64,000 bases of DNA from contig CAXXKJ010000002.1 in the NCBI GenBank assembly GCA_963675295.2, positions 4,475,757-4,539,756 of the forward strand, read 5' to 3'. Of the stretch, positions 1 through 64,000 are shown in pieces. Position 1 is the stretch's first letter. Each line of letters opens with the position of its first letter. The translations under genes and the position numbers were made by a program. A model generated the notes under the pieces. It did not search any database. It was not told the origin of the DNA and saw nothing but the letters and a program-made list of their open reading frames with translations. Origin of the DNA: a bacterium (GTDB lineage: Bacteria > Electryoneota > Electryoneia > Electryoneales > Electryoneaceae).

Positions 1-68
1 GGTGCATCCGCGCTGGCGACTGCGGCTACAAACAGCAGCACAAACAACAGCAGAAATGCTTTTCTCAT
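1..68 (-). CDS. 5' end of a secreted protein gene (runs off the window)
   Basis: ATG at 68 preceded by GGGGAAGGA RBS; translates MRKAFLLLFVLLFVAAVASADAP, a Sec signal peptide. Confidence 0.75.
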   Translation of the reverse strand, partial: MRKAFLLLFVLLFVAAVASADA

Positions 69-730
69 GGTTCCTTCCCCTTGTGGTTATCTCCATCATG
101 TGGAGCACGAACTCAATTTGCAGCAGGTGAGCTGAATTGGAACGTTGCTAAGGCGAACGCACCACCTCCTTTCGCTCGTCCAAGGGTGGACGGAGACCTA
201 GCTGTGAACACGGTTTTGTTGTATACACTCGTGTCCGAGAGGCTGGTGCAGGAACCGTACATGGATAGCAGAATCGTTTGTAACAGCCTTAGTTGGCAGT
301 GCGAGTAAGCCGTCACAAACTCGGACCCATCGTTCAATCTGGCCCGTTCAGAGAGAGCAGTGCGAGGAACGTTGGAATTGTACTCGGCGGGGCGTCACCT
401 ACACAACAGCCGCCGAGGTTTTTTTGGAAAAATCCGCGCTCGCGGGCTCCGCGAGAGCCTGCGAAGTTTACTTATAACAATGATTTATTCGTTGATTATA
501 TCTAATGCTTTTGGGATAATCGGGTTGCCTGGTCACAGTGCGAACGTTGCTTGATTTGCCTGGCCGAGAAGTTCGTTCAGCGTGGTTCCTCCCTGTCAGA
601 AGTCCTGCCTGAACCGCTGTTTCGGGCTGCTGTGCGTGTGGTCAGACACGTGTTGGAAGATGAATCCAGGTTGGCAGTTTTTCGGCCTGACCCGGACCCA
701 TTGTCAGGGGGCTAACTTGTAATATAATCT

Positions 731-1954
731 CTACTTCAGTAGAACCATCTTCCGAGTTGAGGTGAATTTGTCCACATCGAGCCGGGCGAAATACAGTCCG
801 CTCGGCAGGTCCGAGGCGTCGAATGTCAACGCGTGCCTGCCCGCTCCGAACCTCTGGTTGGCGATTGTGACGGCCTCTCGTCCGAGGATGTCATAGACGG
901 TAAGCTTCGCCGTGCCCTCCTCCGGCATGTCGATGGTGATTGTCGTCTCCGGGTTGAACGGGTTCGGGTAGATCGAACTGATGGTGCACTGTGAGGGAAA
1001 TGTCACGGAGAACGGATTCAACTCCGGAACTGCGGTTTCCTCGAGTCCATAGACGACAAACTCTTCTCCCTCGATAGCATACAGGTATGGCCAGTCAAGT
1101 GCCAGCCTCAGTCCGGTGACATCGGAATCCTGCCCCACTGCCTGCGGGTTATGCGGATCGCTGATGTCGGTAGCGCGAACAGCCCCGCCCATGTATTCGT
1201 ACCCTTCGTCGTAGGCTGCATAATGCAGGCTTGTGCTCAACTGGGTGTGCAGCACTTTGATCGCATCACCCCAACTCGTACCTGTCCACCGTTTCAGGAG
1301 ATAAGGCCGGTCACCAGTCCAGTCCAGAGCGAAAAGCTGTGTCTGTGTATGGCCGAACTCATACGGCCCATCGTACCAGGTGTAGATAGCCTCCGTGGTC
1401 AGGAAACGGCCATCCGGGCTGATCGCGAGGTATTTGCCAACGCCGTCGTACACACAAACCAGTTCGGATTCCGGAAGATTTCGAATATCATACGTGTACA
1501 GTTGCCCGTTTGTGGAAAGCCCATACAACAGCTCCCCATTGGTGCCCATCTGGCTGAAGCTGGTGTTCAGGGGGGCTGCCATCAGGAACTGATGCTCTAG
1601 AGGATCACTGAGATCAAAGACTTTCAGCTCGCCGTTGACGAACACAATCATGGTATCGCCGGAGATAGCGGCTGCGCCGTTCGGTCCAGCCAGTTCAGGG
1701 ATGATGCCGGCATACACAGGCTGCTCCGGGATTGACACATTGATCAGGTGGACGCGTCTCTGATAACCATCCTGTATGTACACCGCCGGCCCGTGGACAT
1801 GGAACAAATGGACCATTCCGAAGATATCAGCCGGTATTCGCGCCAGCTCAGTCACATCCCAGTCCTCGAGCTCCGCAAGGCTCACTGAACCATCCGAACG
1901 GCAGCTTAGCAAACCGGACTGATTATTGTGAAAAACGGTCAGTATGGTCTGCAC
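731..1954 (-). CDS. LVIVD-repeat protein with T9SS-type C-terminal sorting domain, probably N-terminally truncated
   Basis: VFDLSDP/ATDISDP repeats; C-terminal IYPNPFNPETTI...KMVLLK; no signal peptide and an in-frame stop at 2021-2023. Confidence 0.7.
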   Translation of the reverse strand: MQTILTVFHNNQSGLLSCRSDGSVSLAELEDWDVTELARIPADIFGMVHLFHVHGPAVYIQDGYQRRVHLINVSIPEQPVYAGIIPELAGPNGAAAISGDTMIVFVNGELKVFDLSDPLEHQFLMAAPLNTSFSQMGTNGELLYGLSTNGQLYTYDIRNLPESELVCVYDGVGKYLAISPDGRFLTTEAIYTWYDGPYEFGHTQTQLFALDWTGDRPYLLKRWTGTSWGDAIKVLHTQLSTSLHYAAYDEGYEYMGGAVRATDISDPHNPQAVGQDSDVTGLRLALDWPYLYAIEGEEFVVYGLEETAVPELNPFSVTFPSQCTISSIYPNPFNPETTITIDMPEEGTAKLTVYDILGREAVTIANQRFGAGRHALTFDASDLPSGLYFARLDVDKFTSTRKMVLLK

Positions 1955-2090
1955 CGAACGCGCCGATTTTGCACGGATTGCACTCAGGGTCCGGCCCTCT
2001 CTCCGTGGCGCGGGTTGGCCTCACCCTTGGCGTTCGGGGGTGGGGGTGCTATACTCCGGGGGCTTTCGGGTATCCTGACTGGAGTGAAGG

Positions 2091-2921
2091 GTGGACACGA
2101 CGGCGACCGAATACTGGGTGCATGATCTCGACCCGTTCCTGATTCATTTCGGTGGGGACATCGGGTTGCGGTACTACGGGCTGGCGTATGTGCTTGCGTT
2201 TCTGATCGCGTTCTGGTTGTTCGGCCGGTTCCGCCGTGCGGGATTGTCGCCGTTAACGAAGAACCAGGAAGCGGACGCGATGCTGTTCCTCGTGCTCGGC
2301 GCGTTGCTCGGTGGACGGCTGGGCTTCATGCTGTTGTACGATCTGCCGCAGTTTCTGCGTGAGCCGTGGACGATTGTCGAGGTCTGGCGTGGCGGGATGG
2401 CGAGTCACGGCGGGTTTGTCGGTGTTGTCCTCGCCGGGATCTGGGTGGCGAAGCGGTACAAGATCACCTTCTGGCGGCTGGCGGACATGATGGCGGTGAT
2501 GACGCCGCCGGGGTTGATGCTTGGCCGGATCGCGAACTTCATTAATGGCGAGTTGTGGGGCCGGATCTCGTACGTCTCGTGGGCGGTGATCTTCCCGGAT
2601 TCCGCCGCGCCGGGGACACCGGTGAGCCAGATTCCGCCACGACACCCGTCCCAGTTGTACGAAGCGGCGCTGGAAGGGTTATTGTGCCTGGTGTACACGC
2701 AGCTGCGGGCGTGGAAGTCGAACGTGATCCGGGAACATCCGGGCCAGCTCGGTGGTGAGTTCCTGGTGTTGTACGGAATCGTCCGGATCGTGGGGGAACA
2801 ATTCCGGGAGCCGGATGCCTCTCTGATCCTCGATCTTAGCCGCGGTTCGTTTTATTCTATCTTTTTAGCCCTCGCGGGGGTATTGATGATTTGGAATGCA
2901 AGGAGGAAACATGCGGACTGA
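2091..2921 (+). CDS. lgt: prolipoprotein diacylglyceryl transferase
   Basis: Motifs RYYGLAY, GGRLG, GGMASHGG, GRIANFINGELWGR, RHPSQLYE, EQFREPD. Confidence 0.95.
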   Translation: MDTTATEYWVHDLDPFLIHFGGDIGLRYYGLAYVLAFLIAFWLFGRFRRAGLSPLTKNQEADAMLFLVLGALLGGRLGFMLLYDLPQFLREPWTIVEVWRGGMASHGGFVGVVLAGIWVAKRYKITFWRLADMMAVMTPPGLMLGRIANFINGELWGRISYVSWAVIFPDSAAPGTPVSQIPPRHPSQLYEAALEGLLCLVYTQLRAWKSNVIREHPGQLGGEFLVLYGIVRIVGEQFREPDASLILDLSRGSFYSIFLALAGVLMIWNARRKHAD

Positions 2922-3966
2922 GCGGTGGATCCTGATACTGCTCGTGCTCGTGTTGCTGCTTCCGTTGGGATGCCGGCGGAAGAAGAAGACGGAACAAATC
3001 AGTCTTGGCCGGACGTTGCGCGTCGTCGCGACCACGACCATCGTCGGCAATGTTGTGCAGGAGGTTGGCAAGGACAAGATCGACTTGACGATTCTGATTC
3101 CGGGCGAAGCCGATCCGCATGATTATGAGCTGACCCCCAGCGACCTGCGTGCGATCAGCGACGCGGACATCATTTTTATCAACGGACTCGGGCTCGAACC
3201 GTTCATTGATGATATGGTTGAGCAGTCGGGGACGTCTGCGGACGTGGTTTCGGTTTCGAACGGTATCCGTCCGCGTCATTTCCAGGAGATGTCCAACTAT
3301 CACCGGCTGGCGCAGGATGAGATTCGCGGCCAGTTCTATTCGGACACCTCCGGGCACCAGATTGAACCGGACCCGGTGTTGCCGACGGTTGGTGATCCGC
3401 ATGTGTGGACCAATCCGCACAACGTGATGGTGTGGACGGCGAACATCCAGGAAGCGATGGGCAAACACGACCCGGATAACGCCGGGGCGTACGGCACAAA
3501 CGCCCAATGGTTCAAAACGAAGTTGCTTGACCTCGATGGCCGTATCCTGCGGAAGGTTGAAGAAATTCCGCCGCTTTCACGTCACCTGATCACCGACCAC
3601 CTGTTCCTCGGCTATTTCGCCGACCGGTACGGGTTTACGCAGGTCGGCACGATCATGCCGAACGCGAACATGGCGTCCTCGCCGTCCGTGAAGCAAATGG
3701 CGCGTCTTGAGGAATTGATCCGGCGGATGAAGGTGCCGACGATCTTTACCGGTTCTCCAATTGATGAATCGGTGGCGCAGCAGATCGCGAATGATTTGCG
3801 GATCGAGGTGCGGCGGCTGTATTCGGGCGGGCTGGCCTCGGAAGGGTCGCGCGCGACGACGTACATCGACTACATGGATTACAATCTCGAGCAGATGATT
3901 GAGGGGCTGAAGCCACGCCGTGTGCGCACATCCGATCCCACTCGACCCGGAGCGATCCAGCGGTGA
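2911..3966 (+). CDS. Zn/Mn ABC transporter substrate-binding lipoprotein (TroA/ZnuA family)
   Basis: Lipobox LPLGC; VVATTT, DPHDYE, NGLGLE, DPHVW motifs; start adjusted to MRTERW. Confidence 0.9.
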   Translation: MRTERWILILLVLVLLLPLGCRRKKKTEQISLGRTLRVVATTTIVGNVVQEVGKDKIDLTILIPGEADPHDYELTPSDLRAISDADIIFINGLGLEPFIDDMVEQSGTSADVVSVSNGIRPRHFQEMSNYHRLAQDEIRGQFYSDTSGHQIEPDPVLPTVGDPHVWTNPHNVMVWTANIQEAMGKHDPDNAGAYGTNAQWFKTKLLDLDGRILRKVEEIPPLSRHLITDHLFLGYFADRYGFTQVGTIMPNANMASSPSVKQMARLEELIRRMKVPTIFTGSPIDESVAQQIANDLRIEVRRLYSGGLASEGSRATTYIDYMDYNLEQMIEGLKPRRVRTSDPTRPGAIQR

Positions 3967-4724
3967 GTGAGCGGTTGTTGATCGAAGCGGCGGGATTGAA
4001 GGTGTCGTACCGGGACGCTGTCGCGCTGGAAGATATCAGTTTCGCAGTGTATGAGGGCGAGCGGATCGCGGTTGTCGGTCCCAACGGCGCTGGAAAAAGC
4101 ACCCTGTTCAACACGTTAACCGGCCTGAAAGCATTGCAGGCCGGTTCGCTTTCGTTGCATCCCGTGAACGGTACCCCGCTGCGCATCGCCTTCCTGCCGC
4201 AGAAACCATCCCTCGACTGGGGGTTTCCGCTGACAGTGCTGGACGCCGTCACCCTCGGCCTCGAACTGAAGCTGCCGAAACGGGAGGCGAAACAGGCCGC
4301 GCTTGACGCGCTCGAATTAGTGCATCTCGGCAACCTGCGCAAACGCCGGATCAACGAGCTCTCCGGCGGCCAGCAGCAACGAGTGCTGATTGCGCGCGCG
4401 CTCGCGATCAGGGCGGACGTGTTGCTGATGGACGAGCCGCTAGTCGGACTGGACCAGCCGTCACGGGAGGATGTGTTCGCGGTGCTCGACACGTTGAGCC
4501 AGCGGCGGATTCCGGTGCTGGTTGCGTTGCACGACCTCAACCTCGCCACCGAGCGGTTCCCGCGTGCGTTGCTGCTGAACCGTCGGCTTGTCGCGGATGG
4601 CAGCCCGGCGGACATTTTCAGCACGGAGAATCTGACGCGAACCTACGGTAGCCACCTGCATGTCGTGACCACCGACCAGGGTTCGGTGCTGGTTTCAGAC
4701 ACCTGCTGCGGCGGACGGCATTGA
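3963..4724 (+). CDS. metal ABC transporter ATP-binding protein
   Basis: Walker A GPNGAGKST, LSGGQQQR signature, LLMDEP, HDL; CCGGRH tail. Confidence 0.92.
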   Translation: MSERLLIEAAGLKVSYRDAVALEDISFAVYEGERIAVVGPNGAGKSTLFNTLTGLKALQAGSLSLHPVNGTPLRIAFLPQKPSLDWGFPLTVLDAVTLGLELKLPKREAKQAALDALELVHLGNLRKRRINELSGGQQQRVLIARALAIRADVLLMDEPLVGLDQPSREDVFAVLDTLSQRRIPVLVALHDLNLATERFPRALLLNRRLVADGSPADIFSTENLTRTYGSHLHVVTTDQGSVLVSDTCCGGRH

Positions 4725-5545
4725 TGGACTTCCTGCTTGATCCACTCGCTTATCCCTTCATGCTGCGCGCGTTGGCTGTGGTGACGATTGTCGGCGTGTT
4801 GAACGCAATCGTCGGCACTTTCGTCGTGCTGCGCGGGATGTCATTCTACGGCGACGCGCTTGCGCACGCGATCCTGCCGGGTGTCGCGGTCGGTTACCTG
4901 CTCGGCTTCGCGGAAAAGGACAGCCTGTTCTGGTGGGCGCTGCTCGCAGCGGCGATCAGCACGATGCTGATCGGGTGGATCCGTCACGACGTAAGACTGA
5001 AGGAAGACGTCGCCATCGGAATCACCTTCTCCGGCATGCTCGCGCTCGGTGTGGTGCTGATTTCGACCACCGAAAGCTATTCCACCGACCTGACCCATTT
5101 TCTCTTCGGCAACATCCTCGCGGTGGGCAACGACAGCCTGGTGCGGATGCTGGTCGCGGCAGTGATTGTGCTGCTGCTGCTGACGGTGTTCTACAAACGG
5201 CTGCTGCTGGTCTCGTTCGATCCGGAGCACGCACGGGTGCTGCATGTGCCGGTGAGACGCTATGACACGCTACTGCTAGGGCTGATCGCGGTAACGATTG
5301 TCGCCTCACTACAGGCGGTCGGGATCGCGTTGATGACAGCGCTGCTGGTCACACCGGCGGCGACGGGTTATATCATCGCGAACCGGATCCGTGGGATGAT
5401 GATCTACGGCGCCGTCGCGGCGGTGCTCAGTGGTGTGTTCGGGCTGTACCTCAGTTACTACATCGATCTCGCGCCTGGCCCGGCGGTGGTGCTGGTGATG
5501 ACGGCGCTGTTCGCGGTGGTGTGGGGCGTGAAGCGGTTTGTGTAG
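4724..5545 (+). CDS. metal ABC transporter permease (ABC-3 family)
   Basis: GDALAHAILPGVA, FLFGNIL, SFDPEHA motifs; hydrophobic; coupled to the ATPase gene. Confidence 0.92.
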   Translation: MDFLLDPLAYPFMLRALAVVTIVGVLNAIVGTFVVLRGMSFYGDALAHAILPGVAVGYLLGFAEKDSLFWWALLAAAISTMLIGWIRHDVRLKEDVAIGITFSGMLALGVVLISTTESYSTDLTHFLFGNILAVGNDSLVRMLVAAVIVLLLLTVFYKRLLLVSFDPEHARVLHVPVRRYDTLLLGLIAVTIVASLQAVGIALMTALLVTPAATGYIIANRIRGMMIYGAVAAVLSGVFGLYLSYYIDLAPGPAVVLVMTALFAVVWGVKRFV

Positions 5546-5580
5546 GCTGTGGGCTGTGGGCTGTGGGCTGTGGGCTGTGG
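5545..5580 (+). repeat. heptamer tandem repeat (GGCTGTG)x5
   Basis: Directly visible, starting at the permease stop codon. Confidence 0.9.
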
Positions 5581-5698
5581 AGAATATGTGCCCCTGCGGG
5601 CTTGTCCAGCAGGGGTGATCCGGCATAAGCATATCCCTGCTAGCGGAGCCATCAGGGGCACATGGCAGCATCTGCGCTTGTTACAAGCAGGGTCCTGA

Positions 5699-5738
5699 CA
5701 CACCGGGGACACTTTGGGGACAAAGTGTCCCCGGTGTG
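5699..5738. repeat. REP-like palindrome, GGGGACACTTT/AAAGTGTCCCC family
   Basis: CACACCGGGGACACTTT-ggggac-AAAGTGTCCCCGGTGTG with 17-bp arms; same core at 11825, 48688 and 52692. Confidence 0.85.
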
Positions 5739-5755
5739 CGATTCCACCTGAAGTC

Positions 5756-6274
5756 TTATCCCCTCCCCAACAACCGATCCATGTACTCGACGTACCCCTC
5801 CTCCCCTTCGTCCGGTGCCCAGGTCGCGAAATCCTTGTCGGTCGCCGGTGACCATGGGCCGGGCTTGACCTCGAAGACGACGGTATCCGGTTCAGTGGCG
5901 ATGAAGGTGTGGAAGACACCCGCCTTGACGTCGATCCCGAACGACGCGGTCCCCGCCCGTACGTGCTGGACGGCGTTGACGGTTCCGTCCTCGTGAAACG
6001 TGTAGAAGGTCAACGCACCACGCAGCAGCACGAGGGCCTCATCCTTCGGCGGGTCGAGGTGGCGGTGCGGACGGATGTAGCTGCCGGGCTGGACGGCGTT
6101 CAACATGCGGTGCAGTGTGTTCTCCGGACCGTCATGGAACGGCAGGATGATCCGTTTGCGTGGGCTTTCCCGGGACGCAAAGATCGCGGCGTCAATGAGA
6201 TTATCGGTCAGCGTGACCAGCTCGCCGGTCGGCGACTTGAGCGCACGTGGATAGGATTGTTGATCAATGGACAT
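5756..6274 (-). CDS. WbuC-family cupin-fold metalloprotein
   Basis: SPRKR, RMLNAVQPGSYIRPHRH, FHT, FEVKPGP motifs; start adjusted to MSIDQQ. Confidence 0.85.
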   Translation of the reverse strand: MSIDQQSYPRALKSPTGELVTLTDNLIDAAIFASRESPRKRIILPFHDGPENTLHRMLNAVQPGSYIRPHRHLDPPKDEALVLLRGALTFYTFHEDGTVNAVQHVRAGTASFGIDVKAGVFHTFIATEPDTVVFEVKPGPWSPATDKDFATWAPDEGEEGYVEYMDRLLGRG

Positions 6275-6395
6275 GATTCCCTCTGGCGGCTTGATCAGGC
6301 TCCACGAAGATACGGTACTATGTTGGAAATAACACGCCGAGTCTGTACCGAAATGGCGTACCTTTCCCTCAGCGGAATTCTGGCAGGGGAGACTC

Positions 6396-8912
6396 ATGAT
6401 TCAGATGACAGGGGTACGATCCGGGGTGATTGTGGTTGCGGTAGCAGTGTTCTGCATGATGGTGCTGGGGGCTGATTCGATCACGAGCCAGCCAACTATC
6501 GCGGTGACCAGCGACGGCGATTACGACATCGTCGAGGTCGGCGGGCCGTATGTGGGCGCGGAATTCCACCGTCGCAAGCCCGCACCAACCCGTATCAGCT
6601 TTTACACGCCAGTCGCAAACAGCCTCGACCCGAGCCAGGACTACTGGACCCGGGACACCACCCGCACCCTCGACCTGCTGTTGCAATTCCGTGACAACGT
6701 CAGCGGCGAAGCGGTCGGCGGGATGGGTGTGCTCAACGACGTGCCGTGGGACTGCGAGTGGACACCGTACAGGGCGACATTCAGCCAGTTCACCGCGCTC
6801 AACCAGTCGATCACCTACGAGTTCGGGCAGACGTTGCCGCTGATGGCGGTGACGTTCTCGCTTGAGAACCCGGACGCCGAGCGGGTCGCGTTGACCCTGG
6901 GTGCTCGGCTGAACACGATGCTGCGAACCTGCCACAGCTACACCCCGCGTCAACCGACCCGTGTGACTGAAGCGCTCAACGGAAAAGCGTTCGTCCTCGA
7001 ATACGCGTACGACGACACCGACTCCGCCGCGGTGCTGTTGCTGACCGATGCTCTCAGGGTCAACAATTCCCGTGTATGGACCTCTGACAGCGCACGTGTT
7101 GGATTCACCGTGCCACTGACATTGCCACCCCTGGCCAAACGGGAGTGCACCCTGGTAATCGCGTCGTGCCGGATCAACGAAGTCAAGGAGACGCTGGTGC
7201 GGATCCGCGACGGCTGGTGGGACGATGTTCACGCGCACGAACAGAGCGTGATGGCGTACGCCGACCGCTCGACCGTGTACGAAGCGGACAGCACGTTGAT
7301 CCACACTGAACGATGGGCGAAGGCGGTGATGCAGGTGGACCGTCACTGGCTGAACGGATCGCTGGTGCCGATGCCGTGCCCGGCGCAGTACAACTTCTTC
7401 TTCACGCATGACATGCTGCTTACTGATTTGGGAACGGTCTACTTCGACACGGAGACGGTGCGCGAAGACCTGCGCTTTCTGCACACGCTGACCCGTGCCG
7501 ACTCGACCCTCGCGCATGCGTATTACTGGAAAGACGGCGAGTATGTCACCGAATTCTGCGGCGACAACTCGTGGAATCACCTGTGGTTCATCCAACTTGC
7601 CGCGGCGTATTTGCGGCACAGCGGGGATGCGGAAACGGTGACTGAGCTGCTGCCGGACCTGCAACACAGCCTGACGGCGGCGTTGTCGCAACGCGGGCCG
7701 GACGGCCTCGTGCACGGCAACTACCCGGACTGGTGGGACATCGGGAATGTACCCGGCGCGCGGGCGTATTTGACGGCATTGACCGCCCGGGCGCTGCAGG
7801 ACGCGGCGTACATCTCGGTGAAGCTGGACAATGCCGGGCTGGTTCCGGACGATTGGCAAGTTGTTCACGACGAGTTGCTTGCCAACATGAACGAGCGGCT
7901 GTGGTCGGACGAGCACGGCTTCCTGTTGAACACCATCGGCGACACGTTGGATACGCACCTCTACGCCGGATCGCTGGTCGCGGCGTGGTTCGACCAGCTG
8001 CCGCCGGACCGTGCGGAGACGATGGTCGCGACGGCGTCCCGTGAGCTGGTCGATCCGGAGATCGGGCTGCGGATCGTGATGCCGGCGGACTTCCACCTGC
8101 TGGAGGACGCGTACAACTTTCACGGTCCGGAGGCGGGCGCGGCGTACACCTACATCAACGGCGGCGTCTGGCCGCATGGGAACGCGTGGTATGCATTCGC
8201 GCAACTGCACACCGGCGATGCGGACGGCGCGTTGGCGTCATTGAAGAAGTTTCTCACGCTGGACGGTGTCCGCAACAGCCCGAACGGGCAGGCATCGTTC
8301 TACGAATACCGTTTCTCCGATCGCGATTCGCCGAAGTATGGCAGCTTCGACAAGCCAACGTTCCTCTGGATGGGCGGCTGGTACATGAACGTGCTGTATT
8401 CGCTGGCGGGTGTGCGGGAAGACCCGTGGGGCGTGCAGATCACGCCGGAGCGGCCGTCGCAGTGGGAGACGCACACGTTCCCATTGACGGTGAACGGGCA
8501 GACGGTGGATGTTACGGTCCACGGCGGCGCATCGACCGACGCTCCGATGGCGTTCCGGCGGATTCTCCGGGATGGTCAACCATGCGGATCGGCGGTGTTG
8601 TACGGGTCACAGTCCACTCTGGAATTCGAACGGGGTGTGCCGGAGATACCATACCTTGTGTCGGCGTCGATACTGGTGGAGGACGTGAGGTGGGACGAGT
8701 CACGGCGGCAGTTGACTGTTCAGCTGCGTGGCACACCCGGCCAGATGTGGAGCTGCACGTTGGCGTCCGCAACCCGCCGTGACCAGGTGACGGTTGTCGG
8801 CGATACAGGGCCGACGTCGCGCGAAGAGTTCGTCCAGGAAGACGGCGTAATCTGGACGACGCTGAGTGGTGAACGGACGTCGGGGACCGTGACGCTGACG
8901 ATTCAGTATTGA
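6396..8912 (+). CDS. secreted six-hairpin glycoside hydrolase-like protein
   Basis: Signal peptide; PDWWD, YINGGVWP, FYEY motifs typical of (alpha/alpha)6 glycosidases. Confidence 0.65.
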   Translation: MIQMTGVRSGVIVVAVAVFCMMVLGADSITSQPTIAVTSDGDYDIVEVGGPYVGAEFHRRKPAPTRISFYTPVANSLDPSQDYWTRDTTRTLDLLLQFRDNVSGEAVGGMGVLNDVPWDCEWTPYRATFSQFTALNQSITYEFGQTLPLMAVTFSLENPDAERVALTLGARLNTMLRTCHSYTPRQPTRVTEALNGKAFVLEYAYDDTDSAAVLLLTDALRVNNSRVWTSDSARVGFTVPLTLPPLAKRECTLVIASCRINEVKETLVRIRDGWWDDVHAHEQSVMAYADRSTVYEADSTLIHTERWAKAVMQVDRHWLNGSLVPMPCPAQYNFFFTHDMLLTDLGTVYFDTETVREDLRFLHTLTRADSTLAHAYYWKDGEYVTEFCGDNSWNHLWFIQLAAAYLRHSGDAETVTELLPDLQHSLTAALSQRGPDGLVHGNYPDWWDIGNVPGARAYLTALTARALQDAAYISVKLDNAGLVPDDWQVVHDELLANMNERLWSDEHGFLLNTIGDTLDTHLYAGSLVAAWFDQLPPDRAETMVATASRELVDPEIGLRIVMPADFHLLEDAYNFHGPEAGAAYTYINGGVWPHGNAWYAFAQLHTGDADGALASLKKFLTLDGVRNSPNGQASFYEYRFSDRDSPKYGSFDKPTFLWMGGWYMNVLYSLAGVREDPWGVQITPERPSQWETHTFPLTVNGQTVDVTVHGGASTDAPMAFRRILRDGQPCGSAVLYGSQSTLEFERGVPEIPYLVSASILVEDVRWDESRRQLTVQLRGTPGQMWSCTLASATRRDQVTVVGDTGPTSREEFVQEDGVIWTTLSGERTSGTVTLTIQY

Positions 8913-8933
8913 TCGCTTGTCCGAGGTGCAGAG

Positions 8934-8965
8934 AAAACCCCGCCATGCGAAGAATGGCGGGGTTT
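8934..8965. terminator. bidirectional rho-independent terminator
   Basis: AAAACCCCGCCAT-gcgaaga-ATGGCGGGGTTT between convergent genes. Confidence 0.75.
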
Positions 8966-8970
8966 GTTGT

Positions 8971-10266
8971 TCATGTCTTCTGTTCCTTCTTCTTCGCGGC
9001 GGGGAACAGGATGTTGTTCAGAATCAGCCGGTAGCCGGGGCTGTTGGGGTACAGCCGCAGGTCGGTGGGCGGGTCCTGGATGCGGTGGCGGTAGTCTTCC
9101 GGATCGTGGCCGCCGTAGAAGGTCCACGTGCCGTCGCCGCTGTTCCCGTGGATGTATTTCGCGATGCCCGCGCCCTCGATGCGTCCCATGATGATCACGT
9201 CCGGCTTGATGTACTGCTCGTAGAACGCCGTGGTCTGGCCCATGAAGCCCTTGACCACGCTGGTGTGGCACTGGGTGAGCATGGTCGGGACCGGATCGTG
9301 CTTCGCGCTGAACTCGAACAGGGTGAAGTAATCGCCAGCGTCCCCGCGTGAGCTGGTGCCGGTGGACGGGGTGGCGTCTATGGTGGAGAACTCGTACTCC
9401 GCCGGATCGAACGACAGCCGGAAATTCTGGAACGCGAAGGTGCTGTTGAAGTGGAGTTTGTCCTGCGCGTTCGCGTCCGGCGGGTCGCCGTCGAACTGCG
9501 CCGGCACGATGTCGATACCCATAGCGGCCTGGGCGATGTCGTAGCTGTCAGTGGCGGAACACATTGCGAACAGGAACCCGCCCTTATCCACGTATTCCCG
9601 GACACTCGCGACCACCGCCGCCTTCATTTCGGAGACCTTGCCGAAGCCGAGCCGTGCCGCGCGATCTTCCTGCGCCAGTTGCCGGGCGATGTACCAGTCG
9701 GCACCCCGGTAGACTCCCCAGAATTTGCCATACTGGCCGGTGAAATCCTCGTGGTGCAGGTGCAGCCAGTCATACTCACTCAACTGACCGGCGAGAACTT
9801 CGGTATCGTAGACCTTGTCGAATGGTATCTCGGTGTATTCGAGCACCATCGAGACGGCGTCGTCCCACGGCTCCACATCCGGTGGCTGATAGACCGCGAT
9901 GTCCGGCGCTTTTTCGAGCCGCACCGCCTCCATGTTCGAATCGTCGATTTCGGCGTAGATGGACGCGACCTGGCTGTCGCTGACGCGTTCCGAACGTACC
10001 CCCTTGAGACGGCAGAGACGCTCAATGTCCGGGTGAAAGTCGATCAGGAACGATCCGCCGCGAAAGTTGAGCAGCCACTCGGCGACCGCGCCGGCCTTGA
10101 TCGCGTTGTAGGTGACGCCGTACGCGCGCAGGTGGTTGGTCTGGGTCAGGTCCATCGGCAGCAGCAGCTTGTCCGCCCGGGCGGTCACAGCGGTGGCGAG
10201 CATCGCCAGCAGCAGGGCCGGGATCAGGAACAGGCGCTTCAGGGTGTGGGTCGAAAACGGGATCAT
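8971..10266 (-). CDS. conserved secreted protein with class I glutamine amidotransferase-like fold (family often labelled asparagine synthetase B)
   Basis: Signal peptide; DWLHLHHEDFTGQYGKF, GGFLFAMCSA, GGHDPEDY motifs; start adjusted to MIPFS. Confidence 0.7.
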   Translation of the reverse strand: MIPFSTHTLKRLFLIPALLLAMLATAVTARADKLLLPMDLTQTNHLRAYGVTYNAIKAGAVAEWLLNFRGGSFLIDFHPDIERLCRLKGVRSERVSDSQVASIYAEIDDSNMEAVRLEKAPDIAVYQPPDVEPWDDAVSMVLEYTEIPFDKVYDTEVLAGQLSEYDWLHLHHEDFTGQYGKFWGVYRGADWYIARQLAQEDRAARLGFGKVSEMKAAVVASVREYVDKGGFLFAMCSATDSYDIAQAAMGIDIVPAQFDGDPPDANAQDKLHFNSTFAFQNFRLSFDPAEYEFSTIDATPSTGTSSRGDAGDYFTLFEFSAKHDPVPTMLTQCHTSVVKGFMGQTTAFYEQYIKPDVIIMGRIEGAGIAKYIHGNSGDGTWTFYGGHDPEDYRHRIQDPPTDLRLYPNSPGYRLILNNILFPAAKKKEQKT

Positions 10267-10477
10267 CGCGTCATGCCATATCGCTAATCGTTTGCAAGCA
10301 GACAATGTGCAGGTTGCACCGTGTGGAAGGAAGTGCGGTTCCGAGTACTCCTTGAGGAACGGAGTGAGCCCATGTCCGGGATTTTTGGGGAATGGCATTG
10401 CAGATTTCGCATATTGCGGACTGTGGGCAGGGTTGCAGAAACGGTTCCCGTTTGGGACAAACGAGACGAGGCTGGCG

Positions 10478-11722
10478 ATGCGGATGAACGGTTGGGCCGT
10501 TGTGGCGGTGGGGTGTGTGCTGCTTATGGCAGTGCAGGCAGGAGCGTACGAGGTCGGCCATGTCACCCGTGACTGGTACGACGCCGAGCGGGACATCTCA
10601 GTCGGGGTCGAGGTGTATTACCCGGGGACAGAAGCGGGCAACAATGTCCCGGTGGCGATTCCACCGGAGGGTGGTTTCCCGGCGATCGCGTTCGGGCACG
10701 GCTACCTGATCCCGTGGAGTGATTACAGCTACATCTGGGAAGAGCTGGTGCCGGAGGGGTACATCCTGCTGATGGCAACCGGCCGTAGCGGACTTTTCCC
10801 GGATCACGAGCAGTTCGGCCTCGACCTGGCATTCCTGGTGGACGAGATCTTCGAGCGCAGCATGGACCCGGAGTCCGGCTGGTACGAGAAGATCAGCACG
10901 AAGAGCGCGGTGATGGGCCATTCGATGGGTGGCGGCGCGAGTGTGCTGGCGGCGTCGTACAACCCGGAGATTGATGCGGTGATCAACCTCGCGGCGGCGG
11001 AGACGAATCCGTCTGCAATCCAGGCGGCGTCGTCGGTGGATGTTCCAATGATGCTGTTGGCTGGGTGGAATGACTGCGTCACACCGCTCGAGGATCACCA
11101 GCTGCCGATGTACGGCGCGCTTGCCTCGGGGACGCGTGCCCTGATCAACCTCGACGGCGCGACCCATTGTCAGTTCTGCAACTACAATTTTACCTGCGAG
11201 CTGGGCGAATTCTCCTGCCCGGACCCGGAGATTTCACGTGAGGAACAACACGCCCGGGTGATCGAATTCAGCCTGCCATTCCTGAACTATTTCCTTTACG
11301 ATGAATTGGCGGCGTGGGCTGAGTACCGTGAGCAGGTGGAGACCGGCGTGGGGTTCGATTACGCGTTCGAAACCGATGTCCCGTTGTTCCTGATTGACGT
11401 GCGCGCGAATGAGGAACCGGTCTTGATTCCGTCGGACGGTGGCGAGGTGGAGTTCACCTTCGAGCTGGCGAGTTCGCGTGGCGCGATGACCATGGGGTCT
11501 GCGTGGCTGACGATTCAGATGCCGAACGGGAACGTGATCGGCCCGCTCGGATTCCAGAGCCTGACGCTGCCGCCATACTTCACGATCGAACCGATGGCCG
11601 GATCGCAGGACATTCCCGGCCCCGCGCCGGACGGACAGTACGAGTTCCGCGTCCAGGCGGGACGGTATCCGAACCTGATTGTCGCGCAGGATACTCTGGT
11701 CGTGATCAAGGGGGATGAATGA
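10478..11722 (+). CDS. secreted alpha/beta hydrolase (chlorophyllase/cutinase-like) with C-terminal beta-rich domain
   Basis: Signal peptide; FGHGY, GHSMGG nucleophile elbow, NDCVTP, GATHCQF; start adjusted to MRMNGW. Confidence 0.8.
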   Translation: MRMNGWAVVAVGCVLLMAVQAGAYEVGHVTRDWYDAERDISVGVEVYYPGTEAGNNVPVAIPPEGGFPAIAFGHGYLIPWSDYSYIWEELVPEGYILLMATGRSGLFPDHEQFGLDLAFLVDEIFERSMDPESGWYEKISTKSAVMGHSMGGGASVLAASYNPEIDAVINLAAAETNPSAIQAASSVDVPMMLLAGWNDCVTPLEDHQLPMYGALASGTRALINLDGATHCQFCNYNFTCELGEFSCPDPEISREEQHARVIEFSLPFLNYFLYDELAAWAEYREQVETGVGFDYAFETDVPLFLIDVRANEEPVLIPSDGGEVEFTFELASSRGAMTMGSAWLTIQMPNGNVIGPLGFQSLTLPPYFTIEPMAGSQDIPGPAPDGQYEFRVQAGRYPNLIVAQDTLVVIKGDE

Positions 11723-11723
11723 A

Positions 11724-11777
11724 GCATCGGATGCGAATGATGCAACAGATGCAAAAGACGCAACTGATGCAACTGAC
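11724..11777 (+). repeat. degenerate 9-mer tandem repeat (GCAACTGAY-like x6)
   Basis: gcatcggat gcgaatgat gcaacagat gcaaaagac gcaactgat gcaactgac directly after the stop codon. Confidence 0.8.
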
Positions 11778-11824
11778 GTAGTGTTTTTACTGCATCACGC
11801 GTTGGATAAAGACGAGATAAAAGC

Positions 11825-11854
11825 ACGGGGACACTTTCGGAAAAGTGTCCCCGT
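11825..11854. repeat. REP-like palindrome, GGGGACACTTT family
   Basis: ACGGGGACACTTT-cgga-AAAGTGTCCCCGT. Confidence 0.85.
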
Positions 11855-11897
11855 ATTGGTTTACGAGAGACAAAAGACCAGAGACGAATGACTGACC

Positions 11898-13256
11898 TTA
11901 CACCTCAACGTCCTTCCAGTCCCCGCTGATAAACTTGCGGGTGTAGAGCAACGCGATCATGCCGATGTAGACCAGCATCGCGACCCAGGCACCGACCAGC
12001 CCGAAGCCGAGCGGGTAGGCCATGATCCACGCCAGCGGCAGGAAAACGAACCAGTTGACGCTGATTTCGGTCAGCATCACGTAGCGGTTGAGCCCGACTC
12101 CCTCGAACGCGCCACTGAAGACGATCCCCATGGCGTCGATGGTCTGGATCACACCCATCATCCGCAGTGGGAACGTTCCGAGGCGAATCACATTCGCATC
12201 GGTGGTAAACAGGCTTAGCAACTGCTCAGGGATCGCGATGAACATCAGGCCGACAACACCCATCACCATCATCCCCAACTGAGCTGCGGTCCACCCGTAG
12301 GTTTGAGCGGCGTCCGGGTTTTTCTCGCCCAGTTTCTGGCCCATCAACGTGGCGGCAGCGGTGCCGAAACCGACACCGGGCAGGAACGAGATTGACATGA
12401 TGTTGATAATGATGTTCGTCGCCGCCATCTCGGCCGTGCCGATCCGAGCGACAATCGTGCTGAAAAGCGTGAACCCGAGCATCGCCAGCATGATTCGTGC
12501 GCCGGACGGCAGCGACAGCCGGAGAATGCGTCCCATCACTTCGCGGTTGATGTTCGTCCGCTGGTAATACTTGAACTCATCGCGTCGCTTGAAGAGCGTG
12601 CCTGTGCTGATAAACGCGGCCATGCCGATCAGGGTGCCGATAGTGCTCGCCAGTCCCGCCCCGGCGGCTCCCATTTCCGGGAAGCCGAAGTTGCCGAAGA
12701 TGAACAGGTAGTTGAACAACACGTTGAACCCGTTCACGGTGAGCATCGCGCGCATCGAAAATTCGGTCCGGCCGATGCCGTCGAAGAACCCTCGATGCGC
12801 CATGATGATCAGGTATGGCAGCAGCGCGAAGAGGCGGTAGAAGACGTACTCCCGTCCCATCTCGATCACAGCGGCGTCGTGCGTGAACAGCGGAAACGCT
12901 GTCCGCAGGGCGAATTGCGCGACGATCGTCATCAGTGTGCCGAGCACCAACGCGATCAGGATCGCGTTGTCGAGCGCCCGGCCGGCGTAGAGCAGGTTCT
13001 TCTCGCCGTAGCGGCGGGAGACGATCGCCTGCACGCCGATGTGCAGCGCGCCGATGCCACCCATCACCATCCACGAGACGACACCACCGAGCCCGGTCGC
13101 GGCCAGTGCGGACGCGCCGATACGGCCCACCATCGCGGTGTCAACCACGCCGACGAGGGTTTGCGAAATCATCCCGACTACCACCGGCCAGGCGATTAGC
13201 CAGGTGGTGCGGTAGCGACCATTGTAAAGTTGTTCAGCAGTCTGTATCTGTTGCAT
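11898..13256 (-). CDS. MATE family efflux transporter
   Basis: VDTAMVGRIG, LFIFGNFGFPEMGAAGAGLAS, GQKLGE motifs; two-repeat membrane protein; start MQQIQ. Confidence 0.93.
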   Translation of the reverse strand: MQQIQTAEQLYNGRYRTTWLIAWPVVVGMISQTLVGVVDTAMVGRIGASALAATGLGGVVSWMVMGGIGALHIGVQAIVSRRYGEKNLLYAGRALDNAILIALVLGTLMTIVAQFALRTAFPLFTHDAAVIEMGREYVFYRLFALLPYLIIMAHRGFFDGIGRTEFSMRAMLTVNGFNVLFNYLFIFGNFGFPEMGAAGAGLASTIGTLIGMAAFISTGTLFKRRDEFKYYQRTNINREVMGRILRLSLPSGARIMLAMLGFTLFSTIVARIGTAEMAATNIIINIMSISFLPGVGFGTAAATLMGQKLGEKNPDAAQTYGWTAAQLGMMVMGVVGLMFIAIPEQLLSLFTTDANVIRLGTFPLRMMGVIQTIDAMGIVFSGAFEGVGLNRYVMLTEISVNWFVFLPLAWIMAYPLGFGLVGAWVAMLVYIGMIALLYTRKFISGDWKDVEV

Positions 13257-13655
13257 CGTTCCATCAAGTTTTGCAGGTCCAGGGTATAGCTCACCGCCGT
13301 ACAGAGATGTGCAGCGAGGCATCGAGAGGGGAGGCTCTGTGCCGCGGGAAATCCTGGAAACTCAATGGCGATCCCGGCGAGGTGCCGGTGTCGGGGGAAA
13401 GGGTGTGCTGGGAATCAGCGCGACCCTAAAGGGAGCAACCGTGGCTTCCGGCGGCGTTCAGCCGACCAGACGATTCATCAAGTGGGTTCGTACGATGTTC
13501 ATGGTTCACGCTCCCGGCGTGGTGAAATGTCGCATGGCGACGAAAACTTGTATCTGAAGTTGGGACAGTGGCCAGACAACGGGCGGAAAATGTAGACGCT
13601 TGACGATGATAAAATCCAGAGGGTGACTCGAATTGGCTCCCGGGGCTCTTGGTAG

Positions 13656-13775
13656 GTGTGAGGTGTGAGGTTTGAGGAAGTTGGCCGTGTCCGACAAGCA
13701 GACACGGCCATAGGTAGTTCACAATTCGTATTTCACATCTCACATCTCACATCTCACATATCAGATCTCAGATCA
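13656..13775. repeat. composite repeat: (GGTGTGA)n, palindrome TGGCCGTGTC..GACACGGCCA, (TCACATC)n
   Basis: Heptamer runs in opposite orientations flanking a hairpin at 13682-13710. Confidence 0.75.
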
Positions 13776-13779
13776 CGAG

Positions 13780-14577
13780 TCACTTCTTCTTCTTCCCCAT
13801 CAGGCGTCCGAACAGGCCACGGCGGCGTTCTTCGGATTGTTTATCGTCTTCCGAGAAGTTGAACGTCGACTTCTTGGAGTCCTTCTCCTCCGGTCCGAGC
13901 AGCAGGTCGGTGATGTCTTCGCGTCCTTCTTCAACATCATCACCGGCCATCAGCGAGCTCTGCGGCGGTTTATGATCGTAGCTGTACTGTCCGGTGAACG
14001 CGCGCGGAATTGGCGGTTGTTCCGGCAGGTTGCGGTTGATCAGGATACGCACCGCGAGGAACATCCGGTAGCCCGTATCCGGTTCGGAGTCGAACAGGTT
14101 TCGCACCGGACGGTCGAGCGCTTTCGCCATCGGTTCGAACGGTTCATCCCCCGGTGGAGGCAGGATCAGGATCGGTGTCTTTTTCAGCTCACTGCCGACA
14201 CGCTTGAGCATCGTGTCATATTCCACCAGACCCTGCTTGCCGAGCTCGAGATCTTCAGAGATGAAGAACGCCAACCCGCGGCAATCCTTCAGCAGCTTGT
14301 CCCACGTCGACGCGGCCGGATCATCAGACGCCGGGCACCACAGGTGCGCGGTGACGGCGTTCTTGAACGACGTTTCCGTCAGCCCGTAGCAGTAGAGTTC
14401 CATGTGCCACAGGGTGTCGTTCCCGTGAGTGACGGTTTCCAGTTCGCCGCGGAACCGTTCCGGAGTCAGCTCATACAGCTTCTTGAATGCCAGCCTGGCG
14501 GCGGGCAGATTGGTGCCGGCAAAGACAACATTCAGAGTTTCGATCTTCGGTTTCTCACTGCCGCCATTGGCGCTCAT
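13780..14577 (-). CDS. hypothetical protein resembling a degenerate MglA-like small GTPase
   Basis: RBS GGAAGAGG; colinear similarity by eye to MglA segments, but no GKT or NKxD motif. Confidence 0.6.
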   Translation of the reverse strand: MSANGGSEKPKIETLNVVFAGTNLPAARLAFKKLYELTPERFRGELETVTHGNDTLWHMELYCYGLTETSFKNAVTAHLWCPASDDPAASTWDKLLKDCRGLAFFISEDLELGKQGLVEYDTMLKRVGSELKKTPILILPPPGDEPFEPMAKALDRPVRNLFDSEPDTGYRMFLAVRILINRNLPEQPPIPRAFTGQYSYDHKPPQSSLMAGDDVEEGREDITDLLLGPEEKDSKKSTFNFSEDDKQSEERRRGLFGRLMGKKKK

Positions 14578-14775
14578 CCCTCTTCCTCCGCAATCATCAA
14601 GCTGCTTCGCAGCAAGCAGAGTACAAAGATCGCACGCACGCAGGCAAGCATCAATCCCGTTTCACGGTGCCGGTTTCCCCGGCTCCATCCAACGATTGAA
14701 GACGCTGGCACTTTTCCGCGTGTACCGCGTACCCTGTACAGGGAATGTCACCCTCAAACGATACGCGAGACAAGC

Positions 14776-15684
14776 ATGAAAATCCTGATAACTGGTTCCA
14801 GCGGTCTCATTGGCGGTGTGTTGATGCAACGTTTGGCGGCGGACGGTCACGAAATCGTTCGCCTGATTCGCCGGCCGGTCCGTGATCCGGAGCATGAGCT
14901 GCGCTGGTCACCTCGCCATGGCCGGATCGACCGGGATGGCGTCGCGAACGTGGACGCCGTGATCCATCTCGCCGGCAAGAATGTCGCGGCGGGACGCTGG
15001 AACGACCGTCTCAAGCAGGAGATCCAGGACAGCCGTGTCGAGTCGACACAGCTGCTGGCGAACACGATGGCCGAGCTTCGCAGGGAAGGCCGCGGACCGT
15101 CAATTCTGCTCAGCACCTCGGCGACCGGGTTTTACGGTAGCCGTGGGGACGACACGCTGACCGAGTCCGCCTCCCCGGGCGAAGGATTCCTCGCCGATGT
15201 GTGCATGGACTGGGAGGATGCGACCAAACCTGCGCGGGATGCTGGTGTGCGTGTCGCAAACCTGCGGTTGGGCGTGGTGCTCACCCGTGATGGCGGCATG
15301 TTGCCGAAGCTGGAACCGATATTCCGGCTCGGGCTCGGCGGTCCGCTCGGAGACGGCCGGCAGTGGTTCCCGTGGGTGCATGTGGACGATGTCGCCGATG
15401 TCTTTGCGTTTGCGTTGACGGAGGACTCGCTCAGCGGACCGGTCAATGTCACCGCGCCAAATCCGGTGCGTCACGGGGAGTTTGTCAAGGCATTGGGCAA
15501 GGTGCTGAACCGCCCCACGGTCATCCCGGTCCCGGCGCCACTGGTCGAGTTGGCGATGGGCAAAGAAATGGCGCGCGACATGGTGCTGGCGTCCCAACGT
15601 GTAATCCCGGCGAAGCTTGTCGAACACGGGTATGCGTTCCGCTATGCGCAGGTGGACGAGGCGTTGCGGGCGGCGGTGGGGTAA
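14776..15684 (+). CDS. TIGR01777-family NAD-dependent epimerase (YfcH-like)
   Basis: MKILITGSSGLIG, IHLAG, SRVEST, GLGGPLGDGRQWFPWVH, GPVNVTAPNPV. Confidence 0.92.
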   Translation: MKILITGSSGLIGGVLMQRLAADGHEIVRLIRRPVRDPEHELRWSPRHGRIDRDGVANVDAVIHLAGKNVAAGRWNDRLKQEIQDSRVESTQLLANTMAELRREGRGPSILLSTSATGFYGSRGDDTLTESASPGEGFLADVCMDWEDATKPARDAGVRVANLRLGVVLTRDGGMLPKLEPIFRLGLGGPLGDGRQWFPWVHVDDVADVFAFALTEDSLSGPVNVTAPNPVRHGEFVKALGKVLNRPTVIPVPAPLVELAMGKEMARDMVLASQRVIPAKLVEHGYAFRYAQVDEALRAAVG

Positions 15685-15687
15685 ATC

Positions 15688-15780
15688 GGACTGTGGGCAG
15701 TGGGCTGTGGGCAGTGGGCTGCGGGCAGTGGGCAGTGGGCTGTGGGCAGTGGGCTGTGGGCTGCGGGCTGCGGGCTGCGG
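15688..15780 (+). repeat. heptamer tandem repeat (GGGCWGY) about x13
   Basis: Visible run directly after the stop codon. Confidence 0.9.
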
Positions 15781-15787
15781 AAGCGCT

Positions 15788-15817
15788 ACTTGCCACGGAC
15801 TTAAGTCCGTGGTAAGT
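15788..15817. repeat. 30-bp near-perfect palindrome (GCCACGGA/TCCGTGG family)
   Basis: ACTTGCCACGGACTTAAGTCCGTGGTAAGT; related copy at 34811-34839. Confidence 0.75.
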
Positions 15818-15826
15818 CAGGTGGTA

Positions 15827-15938
15827 GTCATCCTGACGTCGCAGGCGGAAGGACCTGCTTTCCAGACCGTTGAGAGTGTGCCAGCGCGGAAATGATTCCG
15901 GTAAGTCCTGCCAGATTCTTCACTTCGTTCAGAATGAC
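15827..15938. mobile_element. MITE-like palindromic element (GTCATCCTGA...TCAGAATGAC)
   Basis: Imperfect terminal IRs gtcatcctga..gaaggacct / agattcttc..tcagaatgac, resembling a widespread short repeat. Confidence 0.55.
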
Positions 15939-16049
15939 ACCCTTCAGTACATCGTCATTCAAGCAATAGAGAAATGGCCGTATCGGCATGAATGCTGACA
16001 CGGCCATGTTGTTTCACTGACTACTGATCACTGACAACTGACCACTGTC

Positions 16050-17231
16050 TTAGTTCACCATCTTGATACTGGCGTCCAGTTTCGGATCGGTGATCGGCAC
16101 TGCCGGGTGTTTCGTGAAGTTCATCCAGAACAGCCAGACGAAGATCCCGCCCATGCCGAGCAAGGTGGTCAGGTCCATCCACGACAGCACCACGGTTTCG
16201 GTGTGGAAGACCGGCATGATGTTCCAGTACAGGTCGACCCAGTGGACGAGGAACATCCAGACGGCGAACGTGATCAGGGATGCGCTCGACCGTTTCGCGC
16301 TCCGTCCCATCAGCAGGATGAACGGTATCACGAAACCACCAATGATCAGAATCCAGCTCATCGTGGTCCAGCCCGCACCCCAGCGATCCTTGTAGAAGGC
16401 GGTTTCTTCGGGCAGGTTTGCATACCAGATCAGCAGGTACTGACTCAGGTGCATGTAGCCCCAGAAGACGAGGAACGCGAACAGCAGCTTGCCGATATCG
16501 TGCTGGTGTTCGACGGTGATCGTTTCGCTGAGCACGTTGTTGTTCCGCAGGCGCAGCACGACGATCGAGTAGAACGCCATAACGGTGGTAATCCCGCCGG
16601 CGAAGAACCACAGGCCGTAGATGGTGGAATACCACAGCGGCTGCAGGCTCATGATCCAGTCGAAGCAGAAGAAGGTGGCGGTCAACGCGAACGCGATCAT
16701 GCCGGGGCCGCTGATGACGACGAACTTCTTCGCGCGTTCTTCGGTCCACTGCTTGTCCTGCGCGAGCGAGGTCCGTTTCAGCAGGAACGCGAGCAGCGCC
16801 CAGACCGCGAAGTAGATCACCGAGCGCACGATGAAGAAGGGCACACTGAGGTAACCGGCTTTCTTCGTCAATGCGACATCGGCGGCGACGTGGTTCGCAT
16901 CGGTCCAGATGAACAGCTTATCGAGCCCGAACAGCAGCGGAATCGCGAGCAGTGTCATCCAAGGGAGCGCACTCATGACCGCCTCGCCGATCCGTCTCAC
17001 CGCAACACTCCACACTGCACTGGTGAGGTGATGGACCATGGTCATGAACAGGCCACCGAGGCCAATGCTGATCCAGAAGGCAAAGGCGATCAGCCACGAG
17101 AAGTAGAACTGCCCGGCATTCACGAACAGGCCCACCAGGCTCACCGCCAGCCCGATGACGCCAACGATCAGCGCGATCTTGCCGGTGTTGCCCTTGTCCG
17201 TGAAAGTGTATGTGGTAGAATCGAACTTCAT
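16050..17231 (-). CDS. actF: alternative complex III subunit F
   Basis: Polytopic NrfD paralog; DWIMSLQPLWYSTIYG, LLIWYANLPEE; last gene of the act operon. Confidence 0.88.
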   Translation of the reverse strand: MKFDSTTYTFTDKGNTGKIALIVGVIGLAVSLVGLFVNAGQFYFSWLIAFAFWISIGLGGLFMTMVHHLTSAVWSVAVRRIGEAVMSALPWMTLLAIPLLFGLDKLFIWTDANHVAADVALTKKAGYLSVPFFIVRSVIYFAVWALLAFLLKRTSLAQDKQWTEERAKKFVVISGPGMIAFALTATFFCFDWIMSLQPLWYSTIYGLWFFAGGITTVMAFYSIVVLRLRNNNVLSETITVEHQHDIGKLLFAFLVFWGYMHLSQYLLIWYANLPEETAFYKDRWGAGWTTMSWILIIGGFVIPFILLMGRSAKRSSASLITFAVWMFLVHWVDLYWNIMPVFHTETVVLSWMDLTTLLGMGGIFVWLFWMNFTKHPAVPITDPKLDASIKMVN

Positions 17232-17275
17232 TTCGATCCCTTGTTCTGCCCCGGCGGAAGTTCCGGGGGCTGGTC

Positions 17276-17896
17276 TCACTCGAAACGGTCCCGTTGTTCC
17301 TCGGGCACATCACTCACCGATCCGGCCTGGCTGCGCTGCAACGCACGGACATACTGCACGATCTTCCAGCGATCTTCGACCGGAATCTGGTTCGCATAGC
17401 CCGGCATGTTGCGGATGCCGTTGCTGATCACGTCGTAGTAGTGCCCGTCAGGACGGCTGAGCAGCGGCTCTTCGTGATAGCTCGGCGGCAACTGGTACTG
17501 CTTTTCGACCATGATCGACCGGCCGGAACCATCGGAAGCGTGACACACGGCGCAGTAGATCTCGAAGCGTTCCTTGCCCCGTGCGAGGCTGGTCGCGGAA
17601 ATCGACACCGGGATGTAGTCGATCGGTTCATCGGTGCCCGGCTTCATGCCGCGGAAGTACGGATCGTCTTCCGGCAACCGCATTTCGCCACGCGCGATCG
17701 TGCCTTCCACCGGCGAACGGTCCGATTTGCCATCGGCGAAGAACTCGCTCTCCGCCTGCGGCAGGAATTTCGGCTGGTTGTCCATGTTCGGGTTGACATG
17801 GATCGGCGGCTTATCCTTCGGCTTGCCCTGGCAACCGAGCATGGCAACGGCGAATACGAGGATCAGAGCCGCGCGGATGAGAGTACGCACTGTCAT
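17276..17896 (-). CDS. actE: alternative complex III subunit E (monoheme lipoprotein cytochrome c)
   Basis: Lipobox MLGC; NMDNQPK; single CAVCH; NMPGY. Confidence 0.9.
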   Translation of the reverse strand: MTVRTLIRAALILVFAVAMLGCQGKPKDKPPIHVNPNMDNQPKFLPQAESEFFADGKSDRSPVEGTIARGEMRLPEDDPYFRGMKPGTDEPIDYIPVSISATSLARGKERFEIYCAVCHASDGSGRSIMVEKQYQLPPSYHEEPLLSRPDGHYYDVISNGIRNMPGYANQIPVEDRWKIVQYVRALQRSQAGSVSDVPEEQRDRFE

Positions 17897-18465
17897 TTCT
17901 CCTCCAGCAGCTCAATGTTCGTCCCGCCGATGCTCCGCAGAAAATCCTGTGTCTTCTGCGCATCGAACTGCGGATCTTTCGCCATCACGCTGATGAAGAA
18001 TCCGTCATCACTCGCCCGGTCGAAGGTGTCCGAAAAGAACACCGGGTGGTGGTACGCCTGCTTGATGAAAAAGGTCATGCCGATCACGGTGCTCAACACG
18101 GAGAACAGCACCGCGAACGCGAAGGTGATCGGAAAGAACGCCACATGGCTGAACAGTGGCTTCCCGGACAGCACCAGCGGGTAGGCCTCCGCCGAGGTCC
18201 ACCACTGCAGGGTGAGCGCGCCTGCAAACCCGACGAAGGCGAAGAACGCGACCACCCACGGGAGTTTTGATCGTTTTTCACCCATCGCCCCGTCCATACC
18301 ATGGATCGGGAACGGGCTGTGTGTATCCCACTTCGTGAACCCGGCATCACGCACCTTTTCGGCGGCATGCATCAGGTCCGCGGGATCCTTGAACTGGGCC
18401 AGCGCCCCATGCACGACTGGAGTGTGCGCCGCGCCGGCCACGGCTTCATTCGCCGCCATCGTCAC
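17893..18465 (-). CDS. actD: alternative complex III subunit D (DUF3341)
   Basis: [25 protein letters not shown] motifs; operon position. Confidence 0.9.
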
Positions 18466-19880
18466 GCCTCCTTTTCCGTTGCATGGTGATAGCTCTCGTG
18501 GTGCGGATCAGCCTCCGGCATCACGCCCTTCACCTCCGCCATCGCAACCATCGGCACGAAGCGCAGGAAGAGCAGGAACAGGGTGAAGAAGAGGCCGAAA
18601 CTGCCGACGAGGAAGCCGATGTCGAACGCCGTCGGCTTGAACATGTCCCAACTCGACGGCAGGAAGTCACGGTGCAGGGTCAGAACGATTACGAACCGTT
18701 CGAACCACATACCGATGTTGACGAAGATCGAGGCGACGAACAGCACCGGGATCGAGGTACGCAGCTTCTTGAACCAGAACAGCTGCGGGATGATCACGTT
18801 GCACGAGACCATGATCCAGTAGGCCCAGGCGTACGGTCCGAATGCGCGATTCAGGAAGACGAACTGTTCGTACCCATTCCCCGAATACCACGCGATGAAC
18901 ATCTCCATGCCATACGCGTACCCGACCATCATGCCGGTCAGCATGATCACCTTCGCCATCAGCTCGAGGGTTTTGACGGTGATGTAATTTTTCACCGGCG
19001 GGTAGACAAGTCTGGCAAGAATCCCCAACGTCATCACCATCCCGAAGCCGGAGAAAATCGCGCCGGCGACGAAATAGGGCGGGAAGATGGTGGTGTGCCA
19101 ACCAAAGACCATCGAGGTCGCGAAGTCGGTTGAAACGACGGAGTGCACAGACAGCACCAGCGGTGTCGCGATGCCCGCGAGCAGCAGGTACGCGGCTTCG
19201 TAATGCTTCCACTGGGAGTTGCCGCTGCGCCATCCGAGGGCGAGGAAACCGTAAATCTTCTTCGGCCAGCCCTTGGCGCGGTCACGGAGCGTCGCCCAGT
19301 CCGGGACGAGGCCGGTGTACCAGAACAGCAGCGAGGCGGTGAAGTACGTTCCGACCGCGAACACGTCCCACATCAGCGCGGAACGGAAGTTCGGCCACAT
19401 CGCCATCTGGTTCGGAATCGGGAACATCCAGTAGGCGACCCAGATACGGCCGACGTGGATGCCCGGGAAGATGCCGGCGCAGATGACCGCGAAGATGGTC
19501 ATCGCCTCCGCGAAGCGGTTGATCGACGTTCTCCATTTCTGCCGCAGCAGGAAGAGGACGGCTGAGATCAACGTGCCGGCGTGTCCAATACCGACCCAGA
19601 AGACGAAGTTGACGATCGGCCAGCCCCAGCCGACCGGAACGTTGTTGCCCCAGATTCCGACGCCGGTCCAGAACAGCCAGGCCATCTGGATGAAGAACGC
19701 TCCCGCCATTGAGACGGAAATGCCCAGCGCCACCCACCACCAGATCGGCGTGTCGCGTCGTTCCACGATCCCGCTGATCTGGTCGGTAACGTCATGGAAA
19801 CTCGGGTTCCCGAGGACGAGTTTCGGCGGTTTCCATTTCTGGACCGTCGCACTCGTCGATGTTGAAGTCGTCGCGCTCAC
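18462..19880 (-). CDS. actC: alternative complex III subunit C (NrfD family)
   Basis: [55 protein letters not shown]. Confidence 0.95.
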
Positions 19881-19995
19881 GGGGATGCGTTGTCTCCGTT
19901 TACGGATGCGATCACGATGGATCTATCGTTGCTGACTTGTTTGTGTAATCATCCGCGTCTGCAGGCAGACACGGGCACGTTCGTTCAGGTACGTC

Positions 19996-23120
<3,125 letters not shown>

Positions 23121-23133
<13 letters not shown>

Positions 23134-23768
23134 GCGCTGCAGTCCTCCGGTGGCTGAATGTTCTTGTCCGTTTTCCACTGAGCGACGAATTCGGCATGAT
23201 CCGTCGGTGGGGTCCATTGCATGTTGGTGATCTCACTGACAGGACGCAGCTTGTCGTCCGGGTTGCGGTGACACTCGAGGCACCAGCCCATGGAGAGAGG
23301 CTCGACCTGGGTGACGACCTCCATCTCGCGCACGTTTCCGTGGCACTCGATACAGCCAACCCCGGCCTGAATGTGTGCCCCATGTGTGAAATAGGCGTAA
23401 TCGGGAAGCATGTGGACCCGCACCCATTCGATCGGTTCGCCGGTGTTCCAGCTTTCACGGACCGGCGCAACCTTGGGGTTGTCGATCCCGATCAGGGTGT
23501 GGCAATTCATGCACGTTTCGGTGCTGGGGATGTTGGCATGTTCGGCCACTTCCACATTGGTGTGGCAGTAGCGGCAGTCCATGCCGAGGTCGCCGGCGTG
23601 CAGCTTGTGGCTGAATTTGACCGGTTGCTCCGGACGATACCCGACGTCGGTATACTTCGGAGAACCCCAGTACCAGAAGAAGAAGGTCGCGAACGCGAGG
23701 AACAGTACGCCGCCCATGGCCAGCTCGGGCAGGATACGGTTCATCCGCTTCGAAAAGATCTGCGCCAA
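23121..23768 (-). CDS. actA: alternative complex III subunit A (pentaheme cytochrome c)
   Basis: Five CxxCH motifs (CRYCH, CMNCH, CIECH, CLECH, CSACH); N-terminal TM helix. Confidence 0.95.
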
Positions 23769-24563
23769 GGTGTCGCTGCCTTTCGTCTCTGTGCGGCGAA
23801 GGCCGCCAATGCGGATAAGCGCCGGAAGGGCGCACGTTCAATCCGTACGCACGATTGCGTACAGTTCATGGAAGGTCGATACGGGTGGGTGGGGGGAAGA
23901 AATGGTACAGTCAACACGTAAAAAAATCAGATCACATCGTCCCCTGGTTCGCACCTGGCGTTCCGCGGCCCCCGCTCCCATACCCCCAGGACCCGGTATG
24001 TCACGGACAGAGCCGTGACGTACTCGTACAGCTGTCGCCAATCTATCCGATTTACCCCCACCGATGCAAGGTTTGTTTGGAGTTGGGTGACCCGAACATT
24101 TGTCGGAATTCCTGACAACTTATAGCGTGGGCTAACATCCGCCGGAATGAAAGGAGCCCGGGCTTTTCCGCATGTGACAGTTCCGCACAAGGTGACCCCG
24201 TTCCAAGTATGTCAGGCTCGAATGGTTCTATCTCGGAGAGAACGGGGTTCATGCGCGAACGCGCGTCTCGCGTGGCTTGCAGTGCCCTCTGTGTTCGTTT
24301 CATCCGGTCACAAGATGCAACTTCAATCATTGTGAACATCCCTCGCCCGCCAGTCCTCCCTCTCGAGGAAAAACGTGAAATAGATTGCAATTTAGGCTTG
24401 CGCAAAGAAGCATGAACAATGCAACTTGTAAATGGAGTGGGGGTGCCAGACTGTCGCCCGGACCAAACTGGTAGAGGGTGATCGTGGCATCTATGTCTTC
24501 CCCCACCACCGCTCACTCTGATGGTCGTGTGACCCTCTGCCGTAGCATAGGAGGGATCGGATT

Positions 24564-25856
24564 ATGAGCGGAAATCGTGGAGTTGTTCTCATCATTGCAG
24601 TCCTCCTGTTGTTGCTTCTCCCCCAGGCACGAGCGGATGACATCCTCAATGTTGAGCTGGTTGGCACTCTGTCAATGAGCGACGCTCCGGGCAAGCTGCT
24701 CGGGATGGCGTACGACGGCAACGGGGTGGTGTACATCGCTGCGGATCATGCCGGCTTGATTGTGATGGACGTATCCGACCCGGAATGGCCTGTGGAGCTG
24801 GCCAATCTCGACATTGATTTCGACCTCACGGATGTCTGTGTCTGCGACAACTATGCCTTTGTCGCCCACGAATGCGGCCTCAGCGTAATCGACATTACTG
24901 ACCCCGCCAACCCGGATCTGCTCTCCACTCTGGACATTGAATCGGAGTCCTTCGGCCTTTGCCTTTGCGGCGAATACGGATACCTGGCGAATGAGGACTA
25001 TGGCCTGACAGTCGTTGACCTCATCGAGCCGGAGTATCCCGGCGTGGTAGTCCACCTCGACGACTGGGTCGGGGGAACGGATGCGCGGGTGGTGGATGAC
25101 TACCTGTACGTAGTCGCCTCCCCTTACCTGCGAGTGTTCGATCTGACCATGCCGGACATGCCGGATTGGGTTGCCGAAGCGGTTGCAATGATCTGGCCGC
25201 AACACCTCTGCGCGAGCGGGGACATGGTGTACCTGACAGGACATGTTCAGTATCCGTACCCGGACGGACTGGTCGTGGTCGATATCTCGAATCCGTCCGC
25301 TCCGCAGCAACGCGGGACGTACGAGGTGGACGAGATCACGTTCGACAACATCATTGCGGATACCGACGGCGAGTATGTCTATCTCAGCGCCGGGCAGAAC
25401 GGGATGCACGTGCTCGATGTGTCTGATCCGGACAATCCGGAAGCGGTTGGCTGGTACATCTACGATGATGACGACTGGAAATTCTACGGCCTGACGGTGG
25501 GCGACGGTTACATCTACGCGTGGCACGATTACAACTTCGCGGTCTACCACTTCAGCAGCGCTGCTGTTGCGGATCCGGAAGTCGGGATGCCGGTGACATT
25601 CACGCTTGCACCGGTGTATCCGAACCCGTTTAACGCCAATTGCCTGCTGAACTTTTCGTTGCCGACTCCCGCGCCGGTGACGCTGCGGGTGGTGGATTTG
25701 CATGGGCGTGAAGTGCAACGTCTGATCCATCGCACTCTACCTGCGGGTGAACACGGAGCAGCCTTCTCGGGCGCTGGACTGGCCAGCGGAACCTACTACG
25801 CGGTCCTGACCATGGGTGGAGAGTCAATCGTGCGTCCGATGACCTTGCTCAAGTAG
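24564..25856 (+). CDS. secreted LVIVD-repeat protein with T9SS-type C-terminal domain
   Basis: Signal peptide; GLIVMDVSDP/GLSVIDITDP/GLVVVDISNP repeats; VYPNPFN...MTLLK. Confidence 0.88.
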   Translation: MSGNRGVVLIIAVLLLLLLPQARADDILNVELVGTLSMSDAPGKLLGMAYDGNGVVYIAADHAGLIVMDVSDPEWPVELANLDIDFDLTDVCVCDNYAFVAHECGLSVIDITDPANPDLLSTLDIESESFGLCLCGEYGYLANEDYGLTVVDLIEPEYPGVVVHLDDWVGGTDARVVDDYLYVVASPYLRVFDLTMPDMPDWVAEAVAMIWPQHLCASGDMVYLTGHVQYPYPDGLVVVDISNPSAPQQRGTYEVDEITFDNIIADTDGEYVYLSAGQNGMHVLDVSDPDNPEAVGWYIYDDDDWKFYGLTVGDGYIYAWHDYNFAVYHFSSAAVADPEVGMPVTFTLAPVYPNPFNANCLLNFSLPTPAPVTLRVVDLHGREVQRLIHRTLPAGEHGAAFSGAGLASGTYYAVLTMGGESIVRPMTLLK

Positions 25857-25969
25857 CAATCAGCCTGCACAAATGAGGTGTGGACACGAATGACAGGGGT
25901 GTGGTCGTATGGTGCCGCGAGGCCGCCCGGACGGAGGGTGTTCGGGCGGCTGTCTCGTTGCGGCGGAGA

Positions 25970-28234
25970 TCATTTGAGTACGGTGATGCGCTGGGCGGAG
26001 GTGAAGCCGTCCCCGGTGGACAACCGCACGACATACAGGCCGCTGGCAAACGTGCCGGCGTCCATCGTGAGTTGATGCGAGCCGGGTGAGAAGGTTTGCC
26101 CATCCACCAATACATGCACCGACCGACCAAGGATATCGAACACAGACACGTTTAGCGTGCTCGCATGCGGCAAGTCGAAGCTGACGGTCGCGTGGCTGTT
26201 GAACGGGTTCGGGTAGACCGGACGCAGCCGGATCTGCCGTGGGGTCGACGCCTTGTGGCGCAAGGACTCGTCCACGCTGAGTGCGTCGGCTCGCATCAAG
26301 ACGCCCTGTGAACCGCCGGCGACGTACATCGTGCCGTCGGAGCTGACCCCGGCGATGCGCTCAGTGGTCGAGCCGGAGGTCGTGGCGAACACCTCCCACC
26401 AGTGATCACCAAGATCCGGACTGATCATCACCTGTTCCTCGTTCTGGCACAGCAGCCAGCCGTCCTGCATGTAATCAAGGAACGTGGTGTTGAACGGCAT
26501 GTCTATCTGCTGCGTAAAACCGGATACTGCACGATCATCGGTGTACAGTCCGTATCGATTTCCGCTTTCGGTGGCGACCGCGACCGCGCCGGGCCCGTCC
26601 GGCTGCGGCGAGTAGGACATCATGTCGTCACCGTCGTAGAACGGCTCGAAGGACTGGCCACTGTCAGTGCTTTCGTAGAGTTGCAGCGAGCTGGTCATGA
26701 TCACGCGATCCGTATCGGTGGGATCGAAGCACAGGTTCCCGAGGTAGTTGCCAAATCCCAGCGCACGTGCCCAGGTCTCTCCCCCGTCCGCGGTTCGGTA
26801 GACACCGGGCAGGACACCGATCGGGTTGGCGATGCAGACCATGGTATCCTGATCGACAGGGTGAAAGCCGAAATCGGTGGTATTCTGGAGTTCTTCCGCT
26901 TCCAGCCAGCTGCTGCCGCCGTCGTCGCTGAGCCAAGGGGTCGAGAGCGCCCAGGTCACAATCCGCCCGCCGTCATACGGGCTGATGCGGCTGGTCGCAA
27001 AGAAGGGTTCGAACGAGATGATGCTCCACGTCTGGCCGCGGTCATCGGTTTGCAGGATGCCACCGTTGATGGTGGCGTGCACGATGTCCGAGTCTGTCCG
27101 CGACACGGTCACCGCCTGCACTTCCGCGCCGCGGAAGCCATCCACGCTTGCGTTCCACGTTTCCCCGGCATCCAGCGATGACATGAACAGGTCGCGAAAG
27201 CGAATGTGGAAGTGGTCTGCGTTGTACGGGGAAACGGACAGGTCTTCAATGTCGATCGTGGGAAAGGTCAGCAACGGGTAACGGGCAGGATCATCGAGCG
27301 CAAGTTCCCAGGTCTGGCCGAGATCTTCGCTGAGGTACATGTTGTCCGGCGCGAAGACCAGGATCCTGCCGTCCGCCAGCACCATCGGCTGGATCAATTC
27401 GGACCCGCCCCACGGCCCGGTCAGCAGTCCAAAGTTCGCGCCGCCGTCATAGCTGACCAAACCGAACGTACCCTGCACCACCTCACCGACAGCGTACACG
27501 AGGCTCGGATCATCGGGATGGAAGTACACCTCCGGATGCATCTCCCAGTGCAACGCGCCGGGGGCTTGTGAACCCATCGGCTCCCAGGTTGCGCCACCAT
27601 CCATGGACCGCCACAAACAGTCGCCGTCGTCCATGTAGGGAGTGGTTTGGCGAACGGTGTAAAGGGTGTCTGATCGATCCGGGCGGAAAACGAGGCCGTT
27701 GAGATAGAGCGGCACGTTGTAGGTCACGTGATACATCAGCTCCCACGTATCGCCCTCATCCAGCGATTGGATCAGGCTGGATTGCGCGTCGGTGGAACGC
27801 AGCATGTACAGCGGGCCATCCGAACCGGGCGCGCGGTAGATCGAGCTCATGGTGGTGAAGCCGAGCGGGATGTCGGCGGAGGTCCAGGTCTGGCCGCCGT
27901 CGTAGCTTCGGCCCCAGGAATAGTTGTCGAGGGAATACAGCGTGTCTGGCGAAGTCGGATGCACTGCGAAGTCGCGGATCAGGGTCTGGGAGCGCAACCA
28001 GGTGAAGGACGAGCCGCCGTCCTCACTCACCATCAGCTGGTAGTTGCCACCAAACTGCGGCGCGAGTTCGCCGGTGGCGTACAGCCGGTTGTCATTGTGC
28101 GGTGTGAAGTACAGCCCTTCGACAGCGGCGGTGTTGGGTCCGATCGAGACCCAGTCCTGCGCCGTCGCGGGCAGAACCAGCGAGAGAACGGTGAGCAGAC
28201 ACAGGGTTGTCCGTGTGATTCTGCGTTGAGTCAT
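25970..28234 (-). CDS. secreted BNR/Asp-box repeat beta-propeller protein with T9SS-type C-terminal domain
   Basis: Signal peptide; many SxDGGxTW repeats; VYPNPFN...ITVLK. Confidence 0.88.
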   Translation of the reverse strand: MTQRRITRTTLCLLTVLSLVLPATAQDWVSIGPNTAAVEGLYFTPHNDNRLYATGELAPQFGGNYQLMVSEDGGSSFTWLRSQTLIRDFAVHPTSPDTLYSLDNYSWGRSYDGGQTWTSADIPLGFTTMSSIYRAPGSDGPLYMLRSTDAQSSLIQSLDEGDTWELMYHVTYNVPLYLNGLVFRPDRSDTLYTVRQTTPYMDDGDCLWRSMDGGATWEPMGSQAPGALHWEMHPEVYFHPDDPSLVYAVGEVVQGTFGLVSYDGGANFGLLTGPWGGSELIQPMVLADGRILVFAPDNMYLSEDLGQTWELALDDPARYPLLTFPTIDIEDLSVSPYNADHFHIRFRDLFMSSLDAGETWNASVDGFRGAEVQAVTVSRTDSDIVHATINGGILQTDDRGQTWSIISFEPFFATSRISPYDGGRIVTWALSTPWLSDDGGSSWLEAEELQNTTDFGFHPVDQDTMVCIANPIGVLPGVYRTADGGETWARALGFGNYLGNLCFDPTDTDRVIMTSSLQLYESTDSGQSFEPFYDGDDMMSYSPQPDGPGAVAVATESGNRYGLYTDDRAVSGFTQQIDMPFNTTFLDYMQDGWLLCQNEEQVMISPDLGDHWWEVFATTSGSTTERIAGVSSDGTMYVAGGSQGVLMRADALSVDESLRHKASTPRQIRLRPVYPNPFNSHATVSFDLPHASTLNVSVFDILGRSVHVLVDGQTFSPGSHQLTMDAGTFASGLYVVRLSTGDGFTSAQRITVLK

Positions 28235-28312
28235 GCGTCGCGCCTCCTTCCCCGGTTCGTCCCTGTGGGATAAGATAGCGCGGCCCGGACCCGGTATGCA
28301 CTCCGTTGCAGA

Positions 28313-30592
28313 CTATTTCACCAGCGTGACACGGATTGCACGGGTTGAACCCATCCTGTCCGAAGCACGGATCAGGTACACACCGCTGGCGGCGGCGGAT
28401 GCGTCCCAGACCAGCAGATGCCGTCCGGCCGGGTAGTGTTTCTGGTTTGCCAACATCGCCACCAGCCGTCCGAGTACGTCATACACCTGAACGTCCACCG
28501 CACCGGGCTGGGGGAGGTTGAAGGCGAACGAGGTCATCGCGTTGAACGGATTCGGGTATGCCGGTTCGAGCGAAAACTCGGCCGGGATGGTCGAGAAGGA
28601 GTCGGATTCGTCAACCGAGAGGCCGTTCGGCAGCATCCAGACACCGTTATACATCGTGCCGAGGTAGATCGTGCGGTTGGCGTGGACGGCGGCATTCACG
28701 ATGTCCTGATCAGCGTCGTAAAGCTCGGTCCATGTATCGCCCTGATCCTCGCTCAGGAAGAGCCGGAAGGTGTGGGCGATCGCCAGCAGGTCGCCATTCC
28801 AGGTGACTTGCAGATCGTACATCGCCCACGGGAGGCTGATTTCATCTCCCCACGTTCCGTTCCTGTCCGGCGAATAGTGACCAGAATAACTGTCGATGGA
28901 AAACATCGTCATCGCCTCGCCATCGGGCTGCAGGCTGATGGAGGTGTACGGATAGATGAAGGGATTTCCGATCTGGTCAAATGTCGCGCCGCCATCGGTA
29001 GATTTATACAGTTCGGTGTCGGCGTGCGCGAAAACGTGGTCATCGTGAATCGGGTCCGGCACTACGCGCACCGGTTGCTCATCGAGGTAGTCCGTCTCTT
29101 GCCAGTCTGTGAACAGGTCGTGTCCGTGGAAAACGGTGAGCTCCATCCCATCCGATCCAACCACGTATGCCGACCCCGTGGTATCCGGATGCAGGGCGAC
29201 ATCCACGAGATAGCCGGGCACATCCGGACAGTTCTGCCAGGTTTCGCCGCCGTCGTTGGAATACCGCAATGGCGTGTACAGGTTCAGGTCCCGGTACATC
29301 GACCAGCTGACGATGAAATCGGGGTCCTTCGGTTGCAGCAGGCCATGGATGTCGATGGCGGAATCAATCAGCCGCCAGCTTACTCCGCCATCATTGCTGA
29401 GATACAGGAAGCGATAGGCGTTCGCGAGCAGCGTCTGCGGGTCGGACTTGTTGACCTCGACGCTCACCGCATCCGGGCAGGAGAAACCCTCGGTGTTGAC
29501 CGACCATGTCGCGCCGGCGTCCAGCGACCGCAGGAACACATGCTCCCGCCTGGCGTAGATCCGGTCCAGATCGGCGGGATGCACGGTGAAATGGGACGTG
29601 AACAATTCGGTGAACTCGAGCGGGCTGGTGTCGAAACTCTGCACCTGCCACCAATCGGGGCCGGGGTAGTTTTGCGCGTACTGGCCGTCCCGGGTAATGA
29701 CGGTCAGGGTGCCGTCCGCAAGGAAGCTGGCGTGGTACTCAGCGTCTTCATCCCACGGGCCGGGGATCAGCTCCCACGGATAATCGAGATCGTCGTTCAT
29801 CAGGGTTTGTGAGAACCCGTTTTCAGCGCCGAATTCCAGGTACATCGTTCCCGGAAACACGGGATTGAACCTCAGGTCGTAGACATCGTAGAGCACAGGA
29901 TCGTACACCGATTCCCAGAATCCTTCCTGGAAATTGAACCTCATCAACAGGCGGCTGTCCGGTTCATCGTGGATGGCGTGTTTCAGGCCGAACAACCTGT
30001 TGGCATTGTTCGGGTCGAAACACATTTCGTAAAAATGGTTCATCAGCCAGTTGCCCGCGCCGTATTCCACGGTCCAGGTCAAACCGTGATCCTCGCTCTT
30101 GTACAGCCCGAAGCCGCGATCATGATCGTCATCACCCGCCATCAGGAACAGCGCGCCGTCATCGCCGGGCTGTTTTGTCAGGAAACGGCCATAGTCTGGG
30201 CCACCGTGATCGAACAGGTCGTACCCATCCCAAGTTTCCCCGGTGTTGGTGCTGATGAAGAATTCGTCCTCGCTGATCGCGTACAGGGTCGCCGGGTCAT
30301 TCTCGTCAAAGACCAGTTCGGTCAGGATTTCCAGCGGGTAGGACGTGGTGAACGAGACGCCGCCGTCATGGGAAACCATGGTCAGCCGTTCATTCGGATC
30401 GCTGCCGTCCAGTTGCCCCCGGACAAAGACCAGGTCCGGATCATGTGGCGAAGGCCAGAACTGGTGAACAGCGCCGGTGTACGGTCCGGCAAAGGTCCAG
30501 TCTTGCGCCAATCCGGAAAGGGGCAGACTGAGCAGAACAACCAGGAGGATCAATCGAACGACGGTGGGATGGGAGGCAGAATGGGCAGTCAT
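28313..30592 (-). CDS. secreted BNR/Asp-box repeat protein with T9SS-type C-terminal domain (paralog of 25970-28234)
   Basis: AQDW..GP start of mature protein as in the neighbour; SxDGGxxW repeats; AYPNPFN...VTLVK; start adjusted to MTAHSA. Confidence 0.88.
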   Translation of the reverse strand: MTAHSASHPTVVRLILLVVLLSLPLSGLAQDWTFAGPYTGAVHQFWPSPHDPDLVFVRGQLDGSDPNERLTMVSHDGGVSFTTSYPLEILTELVFDENDPATLYAISEDEFFISTNTGETWDGYDLFDHGGPDYGRFLTKQPGDDGALFLMAGDDDHDRGFGLYKSEDHGLTWTVEYGAGNWLMNHFYEMCFDPNNANRLFGLKHAIHDEPDSRLLMRFNFQEGFWESVYDPVLYDVYDLRFNPVFPGTMYLEFGAENGFSQTLMNDDLDYPWELIPGPWDEDAEYHASFLADGTLTVITRDGQYAQNYPGPDWWQVQSFDTSPLEFTELFTSHFTVHPADLDRIYARREHVFLRSLDAGATWSVNTEGFSCPDAVSVEVNKSDPQTLLANAYRFLYLSNDGGVSWRLIDSAIDIHGLLQPKDPDFIVSWSMYRDLNLYTPLRYSNDGGETWQNCPDVPGYLVDVALHPDTTGSAYVVGSDGMELTVFHGHDLFTDWQETDYLDEQPVRVVPDPIHDDHVFAHADTELYKSTDGGATFDQIGNPFIYPYTSISLQPDGEAMTMFSIDSYSGHYSPDRNGTWGDEISLPWAMYDLQVTWNGDLLAIAHTFRLFLSEDQGDTWTELYDADQDIVNAAVHANRTIYLGTMYNGVWMLPNGLSVDESDSFSTIPAEFSLEPAYPNPFNAMTSFAFNLPQPGAVDVQVYDVLGRLVAMLANQKHYPAGRHLLVWDASAAASGVYLIRASDRMGSTRAIRVTLVK

Positions 30593-30715
30593 CGAAACCC
30601 TCGGCGCTATTTGATAGTTGATGCCTGAACAACGTACACCGCGCGGAGGGTCAGGGTAAAGGATTTTGTTCATCCCGCTGCGTTTCAGACGAAGTGCGTC
30701 TCTCCGGACAAACAC

Positions 30716-30745
30716 AAAAACGCCCGGGTGCAACGACCCGGGCGT
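30716..30745 (-). terminator. rho-independent terminator downstream of the DtxR-family gene
   Basis: ACGCCCGGGT-cgttgc-ACCCGGGCGTTTTT on the minus strand. Confidence 0.75.
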
Positions 30746-30797
30746 GAGAGTGTCTCATCAACAACGGTGCCAGATGCTTATGCTGGCGGGCCGTCTG

Positions 30798-31490
30798 CTA
30801 GCTGGCGACGGAACCGGACCGATCCGGCTTCACCCAGATCAAGCGCGCAACGTCGCCGTCAATCTGGATTTCTCGGCGGCCGACACGCACGGACAGCTTG
30901 CCGTTGTTCGAGCCGGACAGACGCGTGACCGACGCGCCTGGATAGGCACCGATTTCACCGAGCACAGTCAACAGGTGACGGCTGCGGTTGTCGACACGAC
31001 CGACCTGTGCCTGCGATCCCTCTTCCAAGCGGGTGAGCGGCACCAGCTTGTGATCCGGCATATTTCCGTGTTCATCCGGAATCGGATCGCCGTGCGGATC
31101 GTAGCTCGGATGCCCAAGCTTGCGGTCGATGTGGTTGAGCAGACTGTCGCTGACCGTATGCTCGAGCTGCTGCACCTCTTCGTGCACTTCGTCCCACGAA
31201 TAATCGAGGAACCGCACGAGGAAGGTTTCGAGCAGCCGGTGACGGCGGACGAGATACACCGCGACGCGGCGTCCCTCTTCCGTCAGCTCCGGCGGACGGT
31301 AGCGCTGGTAGCGCACCCAGCCACGCTCGCTGAGACGGCGGAGCATGCCGGTGACGGACGGCGCCTTGACGCCGAACATCTTGGCCAATTGGCTCGAGCC
31401 GGCACGTTCGCCGCTGGACTCGAGACGGTACAGGGTCAGCAGATACTCTTCTGCTGACGAGGATACTTTCGGGTTACCATGAGTATGCAT
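30798..31490 (-). CDS. DtxR/MntR-family metal-dependent repressor with FeoA/SH3 domain
   Basis: EEYL, PSVTGML, RRHRLLETFL, HEEVQQLEH, DPHGDPIP. Confidence 0.92.
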   Translation of the reverse strand: MHTHGNPKVSSSAEEYLLTLYRLESSGERAGSSQLAKMFGVKAPSVTGMLRRLSERGWVRYQRYRPPELTEEGRRVAVYLVRRHRLLETFLVRFLDYSWDEVHEEVQQLEHTVSDSLLNHIDRKLGHPSYDPHGDPIPDEHGNMPDHKLVPLTRLEEGSQAQVGRVDNRSRHLLTVLGEIGAYPGASVTRLSGSNNGKLSVRVGRREIQIDGDVARLIWVKPDRSGSVAS

Positions 31491-31503
31491 AAAAGCCCCG
31501 TTC

Positions 31504-31575
31504 AAAGTTAGGCATGGCAAACTTAGTCATCCGAACTTTTTTAGCGCAAGCAAAAGTTTGGCTTCCCTTAAATTT
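31504..31575. promoter_or_regulatory. putative tandem DtxR/MntR operator boxes
   Basis: Imperfect AT-rich dyads AAGTTAGGCATGGCAAACTT, AAACTTAGTCATCCGAACTTT and AAAGTTTGGCTTCCCTTAAATTT just upstream of the regulator. Confidence 0.55.
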
Positions 31576-31671
31576 ACAGAGTCAGTCTCGACGGGTCTCG
31601 GGGATTGGATGCAACAAACACTTGGGCGTTGCCGTATGCTATCTTGAGGCCGCTTAACACGATCGGATTTC

Positions 31672-32964
31672 ATGTTTACCACGCTCGACCGCTATATCGT
31701 CCGCGAACACGTCGCGCCCTTTTTCATCAGCAACGCGTTGATCATGTTCATTTTTACACTGAACCTGGCGTTGCAGATGCTTGGCCGGATTGTCGGCAAG
31801 GGACTCGAGCCAATGCTGATCCTCGAGTTTTTCTGGCTCAACCTGGCGTGGATCCTGACGCTCTCGGTGCCAATGAGTGTGCTCGTGGCGTGCCTGATGG
31901 GCTTCGGGCGGCTGGCGGGCGACCATGAAATCATCGCGATGAAGGCGGCGGGTGTTGGCATCAACCGGATGATCCGTCCGGTGCTGATCATGGGGATTCT
32001 GGTCGGCGCGTTCTCGCTCTACTTCCAGGACCAGATTCTGCCGGACATGAATTACCGCAACAAGCTGCTGACGACCTCGATCAAGCGCAAGCAGCCGAAT
32101 GTGGTGATCCGGGAAGGCACGTTCACCCGTGACATTCCGAAGCAGACGTTGCTGGTCAAGGACATGGACCCGGAAACCGAGCTGCTGACCGATGTGACCA
32201 TCTTTGACGAGTCCAACCAGAACCAGCCGACGACGATCCTCGCCCAGCAAGGGTACATGAACTATGTCGACAGCCTCGGCATGTACCACCTGAAATTGTA
32301 TCACGGCGAGATTCACCAGACCGAGCGTCAGAATCCGGAATCCTACCAGATCATGGAGTTCGGGGAGGCGTTATTCCGCACCGAGGACACCGACCAGTTG
32401 CTGCAGCGGCGTGAGGGCGGCTATCGCGGCGATCGTGAGTTGAGCCTCTCCGGGTTGATGGAACGGGTGGACGAACTCAAGGAGCGGCCTGATCCGGAAC
32501 GGTATGTCCGTCAGATCAACCGCTACCTCGTTGAATACCACAAGAAATGGTCGATCAGTTTCGCAGCAATTGTGTTTGTGCTGATCGGGGCACCGTTGGG
32601 GATCAAGCTGACGCACGGCGGGCTCGGTGTGTCCGGTCCGCTCAGTGTCGTTTTCTTCCTGATGTACTGGACATTCCTGATCGGCGGTGAGGACATGGCC
32701 GATCGTGGACTCGTTGCGCCGTGGCTGGCGATGTGGGCGCCGAACTTCCTGCTCGGCGCGTTGGGCTGGTTCCTGATCCGGCTGGAGACGAAGGCGCATT
32801 CGGCGATCCGCTTCCCGTGGCAACGGAAACGGGCGACGGATGAGCATCCGGACACGTGGACAGACCTCTCACGGGAACAGATCGAGCGCATGGCGGCGGA
32901 AGAGGCCGCGCGTCAGCAAACCGGCGACGAACCGGATAGCGAACGTTCGCGGGAGGGTGGCTGA
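31672..32964 (+). CDS. lptF: LPS export ABC transporter permease LptF
   Basis: LDRYI, GRLAGDHEIIAMKAAG, EYHKKWS, AMWAPN; paired with a paralog. Confidence 0.85.
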   Translation: MFTTLDRYIVREHVAPFFISNALIMFIFTLNLALQMLGRIVGKGLEPMLILEFFWLNLAWILTLSVPMSVLVACLMGFGRLAGDHEIIAMKAAGVGINRMIRPVLIMGILVGAFSLYFQDQILPDMNYRNKLLTTSIKRKQPNVVIREGTFTRDIPKQTLLVKDMDPETELLTDVTIFDESNQNQPTTILAQQGYMNYVDSLGMYHLKLYHGEIHQTERQNPESYQIMEFGEALFRTEDTDQLLQRREGGYRGDRELSLSGLMERVDELKERPDPERYVRQINRYLVEYHKKWSISFAAIVFVLIGAPLGIKLTHGGLGVSGPLSVVFFLMYWTFLIGGEDMADRGLVAPWLAMWAPNFLLGALGWFLIRLETKAHSAIRFPWQRKRATDEHPDTWTDLSREQIERMAAEEAARQQTGDEPDSERSREGG

Positions 32965-34037
32965 TGGCGATCCTCGACCGTTACGTGGCGAAACGTTTCC
33001 TGACGTTCTTTTTCTTCGCGGTGCTGGCGTCCCTCGCGATCTACCTGATCATCGACCCGATCGAGAACCTCGACAAGTTCCTTGATAAGGACGTGCCATG
33101 GTCGGAGATCGGCCGCTATTACCTGCTGTACGTCCCGTTTATCGTCTATCAGATCTACCCTGTCGCGATGTTGCTCGGTACGATGTTCTGCATCGGCGGG
33201 CTGACGACGACCAACGAGCTGATGGCGATGACGGCGTCTGGAGTGCCGCTACGGCGTCACCTGATGTTGCTGACCACGATGGCGTTTGTGCTCTCGGCGT
33301 TCATGTTCTGGTGGGGCGAAACGATTGTCCCCGAGATGAACCGTGAGCGACTCAAGATCTGGCGTGAACAGGTCCGGATGCAGGAAGACTGGCGGCTGAC
33401 GAACCAGGGGCAGGTGTACCTGCAGGACCAGCCGGGACGTGTGCTGCATCTCGACCTCTATCAGCCGGCGAAGGAGACCGGTTACGGCGTTGACCTGTAC
33501 GAGTTCGAGGCCGGTGCGATCCAGCTTCGGATCAACGCACGCTCGATGTCGTGGAAAAATGATCACTGGGTGCTGCACAATGTGGTGGTGCGCACTTTCG
33601 GCCCCGAAGGCGAACGGGTCAGCGAGGAGGAGCAGCGGTCGATTGAGCTGAACGTCATCCCCTCCGACATGGTCGAGCTGCAGGTTGAACCGGAAGAGAT
33701 GAGCATGGAGGAACTGATCCGTTTCGCGGAACGGATCGAATCCACCGGCGGCACCGCGACTCGGTGGCGGGTGGACATTTATTCGAAGGTGGCGTTGCCG
33801 TTCGCCGGGGTGATCATTGTGCTGTTCGGCGTGCCGGTGAGCGCGGTACGGCGACGATCCGGGGTGATCTTCGGGGTGATGATCTCGTTGCTGATCAGCT
33901 TTATTTTCTTCGGCATCATGCAGATGGGCAAGGTGTTCGGCTACAAGGAAATGATCGACCCATTCATTGCATCGTGGATGGGGAACATCCTCTTCTTCTT
34001 CATCGGGATTTTCCTGTACTATCGCGCGCCGAGATAG
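32964..34037 (+). CDS. lptG: LPS export ABC transporter permease LptG
   Basis: ILDRYV, NELMAMTASG, KVALPF, ASWMGN. Confidence 0.85.
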   Translation: MAILDRYVAKRFLTFFFFAVLASLAIYLIIDPIENLDKFLDKDVPWSEIGRYYLLYVPFIVYQIYPVAMLLGTMFCIGGLTTTNELMAMTASGVPLRRHLMLLTTMAFVLSAFMFWWGETIVPEMNRERLKIWREQVRMQEDWRLTNQGQVYLQDQPGRVLHLDLYQPAKETGYGVDLYEFEAGAIQLRINARSMSWKNDHWVLHNVVVRTFGPEGERVSEEEQRSIELNVIPSDMVELQVEPEEMSMEELIRFAERIESTGGTATRWRVDIYSKVALPFAGVIIVLFGVPVSAVRRRSGVIFGVMISLLISFIFFGIMQMGKVFGYKEMIDPFIASWMGNILFFFIGIFLYYRAPR

Positions 34038-34200
34038 GCTAGTACTGAAGTACAAAGTCGAAAGCACAGAGTCGAAAAAACAATTCCGTCTGAGAAGTGG
34101 CCGTGTTTGCTTGCAAACGCGGCCGAGCCGAATCCAAGCGGATTATCCGCGTCCGCGAGCGGACACGGGCACGTGCAAGGCTGACCAAACGAGTGGAAGC

Positions 34201-34743
34201 ATGAAGTTCCTTCCGACAGAGATTCCGGATGTGATTGAGATCGTAACGGATGTGTTCGGCGACGAGCGCGGGTATTTCCTTGAAACGTTCCAGCAGGAAC
34301 GCTACGCCGCTGGCGGGATCGATCTGCCGTTTGTGCAGGACAACGAAAGCCGTTCACGCCGGGGTGTGTTGCGCGGGCTGCATTTCCAAAAGACCAAGCC
34401 GCAAGGCAAACTGGTACGTGTGATCGAGGGCGAAGTGTTCGACGTCGCGGTGGACATCCGTCGGGACTCGCCGTCGTTCGGCCAGTGGGTCGGACGCACA
34501 CTCAGCGCCGAACGCAAGAACCAGCTGTGGGTGCCGCCGGGTTTCGCGCACGGGTTCCTCGTGCTGAGTGAGACCTGCGTGTTTTCGTACAAGTGCACCG
34601 ACTATTACGACCAGAGCGATGACCGTGGCGTGCTGTGGAATGATCCGGCGATCGGCATCGAGTGGCCGGTGGAGGGGATGCAGCTGCTGCTCAGCGACAA
34701 GGATCGTCAGCAGCCGTTGCTGAAGGACGCGGATTTGCTTTGA
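34201..34743 (+). CDS. rfbC: dTDP-4-dehydrorhamnose 3,5-epimerase
   Basis: FGDERGYF, QDNESRS, VLRGLHFQ, DVAVDIR, GFAHGF, LSDKD. Confidence 0.96.
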   Translation: MKFLPTEIPDVIEIVTDVFGDERGYFLETFQQERYAAGGIDLPFVQDNESRSRRGVLRGLHFQKTKPQGKLVRVIEGEVFDVAVDIRRDSPSFGQWVGRTLSAERKNQLWVPPGFAHGFLVLSETCVFSYKCTDYYDQSDDRGVLWNDPAIGIEWPVEGMQLLLSDKDRQQPLLKDADLL

Positions 34744-34749
34744 AAAGAA

Positions 34750-34988
34750 GCATCAGACGCAACGGATGCAAAGGAAGCAAAAGACGCAAAGGAAGCAACA
34801 GATAAAAGAAACTGCCACGGATGGCGAATCCGTGGCAGTGTTATTTTTGGTACGTCCTTCAGCAACGGCGCTTTTGCACGTTGCCAATCGCAACCCAATT
34901 TCTCGTTACCTTAGGCATCATTCGCATCAGTTGCGTCAGTTGCGTCAGTTGCGTCAGTTGCGTCTGTGGCGTCTGTGGCGTCCGTTGC
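34750..34988. repeat. two inverted 9-mer tandem arrays with an internal palindrome
   Basis: GCAAMNGAN x6 (34750-34803) and its reverse complement x8 (34917-34988); ACTGCCACGGAT-ggcga-ATCCGTGGCAGT at 34811-34839. Confidence 0.8.
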
Positions 34989-34994
34989 CGTCAC

Positions 34995-35972
34995 TCACTT
35001 CTTCATCCCATGCGCCTCGAAAATCGGCTGGAAGTGGTCATGCAGCTCGGCGGAACTGGCGGCAAAAATGCCCTCGTTGGCGGTCATCCGGTCGCCCTTG
35101 GTCCAGTCGATTGGCTTGCCTTCGAGGTCGGTGATCTTTCCGCCGGCTTCGGCGACCAGCAACGCGCCCGCGGCGTGATCCCAGTAGTACTGCGCGCCGA
35201 ACTTCGGGCTCGGGTTGCGTGGGTAGACCTCCGCCGCGCCGGTGGCGAGGGCGGCATACTTCGCCATCGAATCCATCGGGAACAATTCGACCTGCCATTT
35301 GTTTGTGTCAACACCTTCGGGGGCGGCGACCTTGTCATGCGCCCGGCTGCCGATGACCGCGAGACGGCCGCCATCCGCGAGTTTCGGCGCGTCACGGCGG
35401 GTGAAGGTTTCCTCCGCGCCATCCGCGATGTTGTAGCGTTTCACGCCCTTGCCCTGACGCGAGAGGAACAGCTTGCCGGTGATGTCCTGCATCCGCTTGT
35501 CACCAGTCGGAACTGCCATCCAACCTTCGCTGAGGTCGCCGTTGACCGACCGTCCGCACGCGACCGCGTAGAACAGGCCGGCAACGTAGCCCTTGGTGCC
35601 GTCGATCGGGTCGATGAACCAGTCGGCGCCGGAGGTGCCTTCGCCACGATAACTGATGCGGTCGCGAAGTTCGCCGAGCGAGATGCTTGCGCCGGTGACC
35701 TCTTCGATGATCTCGCGCACCGGGTTCGCCTTCGCCTCTTCCATGATGGTTTCGGCTTCTTCTTCGGCGTGGACGCGGTCTTTCGGGCGAATCGACGCGA
35801 CTTCGTTGAGTAGAATCGCCTGGCTGGCGAGGTCGGCGATGGTGACCGGTGTTTTGTCTTCCTTGCTCCAGGACGCGTCCTTCGCGCCGGCTTCACGTAC
35901 CAGCAAGGTGGCCTTGGCGGCGTTCAGCATCGCGCGGGTGATGATGGTCTGTTCCTGCTCGTTCAGCAGCAT
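34995..35972 (-). CDS. inositol monophosphatase-family 3'(2'),5'-bisphosphate nucleotidase
   Basis: KEDKTPVTIAD, AEE, IDPIDGTKG, DSMAKY, WDHAAG. Confidence 0.88.
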   Translation of the reverse strand: MLLNEQEQTIITRAMLNAAKATLLVREAGAKDASWSKEDKTPVTIADLASQAILLNEVASIRPKDRVHAEEEAETIMEEAKANPVREIIEEVTGASISLGELRDRISYRGEGTSGADWFIDPIDGTKGYVAGLFYAVACGRSVNGDLSEGWMAVPTGDKRMQDITGKLFLSRQGKGVKRYNIADGAEETFTRRDAPKLADGGRLAVIGSRAHDKVAAPEGVDTNKWQVELFPMDSMAKYAALATGAAEVYPRNPSPKFGAQYYWDHAAGALLVAEAGGKITDLEGKPIDWTKGDRMTANEGIFAASSAELHDHFQPIFEAHGMKK

Positions 35973-36247
35973 CGGTATCTCACGTTGGGTTCTTGGTGTG
36001 TGTGTTCGCGGCTTAGGATACGGGGCAGGGTGGTGTGTTGCAAGGACGACGGTCACACGGTGGAGTCCTGCATTAGCACACAGTATGGTCGTGCTTCCAT
36101 GCTGCGTGTTGAAACGGTGACGCGGGAAGCTCTCTGATCTCGAAGTATTTTCAGGAATTCCGGCGTGCAGGTTGAATCTTCAGGCGCTTTCAATTAGTTT
36201 CAAAGACGTATGTTATAATCGACTTAAATCGGCTTCCTGGGGGATGT

Positions 36248-37843
36248 ATGAATCGGACCTTGATGATCCTGTGCGTTGGTCTGCTGCTTTGCCTCGTCAC
36301 ATTTCCATCCATCGCCCAACCACCCGAAACCCTGTGGACCCGAACATTCAACAGCTGGGAAAATTCAGTTGACAAGGGCTTTGATGTGCAGCAGACCGCT
36401 GATGGTGGATTCGTTGTCGTTGGCTTCATGGAACCCGAAGAGGGCGGAAATGATGCCTGGGTAATCAGAACCGATCCCAACGGTGATGAGATCTGGAATC
36501 AAACGCTTGGCGGCGATCAGACCGACGAGGGATATGGTATTGTTCAATGTGCGGACGGTAGTTTCGTTGTGGTTGGAAAAACGAGTTCCACGGGCGAAGG
36601 GTGGTTTGATGCCTGGTTGTTCAAGATGGATGCAAACGGCAACCGGGTGTGGGCACGAACCTTCGGTGACACTGAGTTGGATCGTGGTTATTCACTGCAA
36701 CAAACCACAGATGGTGGATTTATCCTCGTCGGAACGACACAACCCTCAGGTTCACAGGATACCGATGTTCTGCTGGTGAAAACGGATGATTTTGGAAATC
36801 AACTCTGGCAGAGGACCGTTGGTTGGGCTTTGGAAGACTATGGTCGCAGCGTCCAACAGACCACGGACGGGGGCTATATCGTGGCAGGCCATACAGATTC
36901 TATCGGGCAGGGACATGAAGACGGCCTGCTTATAAAAACCGATTCAGCCGGTGAATTAGAATGGCACCGCACGTTCGGGGGAACAAGGCACGATCTACTG
37001 TACGATGTATGTCAGACGTCTGATGGCGGCTATGTCATGGTTGGTGAGACAGACTCCCTCGGCGCCGATTATCGTGATGAGCTGTGGATGATAAAGACGG
37101 ACCCGAGCGGTTACCTGCAGTGGTCACGAACATACGGCGGGTGGCTTGATGATGAAGGAGTCAGTATCCGGCAGACCAGTGATGGCGGTTTCGTCATGGC
37201 AGGAACCCACTGGGTAGTTGGCACACCTGAGATGTGGTTGATACGAACCGATGAACTTGGAAATTATCAGTGGTCCAAACTCTTTAATAATGGTGTATAC
37301 GACAATAACGATGGGGGTCACAGTGTCCGTCAAACCTCAGATGGCGGCTACATCATGACTGGTTTCATCGGGTACCCGACGACTCGTGCCGATATCGCAT
37401 TGATTCGAGTCGCCAGCGATCTGGCAGCCGATCTGACGTTGTCCATTGCACCCGTCAACGCACCCATTGTCTTGCCCGCGGGTGGCGGATCGTTTCAGTT
37501 CACGGCCCTTGTCCAGAATCTGACCGATTATACCCAGACATTTGCAGCCTGGTCAGCAGTCGATCTGCCGAATGGAACGACCTATGGTCCGGTTCTGCTA
37601 CGGTACGATCTCAACCTTGCTCCGGGTGGACAGTTCGATGTTGTGCTGACACAGGAAGTGCCGGGAGTTGCACCTTCGGGAGTGTATGTGTACCGAGGTT
37701 CGGTCGGGTTCTACCCTTTTAATACCTTTGATACCAGCGAATTGGAATTCGAAAAGCTTGGGCCATCCGGACAATCGAACACAACTGCATGGAACACTGG
37801 AATTCTTAGCGATAGATATGTCTTTGTCTGGCCGCCTTTCTGA
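36248..37843 (+). CDS. secreted beta-propeller repeat protein (QTxDGGY repeats) with C-terminal beta-rich domain
   Basis: Signal peptide; about 7 QQTxDGGY..G / W..KTD.xG..W repeats. Confidence 0.85.
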   Translation: MNRTLMILCVGLLLCLVTFPSIAQPPETLWTRTFNSWENSVDKGFDVQQTADGGFVVVGFMEPEEGGNDAWVIRTDPNGDEIWNQTLGGDQTDEGYGIVQCADGSFVVVGKTSSTGEGWFDAWLFKMDANGNRVWARTFGDTELDRGYSLQQTTDGGFILVGTTQPSGSQDTDVLLVKTDDFGNQLWQRTVGWALEDYGRSVQQTTDGGYIVAGHTDSIGQGHEDGLLIKTDSAGELEWHRTFGGTRHDLLYDVCQTSDGGYVMVGETDSLGADYRDELWMIKTDPSGYLQWSRTYGGWLDDEGVSIRQTSDGGFVMAGTHWVVGTPEMWLIRTDELGNYQWSKLFNNGVYDNNDGGHSVRQTSDGGYIMTGFIGYPTTRADIALIRVASDLAADLTLSIAPVNAPIVLPAGGGSFQFTALVQNLTDYTQTFAAWSAVDLPNGTTYGPVLLRYDLNLAPGGQFDVVLTQEVPGVAPSGVYVYRGSVGFYPFNTFDTSELEFEKLGPSGQSNTTAWNTGILSDRYVFVWPPF

Positions 37844-37855
37844 CACGGGGGAAGT

Positions 37856-39418
37856 ATGAAACGCTCCGCAACGATCATGTCTTTATTGCTGCTTGCTATC
37901 CTGATTTCCGTACCAACCTTCGCTCAGCTGCCTGAGGCACTCTGGTTTCAAACGATTGGTGGCTATGAAGATGAGCTCGCTTACTGCGTCCAACAGACTG
38001 CGGACGGCGGATTTATTGTAACAGGGTATACATACTCCTTTGGCGCGGGGGGAACTGACATATGTTTAGTGAAAACTGATTCTAACGGCAATGTTGTCTG
38101 GTATGAAACATTTGGCGGAATGGAAAGTGATGTTGGGAAGAGTGTGAGAGCAACAAATGATGGTGGATATATCATTTGCGGAAATACAATGTCTTTTGGT
38201 GAGGGAAATATCGATATTATGCTGATTAAAACGGATTCACTGGGTGAAATGCTCTGGCAACGAACATTTGGAACTGTTGAAAATGAAGTTGCATTCGACG
38301 TTCAGTTGACAACGGATGACGGGTACCTGATAACTGGAACCAGACAACCATATGGAGCTCCGTCGGACAGCATGGATGCATGGTTAATCAAGACTGATGC
38401 AGAAGGTGATACTGTTTGGACACGCATCTTCGGAGGAATGCAATGCGATGGATTACTTAGTAGCAAGCAAACTTCTGACGGAGGCTACATTTCAGTTGGA
38501 ATTACAGATTCATTCGGTGATCATGATGATGAAGCATGGCTGTTGAAGACCAATGCCAACGGAAATGAAATCTGGTCAAGGACATTTGGTGGTGAAGAAG
38601 AAGATTCATTTAGTAATATTCAACTAACCTCAGATGGTGGTTATGTAATGGTTGGAAACTCTTATGGTGTTGACGAGGATGATCGTGCTATCTGGCTGGT
38701 TCGAACCGACGAATCTGGCAATGAACTATGGTCAAAGACTTATGGTGGTGAGTACGATGATAGTGGCCAAAGTGTGAAACAAACTGATGACGGTGGATTT
38801 ATCCTGATTGGATGGGAATTCAAGTATGGTGGATGGGAGGAACAATTATGGATGATCAAAACCGATGAGGTTGGATATCCCATCTGGTCGCAAACCTTTG
38901 GTGGACCCGGCAGGGACGTAGCATTAAGCGTCGTTCAAACAGCAAATGGAGATTATGTCGTAGCCGGTTCGACCTATTCCTACAGGATTCACTCTGATAT
39001 CCTCCTGCTTCGAGTCGCAAGGGAACAGATTCCAGCCGTTTCGTTAGCAATTGCTCCAGTTGATCCTCCAGTAGTGATTCCGTCACCGGGTGGTACGTTT
39101 GAATACTTCGCTTTGATCACGAATGACGACGACAGCCCCGTTGCGTTCGATGCCTGGGTGGAGGTCGAACTTCCAGACGGAACAACCCGCAGCCCTGTCC
39201 TGTTCCGGCAAAATCTTACCCTCGCTGCAGGTGAACAGATTGATGTCACTTTGATCCAGGAGGTTCCGGGATTCGCGTCGGCAGGTGTGTATCTCTATCG
39301 CGGTATCGTAGGGAATTATCCGGATGTCGTGTTCAGCTACAGCGAATTCGAGTTTGAAAAGCTACCCCCAACCAGACACTCCAATGTAAACAACTGGAAT
39401 ACCAGCCTTCGGAAATGA
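37856..39418 (+). CDS. secreted beta-propeller repeat protein, paralog
   Basis: Same repeats and C-terminal domain; visibly AT-rich DNA. Confidence 0.85.
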   Translation: MKRSATIMSLLLLAILISVPTFAQLPEALWFQTIGGYEDELAYCVQQTADGGFIVTGYTYSFGAGGTDICLVKTDSNGNVVWYETFGGMESDVGKSVRATNDGGYIICGNTMSFGEGNIDIMLIKTDSLGEMLWQRTFGTVENEVAFDVQLTTDDGYLITGTRQPYGAPSDSMDAWLIKTDAEGDTVWTRIFGGMQCDGLLSSKQTSDGGYISVGITDSFGDHDDEAWLLKTNANGNEIWSRTFGGEEEDSFSNIQLTSDGGYVMVGNSYGVDEDDRAIWLVRTDESGNELWSKTYGGEYDDSGQSVKQTDDGGFILIGWEFKYGGWEEQLWMIKTDEVGYPIWSQTFGGPGRDVALSVVQTANGDYVVAGSTYSYRIHSDILLLRVAREQIPAVSLAIAPVDPPVVIPSPGGTFEYFALITNDDDSPVAFDAWVEVELPDGTTRSPVLFRQNLTLAAGEQIDVTLIQEVPGFASAGVYLYRGIVGNYPDVVFSYSEFEFEKLPPTRHSNVNNWNTSLRK

Positions 39419-39582
39419 ACCATTGATCATTTCCGCGACACCATCTCGCAGGACCTGCTCTTTCCCCTCCGAGGTCTCCTCATTGCGCGCAAATACGGAT
39501 ACCCGTAGATTGTGCGCCGGTTTCACCCTTTCAGGATTCGCCGCCCGCGAACCCGGGCGAGCGCATGGATCACGGAGCATGC

Positions 39583-40992
39583 ATGAACCCGTTTCAGAAC
39601 AACGAGCCCTCGACACAGCCCACCCTGCCGGCGTCCCGGCTGGAACGGGAATTCGGGAAACCGTCCAGCGAATGGACCGACGACGACCTGATCTCGTTTG
39701 TGCGGGACAATGGCATCCGTCTGGTGTCCTTGATGCACATGGGCGGTGACGGTTGGCTGAAGACGCTGGATTTTGTCCCGCGTGACTTTGTCCACCTGCA
39801 GAATGTGGTCACTGGCGGCGAGCGTGCGGACGGCTCCTCCCTGTTCGGTAACCTCGGGATCCGGACGGGCAAATCGGACATCGTGCTGCGGCCGCGGGTG
39901 TCGTCGGCGTTCATCAATCCGTTCTCGCCGGTGCCGACGTTGAGTCTGCTCTGCGGGCACTATGGCGTTGACCGGCTGCCGTTGCCGGAATCGCCGGACA
40001 CGATGGTGCGCAAGGCGTTTTACCGTGCGAAGGACGAAACCGGCGCCGAGTTGTACGCGTTGGGCGAAGTCGAATATTTCCTCGGCCGGCCGAAGGATGA
40101 GGCTGACTTTTACGGGTCGGATGACCGAGGCTATCATGCGACCAGCCCGTTCGTGTTTGGCGAGGAAGTGCGTCGCAAGGCGATGGTGCTGCTGGCGGAG
40201 ATGGGTGTCCCGCTGAAGTATGCGCACAGTGAGGTCGGGTACGTGGAAGCGTCCGACAACGACCCGACGATCTGGGAACAGCACGAGATCGAACTGGCGC
40301 TGTTGCCGTTGCCCGAAGCGGCGGAGGCGGTGGCGTTGACCATGTGGGTGCTGCGCAACCTGGCGCGTCAGGCGGGCATGCGCTGCTCGTTCAACCCGAT
40401 CCTGAAGGCCGGGCACGCCGGGTCCGGAATGCACTTCCACATGTCGCCGGTGGTGAACGGCGAACACCGTGGCGGCGAAAACGGCAGCGGCGAGATGTAT
40501 GATGTCGGCAAGTGGCTGATCGGTGGCTTGAGCCGGATCGGCGGCGCGTTAATGGCGTTCGGCAATACGGAAGAGAACTCGTTCGTGCGGCTGACGCAGG
40601 GCAAGGAAGCGCCGAACACGGTGACGTGGGGCCGGTTCAACCGCAAGGCGTTGATCCGGTTGCCGATGCTGGCGTTGAACGCCGAGGGCAAACCTGTGAG
40701 TCCACCGACGATCGAATTTCGTCTGCCGGACGGTTCCGCACATCCGCACCTGTTGCTCGCCGGGATCGCGCAGGCTTTCGTCGCGGGCAAGTCGATGGAG
40801 GATATCGACGAGTTCCTGCGTCAATCGAGCGTGGAAAATGTGGACGAGGGGAACAACGTCGGCAAGGTACCGCACACGCAGGCGGAAGTCGGTGTGCAGC
40901 TGAAACAGCACCGTGACGCGCTGGTCGCGGGCGGTGTCTTCCCCGAGCATGTGATTGACAAGTTGGTCGGGGTGTATGAGTCGATGGGGTAA
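39583..40992 (+). CDS. glnA: glutamine synthetase family protein
   Basis: DGSSL, EVEY, HSEVG, QHEIE, GSGMHFH, EAP, NRKALIRLP, IEFRLPD. Confidence 0.85.
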   Translation: MNPFQNNEPSTQPTLPASRLEREFGKPSSEWTDDDLISFVRDNGIRLVSLMHMGGDGWLKTLDFVPRDFVHLQNVVTGGERADGSSLFGNLGIRTGKSDIVLRPRVSSAFINPFSPVPTLSLLCGHYGVDRLPLPESPDTMVRKAFYRAKDETGAELYALGEVEYFLGRPKDEADFYGSDDRGYHATSPFVFGEEVRRKAMVLLAEMGVPLKYAHSEVGYVEASDNDPTIWEQHEIELALLPLPEAAEAVALTMWVLRNLARQAGMRCSFNPILKAGHAGSGMHFHMSPVVNGEHRGGENGSGEMYDVGKWLIGGLSRIGGALMAFGNTEENSFVRLTQGKEAPNTVTWGRFNRKALIRLPMLALNAEGKPVSPPTIEFRLPDGSAHPHLLLAGIAQAFVAGKSMEDIDEFLRQSSVENVDEGNNVGKVPHTQAEVGVQLKQHRDALVAGGVFPEHVIDKLVGVYESMG

Positions 40993-41004
40993 TTCCCGTC
41001 AGCC

Positions 41005-42477
41005 TTATTTCAGCAACACCACGCGCTGAATGATGTCGGCCGCTCCTGGCTGGGACAACTGGATGAAGTATGTACCGCTGGGGAACGTGGAACCGTCCAG
41101 GGTGATGCTGTGTTTCCCTGCCGCGTAGGTCCCGGTTGCAAGCGTACCCACTTGTTGGCCGATCATGTTAAACAATCGCACGTTGAGGTCTGCCGCGTTC
41201 GGTAGGTCGACTGAGACAGTCGTTGCCGCATTGAACGGGTTAGGATAGACAGAGAACGCCTCGCCTTGATTATTTCCGGCGGGGGTGATGCTGCGTTGCG
41301 GCTGTGCGCTCTCGCTGGCGAGACGGACCAACAGGATTTGGCAGGAGCTTGTGTATTGGTCCGTGGTAACTGTGCCAGCAGCGACATATCCACCATCAGG
41401 AAGTTGATGGACATTGGTGCGACTCGATAGCGGGTCCACGTCGTGCACGTAATCCCATAGCTTCGTGCCCTGTGAGTCGGTTCTCACCACCCACATGTCT
41501 TTCACGTGCTGCCCATAGGTCTCCGTTTTACCGGACAGGACATACCCACCATTCATCGTCTGCCGCACATCATACCCAACTTCATCGTCGATCCCGCCAT
41601 ACAGCTTCCACCACTCAACGGTACCTTCGGAATCTGTTTTCAGCAAGGCAGCAAAATCGGATTGCGAAGGATCATGGTTCCAGTTCACATACCCGACCCT
41701 TCCCACAGCGATGAAGCCACCATCGGAAGTTTCCCGGACGTTGAAGATGCTGTTGTACTGGATCAGGTGATAGGTATGCAACCAGAGGATCTCACCGTTT
41801 TCATCTACCTTCATCAAGAACGGACCCTCAACATTTCCTGGAACAGATTGCGCGAGCCCTGACACGATGAAGCATCCATCGGACGTTTGTTGCACGCTGG
41901 ACGCTTCGTCATAGGCGGCGGGTCTGCCGTACGACCGGTTCCAGAGCTCAGTCCCCTCCGAATCCAGCCGAACCAGCCAGACATTCGTTCTGCGCCATCT
42001 GTTGCTTTCCGTTCCGACGATGATGTAGCCGTCATCCACTGTGATCTGAATGTCTAAACCGCCTGAGCTGTACTGAAGGTTGAAAAACCGTACCCATTCC
42101 TGGTCGCCTTGCGAATCCACCTTCAGCAACATCAATTCATGATCAGAAGCTCCAGTGAGGATGTATCCGCCATCGGCAGTTTGTTTCACGCTTTTTCCGA
42201 AATCGAACGTTGATCGATCATAGGTGCGTGACCAGACTTCGTGACCATCAGGGTCTGTTTTCAGCAGGTAAACATCATATCCCGGATCAGATGGGTACTG
42301 ATAGCCGGTAATGATGAAGCCGCCATCAGCGGTAAGCTGAAGGTCCGAACACTTCTCCTCCACCCAGGGATCACCGAGGAGCCTGGTCCACAGAGCATCG
42401 GGTGGTTGAGCAAGGACTGGAAATGTGGTCAGGACAAGAAGCAGGAAAAGCATGAAAAACGTTGCGGTGCGGTTCAT
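41005..42477 (-). CDS. secreted beta-propeller repeat protein with T9SS-type C-terminal domain
   Basis: MNRT..AQPP..LWTR N-terminus; QTxDGGY repeats; VYPNPFN...VVLLK. Confidence 0.85.
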   Translation of the reverse strand: MNRTATFFMLFLLLVLTTFPVLAQPPDALWTRLLGDPWVEEKCSDLQLTADGGFIITGYQYPSDPGYDVYLLKTDPDGHEVWSRTYDRSTFDFGKSVKQTADGGYILTGASDHELMLLKVDSQGDQEWVRFFNLQYSSGGLDIQITVDDGYIIVGTESNRWRRTNVWLVRLDSEGTELWNRSYGRPAAYDEASSVQQTSDGCFIVSGLAQSVPGNVEGPFLMKVDENGEILWLHTYHLIQYNSIFNVRETSDGGFIAVGRVGYVNWNHDPSQSDFAALLKTDSEGTVEWWKLYGGIDDEVGYDVRQTMNGGYVLSGKTETYGQHVKDMWVVRTDSQGTKLWDYVHDVDPLSSRTNVHQLPDGGYVAAGTVTTDQYTSSCQILLVRLASESAQPQRSITPAGNNQGEAFSVYPNPFNAATTVSVDLPNAADLNVRLFNMIGQQVGTLATGTYAAGKHSITLDGSTFPSGTYFIQLSQPGAADIIQRVVLLK

Positions 42478-42671
42478 ACATCCCCCTGATAGATACAATC
42501 CAGATTAGGCGGATTCTCGATAGCAGAAGATACGGAACCGTTGGAAATGGAGCAAGGAAATGCCCGAGAATCCTGAAATGATACGACAAAAGAGAGATCC
42601 TACTCATCCAGCAAACTGGATGTCAGGTGTGAGATAACAGGGGTGTGGGATGAGGACTCAAGTCTCAGGTC

Positions 42672-43179
42672 TCAGGACGGAGTATACAACGCGTTCAGCC
42701 GTCTCAGGGTCGCGGGTGCGTGGCCGGCGTAGTGGTTGTTGGCGTAGACGAGGATGCGTTTCAGTTTTCCGGACGTGCGGAAGGTCCGCAGCAACTCCGC
42801 CCAACGGGTCAGGCTTTCGGTGTAGTCGAGGACTTCCTTGTCCCAGCGTTCGACCAGTTCCTCGGTCTTCTTTCGGTCGCCGAGCAGACGGATGTAAGCC
42901 CAGTCGACGGTCAACGGATCCCAGCGTTTGACAACCTCATCGCCGTGCGGCATCCAAGCCTGGTCGACCAGCGCGGGCGCGACCTTGTGGTCCTTGAGCA
43001 TGGAGAAGAAATCGTCGCTGAGCCAGGCCTTGTTGCGGATTTCGACGGCGAACTCGCGGCCATTGTCGCGGGGCAGGTCGGCGAGAAAACGGTCCAGCTT
43101 GCTGAAGAAGACCTCTTCGTCCGGGAACGCCTTCTTGTTGAAATACGGGAACTGATCAGCAGCGGGCCGCGTTTGTCGC
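42672..43179 (-). pseudogene. 3' fragment of a DUF72 gene (second allele of 45083-45591)
   Basis: Near-identical to the C-terminal half of the intact gene; 4 aa differences in the last 109 aa; 1-bp deletion near 43154; no 5' half. Confidence 0.92.
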
Positions 43180-43243
43180 GGGCGGTGTCTTCCCCGAACA
43201 TGTAATCGACAAGCTGGTCGGTGTGTACGAGTCGATGAGCTGA
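43175..43243 (+). pseudogene. 69-bp 3' fragment of glnA (second allele of 40924-40992)
   Basis: Encodes VAGGVFPEHVIDKLVGVYESMS-stop; 9 mismatches, all synonymous except the last sense codon. Confidence 0.9.
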
Positions 43244-43289
43244 CGGCTCAAACCACGGAAGACACGGAATACTCGAAAGTAAGACACTC

Positions 43290-43317
43290 AACGCCCGGCT
43301 GATCGCCGGGCGTTTTG
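43290..43317. terminator. rho-independent terminator
   Basis: AACGCCCGGC-tgatc-GCCGGGCGTTTT. Confidence 0.7.
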
Positions 43318-43389
43318 GTCTCAAGTCACTGTGTAGCTGCGTCGCGTTGAAGATCGAGCGGTCTCGATCCTGTCGCGATATTGTTGTTA

Positions 43390-44925
43390 TCAATGATCGT
43401 CCTCGGGACTCCCCGGGGACAGCTTCGTGAAATCGAACTCGCTGGAATCGAGGATCAGGCCGGGGTAGTTGCCTACGCATCCGCGGAAAGTGTACGTACC
43501 CGATAACAGGAATGCCGGTACGATTTGTGTCAGCGTCACATTGATTTCACCACCAGCTGGCAGGTACAAATTGTGCCGGATCATGATGGGGCCGAACGTA
43601 TTTCCGTTTGTCAGGTCGAGTTCTGTCCACGCGTCGAAGTTGGCGGTCTCTTGTGTCGGATTCTGAACAAGTGCGCGGAATCGAAACAAAGAACCATTCG
43701 GTTGAATCTCAACGGGTGAATTGATGGGGACCAGACTGATGTTCAGCTCGGGATCATCGCTTGCTAGCCGTAACAAACCGACCTCTTTCCCGTTCGCATA
43801 AACATCAACGACAACTCCGCTGATGATGTACCCGCCGTCTTCAGTCGGATGGACCGTGTAGCCGTTGTCAGCATACGGTCCGCCATAAGTCTGCGACCAG
43901 ATTTCGATCCCGGCACTATCTGTTCTCATCAGCCAGATATCTGACCCACCCGCTCCGAATGAATCTGTTCCGCCGCATAAGACATAATCGCCTGCGGTGG
44001 TTTGAAAAACGCTATTGAATGATTCACCACCTGTACTGCCATAGGTTCTCGACCACATCAGACTTCCATCCACATCCGTCTTTACCAGCCAGGCTTGCGA
44101 ATCGTACGAATTTTTGTTCCCGGCTGCGATGTAACCGCCGTCCGCAGTTTGTTGTACGCTGTTTCCTGCCTCGGAAACATGCATTTCGCCAAATGTCTGC
44201 AGCCACTCTTCGTTGCCGTCAGCATCCGTTTTCAGCAAGATCAGGTCGTATTGATCCCGATCAATCGGTGTGGTAAATCCCGTGGCGATATACCCGCCAT
44301 CCAATGTCTGCTGAACGCAACCTCCTTCGCTCGCGTAGTCGAAGTCTCCCACCCCCCAAAGATGATCCCAGATTTCGTTGCCTTCCGGATCCGTTTTGAG
44401 CAACCATAGGTACGGGCCAGTGGCACCTTGCGGTGAATTACTTCCTGTGACAATGAACCCGCCGTCCGAAGTCTCTGTGATGTACCTGCCATGCTGATTG
44501 CCGATATCGCCAAATGTGCGTGACCAAACCGCGGCTCCATTCGCATCAAGTTTGATCAACCAGAGATCAAACCCTCCAGCTCCGGATGATTCTGTGTAGC
44601 CGGTGACGATATAGCCACCGTCCTGAGTCTCCTGGACACTATCTCCGCGATCGCGTTCGGGCCCGCCGAACGTTTGCCACCAGATCTCCGAACCGTAAGC
44701 GTCCGTCCTGAGCACGTAGGCATCCATGGAGCCTGCCCCGAATGAGTAGGTATACCCCGTGATCACATACCCGCCATCGGATGTTACCTGCATGTGCTGA
44801 GCAGTATCATTGCTTGGGCCGCCAAAGGTGTGAGTCCAGAGTGTTGCGGGAGGTTGTGCGTGGGACGATGATGTTAGCAGAAAAACAACTGTGAAGAAGG
44901 TAGAAAACCTCGCGGAATGTTTCAT
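43390..44925 (-). CDS. secreted beta-propeller repeat protein with C-terminal beta-rich domain
   Basis: Signal peptide ending AQPP; QTxDGGY repeats; same C-terminal domain as 36248 and 37856; start MKHSAR. Confidence 0.85.
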   Translation of the reverse strand: MKHSARFSTFFTVVFLLTSSSHAQPPATLWTHTFGGPSNDTAQHMQVTSDGGYVITGYTYSFGAGSMDAYVLRTDAYGSEIWWQTFGGPERDRGDSVQETQDGGYIVTGYTESSGAGGFDLWLIKLDANGAAVWSRTFGDIGNQHGRYITETSDGGFIVTGSNSPQGATGPYLWLLKTDPEGNEIWDHLWGVGDFDYASEGGCVQQTLDGGYIATGFTTPIDRDQYDLILLKTDADGNEEWLQTFGEMHVSEAGNSVQQTADGGYIAAGNKNSYDSQAWLVKTDVDGSLMWSRTYGSTGGESFNSVFQTTAGDYVLCGGTDSFGAGGSDIWLMRTDSAGIEIWSQTYGGPYADNGYTVHPTEDGGYIISGVVVDVYANGKEVGLLRLASDDPELNISLVPINSPVEIQPNGSLFRFRALVQNPTQETANFDAWTELDLTNGNTFGPIMIRHNLYLPAGGEINVTLTQIVPAFLLSGTYTFRGCVGNYPGLILDSSEFDFTKLSPGSPEDDH

Positions 44926-45038
44926 TGGATTGTCCACTCGTGAGTTTGCGTCAAAGGAACATCGTTCCGCATGTGTCAAGAATATACGAATCACATCTCG
45001 ATGCGAAATTCAGTCAACAGAATAACACAATCCACCCA

Positions 45039-45087
45039 ACTCAAGTCTCAAGTCTCAAGACTCAGGTCTCAGGTCTCAGGTCTCAGG
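45039..45087. repeat. heptamer tandem repeat (TCTCARG)n
   Basis: Visible run at the DUF72 stop; shorter copy at 42655-42676. Confidence 0.85.
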
Positions 45088-45973
45088 ACTGAGTATACAA
45101 CGCATTCAACCGTCTCAGGGTCGCGGGTGCGTGGCCGGCGTAGTGATTGTTGGCGTAAACGAGGATGCGTTTCAGTTTGCCGGAGGTGCGGAAGGTCCGC
45201 AGCAAGTCAGCCCAACGGGTGAGCGATTCGGTGTAGTCGAGGACTTCCTTGTCCCAGCGTTCGACCAGCTCCTCGGTCTTCTTACGGTCGCCGAGCAGAC
45301 GGATGTAGGCGAAGTCAACGGTCAACGGATCCCAGCGTTTGACAACCTCGTCTCCGTACGGCATCCACGCCTGGTCGACCAGCGCGGGCGCGACCTTGTG
45401 GTCCTTGAGCATGGAGAAGAAATCGTCGCTGAGCCAGGCCTTGTTGCGGATTTCGACGGCGAACTCGCGGCCATTGTCGCGGGGCAGGTCGGCGAGAAAA
45501 CGGTCCAGCTTGCTGAAGAAGACCTCTTCGTCCGGGAACGCCTTCTTGTTGAAATACGGGAACTGGATCAGCAGCGGACCACGTTTTTCGCCCAAGCGGT
45601 CCATCGCATGCAGGAAATGGTCACGGACCGGGTAGGTCGCGTCCGGGTCAAGCAGTTTCTCTGGGTCAGGGGCGGCTTTCGCGCCGGCGTGTACGATGTC
45701 CTTCGGGAACTTGGCGCAGAAGAGGAACTGGTCCGGTGTGACCTCGGCCCAACGTTCGACGGTGGACGTTCGCGGGATGCCGTAGTAGGTGGCGTCGATT
45801 TCGACCGTGCGGTACTGCTTCGCGTAGTACGCGAGGAAGTCGCGCGGCTGCGTGCCCTCCGGATAGAAGACACCGACCCAGTCTTTTTCGCTGAACGAGG
45901 AGGTGCCCATCCAGACGATCTCGTCGCCGGGGTAGGTGTCGCCGTGTTCGAGGGGCAGGGATTGTTGGGCCAT
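45083..45973 (-). CDS. DUF72 (YecE-like) family protein
   Basis: GTSSFS..DW.G.FYP, TVEIDATYY, LLIQFP, AVEIR, AYIRLLG, YANNHYAGHAP. Confidence 0.92.
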   Translation of the reverse strand: MAQQSLPLEHGDTYPGDEIVWMGTSSFSEKDWVGVFYPEGTQPRDFLAYYAKQYRTVEIDATYYGIPRTSTVERWAEVTPDQFLFCAKFPKDIVHAGAKAAPDPEKLLDPDATYPVRDHFLHAMDRLGEKRGPLLIQFPYFNKKAFPDEEVFFSKLDRFLADLPRDNGREFAVEIRNKAWLSDDFFSMLKDHKVAPALVDQAWMPYGDEVVKRWDPLTVDFAYIRLLGDRKKTEELVERWDKEVLDYTESLTRWADLLRTFRTSGKLKRILVYANNHYAGHAPATLRRLNALYTQS

Positions 45974-46023
45974 AAATCCAAACACGTGTTAGTACGAACT
46001 GGAACCCAATTGGGCAACTGGTT

Positions 46024-46800
46024 TTACTCAAGTTTGCGGTTGCGCCAGTCATACTTTTTATTCTTGACCACTGCTTTTATTGCTTCAATATCATCTTCTG
46101 AATATACCCGTTTTCCCTTTGCATCTCTTTTGATAGCAGGGATACGACCATCATGTTCGTACATGTAGAATGCTGTTCTATTCAGATCAATTTTGCGTTC
46201 AACTTCTTGAGTTGTGTAGACTTTTCCATGATCTGATGATTTCAGCTTGACCGGGGGACCGTTCACCTGTTTGCTGACCATCTCGCGCACCATCCGGATC
46301 TGGCGTTCGTCCACTCCGAGCAGCTCGAGGAATTTCTGGTGTGCGTCCGGGTTGAGCCGTTCGAACGCGACATGCCACTGGTGCATTTCCGTGTCCGAGA
46401 AGCCCGCCTCGCGAATGACGGACAGCAACCCATGCGGATCAACATAATCGCGGCTGACCTGTTTTACCAGCAGATCCGGGCGTTTCAACAAATTTGCGAT
46501 CGCCTGCTGCTGCAGCGACAGAGTTTCGATCTCACGGGTGACCGAATCGAACCGTTCCTCGAGCATCGCCGCGGCCTGTGAGGATTGTTCGTCTGCGAGC
46601 AGGTCCTGGATCTGGGTCAGGGTCAAACCGAGCTTGCGAAAGCGGCAGATGCGGGCGAGCCGAACATCGTCATCATCGGAATAGAGACGATAATTCTTCT
46701 CCGTGCGTACCGACGGGTTGAGCAGTCCGATGCGGTCGTAATACAGCAGCGTCGTGCGGCTCAGGTTGTGCTTCTGCGCCAGTTTGCTGACGGTGAACAT
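46024..46800 (-). CDS. MerR-family transcriptional regulator with a second C-terminal HTH domain
   Basis: TLLYYDRIGLL..NYRLY; WHVAFER..P.AHQKFL; C-terminal YTTQEV...MYEHDGRIP...KRVYSEDDI. Confidence 0.85.
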   Translation of the reverse strand: MFTVSKLAQKHNLSRTTLLYYDRIGLLNPSVRTEKNYRLYSDDDDVRLARICRFRKLGLTLTQIQDLLADEQSSQAAAMLEERFDSVTREIETLSLQQQAIANLLKRPDLLVKQVSRDYVDPHGLLSVIREAGFSDTEMHQWHVAFERLNPDAHQKFLELLGVDERQIRMVREMVSKQVNGPPVKLKSSDHGKVYTTQEVERKIDLNRTAFYMYEHDGRIPAIKRDAKGKRVYSEDDIEAIKAVVKNKKYDWRNRKLE

Positions 46801-46875
46801 GCCGGTCCTCGATGCGATGATACCATGACACCCGGCATGGCAACGGCACCATGCCGGGCCACACGTTTGTACAGC

Positions 46876-47364
46876 TTACGGATGCGCCGGCAGTTTTGCC
46901 AGCTTACTGCCGGTGCGGAAGTAGTGATTGAGACTCTCCGCGATCCATGAGACCGCTTCTGCAACGACGGTCGGATGACTGGCTGCCATCTCCGTTGCGG
47001 TGGAATCGTTCAGCGCGGTGAGGGTCATGTCCCAGGTCACGGTACTGACGCCGTTTTCTTCCACCACCTCGATCCGCAGGTGCAGCGTCAGCTTGTTCGG
47101 TTGGACGCGGACGAGGTCGAGCTTGTGCTGCTTAGTGTCACGGTCAACCACCACCCACACGGCTTCCATCTCGGTGCCGGGGTGGGAAATCGCGACGGCA
47201 TCGGTTTCGACTGCGCTGCCGGGACCGGGATGCATCATCTCGCAGTCCCAGCCGCTCAGCCAGTCTTTTTCTTCCTCGGGTCCGAGCAACGCGAACACCG
47301 AATCCGCGTCCTTGTTGACCGTAAACGTGTTGTGGTAGGTAAAGCGTCGATTGTTGCGACTCAT
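46876..47364 (-). CDS. hypothetical protein (SRPBCC-like), upstream of merR
   Basis: VFALLGPEEEKDWLSGW pattern; good RBS (GGAG). Confidence 0.6.
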   Translation of the reverse strand: MSRNNRRFTYHNTFTVNKDADSVFALLGPEEEKDWLSGWDCEMMHPGPGSAVETDAVAISHPGTEMEAVWVVVDRDTKQHKLDLVRVQPNKLTLHLRIEVVEENGVSTVTWDMTLTALNDSTATEMAASHPTVVAEAVSWIAESLNHYFRTGSKLAKLPAHP

Positions 47365-47563
47365 CGTAATCTCCACTGTGGTTGTGCCGATACTTCGGCT
47401 GGCGCACCCCAGACTAGACTATGAAGTAATAGACAGGTCAATCCCATGGAGAGCACGATTTCGCACCCGTTGCAACGTCCACAACGTGCTGGATCGCATT
47501 ATCTTCCCACGATCACCGGTGCGCGGTAATCGGGAATCCAAGAGACGGAACTACCTTTCGCAT

Positions 47564-48655
47564 ATGACAGACTCAACGAAACAGGAGAAACCGTCCGCAT
47601 TGAAGGTCATGCCGGGCGTTGAACCGCCGGGCAACCGTGCGGACAATCCCACCGGCGGCAAACGGCGTTCGCTGAGCACGGATGAGTACGTCGAGGGCGT
47701 GCTCTCCGGCGACCGGACACGGCTGGGCCGGGCGATCACGTTGATCGAATCCAACTCGCGCAGCCACTTCGAGCAGGCGCGTGAGGTGATCCAGGAATTG
47801 TTGCCGCGTGCGGGCAAGTCGATCCGGATCGGAATCACCGGCGTACCCGGCGCAGGCAAGAGTACGTTCATCGAAGCGTTGGGCACGAAGCTGGTAGACC
47901 AGGGCCACCGTGTCGCGGTGACCGCGGTTGACCCGAGTTCGACGGTCACCGGCGGGTCGATCATGGGCGACAAGACGCGGATGGAATCGCTCGCGGCGAA
48001 CCCGGGCGCGTTCATCCGGCCGAGTCCCTCCGGCGGCGCGTTGGGTGGTGTCGCCCGGAAAACGCGTGAGACGATGATCGTGTTCGAGGCGGCGGGGTAT
48101 GACGTCATCCTCGTCGAAACGATGGGCGTCGGGCAGAGCGAGATCACCGTGCGCTCGATGGTCGACTTCTTCCTGCTGGTGCTGGTTCCGGGCGCGGGTG
48201 ATGAGCTGCAGGGGTTGAAGAAGGGCGTGGTCGAGCTGGCGGACGCGATCCTGATCAACAAGGCGGACGGCGACAATGTCTCGGCGGCCAAGCGGGCGAA
48301 ACGGGAATATGAGAACGCGTTGCATTACCTGACACCCGCGACGAAGAGCTGGACACCGCACGCGTACACGGCCTCGTCGACCACCGGTGAGGGAATCGAC
48401 CATGTCTGGCAGGTAATCGAGGAATTCGCGGCGCAGACCCGTGAGGCTGGCGATTTTCAGAAGCGTCGGCGTGAACAGGCCCGTGACTGGGTGCATGAGA
48501 TGGTGCGTGAGGCGCTGGTCAAGGCGTTCGCGCAGCACGAGACTGTCCGCAAACAGATGCCGGAACTGGAAACCAAGGTGATGGACGGTCGGCTGCCGGC
48601 GACGACCGCCGCGCATGAACTGTTGAAGGCGTTTGGCGTGGATGCGTTGGCGTGA
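47564..48655 (+). CDS. meaB: methylmalonyl-CoA mutase-associated GTPase
   Basis: GITGVPGAGKST, AVDPSS..TGGSIMGDKTRM, FIRPSPS, VETMGVGQSE, NKAD. Confidence 0.95.
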   Translation: MTDSTKQEKPSALKVMPGVEPPGNRADNPTGGKRRSLSTDEYVEGVLSGDRTRLGRAITLIESNSRSHFEQAREVIQELLPRAGKSIRIGITGVPGAGKSTFIEALGTKLVDQGHRVAVTAVDPSSTVTGGSIMGDKTRMESLAANPGAFIRPSPSGGALGGVARKTRETMIVFEAAGYDVILVETMGVGQSEITVRSMVDFFLLVLVPGAGDELQGLKKGVVELADAILINKADGDNVSAAKRAKREYENALHYLTPATKSWTPHAYTASSTTGEGIDHVWQVIEEFAAQTREAGDFQKRRREQARDWVHEMVREALVKAFAQHETVRKQMPELETKVMDGRLPATTAAHELLKAFGVDALA

Positions 48656-48657
48656 AT

Positions 48658-48828
48658 GGGCTGCGGGCTGTGGGCTACAGGAAAAAGCGGGGACACTTTG
48701 TCCCCAAAGTGTCCCCGGATGTCCTCGTATGCGAGATGGTTGTGAGGACACTTGCAGGAGTAAGTGTCCCCACAACCCAATCCAATCATGCGGATAATCC
48801 CGACCAGCTCACTTGCGATCGGGGCACA
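48658..48828. repeat. composite REP-like cluster (heptamers, GGGGACACTTT palindromes, CCCGACC..TCGGGG module)
   Basis: Palindromes at 48688-48717 and 48740-48775; module TGCGGATAATCCCGACCAGCTC also present at 52727. Confidence 0.8.
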
Positions 48829-48914
48829 CAGACTGGCAACTGCGGGCCCTGAGCTGCGAAACGCGAACTGTGAGCTGTGGGCAACAGCTTGGCAAACACG
48901 AGGGGGGAGGCGGC

Positions 48915-49316
48915 ATGTTTATCAGCTTGTTGGCGGCGACATTCGGTGTCGCGCTGGCTGTCTCCGGTGTGCTGGCGTTCGTATTTCGCAAGCCGATGGA
49001 CAAGATCCTGGCGCGGATTCTGGCGGATGAGATCAGCAAATCATGGCTGCAGTACCTGATTTTTGCGATCTTTGTCGTCGGCATCAGCGGCGGCGTGCGG
49101 CCGTGGGATCTGCAACGCTACATCTCACCGGACACGCCGGACGGTGTCGTGCTCGAACTCAACGCCGAGCGCTGGGTGCTGGAGATTTACCGGACGGTCA
49201 TCGGCACGTTGGAAGGGGTGGCGTGGATGCTGCTGGTCTTTTTCATTGTATCGCTGATTGTGTTCGCGGTGATTCGTATCTTTGAATTGAAACGGGGGGC
49301 ACAGGGAAGCAACTGA
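48915..49316 (+). CDS. conserved hypothetical membrane protein
   Basis: GGAGG RBS; three hydrophobic segments; RWVLEIYRT motif. Confidence 0.75.
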   Translation: MFISLLAATFGVALAVSGVLAFVFRKPMDKILARILADEISKSWLQYLIFAIFVVGISGGVRPWDLQRYISPDTPDGVVLELNAERWVLEIYRTVIGTLEGVAWMLLVFFIVSLIVFAVIRIFELKRGAQGSN

Positions 49317-49331
49317 CTTCCTGCCGAACAC

Positions 49332-50183
49332 ATGAGTCCACAATCGTACAACCCATATCACGGACATTTTCCGGAATTCAACCTCGACCAGGTGGAAGCC
49401 GCGCTCAAGCCGGAGATTCCGAAGATCGGCCTGATCTGGCAGGATGAGACCGGTTCGACCAACGAAGAAGCCCGTCGTCTCGCCAAGTGGGGCGCGTTGG
49501 AATGGACGGTGGTCGTCGCCGGTATGCAGACCGGTGGTCGTGGACGGTACAAACGAGCCTGGGCGTCTCCGCCCGGCGGTTTGTACCAGAGCCTGCTGCT
49601 GCGTCTGCCGCAGAGCGAGTCGCCGATCACGCTGATCCCGTTGCTGGCGGGACTGGCGTTGAAGCAGGGCATCGAGGACGAACTGTCCCGGCTGGGCGGC
49701 GGTGATTTCCACGGCTGGCTGAAATGGCCGAACGATCTCGTCACTGAGCACGGCAAGCTGGCCGGAATTCTTTGCGAAGCGTCCCTGGAGAAAGACAAGT
49801 GGGAAATCATCGCCGGAGCCGGAGTGAACATCGAACCGGTCACGTTGCAGGATGACAGTGATCAGCACCTGCAGCCGGCAACAAGCCTGCTCGGGGAATT
49901 TCCCGATCTCGAATGGACGCGGGAAGAGGTGCTGACGGCGTACCTGAGGCGTTTGAAGCAGGGCCTGGACTTGTGGGGGCGCGACCCGGAACAGGTTCGC
50001 ATGGACTGGTTGTCAGCGTCCGGAATGGAAGGGCGTGAGGTGGAAGCGACCTCCTCGGGTGAGAAGATCCGTGGGATTGCGAAGGGGATCGGGGACAGCG
50101 GCGAACTGTTGATCGAAACCGACTCCGGACTGCGTAAACTGAACGCCGCTGAAGCGCTGATTGTGCGGGATCACTGGCTGTAA
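49332..50183 (+). CDS. birA: biotin--protein ligase
   Basis: STN, QTGGRGR, LKWPND, KLAGIL, GVN. Confidence 0.93.
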   Translation: MSPQSYNPYHGHFPEFNLDQVEAALKPEIPKIGLIWQDETGSTNEEARRLAKWGALEWTVVVAGMQTGGRGRYKRAWASPPGGLYQSLLLRLPQSESPITLIPLLAGLALKQGIEDELSRLGGGDFHGWLKWPNDLVTEHGKLAGILCEASLEKDKWEIIAGAGVNIEPVTLQDDSDQHLQPATSLLGEFPDLEWTREEVLTAYLRRLKQGLDLWGRDPEQVRMDWLSASGMEGREVEATSSGEKIRGIAKGIGDSGELLIETDSGLRKLNAAEALIVRDHWL

Positions 50184-50200
50184 CAACAACCTGGCGACTG

Positions 50201-50992
50201 ATGAGTTCAAGCAACGAAAACCGGCTGCTGCTGGCCCTCGATATCGGCAACACACACATCCACCTCGGCCTCTGGCAGGGGCAGAAACTGACCATCCGCC
50301 GCAAACTGTCCAATGACGGCAACCGCACAGCGGACGAAGCCGGTGTGTTTGTCAAGCTGCTGTGCCGGGACGGGGGCGTCGACCCGATGTCGCTGGACGG
50401 TGTCGGGATTGCCAGCGTCGCGCCGTGGACCGGGCAAGTTTATTCCGAGATGTCGCTGAGTTTCCTCGGACACCGCCCGTTCTTCGTGCACGGTGAGTTG
50501 CCTGGATTCATCAACAAGTACCGCAACCCGCGCGCCGTCGGCGCTGATCGTGTCAGCGACGCCGTCGCCGCCTACGAGCGGGTCAAGGGCCCGTTGCTGG
50601 TGCTCGATTTCGGCACGGCGATCACCTTTGACGTGGTCGCGCGTGACGGATCATACCTCGGCGGGACGATTCTTCCAGGGTTGGAAAACAGCGCGCGTGT
50701 GCTGAAAACCTCTACCGCCCTGTTGCCGGAAGCGCGGCTGAAGATGCCGGAGAAAATGATCGGCACGACCACCGACCACAGCATTCAGGCGGGGCTGGTC
50801 GGCGGCACGATCCACGCGTTGCGCGGCTTGATCGCCGACATCCGGACCGAGATGGGCGAACCGGACGCGACAGTGATCGCGACCGGCGGGATGGCGCATG
50901 TGATCCAGCCGCATCTGCCGGAAGTCAGTGAAGTTGTGCCGGATCTCGTGCTCGAGGGCATCCGCATTCTCTACGAAAGGCACGCGACATGA
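50201..50992 (+). CDS. coaX: type III pantothenate kinase
   Basis: LDIGNT, VGADR, DFGTAITFD, GGTILPG, IATGG. Confidence 0.95.
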   Translation: MSSSNENRLLLALDIGNTHIHLGLWQGQKLTIRRKLSNDGNRTADEAGVFVKLLCRDGGVDPMSLDGVGIASVAPWTGQVYSEMSLSFLGHRPFFVHGELPGFINKYRNPRAVGADRVSDAVAAYERVKGPLLVLDFGTAITFDVVARDGSYLGGTILPGLENSARVLKTSTALLPEARLKMPEKMIGTTTDHSIQAGLVGGTIHALRGLIADIRTEMGEPDATVIATGGMAHVIQPHLPEVSEVVPDLVLEGIRILYERHAT

Positions 50993-52644
50993 GGCGGCAT
51001 CCGTTCCTCGCACTGGCCTGCCTGCTGATCGTTGTTGCCCTGACCGCTTGTGCCACGCATTCCGTTCTCACCAAAGATGCCCGTCTCGCCCGCATTGACG
51101 CTACCTGGAGCGAAACACCTGCGGAAGTTGACCCCTCCGCGCCGCCGCTGACCGTGGTGTATCCGCGTGGGCCATGGCCGGACACCCTGCTCGCCCCCAC
51201 CGACTCCATCATCGAGGGCAGCCTTCCGCCGGAGAGTTTGTTCGTGCTCGGCAGTGTCGCCGATCCACGCGGATCATTGGTCGTGAACGGGATTTCGGTG
51301 CCGATCCATCCTGACGGTGGCTGGTTGGCGTGGGTCCCGCGCGGGCCGATCCGTCTCCTCAGTCCGGGAGAGGAATTTGGGCCGGGACGTATCTCCACTG
51401 TAACCATAGACTACCGTTCGCCCTCCCATGAACAGATGCAACGTCGCATCCTGTTCCTTGACAAACCCGAAGCGATCACGGGCCGTCCGCCAACCGGTTT
51501 CGTGGACCAGCAGACACAGCTGATGGTGTCCGAAGAAAACGCAAAGATCCGTTGCGGCTGGCCGGGGACATACGACCTGTTTCCTCTGCGCGGCACATTG
51601 CTGGACGCCGTCGGCCACACCGGCGACGCGCGAAAGCTGTGGAAAGTACCGCTGGGCGATGGAGTCGTCGGCTGGATTGAAGACATCTATGTGACGGAAA
51701 CGCCGGACGAGCGTCCGCTGCGGCTGGACATCATTCCGTCGGTTGTGGCCAAGGTGGAGCACAATGCGTACGGTCGTGAGATGACTGTGGTTGAAGTGCC
51801 GCTCCGCTACAGGCACGCATACCGCATTCAGCAGGTCGCTCCGGATCAGGTTGAGCTGACGGTGTACGGCGCGGTGAGCCAGACGGATTTGATCATCCAA
51901 CCGTTCGGCAGCAAGACGGTGGACGAGCTGTTCTGGTCGCAGGTGGATTCGACCACGTGGAAGCTGACCGCGCAGATCGACCCTGTGTGGTTCAACGGCT
52001 GGGATAGCGTGTTCGCCGACGGCAACGATCTCGTGTGGACGATCTTCACCACGCCGGAAATTGAAAAACGGCCGTTGGAAGGATTGCGGATCGTGCTAGA
52101 TCCGGGACATGGCGGGGTGGATTATTCCGCGATCGGACCGACCGGCCTGCCGGAGAAGACGGCGAACCTGATGCTGGCGCAGGCGTTGACACGCGAGCTG
52201 CAAAAGTCGGGCGCTGAGGTGATCCCGACTCGAACCAGCGATGAAACGGTTGGCCTGTATGAGCGTGTCGATTTTGCACGGGACCGTCAGCCCGATTTGT
52301 TGCTTAGCCTGCACCACAACGCGTTGGGACAAGGCATCAATCCGGCCAGGCATCACGGCGCGAGCGTGCATTACAACCATCGTCACGCGCATGCCGTGGC
52401 GGAAGCGTTGTACGCGTCGATCCGGAACGGCGGCTGGCCAGTGAACGGGTTGCGCTACCAGGACCTGGCGTTGGCGCGGCCAACGTTCTGCCCGGCGGTG
52501 CTGGTGGAAGCGGGATACATGATGCATCCGGGCGAAGAGGCGTTGTTCCGGACGGAAGCGTACCATGAAGACATGGCGTCGTGGCTGCGTCGGGGATTGG
52601 AAACGTATTATGCCGGGGTGCGTGACCGGCAGCGGGATGATTGA
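50989..52644 (+). CDS. N-acetylmuramoyl-L-alanine amidase (Amidase_3) lipoprotein
   Basis: Lipobox LTAC; IVLDPGHGG, EK, SLHHNA, PAVLVEAGY. Confidence 0.88.
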   Translation: MRRHPFLALACLLIVVALTACATHSVLTKDARLARIDATWSETPAEVDPSAPPLTVVYPRGPWPDTLLAPTDSIIEGSLPPESLFVLGSVADPRGSLVVNGISVPIHPDGGWLAWVPRGPIRLLSPGEEFGPGRISTVTIDYRSPSHEQMQRRILFLDKPEAITGRPPTGFVDQQTQLMVSEENAKIRCGWPGTYDLFPLRGTLLDAVGHTGDARKLWKVPLGDGVVGWIEDIYVTETPDERPLRLDIIPSVVAKVEHNAYGREMTVVEVPLRYRHAYRIQQVAPDQVELTVYGAVSQTDLIIQPFGSKTVDELFWSQVDSTTWKLTAQIDPVWFNGWDSVFADGNDLVWTIFTTPEIEKRPLEGLRIVLDPGHGGVDYSAIGPTGLPEKTANLMLAQALTRELQKSGAEVIPTRTSDETVGLYERVDFARDRQPDLLLSLHHNALGQGINPARHHGASVHYNHRHAHAVAEALYASIRNGGWPVNGLRYQDLALARPTFCPAVLVEAGYMMHPGEEALFRTEAYHEDMASWLRRGLETYYAGVRDRQRDD

Positions 52645-52662
52645 GTTTCGGGCAACGAGCTA

Positions 52663-52762
52663 CGGACTGCGGGCTGCGGGGAAGAATCGTCCGGGGACAC
52701 TTTGTCCCCAAAGTGTCCCCGAACCGTGCGGATAATCCCGACCAGCTCTTTTGCGGTCGGGG
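52663..52762. repeat. composite REP-like cluster
   Basis: Heptamers, CGGGGACACTTT-gtcccc-AAAGTGTCCCCG (52692-52721) and the module shared with 48789. Confidence 0.8.
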
Positions 52763-52836
52763 TCAACAGCATCATTGGGCAGACAACATCATTAAGAAGA
52801 AAACAGCATTGAGATAAACTCCTGAGGGAGCGGACC

Positions 52837-53031
52837 ATGGAAGGCAACTCACGACGGTTGACACGCAGTCGCGACAACCGGGTCATTGCCGGTGTGTGCG
52901 GGGGTATCGGGAATTACTTCAACATCGATCCGGTGATCGTGCGAATCCTCTGGTTGCTGGCTTTTTTCGGCGCGGGTGCGGGCCTGTTGGCCTACATCAT
53001 CGCGTGGCTGGTAATCCCCGAGGATGAGTGA
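52837..53031 (+). CDS. PspC-domain protein
   Basis: RLTRSRDNRVIAGVCGGIGNYFNIDPVIVR...YIIAWLVIPE. Confidence 0.9.
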   Translation: MEGNSRRLTRSRDNRVIAGVCGGIGNYFNIDPVIVRILWLLAFFGAGAGLLAYIIAWLVIPEDE

Positions 53032-53067
53032 TCACGGGAACGTCTACAGCCTTGTACGGAGGACCTG

Positions 53068-53946
53068 ATGAACGATACACATGATGCACCCCGCCGTTTG
53101 TATAGATCGAAGAAGGACAAGGTTATCGGCGGTGTTTGCGGTGGCCTTGGCGGCTATCTCAACATCGATCCGGTAGCGATTCGAGTGGTGTGGCTGGCGC
53201 TGATCCTGATCGGCGGCACCGGCCTGCTCGCGTATCTGATCGCGTGGATTCTGATCCCGGAAGCGCCGGAAGGCAAGGACCCGGGCGCAGTGGAACGCAA
53301 GAAGGACAACACGAAGATTGTCGGCATCATCCTGATCGTGGTGGCGTTGATCTGGCTCAGCAGCGTGATCGGCTGGTTCCACTTCGGCGGCTTCCCCTGG
53401 GAATGGCTCGCGCCTCTGGCATTGGTCGCCCTGGGTGCGGCGTTGATCCTGCGGCCCGGAGTACATGCGGCAGCGGACAAGCAGGATGTGGCATCCGGCA
53501 CGACCCCCCCGCCCCCGCCCCCACCAGCGGACACCAAGTCAGCGGAAGCGGCCGCACCGGCCGGTCCGGCACCCGCGGCGTTGCCCGAACCGGAAGCGTC
53601 GGCGGATGACGAGAAAGCCAAAGCGGAAGCAGATTCGACGGCTGGCGATGAGTCGGAATCGACGTCCGAACCTGAATCCGAACCCGAAGCCAAGTCTGAA
53701 GGCGAGGACGAGAAGAAATCGGACGAGGACGACAAGGATACGAACCGCCCTTTTGAGGGCCGGCTGCTGCGACGCAGTACATCCGACCGAGTGGTTTCGG
53801 GCGTCTGTGGTGGCCTCGCGAAGTACCTGAAGCTCGATTCCACGTTGATCCGTCTCGGCTGGGCGTTGCTCACCGTCGGCAGCCTCGGAATCGGCCTGTT
53901 CGCTTACCTCGCCATGATGCTGGCGGTCCCGGAGGAGGACGACTGA
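53068..53946 (+). CDS. membrane protein with two PspC domains and an acidic Pro/Ala linker
   Basis: GVCGGL motif at both N- and C-termini. Confidence 0.85.
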   Translation: MNDTHDAPRRLYRSKKDKVIGGVCGGLGGYLNIDPVAIRVVWLALILIGGTGLLAYLIAWILIPEAPEGKDPGAVERKKDNTKIVGIILIVVALIWLSSVIGWFHFGGFPWEWLAPLALVALGAALILRPGVHAAADKQDVASGTTPPPPPPPADTKSAEAAAPAGPAPAALPEPEASADDEKAKAEADSTAGDESESTSEPESEPEAKSEGEDEKKSDEDDKDTNRPFEGRLLRRSTSDRVVSGVCGGLAKYLKLDSTLIRLGWALLTVGSLGIGLFAYLAMMLAVPEEDD

Positions 53947-53950
53947 CACG

Positions 53951-54451
53951 ATGGCAGCTTCACGAAACACATTCACCGGTGTCCTGCTGATCATGATCGG
54001 CCTCGCCTTCCTGATCGGGCAGGTCACCAATCTTGCCTTCTCCTGGACCTTCATCCTGATGGGGCTGGGGCTGGCGTTCCTCGCACGCACGTTGATCGAC
54101 AAGCAGAAGGGCTCGTCCGTGTTCACCGGCGTGCTGTTGTTGCTCCTGGGACTTGCCTTCTTCGGGGACGACATGGGCTGGGAGATGCTCGGTGTCTGGG
54201 ACGCGTGGCCGTTCATTCCCGGCATTGTCGGTGTCGCATTCCTCGCGGAATACATTTTCACCACGCCGAAGAAGCAGGGCTTGTTGTTAACCTCGGCGAT
54301 CCTGATCGCAGTCGGGGCGCTGTTCGTGATGGCCGAAAGCCGGTACATGGACTGGTACACCGTCGGTCAGATCCTCGAATGGTGGCCGATCATACTGCTG
54401 ATCATCGGTGTCTGGTTCATCGTGCGAAAACCGGGGAAAGCGGCAGATTAA
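53951..54451 (+). CDS. LiaF/DUF5668-like membrane protein
   Basis: GVLLIMIG, WPFI, WWPIILLIIG helical-hairpin repeats; follows the pspC genes. Confidence 0.7.
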   Translation: MAASRNTFTGVLLIMIGLAFLIGQVTNLAFSWTFILMGLGLAFLARTLIDKQKGSSVFTGVLLLLLGLAFFGDDMGWEMLGVWDAWPFIPGIVGVAFLAEYIFTTPKKQGLLLTSAILIAVGALFVMAESRYMDWYTVGQILEWWPIILLIIGVWFIVRKPGKAAD

Positions 54452-54457
54452 ACTGAG

Positions 54458-55252
54458 TTGACAAGGGTCCACGTAACGTCTGGGAACGCAGTGACACGCA
54501 AGACCGGATTCCTCAAACCCGATCTCGCACGGGAACGTTGGATCCCACCCGATCAACATGGCCGTCCCCAAGACCCTGCCGCCTGGGCTGATCCGGGCGA
54601 TGGGTTCTGGGGACGTTTTTTTACCACGATGTGGGACGCATGGGGTGATCCGTACTGGTGGCCCGGGCGGAACGCGTGGGAATGCGCCGTCGGGGCAGTG
54701 CTGGTGCAGAACACGACGTGGAAAAATGCCGGGCGGATGATCCCGTTGCTGCGGGACGCCGGGTGGGCCAATGCGCCGGCGTTGCTCGAGGCGCCGGTTC
54801 CTGAGCTTGAGCAGACCCTGCGATCCGTTGGCTATTACCGGATGAAGACCCGCAAGCTGCGTGAGTTGGCGGCGTGGTGGGTCGCGCGTCGGGTGGACAA
54901 CGGCGGCGTGGACGACCTGCCGGACGAACCGTTACGCGACGAGCTGCTCGCGATCTGGGGGATTGGTCCTGAGACGGCGGACGATATCATGGTCTACAGT
55001 TTCGGCCGGCCGTGGTTTGTCGTCGATGCGTATGCCATCCGTGTCCGGCAACGCCTGCAGGGCAACGACGAGTCACCCTCCTACGCCGATCTCCAGGCCG
55101 AGGTTCACGCCGAGCTGCCACGCGATTACATGCTGATGCACCAGCTGCACGGCATGGTGGTCAACCTGTGCAAGTTGGTCTGCCGCGCGAAACCGAAGTG
55201 TGAGGTTTGTCCGTTGCTGGAACAGTGCGCATTCGGGCAATCCAGATCATAA
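54458..55252 (+). CDS. HhH-GPD endonuclease III-related protein
   Basis: WWP, GAVLVQNTTW, GIGPETAD, VVDAY, CxxxxxxCxxCxxxxxC. Confidence 0.88.
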   Translation: MTRVHVTSGNAVTRKTGFLKPDLARERWIPPDQHGRPQDPAAWADPGDGFWGRFFTTMWDAWGDPYWWPGRNAWECAVGAVLVQNTTWKNAGRMIPLLRDAGWANAPALLEAPVPELEQTLRSVGYYRMKTRKLRELAAWWVARRVDNGGVDDLPDEPLRDELLAIWGIGPETADDIMVYSFGRPWFVVDAYAIRVRQRLQGNDESPSYADLQAEVHAELPRDYMLMHQLHGMVVNLCKLVCRAKPKCEVCPLLEQCAFGQSRS

Positions 55253-55349
55253 TGGTTTTCCAGCACATAACCCTTGAGCCCGGCCTTGCACCAGCGATAC
55301 CTGAGTGTCACCTTCCCTGTGAACGTCGGACACTTGCACGGAACGCATT

Positions 55350-56783
55350 GTGGAACGCCGCCGGTTTCTACACCTTGCTGCCACCGCCGGAGCTGGAGTC
55401 AGCCTCGCCAATCCGTTTCGTCTCGCGCGGTCGCAGCCAGCACCGGACCAGCCGAACGTCCTGTTTATCATCGTTGAGGATCTCAACGACTGGGTCGGTC
55501 CATTAGGCGGGCACCCGAACACGTTGACCCCGAACCTTGACGCGTTCGCGCAGACGGCGGTCAATTTCACCAACGCGTTTTCCTGCGCGGCGGCATGTAA
55601 CCCCTCCCGCACCTCGATTTTCACCGGATTATTGCCATCTTCGAGCGGCGTTTACTACAACTCGCAGCACTGGCAAATTCAGCTCGGCAGCGCATATCCG
55701 ACCTTGCCCGACCGGTTCCATGAAGCGGAGTATACCAACCTGCTGGTGGGGAAGTTTTACCACGGAATCGTGGATGAACCGGTATGGGATCTTCAGTTTC
55801 CCACCTTCGACTATCACAACATGAACGGGGACGATCCGTACCTGCCGGGCCACCCGTACAACGGGTTGAACCAAAGCTGGCAGCGTGGGATGAGCAACGA
55901 CATGCTGTGGGGCGGATCCGACAACCCAGAAGGGTCGTTTCAGGATGTCCTGCGGTCAAGGTTCGTCGCCAACCGGTTGAACACGGATCTGCCGGAGCCT
56001 TTCTTCATCGCGCTGGGGACACGCGCGGCGCACCTGCCGTGGACTCCGCCGCGACGTTTCCTGGAGAAGTTCAACCCTGCTGAGATCGAACTTCCGCCGT
56101 TCCTCGGCAGCGACCTGAACGACATACCGCGCGGCGGCATCAACCTGATCAAGCCGGGTCTGCATCATCAGGTGGTGCAGGGACGGCAGTGGCACCTGGC
56201 GGTGCTCAATTACCTGGCGACGATCAATTATGTCGATGAACAGATCGGTCGCGTATTGGACGCGTTGGACAACAGCCCGTACGCGGACAACACGGTCGTC
56301 ATCATCACCTCGGATCACGGTCATCATCTGGGCGAAAAATATCACTGGCGCAAGTGGACGATGTGGGATGAATCGTTGCATGTGCCGTTGCTGATCCGTG
56401 CGCCGGGGGTGTCGGCAGCGGGAAGTGTTTGCCGCCACACCGTCAGTCTCGTCGACCTCTACCCCACCCTGATAGACCTCTGCGGGCTGGACGAGGTGCC
56501 GGATCTGGACGGACAAAGCCTGCGTCCGCAACTGATGGATGGCCACACACCGACCAATCGTCCCGCAGTTTCTTCCAACAGCCCGACCGAACACACGGTG
56601 CGTTCAAACCGGTATCGCTATATCTACTATGGCCGTGAAAATGGCGAGGAGTTGTATGATTGCTGGCGTGACCCGAACGAGTGGACCAACCTCGCGAGCG
56701 ATCCTGGCCACATCAACGTCAAGCGGGAACTGCGCGGCTGGATTCCGGGGGCAGTAGATCACAATGACCGGTGGGGACGATAA
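55350..56783 (+). CDS. Tat-exported sulfatase
   Basis: RRRFL Tat motif; PNVLFI, CNPSR..FTG, TSDHG, VPLLI. Confidence 0.92.
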   Translation: MERRRFLHLAATAGAGVSLANPFRLARSQPAPDQPNVLFIIVEDLNDWVGPLGGHPNTLTPNLDAFAQTAVNFTNAFSCAAACNPSRTSIFTGLLPSSSGVYYNSQHWQIQLGSAYPTLPDRFHEAEYTNLLVGKFYHGIVDEPVWDLQFPTFDYHNMNGDDPYLPGHPYNGLNQSWQRGMSNDMLWGGSDNPEGSFQDVLRSRFVANRLNTDLPEPFFIALGTRAAHLPWTPPRRFLEKFNPAEIELPPFLGSDLNDIPRGGINLIKPGLHHQVVQGRQWHLAVLNYLATINYVDEQIGRVLDALDNSPYADNTVVIITSDHGHHLGEKYHWRKWTMWDESLHVPLLIRAPGVSAAGSVCRHTVSLVDLYPTLIDLCGLDEVPDLDGQSLRPQLMDGHTPTNRPAVSSNSPTEHTVRSNRYRYIYYGRENGEELYDCWRDPNEWTNLASDPGHINVKRELRGWIPGAVDHNDRWGR

Positions 56784-56816
56784 AAAACCGGAAGTCTCAG
56801 GTGAGACTCCCGGCTT
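56784..56816. terminator. putative terminator between convergent genes
   Basis: AAAACCGGAAGTCTCA-gg-TGAGACTCCCGGCTT. Confidence 0.55.
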
Positions 56817-56855
56817 GTTCTATCAGCAATCCGTGTTGATCCCGTACGTACCGGA

Positions 56856-57347
56856 TCAATACTCGTCAATGTGACGCCACTCGGCGTCTTCGAGCCAGCG
56901 TTCCGGCGTGGTCACGAAGTCCATGAACTCCTGGAACAGGCGACTGTGGCGCTTCTCTTCGTCCGCGATCTGCAGCAGCAGGTCTTTTTCGTGCACAGCG
57001 GTCGTCTCTTCGGCCTTCTGAGTGTAGAACTTGACGGCCTCGTCTTCCATCTCCTTCGCCTTGGCGTAGTGTTCCTTGGTCACGGCGTCGTCGTCGAACT
57101 TCTCGCCGGCCTCGGACATCTTCTGGAAGATGTTCTTGGTGTTCTTCATGATGTCGCTGTGCGGCAGGCTTTCAGCACCACGGGTCCCTTCCTTCATCTC
57201 CTTGAAGATGTTGTAGTGCTTGACCTCTTCATCCGCGATCATGTTCAGAATGGTCTTCAGACCTTCGTTGTTGGTCTTGTTTGCCATGTCACGGTAGTAC
57301 GCTTCGCCGTCCTTTTCCATCTGCATGGCGAATTCAAACACGTTCAT
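56856..57347 (-). CDS. rubrerythrin/ferritin-like protein
   Basis: AMQMEKDG..YY, DEEVKH, DEEKRH diiron motifs. Confidence 0.88.
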   Translation of the reverse strand: MNVFEFAMQMEKDGEAYYRDMANKTNNEGLKTILNMIADEEVKHYNIFKEMKEGTRGAESLPHSDIMKNTKNIFQKMSEAGEKFDDDAVTKEHYAKAKEMEDEAVKFYTQKAEETTAVHEKDLLLQIADEEKRHSRLFQEFMDFVTTPERWLEDAEWRHIDEY

Positions 57348-57510
57348 CTGTAACTCCTTCTGCGACTGCGCGCTTGGCGCTATGATCAAATGTTGAAGAA
57401 TGATCGGGGGTTCAGGCGAACCGGATGCTGCACGGCGGGTTCGGCAAAAAGCTAGCCCATGCTCCGGGTCGAGTCAAGCAACGGCCCCGTTTCCCTCCGG
57501 GATTTCCCGC

Positions 57511-58299
57511 TCAGATCGTTTCCTTCACCTTGCCGGTGAGCAGCTTCCAGAACGCCTCCGCTTTTTCCTCTGCCGTGGCTTCAGCGTCCTCGAGGATACC
57601 GGTCAAACGGTCCTGTTGTTCCTCGCTGAGCTTGAAGTTTTCTGGAGCGGTGAGCGCATGATCGCCGGTGAAGATGTCCTTGACCGGCACATTCAGCTCA
57701 TGGTCACGGGCATACTCGAGAATCTCGCTCAGCAGTTCGGGCTGGTCGCTGACGATGTGGACCGCGTCCTCGTTGACTCCGCCCGCGCGCAGCCAGTTGG
57801 CGAACAGTTGCGTGGATGGCGTGCGTTGTTTCTCCAGCATGTCCTGCACGCCGAGGGTCCAGGTGACGATCACCCGGCTGACGTTACCCTGCAGCGCGTA
57901 GTCGGTAGCAGCCTGCGACCACGGACTCATCAATGCAATAAAGAAGATTGCCATCGCGAGCAATACGGTTTTGAACGCGCCGAACAGCGCGCCCAGTGCC
58001 CGGTCGATGCCGCCGAGCATGACGGCATGCGTGATTTTCTTCAGCACATGCGCGAGCACCCGCACGGCGATCGTTACCGCGACAAAGACGATGATCGTGG
58101 CGATCAACCCGGTCCAGACGCGGTCAATCTCGAGGGCGTCCGCCAACCACCAGCCGAAGCCGGGGCCAAGCCAACGGGCGGCGAAGTAACCGACGACCAA
58201 TGAGACGAGGTCGAAAAGTTCGAGCAAAAATCCGCGGAAAATGCCGCGGATTACAAACAGGGCCAACACGGCCAGAAGGATCAGGTCGAGGACGGTCAT
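57511..58299 (-). CDS. CvpA family protein
   Basis: LDLI...RGIFRGF..E, IDRALGALFG. Confidence 0.85.
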   Translation of the reverse strand: MTVLDLILLAVLALFVIRGIFRGFLLELFDLVSLVVGYFAARWLGPGFGWWLADALEIDRVWTGLIATIIVFVAVTIAVRVLAHVLKKITHAVMLGGIDRALGALFGAFKTVLLAMAIFFIALMSPWSQAATDYALQGNVSRVIVTWTLGVQDMLEKQRTPSTQLFANWLRAGGVNEDAVHIVSDQPELLSEILEYARDHELNVPVKDIFTGDHALTAPENFKLSEEQQDRLTGILEDAEATAEEKAEAFWKLLTGKVKETI

Positions 58300-58760
58300 T
58301 TGCCCGCTCCGAGGCGCTTCATGACCATCTGCTTGGCGGCATTGCCATCCGCCCGGCCGGCGGTTTTCTTCATCAGCGGACCCATCACCTTGCCCATCTC
58401 GGCGGGACTGGACGCGCCGGTCTCGGCGATGATTTCGTCGATCATGGCCAGCAGCTCGTCGTCGGACAAACGTTGCGGCAGGAGTTCGTCCAGCACCGCA
58501 ACCTCGCCCTCGGCTTCCTCGGCAAGGTCGGCACGGTTGGCTTCGCGATACTGTTGCGCCGCGCCATCCATCTTCTTGCGGTAGGATGATAGCGCCTTGA
58601 TCGCGCGGTCGTCGGTCAGCTCGGACGAATCCTTCGTGCGCTCGGTCAGGATGACGGATTTGATCGCACGCAGGGCCTCGAGGCGCGGCTTGTCCTTCGC
58701 CTTCATCGCCTCTTTCATCAAACCGGAAATGCGTTGTTCGTAATCCACCGTCGCCTCCAT
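58296..58760 (-). CDS. GatB/YqeY domain protein
   Basis: MKEAMKAKD..RL..LR, LPQRLS, MGKVMG, GRADG. Confidence 0.9.
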   Translation of the reverse strand: MEATVDYEQRISGLMKEAMKAKDKPRLEALRAIKSVILTERTKDSSELTDDRAIKALSSYRKKMDGAAQQYREANRADLAEEAEGEVAVLDELLPQRLSDDELLAMIDEIIAETGASSPAEMGKVMGPLMKKTAGRADGNAAKQMVMKRLGAGK

Positions 58761-58839
58761 GGCGGAGAAAATACGGCCCGACCTCAACTCAGGTCCGGGC
58801 CGTTACCATGTGTATCGGTGCATCGGTCAGCCACAGGGC

Positions 58840-59049
58840 TTAGATCTTGCCCTTGCGTTCGAGCGCGAGGTGCATCTTGCGCATCTTGCGGCGCGCGATA
58901 TTGGACTTGCGCTTCCGGGCTTCGGACGGCTTCTCGTAACGCTGGTGCTTACGGATTTCAGCCATCAGACCAGACTTTTCACACGCTTTCTGGAAACGCT
59001 TGAATGCCTTTTCGAACGGCTCACCTTCACGAACCTTGACATGCGGCAC
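58840..59049 (-). CDS. rpsU: 30S ribosomal protein S21
   Basis: VKVREGEPFEKAFKRF...YEKPSEARKRK; GGAGGTGA RBS. Confidence 0.96.
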   Translation of the reverse strand: MPHVKVREGEPFEKAFKRFQKACEKSGLMAEIRKHQRYEKPSEARKRKSNIARRKMRKMHLALERKGKI

Positions 59050-59184
59050 TGAACATCACCTCCAATCTGTGCCTGTAATCCTGATTTTCAACAGAGCGGG
59101 AATGTACAAGCGGGTATCGGTACAGGCAAGACAGTCCCCCTGAGTGAGCCTCTCTTTGCTACATCACTAAACCAGGGACAGACG

Positions 59185-60509
59185 CACAGCTGTCCCATTG
59201 AGCGATTAGTGAATCATCTGTAAGCGTTGTGGTTGTTGGGTTTGAGGGGTGTTGTTTTTGAAATCGATTTGAACTTGGTGTTTGAGTGCATGTTTTCACC
59301 TTCAGCGTCGATTCGCGAGGTGGAAGATGCACACGGGCCGGATGGTGTTTTCTCAGTTGATGGACGTGGTGTCCATGCAGGATTTTCGCAGTTGTGTCGT
59401 CCGGTACGGCGGCGAGTGGCGGGTGCGGCGTTTTTCCTGCTGGGATCAGTTTCTCTGCATGGTTTTTGCGCAGCTGACGCACCGGGAGAGCCTGCGTGAC
59501 ATCGAACTGTCGCTTCGAGCGGTTCAACGCAACCTGTACCACGCCGGGATTCGTGCGCGGGTGGCACGCAACACGCTGGCCAATGCCAACCGCCATCGGG
59601 ACTGGCGCATCTGGCAGGACCTGGCGCTGGGCCTGATTGACCAGGCACGGGCGCTGTATGCCGGCGATCCGCTGGCCGTAGACTTGGCGGGCACGGTTTA
59701 CGCGTTCGATTCGACGATGATCGACCTCTGTCTAACGCTGTTCCCGTGGGCGCCATTCGAACGCAGCCGCGGCGCGGTGAAGTTGCACACCATGCTGGAT
59801 TTACGCGGAAATATCCCCACGATGTGCGTCATCACCCACGGGCGGGTGCACGACGTCACCGTGCTCGACTGGATCCCGTTCGAACCAGGCGCGATCTATG
59901 TGCTCGACCGCGGCTACGTCAGCTACGCACGCCTCTGGCGCATCCAGCAGGCAAGAGCGGGCTTTGTCATCCGCGCGCAGCGAAACCTGAAAGCGACCGT
60001 CGTCGCAACGCATCCGGTGGATTCGGCAACAGGTGTACTCGAGGATCAGACAATCGTGCTGGCGATCCCCCACAGCCGAAGCCGCTATCCGGATCAACTG
60101 CGGCGTATCTGCTATCATGACCGTGAAAACGACCGCACCCTGACCTACCTCAGCAACCTTTTCACACTGCCGGCACGAACCATCGCCGATCTCTACCGGG
60201 AACGCTGGCAGATCGAATGCTTCTTCAAATGGATCAAGCAACATTTGCGCATCAAACGCTTCTACGGGACCAACAAGAATGCCGTCAAAACACAAATCTG
60301 GATCGCCATCACCACCTATCTGCTCGTCGCGATCCTCAAAAAACAGCTCCAACTCGAACCCAGTCCCTACCAGATTCTGCAAATTCTGGGCATCTCTCTC
60401 TTCGAACGCGTGCCTATAAAACAACTATTTAGCAACAAGCACGCGACCCTGTTTACCGACCACGATTCCAACCAGTTGAGTTTCCTCAACTTTTAATGGG
60501 ACAGCTGTG
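59185..60509 (+). mobile_element. IS4-family insertion sequence, copy 1 (1325 bp)
   Basis: IRs CACAGCTGTCCCATT(G/A)A; 9-bp direct repeat GGACAGACG at 59176-59184 and 60510-60518. Confidence 0.95.
59327..60496 (+). CDS. IS4-family DDE transposase (DUF4372-type N-terminus)
   Basis: FDST, LDRGY, YRERWQIECFFKWIK (YREK motif); stop codon inside the right IR; likely start MHTGRMVF. Confidence 0.95.
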   Translation: MHTGRMVFSQLMDVVSMQDFRSCVVRYGGEWRVRRFSCWDQFLCMVFAQLTHRESLRDIELSLRAVQRNLYHAGIRARVARNTLANANRHRDWRIWQDLALGLIDQARALYAGDPLAVDLAGTVYAFDSTMIDLCLTLFPWAPFERSRGAVKLHTMLDLRGNIPTMCVITHGRVHDVTVLDWIPFEPGAIYVLDRGYVSYARLWRIQQARAGFVIRAQRNLKATVVATHPVDSATGVLEDQTIVLAIPHSRSRYPDQLRRICYHDRENDRTLTYLSNLFTLPARTIADLYRERWQIECFFKWIKQHLRIKRFYGTNKNAVKTQIWIAITTYLLVAILKKQLQLEPSPYQILQILGISLFERVPIKQLFSNKHATLFTDHDSNQLSFLNF

Positions 60510-60563
60510 GGACAGACGGTTGTTTTATCGTGAAGAAAATAACATAAAAACTAGCGTCTGTCC
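60510..60563. repeat. 54-bp hairpin spacer 1
   Basis: GGACAGACG-GTTGTTTT-atcgtgaagaaaataacata-AAAACTAG-CGTCTGTCC. Confidence 0.9.
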
Positions 60564-61888
60564 CACAGCTGTCCCATTGAGCGATTAGTGAATCATCTGT
60601 AAGCGTTGTGGTTGTTGGGTTTGAGGGGTGTTGTTTTTGAAATCGATTTGAACTTGGTGTTTGAGTGCATGTTTTCACCTTCAGCGTCGATTCGCGAGGT
60701 GGAAGATGCACACGGGCCGGATGGTGTTTTCTCAGTTGATGGACGTGGTGTCCATGCAGGATTTTCGCAGTTGTGTCGTCCGGTACGGCGGCGAGTGGCG
60801 GGTGCGGCGTTTTTCCTGCTGGGATCAGTTTCTCTGCATGGTTTTTGCGCAGCTGACGCACCGGGAGAGCCTGCGTGACATCGAACTGTCGCTTCGAGCG
60901 GTTCAACGCAACCTGTACCACGCCGGGATTCGTGCGCGGGTGGCACGCAACACGCTGGCCAATGCCAACCGCCATCGGGACTGGCGCATCTGGCAGGACC
61001 TGGCGCTGGGCCTGATTGACCAGGCACGGGCGCTGTATGCCGGCGATCCGCTGGCCGTAGACTTGGCGGGCACGGTTTACGCGTTCGATTCGACGATGAT
61101 CGACCTCTGTCTAACGCTGTTCCCGTGGGCGCCATTCGAACGCAGCCGCGGCGCGGTGAAGTTGCACACCATGCTGGATTTACGCGGAAATATCCCCACG
61201 ATGTGCGTCATCACCCACGGGCGGGTGCACGACGTCACCGTGCTCGACTGGATCCCGTTCGAACCAGGCGCGATCTATGTGCTCGACCGCGGCTACGTCA
61301 GCTACGCACGCCTCTGGCGCATCCAGCAGGCAAGAGCGGGCTTTGTCATCCGCGCGCAGCGAAACCTGAAAGCGACCGTCGTCGCAACGCATCCGGTGGA
61401 TTCGGCAACAGGTGTACTCGAGGATCAGACAATCGTGCTGGCGATCCCCCACAGCCGAAGCCGCTATCCGGATCAACTGCGGCGTATCTGCTATCATGAC
61501 CGTGAAAACGACCGCACCCTGACCTACCTCAGCAACCTTTTCACACTGCCGGCACGAACCATCGCCGATCTCTACCGGGAACGCTGGCAGATCGAATGCT
61601 TCTTCAAATGGATCAAGCAACATTTGCGCATCAAACGCTTCTACGGGACCAACAAGAATGCCGTCAAAACACAAATCTGGATCGCCATCACCACCTATCT
61701 GCTCGTCGCGATCCTCAAAAAACAGCTCCAACTCGAACCCAGTCCCTACCAGATTCTGCAAATTCTGGGCATCTCTCTCTTCGAACGCGTGCCTATAAAA
61801 CAACTATTTAGCAACAAGCACGCGACCCTGTTTACCGACCACGATTCCAACCAGTTGAGTTTCCTCAACTTTTAATGGGACAGCTGTG
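60564..61888 (+). mobile_element. IS4-family insertion sequence, copy 2
   Basis: Same IRs and ORF; flanks CGTCTGTCC (left) and GGACAGACG (right) are inverted, not direct. Confidence 0.95.
60706..61875 (+). CDS. IS4-family DDE transposase
   Basis: Translation identical to copy 1. Confidence 0.95.
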   Translation: MHTGRMVFSQLMDVVSMQDFRSCVVRYGGEWRVRRFSCWDQFLCMVFAQLTHRESLRDIELSLRAVQRNLYHAGIRARVARNTLANANRHRDWRIWQDLALGLIDQARALYAGDPLAVDLAGTVYAFDSTMIDLCLTLFPWAPFERSRGAVKLHTMLDLRGNIPTMCVITHGRVHDVTVLDWIPFEPGAIYVLDRGYVSYARLWRIQQARAGFVIRAQRNLKATVVATHPVDSATGVLEDQTIVLAIPHSRSRYPDQLRRICYHDRENDRTLTYLSNLFTLPARTIADLYRERWQIECFFKWIKQHLRIKRFYGTNKNAVKTQIWIAITTYLLVAILKKQLQLEPSPYQILQILGISLFERVPIKQLFSNKHATLFTDHDSNQLSFLNF

Positions 61889-61942
61889 GGACAGACGGTT
61901 GTTTTTGTGTTATATTATTCACGATAAAACTACCGTCTGTCC
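61889..61942. repeat. 54-bp hairpin spacer 2
   Basis: GGACAGACG-GTTGTTTT-tgtgttatattattcacgat-AAAACTAC-CGTCTGTCC. Confidence 0.9.
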
Positions 61943-63267
61943 CACAGCTGTCCCATTGAGCGATTAGTGAATCATCTGTAAGCGTTGTGGTTGTTGGGTT
62001 TGAGGGGTGTTGTTTTTGAAATCGATTTGAACTTGGTGTTTGAGTGCATGTTTTCACCTTCAGCGTCGATTCGCGAGGTGGAAGATGCACACGGGCCGGA
62101 TGGTGTTTTCTCAGTTGATGGACGTGGTGTCCATGCAGGATTTTCGCAGTTGTGTCGTCCGGTACGGCGGCGAGTGGCGGGTGCGGCGTTTTTCCTGCTG
62201 GGATCAGTTTCTCTGCATGGTTTTTGCGCAGCTGACGCACCGGGAGAGCCTGCGTGACATCGAACTGTCGCTTCGAGCGGTTCAACGCAACCTGTACCAC
62301 GCCGGGATTCGTGCGCGGGTGGCACGCAACACGCTGGCCAATGCCAACCGCCATCGGGACTGGCGCATCTGGCAGGACCTGGCGCTGGGCCTGATTGACC
62401 AGGCACGGGCGCTGTATGCCGGCGATCCGCTGGCCGTAGACTTGGCGGGCACGGTTTACGCGTTCGATTCGACGATGATCGACCTCTGTCTAACGCTGTT
62501 CCCGTGGGCGCCATTCGAACGCAGCCGCGGCGCGGTGAAGTTGCACACCATGCTGGATTTACGCGGAAATATCCCCACGATGTGCGTCATCACCCACGGG
62601 CGGGTGCACGACGTCACCGTGCTCGACTGGATCCCGTTCGAACCAGGCGCGATCTATGTGCTCGACCGCGGCTACGTCAGCTACGCACGCCTCTGGCGCA
62701 TCCAGCAGGCAAGAGCGGGCTTTGTCATCCGCGCGCAGCGAAACCTGAAAGCGACCGTCGTCGCAACGCATCCGGTGGATTCGGCAACAGGTGTACTCGA
62801 GGATCAGACAATCGTGCTGGCGATCCCCCACAGCCGAAGCCGCTATCCGGATCAACTGCGGCGTATCTGCTATCATGACCGTGAAAACGACCGCACCCTG
62901 ACCTACCTCAGCAACCTTTTCACACTGCCGGCACGAACCATCGCCGATCTCTACCGGGAACGCTGGCAGATCGAATGCTTCTTCAAATGGATCAAGCAAC
63001 ATTTGCGCATCAAACGCTTCTACGGGACCAACAAGAATGCCGTCAAAACACAAATCTGGATCGCCATCACCACCTATCTGCTCGTCGCGATCCTCAAAAA
63101 ACAGCTCCAACTCGAACCCAGTCCCTACCAGATTCTGCAAATTCTGGGCATCTCTCTCTTCGAACGCGTGCCTATAAAACAACTATTTAGCAACAAGCAC
63201 GCGACCCTGTTTACCGACCACGATTCCAACCAGTTGAGTTTCCTCAACTTTTAATGGGACAGCTGTG
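61943..63267 (+). mobile_element. IS4-family insertion sequence, copy 3
   Basis: Same IRs and ORF; 9-bp direct repeat CGTCTGTCC at 61934-61942 and 63268-63276. Confidence 0.95.
62085..63254 (+). CDS. IS4-family DDE transposase
   Basis: Translation identical to copy 1. Confidence 0.95.
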   Translation: MHTGRMVFSQLMDVVSMQDFRSCVVRYGGEWRVRRFSCWDQFLCMVFAQLTHRESLRDIELSLRAVQRNLYHAGIRARVARNTLANANRHRDWRIWQDLALGLIDQARALYAGDPLAVDLAGTVYAFDSTMIDLCLTLFPWAPFERSRGAVKLHTMLDLRGNIPTMCVITHGRVHDVTVLDWIPFEPGAIYVLDRGYVSYARLWRIQQARAGFVIRAQRNLKATVVATHPVDSATGVLEDQTIVLAIPHSRSRYPDQLRRICYHDRENDRTLTYLSNLFTLPARTIADLYRERWQIECFFKWIKQHLRIKRFYGTNKNAVKTQIWIAITTYLLVAILKKQLQLEPSPYQILQILGISLFERVPIKQLFSNKHATLFTDHDSNQLSFLNF

Positions 63268-63294
63268 CGTCTGTCCCTGGTTTAGGAGAAGAAT

Positions 63295-63960
63295 ATGGCG
63301 CGCCAAGCCCGGTTCCTCGAACCCCAACTTCCCTACCACGTCACCCAACGTGGGAATTACAAGCAAGATGTCTTCGCAGACGATGAGGATCGCCATAAAT
63401 ACTTGAACCTATTGCATTTCTATTCAGGCAAGTATCACCTGGAAATCTGGGCATATTGCCTGATGAGCAATCATATTCATCTGATCGCGTATCCGGAGAA
63501 TGCCGATTCCCTTTCACGTGCACTCGCTGTTGCCCACATGAACTATGCCCAGTATTTGCACCGGAAATCTGGATTGGTCGGTCACTTGTGGCAGGGACGG
63601 TTCTACTCTTGCGCACTGGATGAGGATCACTTGCTTCGAGCCGCACGTTACGTGGAGATGAATCCGGTACGCGCGAAGCTTGTTGCAAAACCGGAGGAGT
63701 GGGAATGGTCCAGCGCGCGCCATCATCTTGGACTGGACTCCTCTACGTTGCTGGAAACCTCCCATTGGCCTGACGAAGACACGCTTGCGGAATGGCCGTC
63801 AATGTTGACTGCGCAAGATTCCGAAGGAGCCGTCGAGCAATTACGACGTGCTACTTATACCGGACGGCCTTTGGGAAGTGAAGAATGGATTGATATGTTA
63901 GAAACGAAAACGGGACGTCGACTTCGCCCCGGAAAACCGGGAAGACCGAGGAAAGCATGA
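63295..63960 (+). CDS. REP-associated tyrosine (Y1 HUH) transposase, RAYT-like
   Basis: YHVTQRGN, CLMSNHIHL (HUH), GHLWQGRF, YVEMNPVRA (catalytic Tyr), WEWSS; AGGAG RBS. Confidence 0.9.
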   Translation: MARQARFLEPQLPYHVTQRGNYKQDVFADDEDRHKYLNLLHFYSGKYHLEIWAYCLMSNHIHLIAYPENADSLSRALAVAHMNYAQYLHRKSGLVGHLWQGRFYSCALDEDHLLRAARYVEMNPVRAKLVAKPEEWEWSSARHHLGLDSSTLLETSHWPDEDTLAEWPSMLTAQDSEGAVEQLRRATYTGRPLGSEEWIDMLETKTGRRLRPGKPGRPRKA

Positions 63961-64000
63961 ATGATCCGAACCAAATATCAGGTGGTTTCATTGAATCTTG

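What the first reader, a model, noticed from the sequence alone, without database searches (positions are those of the whole stretch)
59167..63960. IS4 element inserted repeatedly into the arms of a RAYT-adjacent hairpin, forming an IS/spacer array
Seen: three same-orientation 1325-bp IS4 copies at an exact 1379-bp period, separated by two non-identical 54-bp spacers and ending 27 bp before a RAYT start codon. All six IS flanks are the same 9-mer, GGACAGACG or its complement CGTCTGTCC. Copies 1 and 3 have proper 9-bp target duplications. Removing the ISs gives a 72-bp hairpin unit, CTAAACCAGGGACAGACG-N36-CGTCTGTCCCTGGTTTAG, with 18-bp perfect arms. Established: RAYTs are flanked by REP/REPIN palindromes, and some ISs target REPs or dyad sites. 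Inference: this DDE transposon specifically targets a HUH transposase's own hairpin substrate and occupies both arms, a nested IS4-on-REPIN/RAYT system I do not recognise as described.
Basis: partly seen in the sequence, partly recalled or inferred. Interest (0 to 1): 0.88.

Follow-up and report, generated by a model that had tools for sequence, protein, structure and literature searches.

The report
REP-hairpin-targeting IS4 element, triple array
Three identical copies of an IS4-family insertion sequence sit in the two arms of a palindromic repeat beside its RAYT gene, because this element inserts almost only at one 9-base site in such repeats, a behaviour already known for other insertion sequences.

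Summary
Three 100% identical 1325-bp IS copies lie at a 1379-bp period. All six flanks are GGACAGACG or its complement, and the outer 18-bp arms are perfectly complementary.

The targeting interpretation holds.
- In the window's genome, 4 of 5 IS copies sit at this 9-mer in a hairpin arm. Empty hairpins of the family also exist.
- In three congeners and one genome of another genus of the family, all 10 true IS ends abut the same site.
- An unbiased search with the IS end alone in metagenome contigs gave 28 distinct flanks. 26 are this 9-mer with at most one mismatch, and one more is the same site shifted by one base.
- RAYT homologues in the family are flanked by matching arms. More distant RAYTs carry different palindromes. 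So the hairpin is a REP/REPIN-type partner of the RAYT.

The novelty claim does not hold. REP-targeting insertion sequences are long known, including ISRm22 of the same IS4Sa subgroup.

The middle IS has no duplication of its own, and the two cores are flipped, diverged relatives. The array therefore needed an IS-mediated rearrangement or a composite transposition, not three simple hits on one hairpin.

Verdict: a real, ordinary-to-moderately interesting new member of a known kind.

The parts
58840..59049 (-). rpsU (ribosomal protein S21), divergent neighbour of the array
   Evidence: Pfam Ribosomal_S21, E 1e-20
59167..59184 (+). Outer left arm of the hairpin (CTAAACCAG + 9-mer GGACAGACG). The 9-mer is the left copy of the IS1 target duplication.
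   Evidence: (I2). Perfectly complementary to 63268-63285.
59185..60509 (+). IS copy 1: 1325 bp, 15-bp inverted repeats, transposase ORF 59327-60496 (389 aa from the ATG)
   Evidence: DUF4372 + DDE_Tnp_1. NCBIfam IS4_1 269.6 bits against a cut-off of 115.
60510..60563 (+). Spacer 1, a hairpin core: 9-mer, 36-bp loop S1, complementary 9-mer. Identical over 54 bp to the core of the IS-occupied hairpin on contig C1.
   Evidence: Junction seen in Logan contigs.
60564..61888 (+). IS copy 2, with chimeric flanks (CGTCTGTCC on the left, GGACAGACG on the right) and no duplication of its own
61889..61942 (+). Spacer 2, a second hairpin core whose loop is flipped relative to spacer 1 (6 of 54 mismatches to its reverse complement)
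   Evidence: (I1)
61943..63267 (+). IS copy 3, with target duplication CGTCTGTCC
63268..63285 (+). Outer right arm of the hairpin (9-mer CGTCTGTCC + CTGGTTTAG), 9 bp before the RAYT start codon
63295..63960 (+). RAYT-type Y1 (HUH) transposase gene, 221 aa. HIH at residues 60-62 and Tyr at residue 119.
   Evidence: Pfam Y1_Tnp. NCBIfam REP_Tyr_transpos 74.2 bits, cut-off 80. A profile of 11 homologues finds PDB 4ER8 TnpArep first, E 2.8e-8.

Best explanation
**The element.** It is an active IS4-family insertion sequence that fits the IS4Sa subgroup. It is 1325 bp long, has 15-bp inverted repeats and one DDE transposase with an N-terminal DUF4372 domain, and makes 9-bp target duplications.

**Its target.** It has a strong preference for one 9-bp site, GGACAGAC(G/C). 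That site is the head of each arm of a family of palindromic repeats. These repeats are the REP/REPIN-type partners of a RAYT (HUH/Y1 transposase) clade.

**How it inserts.** Staggered cuts 9 bp apart on either side of the 9-mer place the IS in a left or a right arm, in either orientation, and duplicate the 9-mer.

**How the array arose.** The hairpin just upstream of the RAYT gene was hit in both arms. A second hairpin core bracketed by IS copies was then added. This happened either by transposition of an IS-core-IS composite into an arm, or by homologous recombination or gene conversion between IS copies at two occupied hairpins. The result is IS-core-IS-core-IS.

**Shown:** the anatomy, the target site, its recurrence, and the link of the hairpins to RAYT genes.

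**Inferred:**
- the cut-and-paste chemistry, from family membership;
- the route that built the array;
- the idea that the transposase finds the site because the arm shares the CTGTCCC core of its own inverted repeat.
For: **Family**
- DDE_Tnp_1 and DUF4372. NCBIfam IS4_1 scores 269.6 bits against a cut-off of 115.
- The YREK motif (YRERWQIECFFKWIK) starts at residue 290.
- Ends (CACAGCTGT...), size and 9-bp duplication fit the IS4Sa row of Table 1 in PMC2266710 (passages read).

**Activity**
- 5 of 5 copies in the genome are 100% identical.
- 4 of 5 have perfect direct 9-bp duplications.

**Target in the window's genome**
- 4 of 5 copies (8 of 10 ends) abut the 9-mer in a hairpin arm.
- 0 of the 41-43 occurrences of the 9-mer outside hairpin context are occupied.

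**Target in relatives**
- IS ends abut GGACAGAC(G/C) or its complement in G003 (5 of 5), G001 (3 of 3) and as a remnant in G002 (1). The one end in G013 abuts the variant CCTCTGTCC.
- The junction pattern occurs in 4 of 79 genomes of the phylum, all four in the window's genus, 17 junctions in all.

**Unbiased test**
- A 21-base pattern from the IS end alone found 33 metagenome contig stretches, 34 ends and 28 distinct flanks.
- 20 flanks are the exact 9-mer, 6 have one mismatch, 1 is the same site shifted by a base and 1 is unrelated.
- There the site heads short classical-looking REP stem-loops, and the transposase is only 57% identical to the window's.

**Hairpins independent of the IS**
- Exact hairpin pattern counts are 8 in G000, 22 in G003, 16 in G001, 3 in G005, 4 in G008, 6 in G015 and 5 in G007.
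- No IS ends were found in G007, G008, G015 or G012. G005 gave only a one-mismatch hit at the level of the reversed-pattern control.

**RAYT link**
- Of 15 of 23 RAYT hits examined, all 5 with at least 60% identity have GGGACAGAC-type arms upstream.
- The 4 intact ones also have one downstream.
- The 9 with 47% identity or less carry other palindromes.

**Fold**
- 5 of 6 empty hairpins fold at -13.5 to -23.7 kcal/mol as DNA. None of 200 shuffles does as well.
Against: - One of five copies (C2:1062707) sits in a non-hairpin site, with duplication GGTCCACCC. One of the 28 metagenome flanks is unrelated. The preference is therefore strong but not absolute.
- The arms have no internal palindrome, and the family has only about 8-22 copies per genome. 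It is not a textbook REP.
- G001 and G007 have hairpins but no RAYT of this clade was found with this query.
- The RAYT misses the NCBIfam cut-off (74.2 against 80).
- If contig C2 joins contig C1 as the 8-bp end overlap suggests, 4 of the 5 copies lie within about 10 kb. Local hopping then contributes to the clustering in this genome.
- Nothing here shows transposition directly.
- The route that built the array is not resolved. Both the composite and the recombination routes predict the observed flanks.
Confidence: 0.85

Rival explanations
1. The 9-mers belong to the IS: its real inverted repeats are 24 bp or longer, and the spacers are junctions of a tandem IS multimer.
For: IS2 read with its flanks has a perfect 24-bp inverted repeat. 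With the next bases, the arms reach 32 nt at 94-97% complementarity (I4 and I5).
Against: - At the outer ends of the array the 9-mer stands in the opposite orientation against the same IS ends.
- The copy at C2:1062707 has neither 9-mer.
- The 9-mer pair with its loop occurs without any IS at 5 or more places in G000, and in genomes where no IS ends were found.
Confidence: 0.02
2. The hairpins are products of the IS itself, either miniature derivatives or excision footprints, and are not RAYT partners.
For: The arms share the 7-mer CTGTCCC with the IS inverted repeat. A 473-bp deletion derivative of the IS exists in G001.
Against: - G007, G008 and G015 have hairpins but no IS ends.
- The arm sequence co-varies with the RAYT clade, and the arms bracket RAYT genes.
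- The CTGTCCC-like core is shared by the inverted repeats of distant relatives in many phyla that do not sit in such hairpins.
Confidence: 0.04
3. The array is a simple tandem amplification, by unequal crossing-over, of one doubly occupied hairpin, or it is an assembly artefact.
For: - The period is exactly 1379 bp and the IS copies are identical.
- Unequal exchange between the two IS copies of a doubly occupied hairpin gives exactly the chimeric flanks of IS2.
- The array lies about 700 bp from a contig end.
- The k-mer depth of the IS contig is only about 2-5 times that of flanking contigs. The tool states that this depth is no copy number.
Against: - The two cores differ at 14 of 54 positions and are flipped relative to each other, while the IS copies show no difference. 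A recent duplication would give identical cores.
- Spacer 1 is identical to the core of a separate hairpin on C1.
- The junctions are present in contigs of 4 runs.
Confidence: 0.08

Closest known systems
ISRm22 of Sinorhizobium meliloti (IS4 family, IS4Sa subgroup)
   Same: - It has a DDE IS4-type transposase.
- All 9-10 copies are inserted at one position of a REP with a palindromic consensus.
- Some copies lack matching direct repeats, which the authors attribute to recombination between copies (PMC1525189, passages read).
- It is placed in IS4Sa with conserved target arms (PMC2266710, passages read).
   Different: - Its direct repeats are reported as 6 bp and it inserts at the palindrome axis. 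Here the duplication is 9 bp and lies in each arm.
- No RAYT link was known in 2006.
- A 34%-identical transposase on S. meliloti megaplasmids was found, but it is unannotated there. Its identity with ISRm22 was not checked.
IS1397 and ISKpn1 (IS3 family)
   Same: They insert specifically into palindromic units (REP) of enterobacteria, and the specificity is assigned to the transposase (as cited in PMC1525189).
   Different: They belong to another family, with two ORFs and a different pathway. That they insert in the loop is my recollection, not read here.
ISPpu9, ISPpu10, ISPa11 and IS621 (IS110 family)
   Same: Every copy sits at one position of a REP (PMC1525189, Table 2; abstracts of PMC8450116 and PMC12288879 in the listing).
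   Different: They use a DEDD recombinase guided by a bridge or seek RNA (titles and abstracts). They have no terminal inverted repeats and make no 9-bp duplication.
IS231A and the ends of Tn4430 (recalled; not verified here)
   Same: An IS4-family element that prefers the terminal inverted repeats of another transposon, so one mobile element parasitises the recognition sequence of another.
   Different: The target is a Tn3-family transposon, not a REP. The primary paper was not held. Only reference-list titles were seen.

Membership tests
IS4 family, IS4Sa subgroup | DDE transposase of the DDE_Tnp_1 type with a complete YREK motif | tested here: met
   Pfam PF01609, E 3.5e-29. NCBIfam IS4_1 269.6 bits, cut-off 115. 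YRERWQIECFFKWIK starts at residue 290.
IS4 family, IS4Sa subgroup | Size 1150-1750 bp, ends CA------T, direct repeats of 8-10 bp (Table 1 of PMC2266710) | tested here: met
   1325 bp, ends CACAGCTGT, 9-bp duplications at 4 of 5 copies (table read). No tree with named IS4Sa members was made.
REP-targeting insertion sequences (type 1 association of Tobes and Pareja) | Copies inserted at the same position of a repeated extragenic palindrome, so that a target consensus can be rebuilt | tested here: met
   4 of 5 copies in G000, 10 of 10 true ends in relatives, and 26-27 of 28 distinct metagenome flanks.
REP-targeting insertion sequences | Specificity shown by experimental transposition | not testable with these tools
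   Needs an assay.
RAYT (REP-associated tyrosine transposase) | Y1/HUH fold with an HUH motif and a catalytic tyrosine | tested here: met
   Pfam Y1_Tnp. H60, H62 and Y119 are invariant or nearly so in 11 homologues. The profile finds 4ER8 TnpArep first, ahead of the next hits, which are annotated only as transposases.
RAYT (REP-associated tyrosine transposase) | Passes the curated NCBIfam equivalog model | tested here: not met
   74.2 bits against a cut-off of 80. This is a near miss, so I call the protein RAYT-type rather than an equivalog.
RAYT (REP-associated tyrosine transposase) | Single copy, flanked by its own REPs in inverted orientation | tested here: met
   - There is one copy of this clade in G000. 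The other hits are 47% identical or less.
- The 4 intact close homologues have arms on both sides.
- In G000 the downstream arm appears only if C2 joins C1 through the 8-bp overlap.
REP / REPIN | Two inverted REPs separated by a spacer that form a hairpin, repeated in the genome | tested here: met
   8 exact-pattern copies in G000, 22 in G003 and 16 in G001. Folds.
REP / REPIN | Each REP is itself a 20-40 bp imperfect palindrome present in high copy number | tested here: not met
   In the window's genus the arms have no internal palindrome and the copy number is about 8-22. The metagenome targets do look like short REP stem-loops. I therefore write 'REPIN-like'.
Composite transposon (IS-passenger-IS) | Two IS copies bracket a segment, and the whole is flanked by one target duplication | tested here: inconclusive
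   IS1-core1-IS2 is flanked by GGACAGACG on both sides, and IS2-core2-IS3 by CGTCTGTCC on both sides. Every route through this target gives the same flanks.

The most novel reading that the evidence does not exclude
A set of IS4Sa-like elements are specialised parasites of RAYT-type repeats. Their transposase reads the GGGACAGAC head of the repeat with the same contacts it uses on the CTGTCCC core of its own inverted repeat.

**The lineages.** The set comprises the window's lineage and an acidobacterial/metagenome lineage. In the tree they are separate, but a test does not reject a single clade (AU p 0.26).

**Reach.** This would let these elements track HUH-transposase substrates across distant hosts and across different repeat architectures.

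**Effect on the RAYT.** By piling up at the RAYT-flanking repeat, they would break up the RAYT-repeat partnership. In the sister species G001, the orthologous site upstream of rpsU keeps only a decayed arm plus an IS-end remnant, and no RAYT of this clade was found.
Probability: 0.2. Interest if true: 0.6.

Novelty: new member of a known kind. Interest (0 to 1): 0.35.

Why it matters
- It adds a well-documented case of a DDE insertion sequence with near site-specific insertion into the recognition repeats of a domesticated HUH transposase. The host is a small, little-studied phylum, with only 79 genomes in the collection searched.
- The same 9-bp site is used in two different repeat architectures.
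- Such elements mark neutral landing sites. They convert repeat doublets into singlets, seed rearrangements, and could serve as site-directed insertion tools.
- It does not open a new category. The phenomenon, including an IS4Sa example, has been in print since 2006.

Tried and rejected
- **Rfam.** A search of four hairpins and the locus gave only sub-threshold miRNA-hairpin look-alikes.
- **PDB, single sequences.** Searches with the RAYT and with the transposase found nothing. Only the RAYT profile worked.
- **Promoters and terminators.** Sigma-70 and terminator scans around both ends of the array found nothing. No statement can be made on read-out from the IS into the RAYT gene.
- **A wasted call.** One search was a misdirected fold of 20 unrelated bases and says nothing.
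- **Closed or missing sources.** The IS231A paper PMC208117 is not held. The S. meliloti homologue has no annotation in PLSDB, so its name is unknown.
- **Read data.**
  - Contigs cannot give order or copy number. Depth ratios of about 2-5 were set aside because the tool says they are no copy number.
  - One loose end in X15, behind 60564, reads as the reverse complement of the C1 left flank. I take it for a fold-back artefact at the palindrome and did not follow it up.
- **First tree.** The tree used wrongly framed sister-IS ORFs and was discarded. The tree replaces it.
- **Origin of targeting.** The AU test of a single origin was inconclusive (p 0.257).
- **Inversion models.** I tried on paper to explain the array as an inversion between the array and the inverted C1 copy. 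None of the three possible exchanges gave a simpler ancestor.
- **Dropped hits.** Two one-mismatch hits of the IS-end pattern (G001:C60, G002:C5) and one in G005 lie in unrelated sequence. They were dropped as chance, since the reversed-pattern controls also gave single hits.
Full report
**What is there**

The window is the last 64 kb of contig C2 of a two-contig, 4.81-Mb genome.
- Between rpsU (58840-59049, minus strand) and a 221-aa Y1_Tnp gene (63295-63960) lie three letter-identical 1325-bp elements, at 59185-60509, 60564-61888 and 61943-63267.
- Each has perfect 15-bp inverted repeats (CACAGCTGTCCCATT).
- Each has one ORF, 389 aa from the ATG at 59327. That ATG is the start that aligns with relatives from residue 1.
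- The ORF carries DUF4372 and DDE_Tnp_1 and a complete YREK motif. It scores 269.6 bits on NCBIfam IS4_1, cut-off 115.
- Size, ends (CA, with T at position 9) and 9-bp duplications fit the IS4Sa row of Table 1 of De Palmenaer et al. 2008 (PMC2266710, passages read).

**Layout**

Write A for GGACAGACG and A' for its complement. The locus then reads:

CTAAACCAG-A-[IS1]-A-S1-A'-[IS2]-A-S2-A'-[IS3]-A'-CTGGTTTAG

- The outer 18-bp arms are perfectly complementary.
- IS1 and IS3 have direct duplications. IS2 does not.
- The two 54-bp spacers are not copies of one another. They differ at 14 of 54 positions read directly, and at 6 of 54 when one is reverse-complemented (I1).
- So they are two members of one hairpin family in opposite loop orientation.

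**Is the 9-mer target or IS end?**

The genome has 5 full copies of the IS, all 100% identical.
- Besides the array, one copy on contig C1 sits in the right arm of a hairpin, with duplication CGTCTGTCC. That hairpin's 54-bp core is identical to spacer 1.
- One copy, at C2:1062707, sits in an unrelated site, with duplication GGTCCACCC.
- Empty hairpins of the family lie at C2:819522, 1255069, 2151356, 3733977 and 4375149. A divergent one lies at 3731010, and there are several half sites.
- 5 of 6 empty hairpins fold as DNA at -13.5 to -23.7 kcal/mol, and none of 200 shuffles does as well.
- Of 67 occurrences of the 9-mer in the genome, 24 lie in the family as I had listed it. Two more have arm-like context by eye.
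- All 8 IS-adjacent occurrences are in the family. None of the remaining 41 is IS-adjacent.

The 9-mer is therefore target, not IS.

**Related genomes**

With the IS as a DNA query, close relatives of its ends were found in the three other genomes of the genus and in one other genus of the family.
- Every true end abuts the same site:
  - G003: 5 of 5 ends, with the local arm variant GGACAGACC.
  - G001: 3 of 3 ends, including a 473-bp deletion derivative with duplication GGACAGACG in what now looks like a lone arm.
  - G013: 1 of 1 end, with the variant CCTCTGTCC.
  - G002: a 15-bp IS-end remnant next to CGTCTGTCC.
- The junction pattern occurs in 4 of 79 genomes of the phylum, all four in this genus.
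- A sister IS in the same genomes is 67% identical in DNA, with inverted repeat CAATGCTGTCCC. It has 9-bp duplications in unrelated sites.
- In 80 loci of relatives 54-60% identical in protein, from many phyla, I could place ends in 73. 42 of the 72 with flanks have perfect 9-bp duplications.
- Their targets are unrelated to the 9-mer, apart from L104 and L125 (see below).

**Unbiased test**

A 21-base pattern taken only from the IS end found 33 metagenome contig stretches with 34 ends and 28 distinct flanks.

| Flank 9-mer | Distinct flanks |
|---|---|
| GGACAGAC(G/C) or its complement, exact | 20 |
| One mismatch | 6 |
| Same site shifted by one base | 1 |
| Unrelated | 1 |

- There the site heads short stem-loops that look like classical REPs, often in inverted pairs.
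- The contigs have about 60% G+C.
- The two contigs that carry the gene encode a transposase 57% identical to the window's.
- In a tree of 56 transposases, this element groups with L104 and L125 (SH-aLRT 99). These are Acidobacteriota loci whose IS ends also abut GGACAGAC-like heads of long hairpins.
- The window's IS groups with its non-targeting sister IS (SH-aLRT 91).
- A tree holding all four targeting elements together is not rejected (AU p 0.257). One or two origins of the targeting remains open.

**What the hairpin is**

- The neighbouring protein has the HUH motif (HIH at 60-62) and the tyrosine (Y119), both conserved in 11 homologues.
- A profile of these homologues finds E. coli TnpArep (4ER8) as the best solved structure, E 2.8e-8.
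- The curated NCBIfam RAYT model is narrowly missed, at 74.2 against 80 bits.
- I examined 15 of the 23 RAYT hits in the family:
  - All 5 with at least 60% identity have GGGACAGAC-type arms just upstream.
  - The 4 intact ones also have one just downstream. In G015:C232 the gene lies between a left and a right arm.
  - The 9 more distant homologues carry other palindromes, for example heads GGGGACAGTATA and GGGGACACTT.
- This co-variation is the hallmark of RAYT-REP pairs.
- Hairpins occur without the IS. G007, G008 and G015 have 5, 4 and 6 copies and no IS ends.
- G001 and G007 have hairpins, but no RAYT of this clade was found with this query.
- Unlike textbook REPs, the arms here lack an internal palindrome and number only about 8-22 per genome. 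I therefore call them REPIN-like.

**Neighbourhood and history**

- The end of C2 and the reverse complement of the end of C1 overlap by 8 bases. The C1 end supplies a right-arm half site about 58 bp after the RAYT stop, where orthologous loci have one.
- If the join is real, the C1 copy of the IS lies about 2 kb downstream of the RAYT in inverted orientation. Then 4 of the 5 copies lie within about 10 kb.
- Upstream of rpsU in the three congeners:
  - G001 (91% identical there) keeps the arm followed by a decayed IS-left-end remnant and no RAYT.
  - G002 keeps a lone degenerate arm.
  - G003 has nothing.
- So the repeat at this site is old. The site was occupied by the IS before or independently in G001. 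RAYT loss beside an IS remnant is suggestive but unproven.

**How the array arose (inference)**

- Two simple insertions explain IS1 and IS3.
- IS2 has the left junction of a right-arm insertion and the right junction of a left-arm insertion. That is what recombination between IS copies, or transposition of an IS-core-IS composite, produces.
- Simple unequal exchange is unlikely, because the cores differ while the IS copies do not.
- The identity of spacer 1 with the C1 hairpin core points to that locus, or a relative of it, as the partner.
- Tobes and Pareja describe the same kind of copies without matching repeats for ISRm22, and give the same explanation.

**Mechanism**

- By family membership the element should move by DDE cut-and-paste, with 9-bp staggered target cuts.
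- The target is a G+C-rich 9-mer with partial dyad symmetry (GG-C-G-C(C/G)) between A+T-rich flanks.
- The one off-target site (AAACATG-GGTCCACCC-CCCGTTTT) resembles this pattern.
- A lone arm seems to suffice (G001:C7). This argues for sequence recognition rather than recognition of a cruciform, though the partner arm could have been lost later.
- The arm shares CTGTCCC with the IS inverted repeat, and after insertion the two motifs lie 11 bp apart. This is post hoc and only suggestive. I estimate about a 2% chance for a shared 7-mer.

**Comparison and verdict**

- REP-specific insertion sequences are established in five families, including IS4 (ISRm22, subgroup IS4Sa) (PMC1525189; PMC2266710).
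- Insertion into REPINs as a source of singlets is noted by Bertels and Rainey (PMC3116915).
- My searches turned up no paper on this particular element or lineage. That says little, since most of the older literature is not held.
It is a new member of a known kind.
- The modest extras are:
  - both arms are occupied next to the RAYT itself;
  - a three-IS array carries two cores;
  - the same 9-bp site is used in two repeat architectures.

Noticed in passing
G000:C2:352700-353030 (outside the window): Two tandem ~95-bp copies of the IS left end (85-87% identical to bases 1-94) lie next to a degenerate hairpin arm (TTAAATAGGGACAGAC...). This looks like an old, decayed insertion or a small derivative.
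   Followed up: partly
G000:C2:520850-520900 (outside the window): A right arm (CCACCGTCTGTCC) is followed by about 18 bases resembling the IS left end, then a degenerate copy of the 9-mer. It looks like an IS reduced by internal deletion.
   Followed up: no
window 64000 (end of C2) and G000:C1:274390-274429: The two contig ends overlap by 8 bases (GAATCTTG). The join would place a half arm about 58 bp after the RAYT stop. It would be followed by a 640-aa ORF that I read, by eye only, as a secreted protein with a C-terminal sorting tail, and then by the inverted C1 copy of the IS.
   Followed up: partly
L148 (G001:C46), upstream of rpsU: The orthologous site in the sister species holds the arm plus a decayed IS-left-end remnant (GGGACAGACACACAGCTGTCTCCCAATT) and no RAYT. 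This may be an IS-associated deletion of the RAYT.
   Followed up: partly
G000:C2:4008691-4009137 and G000:C1:220382-221000: The genome has further RAYT-like genes with their own repeats. One is flanked by GGGGACACTT hairpins. One on C1 sits next to a ~40-bp repeat that has 80 or more blast hits across the genome. The IS is in none of these.
   Followed up: no
L069, L072, L076, L082, L086, L087, L110, L119-L124 (mostly Acidobacteriota MAGs by record title) and L033 (G001:C3): Many relatives of this IS sit inside tandem 7-bp repeats (for example units of CTGACCA, GAAATCT or CCTGAGA), with 9-bp duplications. This suggests another repeat-directed target habit in this IS group.
   Followed up: partly
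L125:3660-3780 and L104:2290-3780: In an Acidobacteriota MAG, two IS copies lie about 75 bp apart (IS-spacer-IS), with GGGGAC-type heads at the junctions. In a Bryobacteraceae MAG, the IS right end abuts GGACAGACA in the left arm of a roughly 100-bp hairpin.
   Followed up: partly
window 60564, run X15: One Logan contig continues after spacer 1 into the reverse complement of the C1 left flank. That would be a perfect long palindrome around the hairpin, probably a fold-back artefact (table 7).
   Followed up: no
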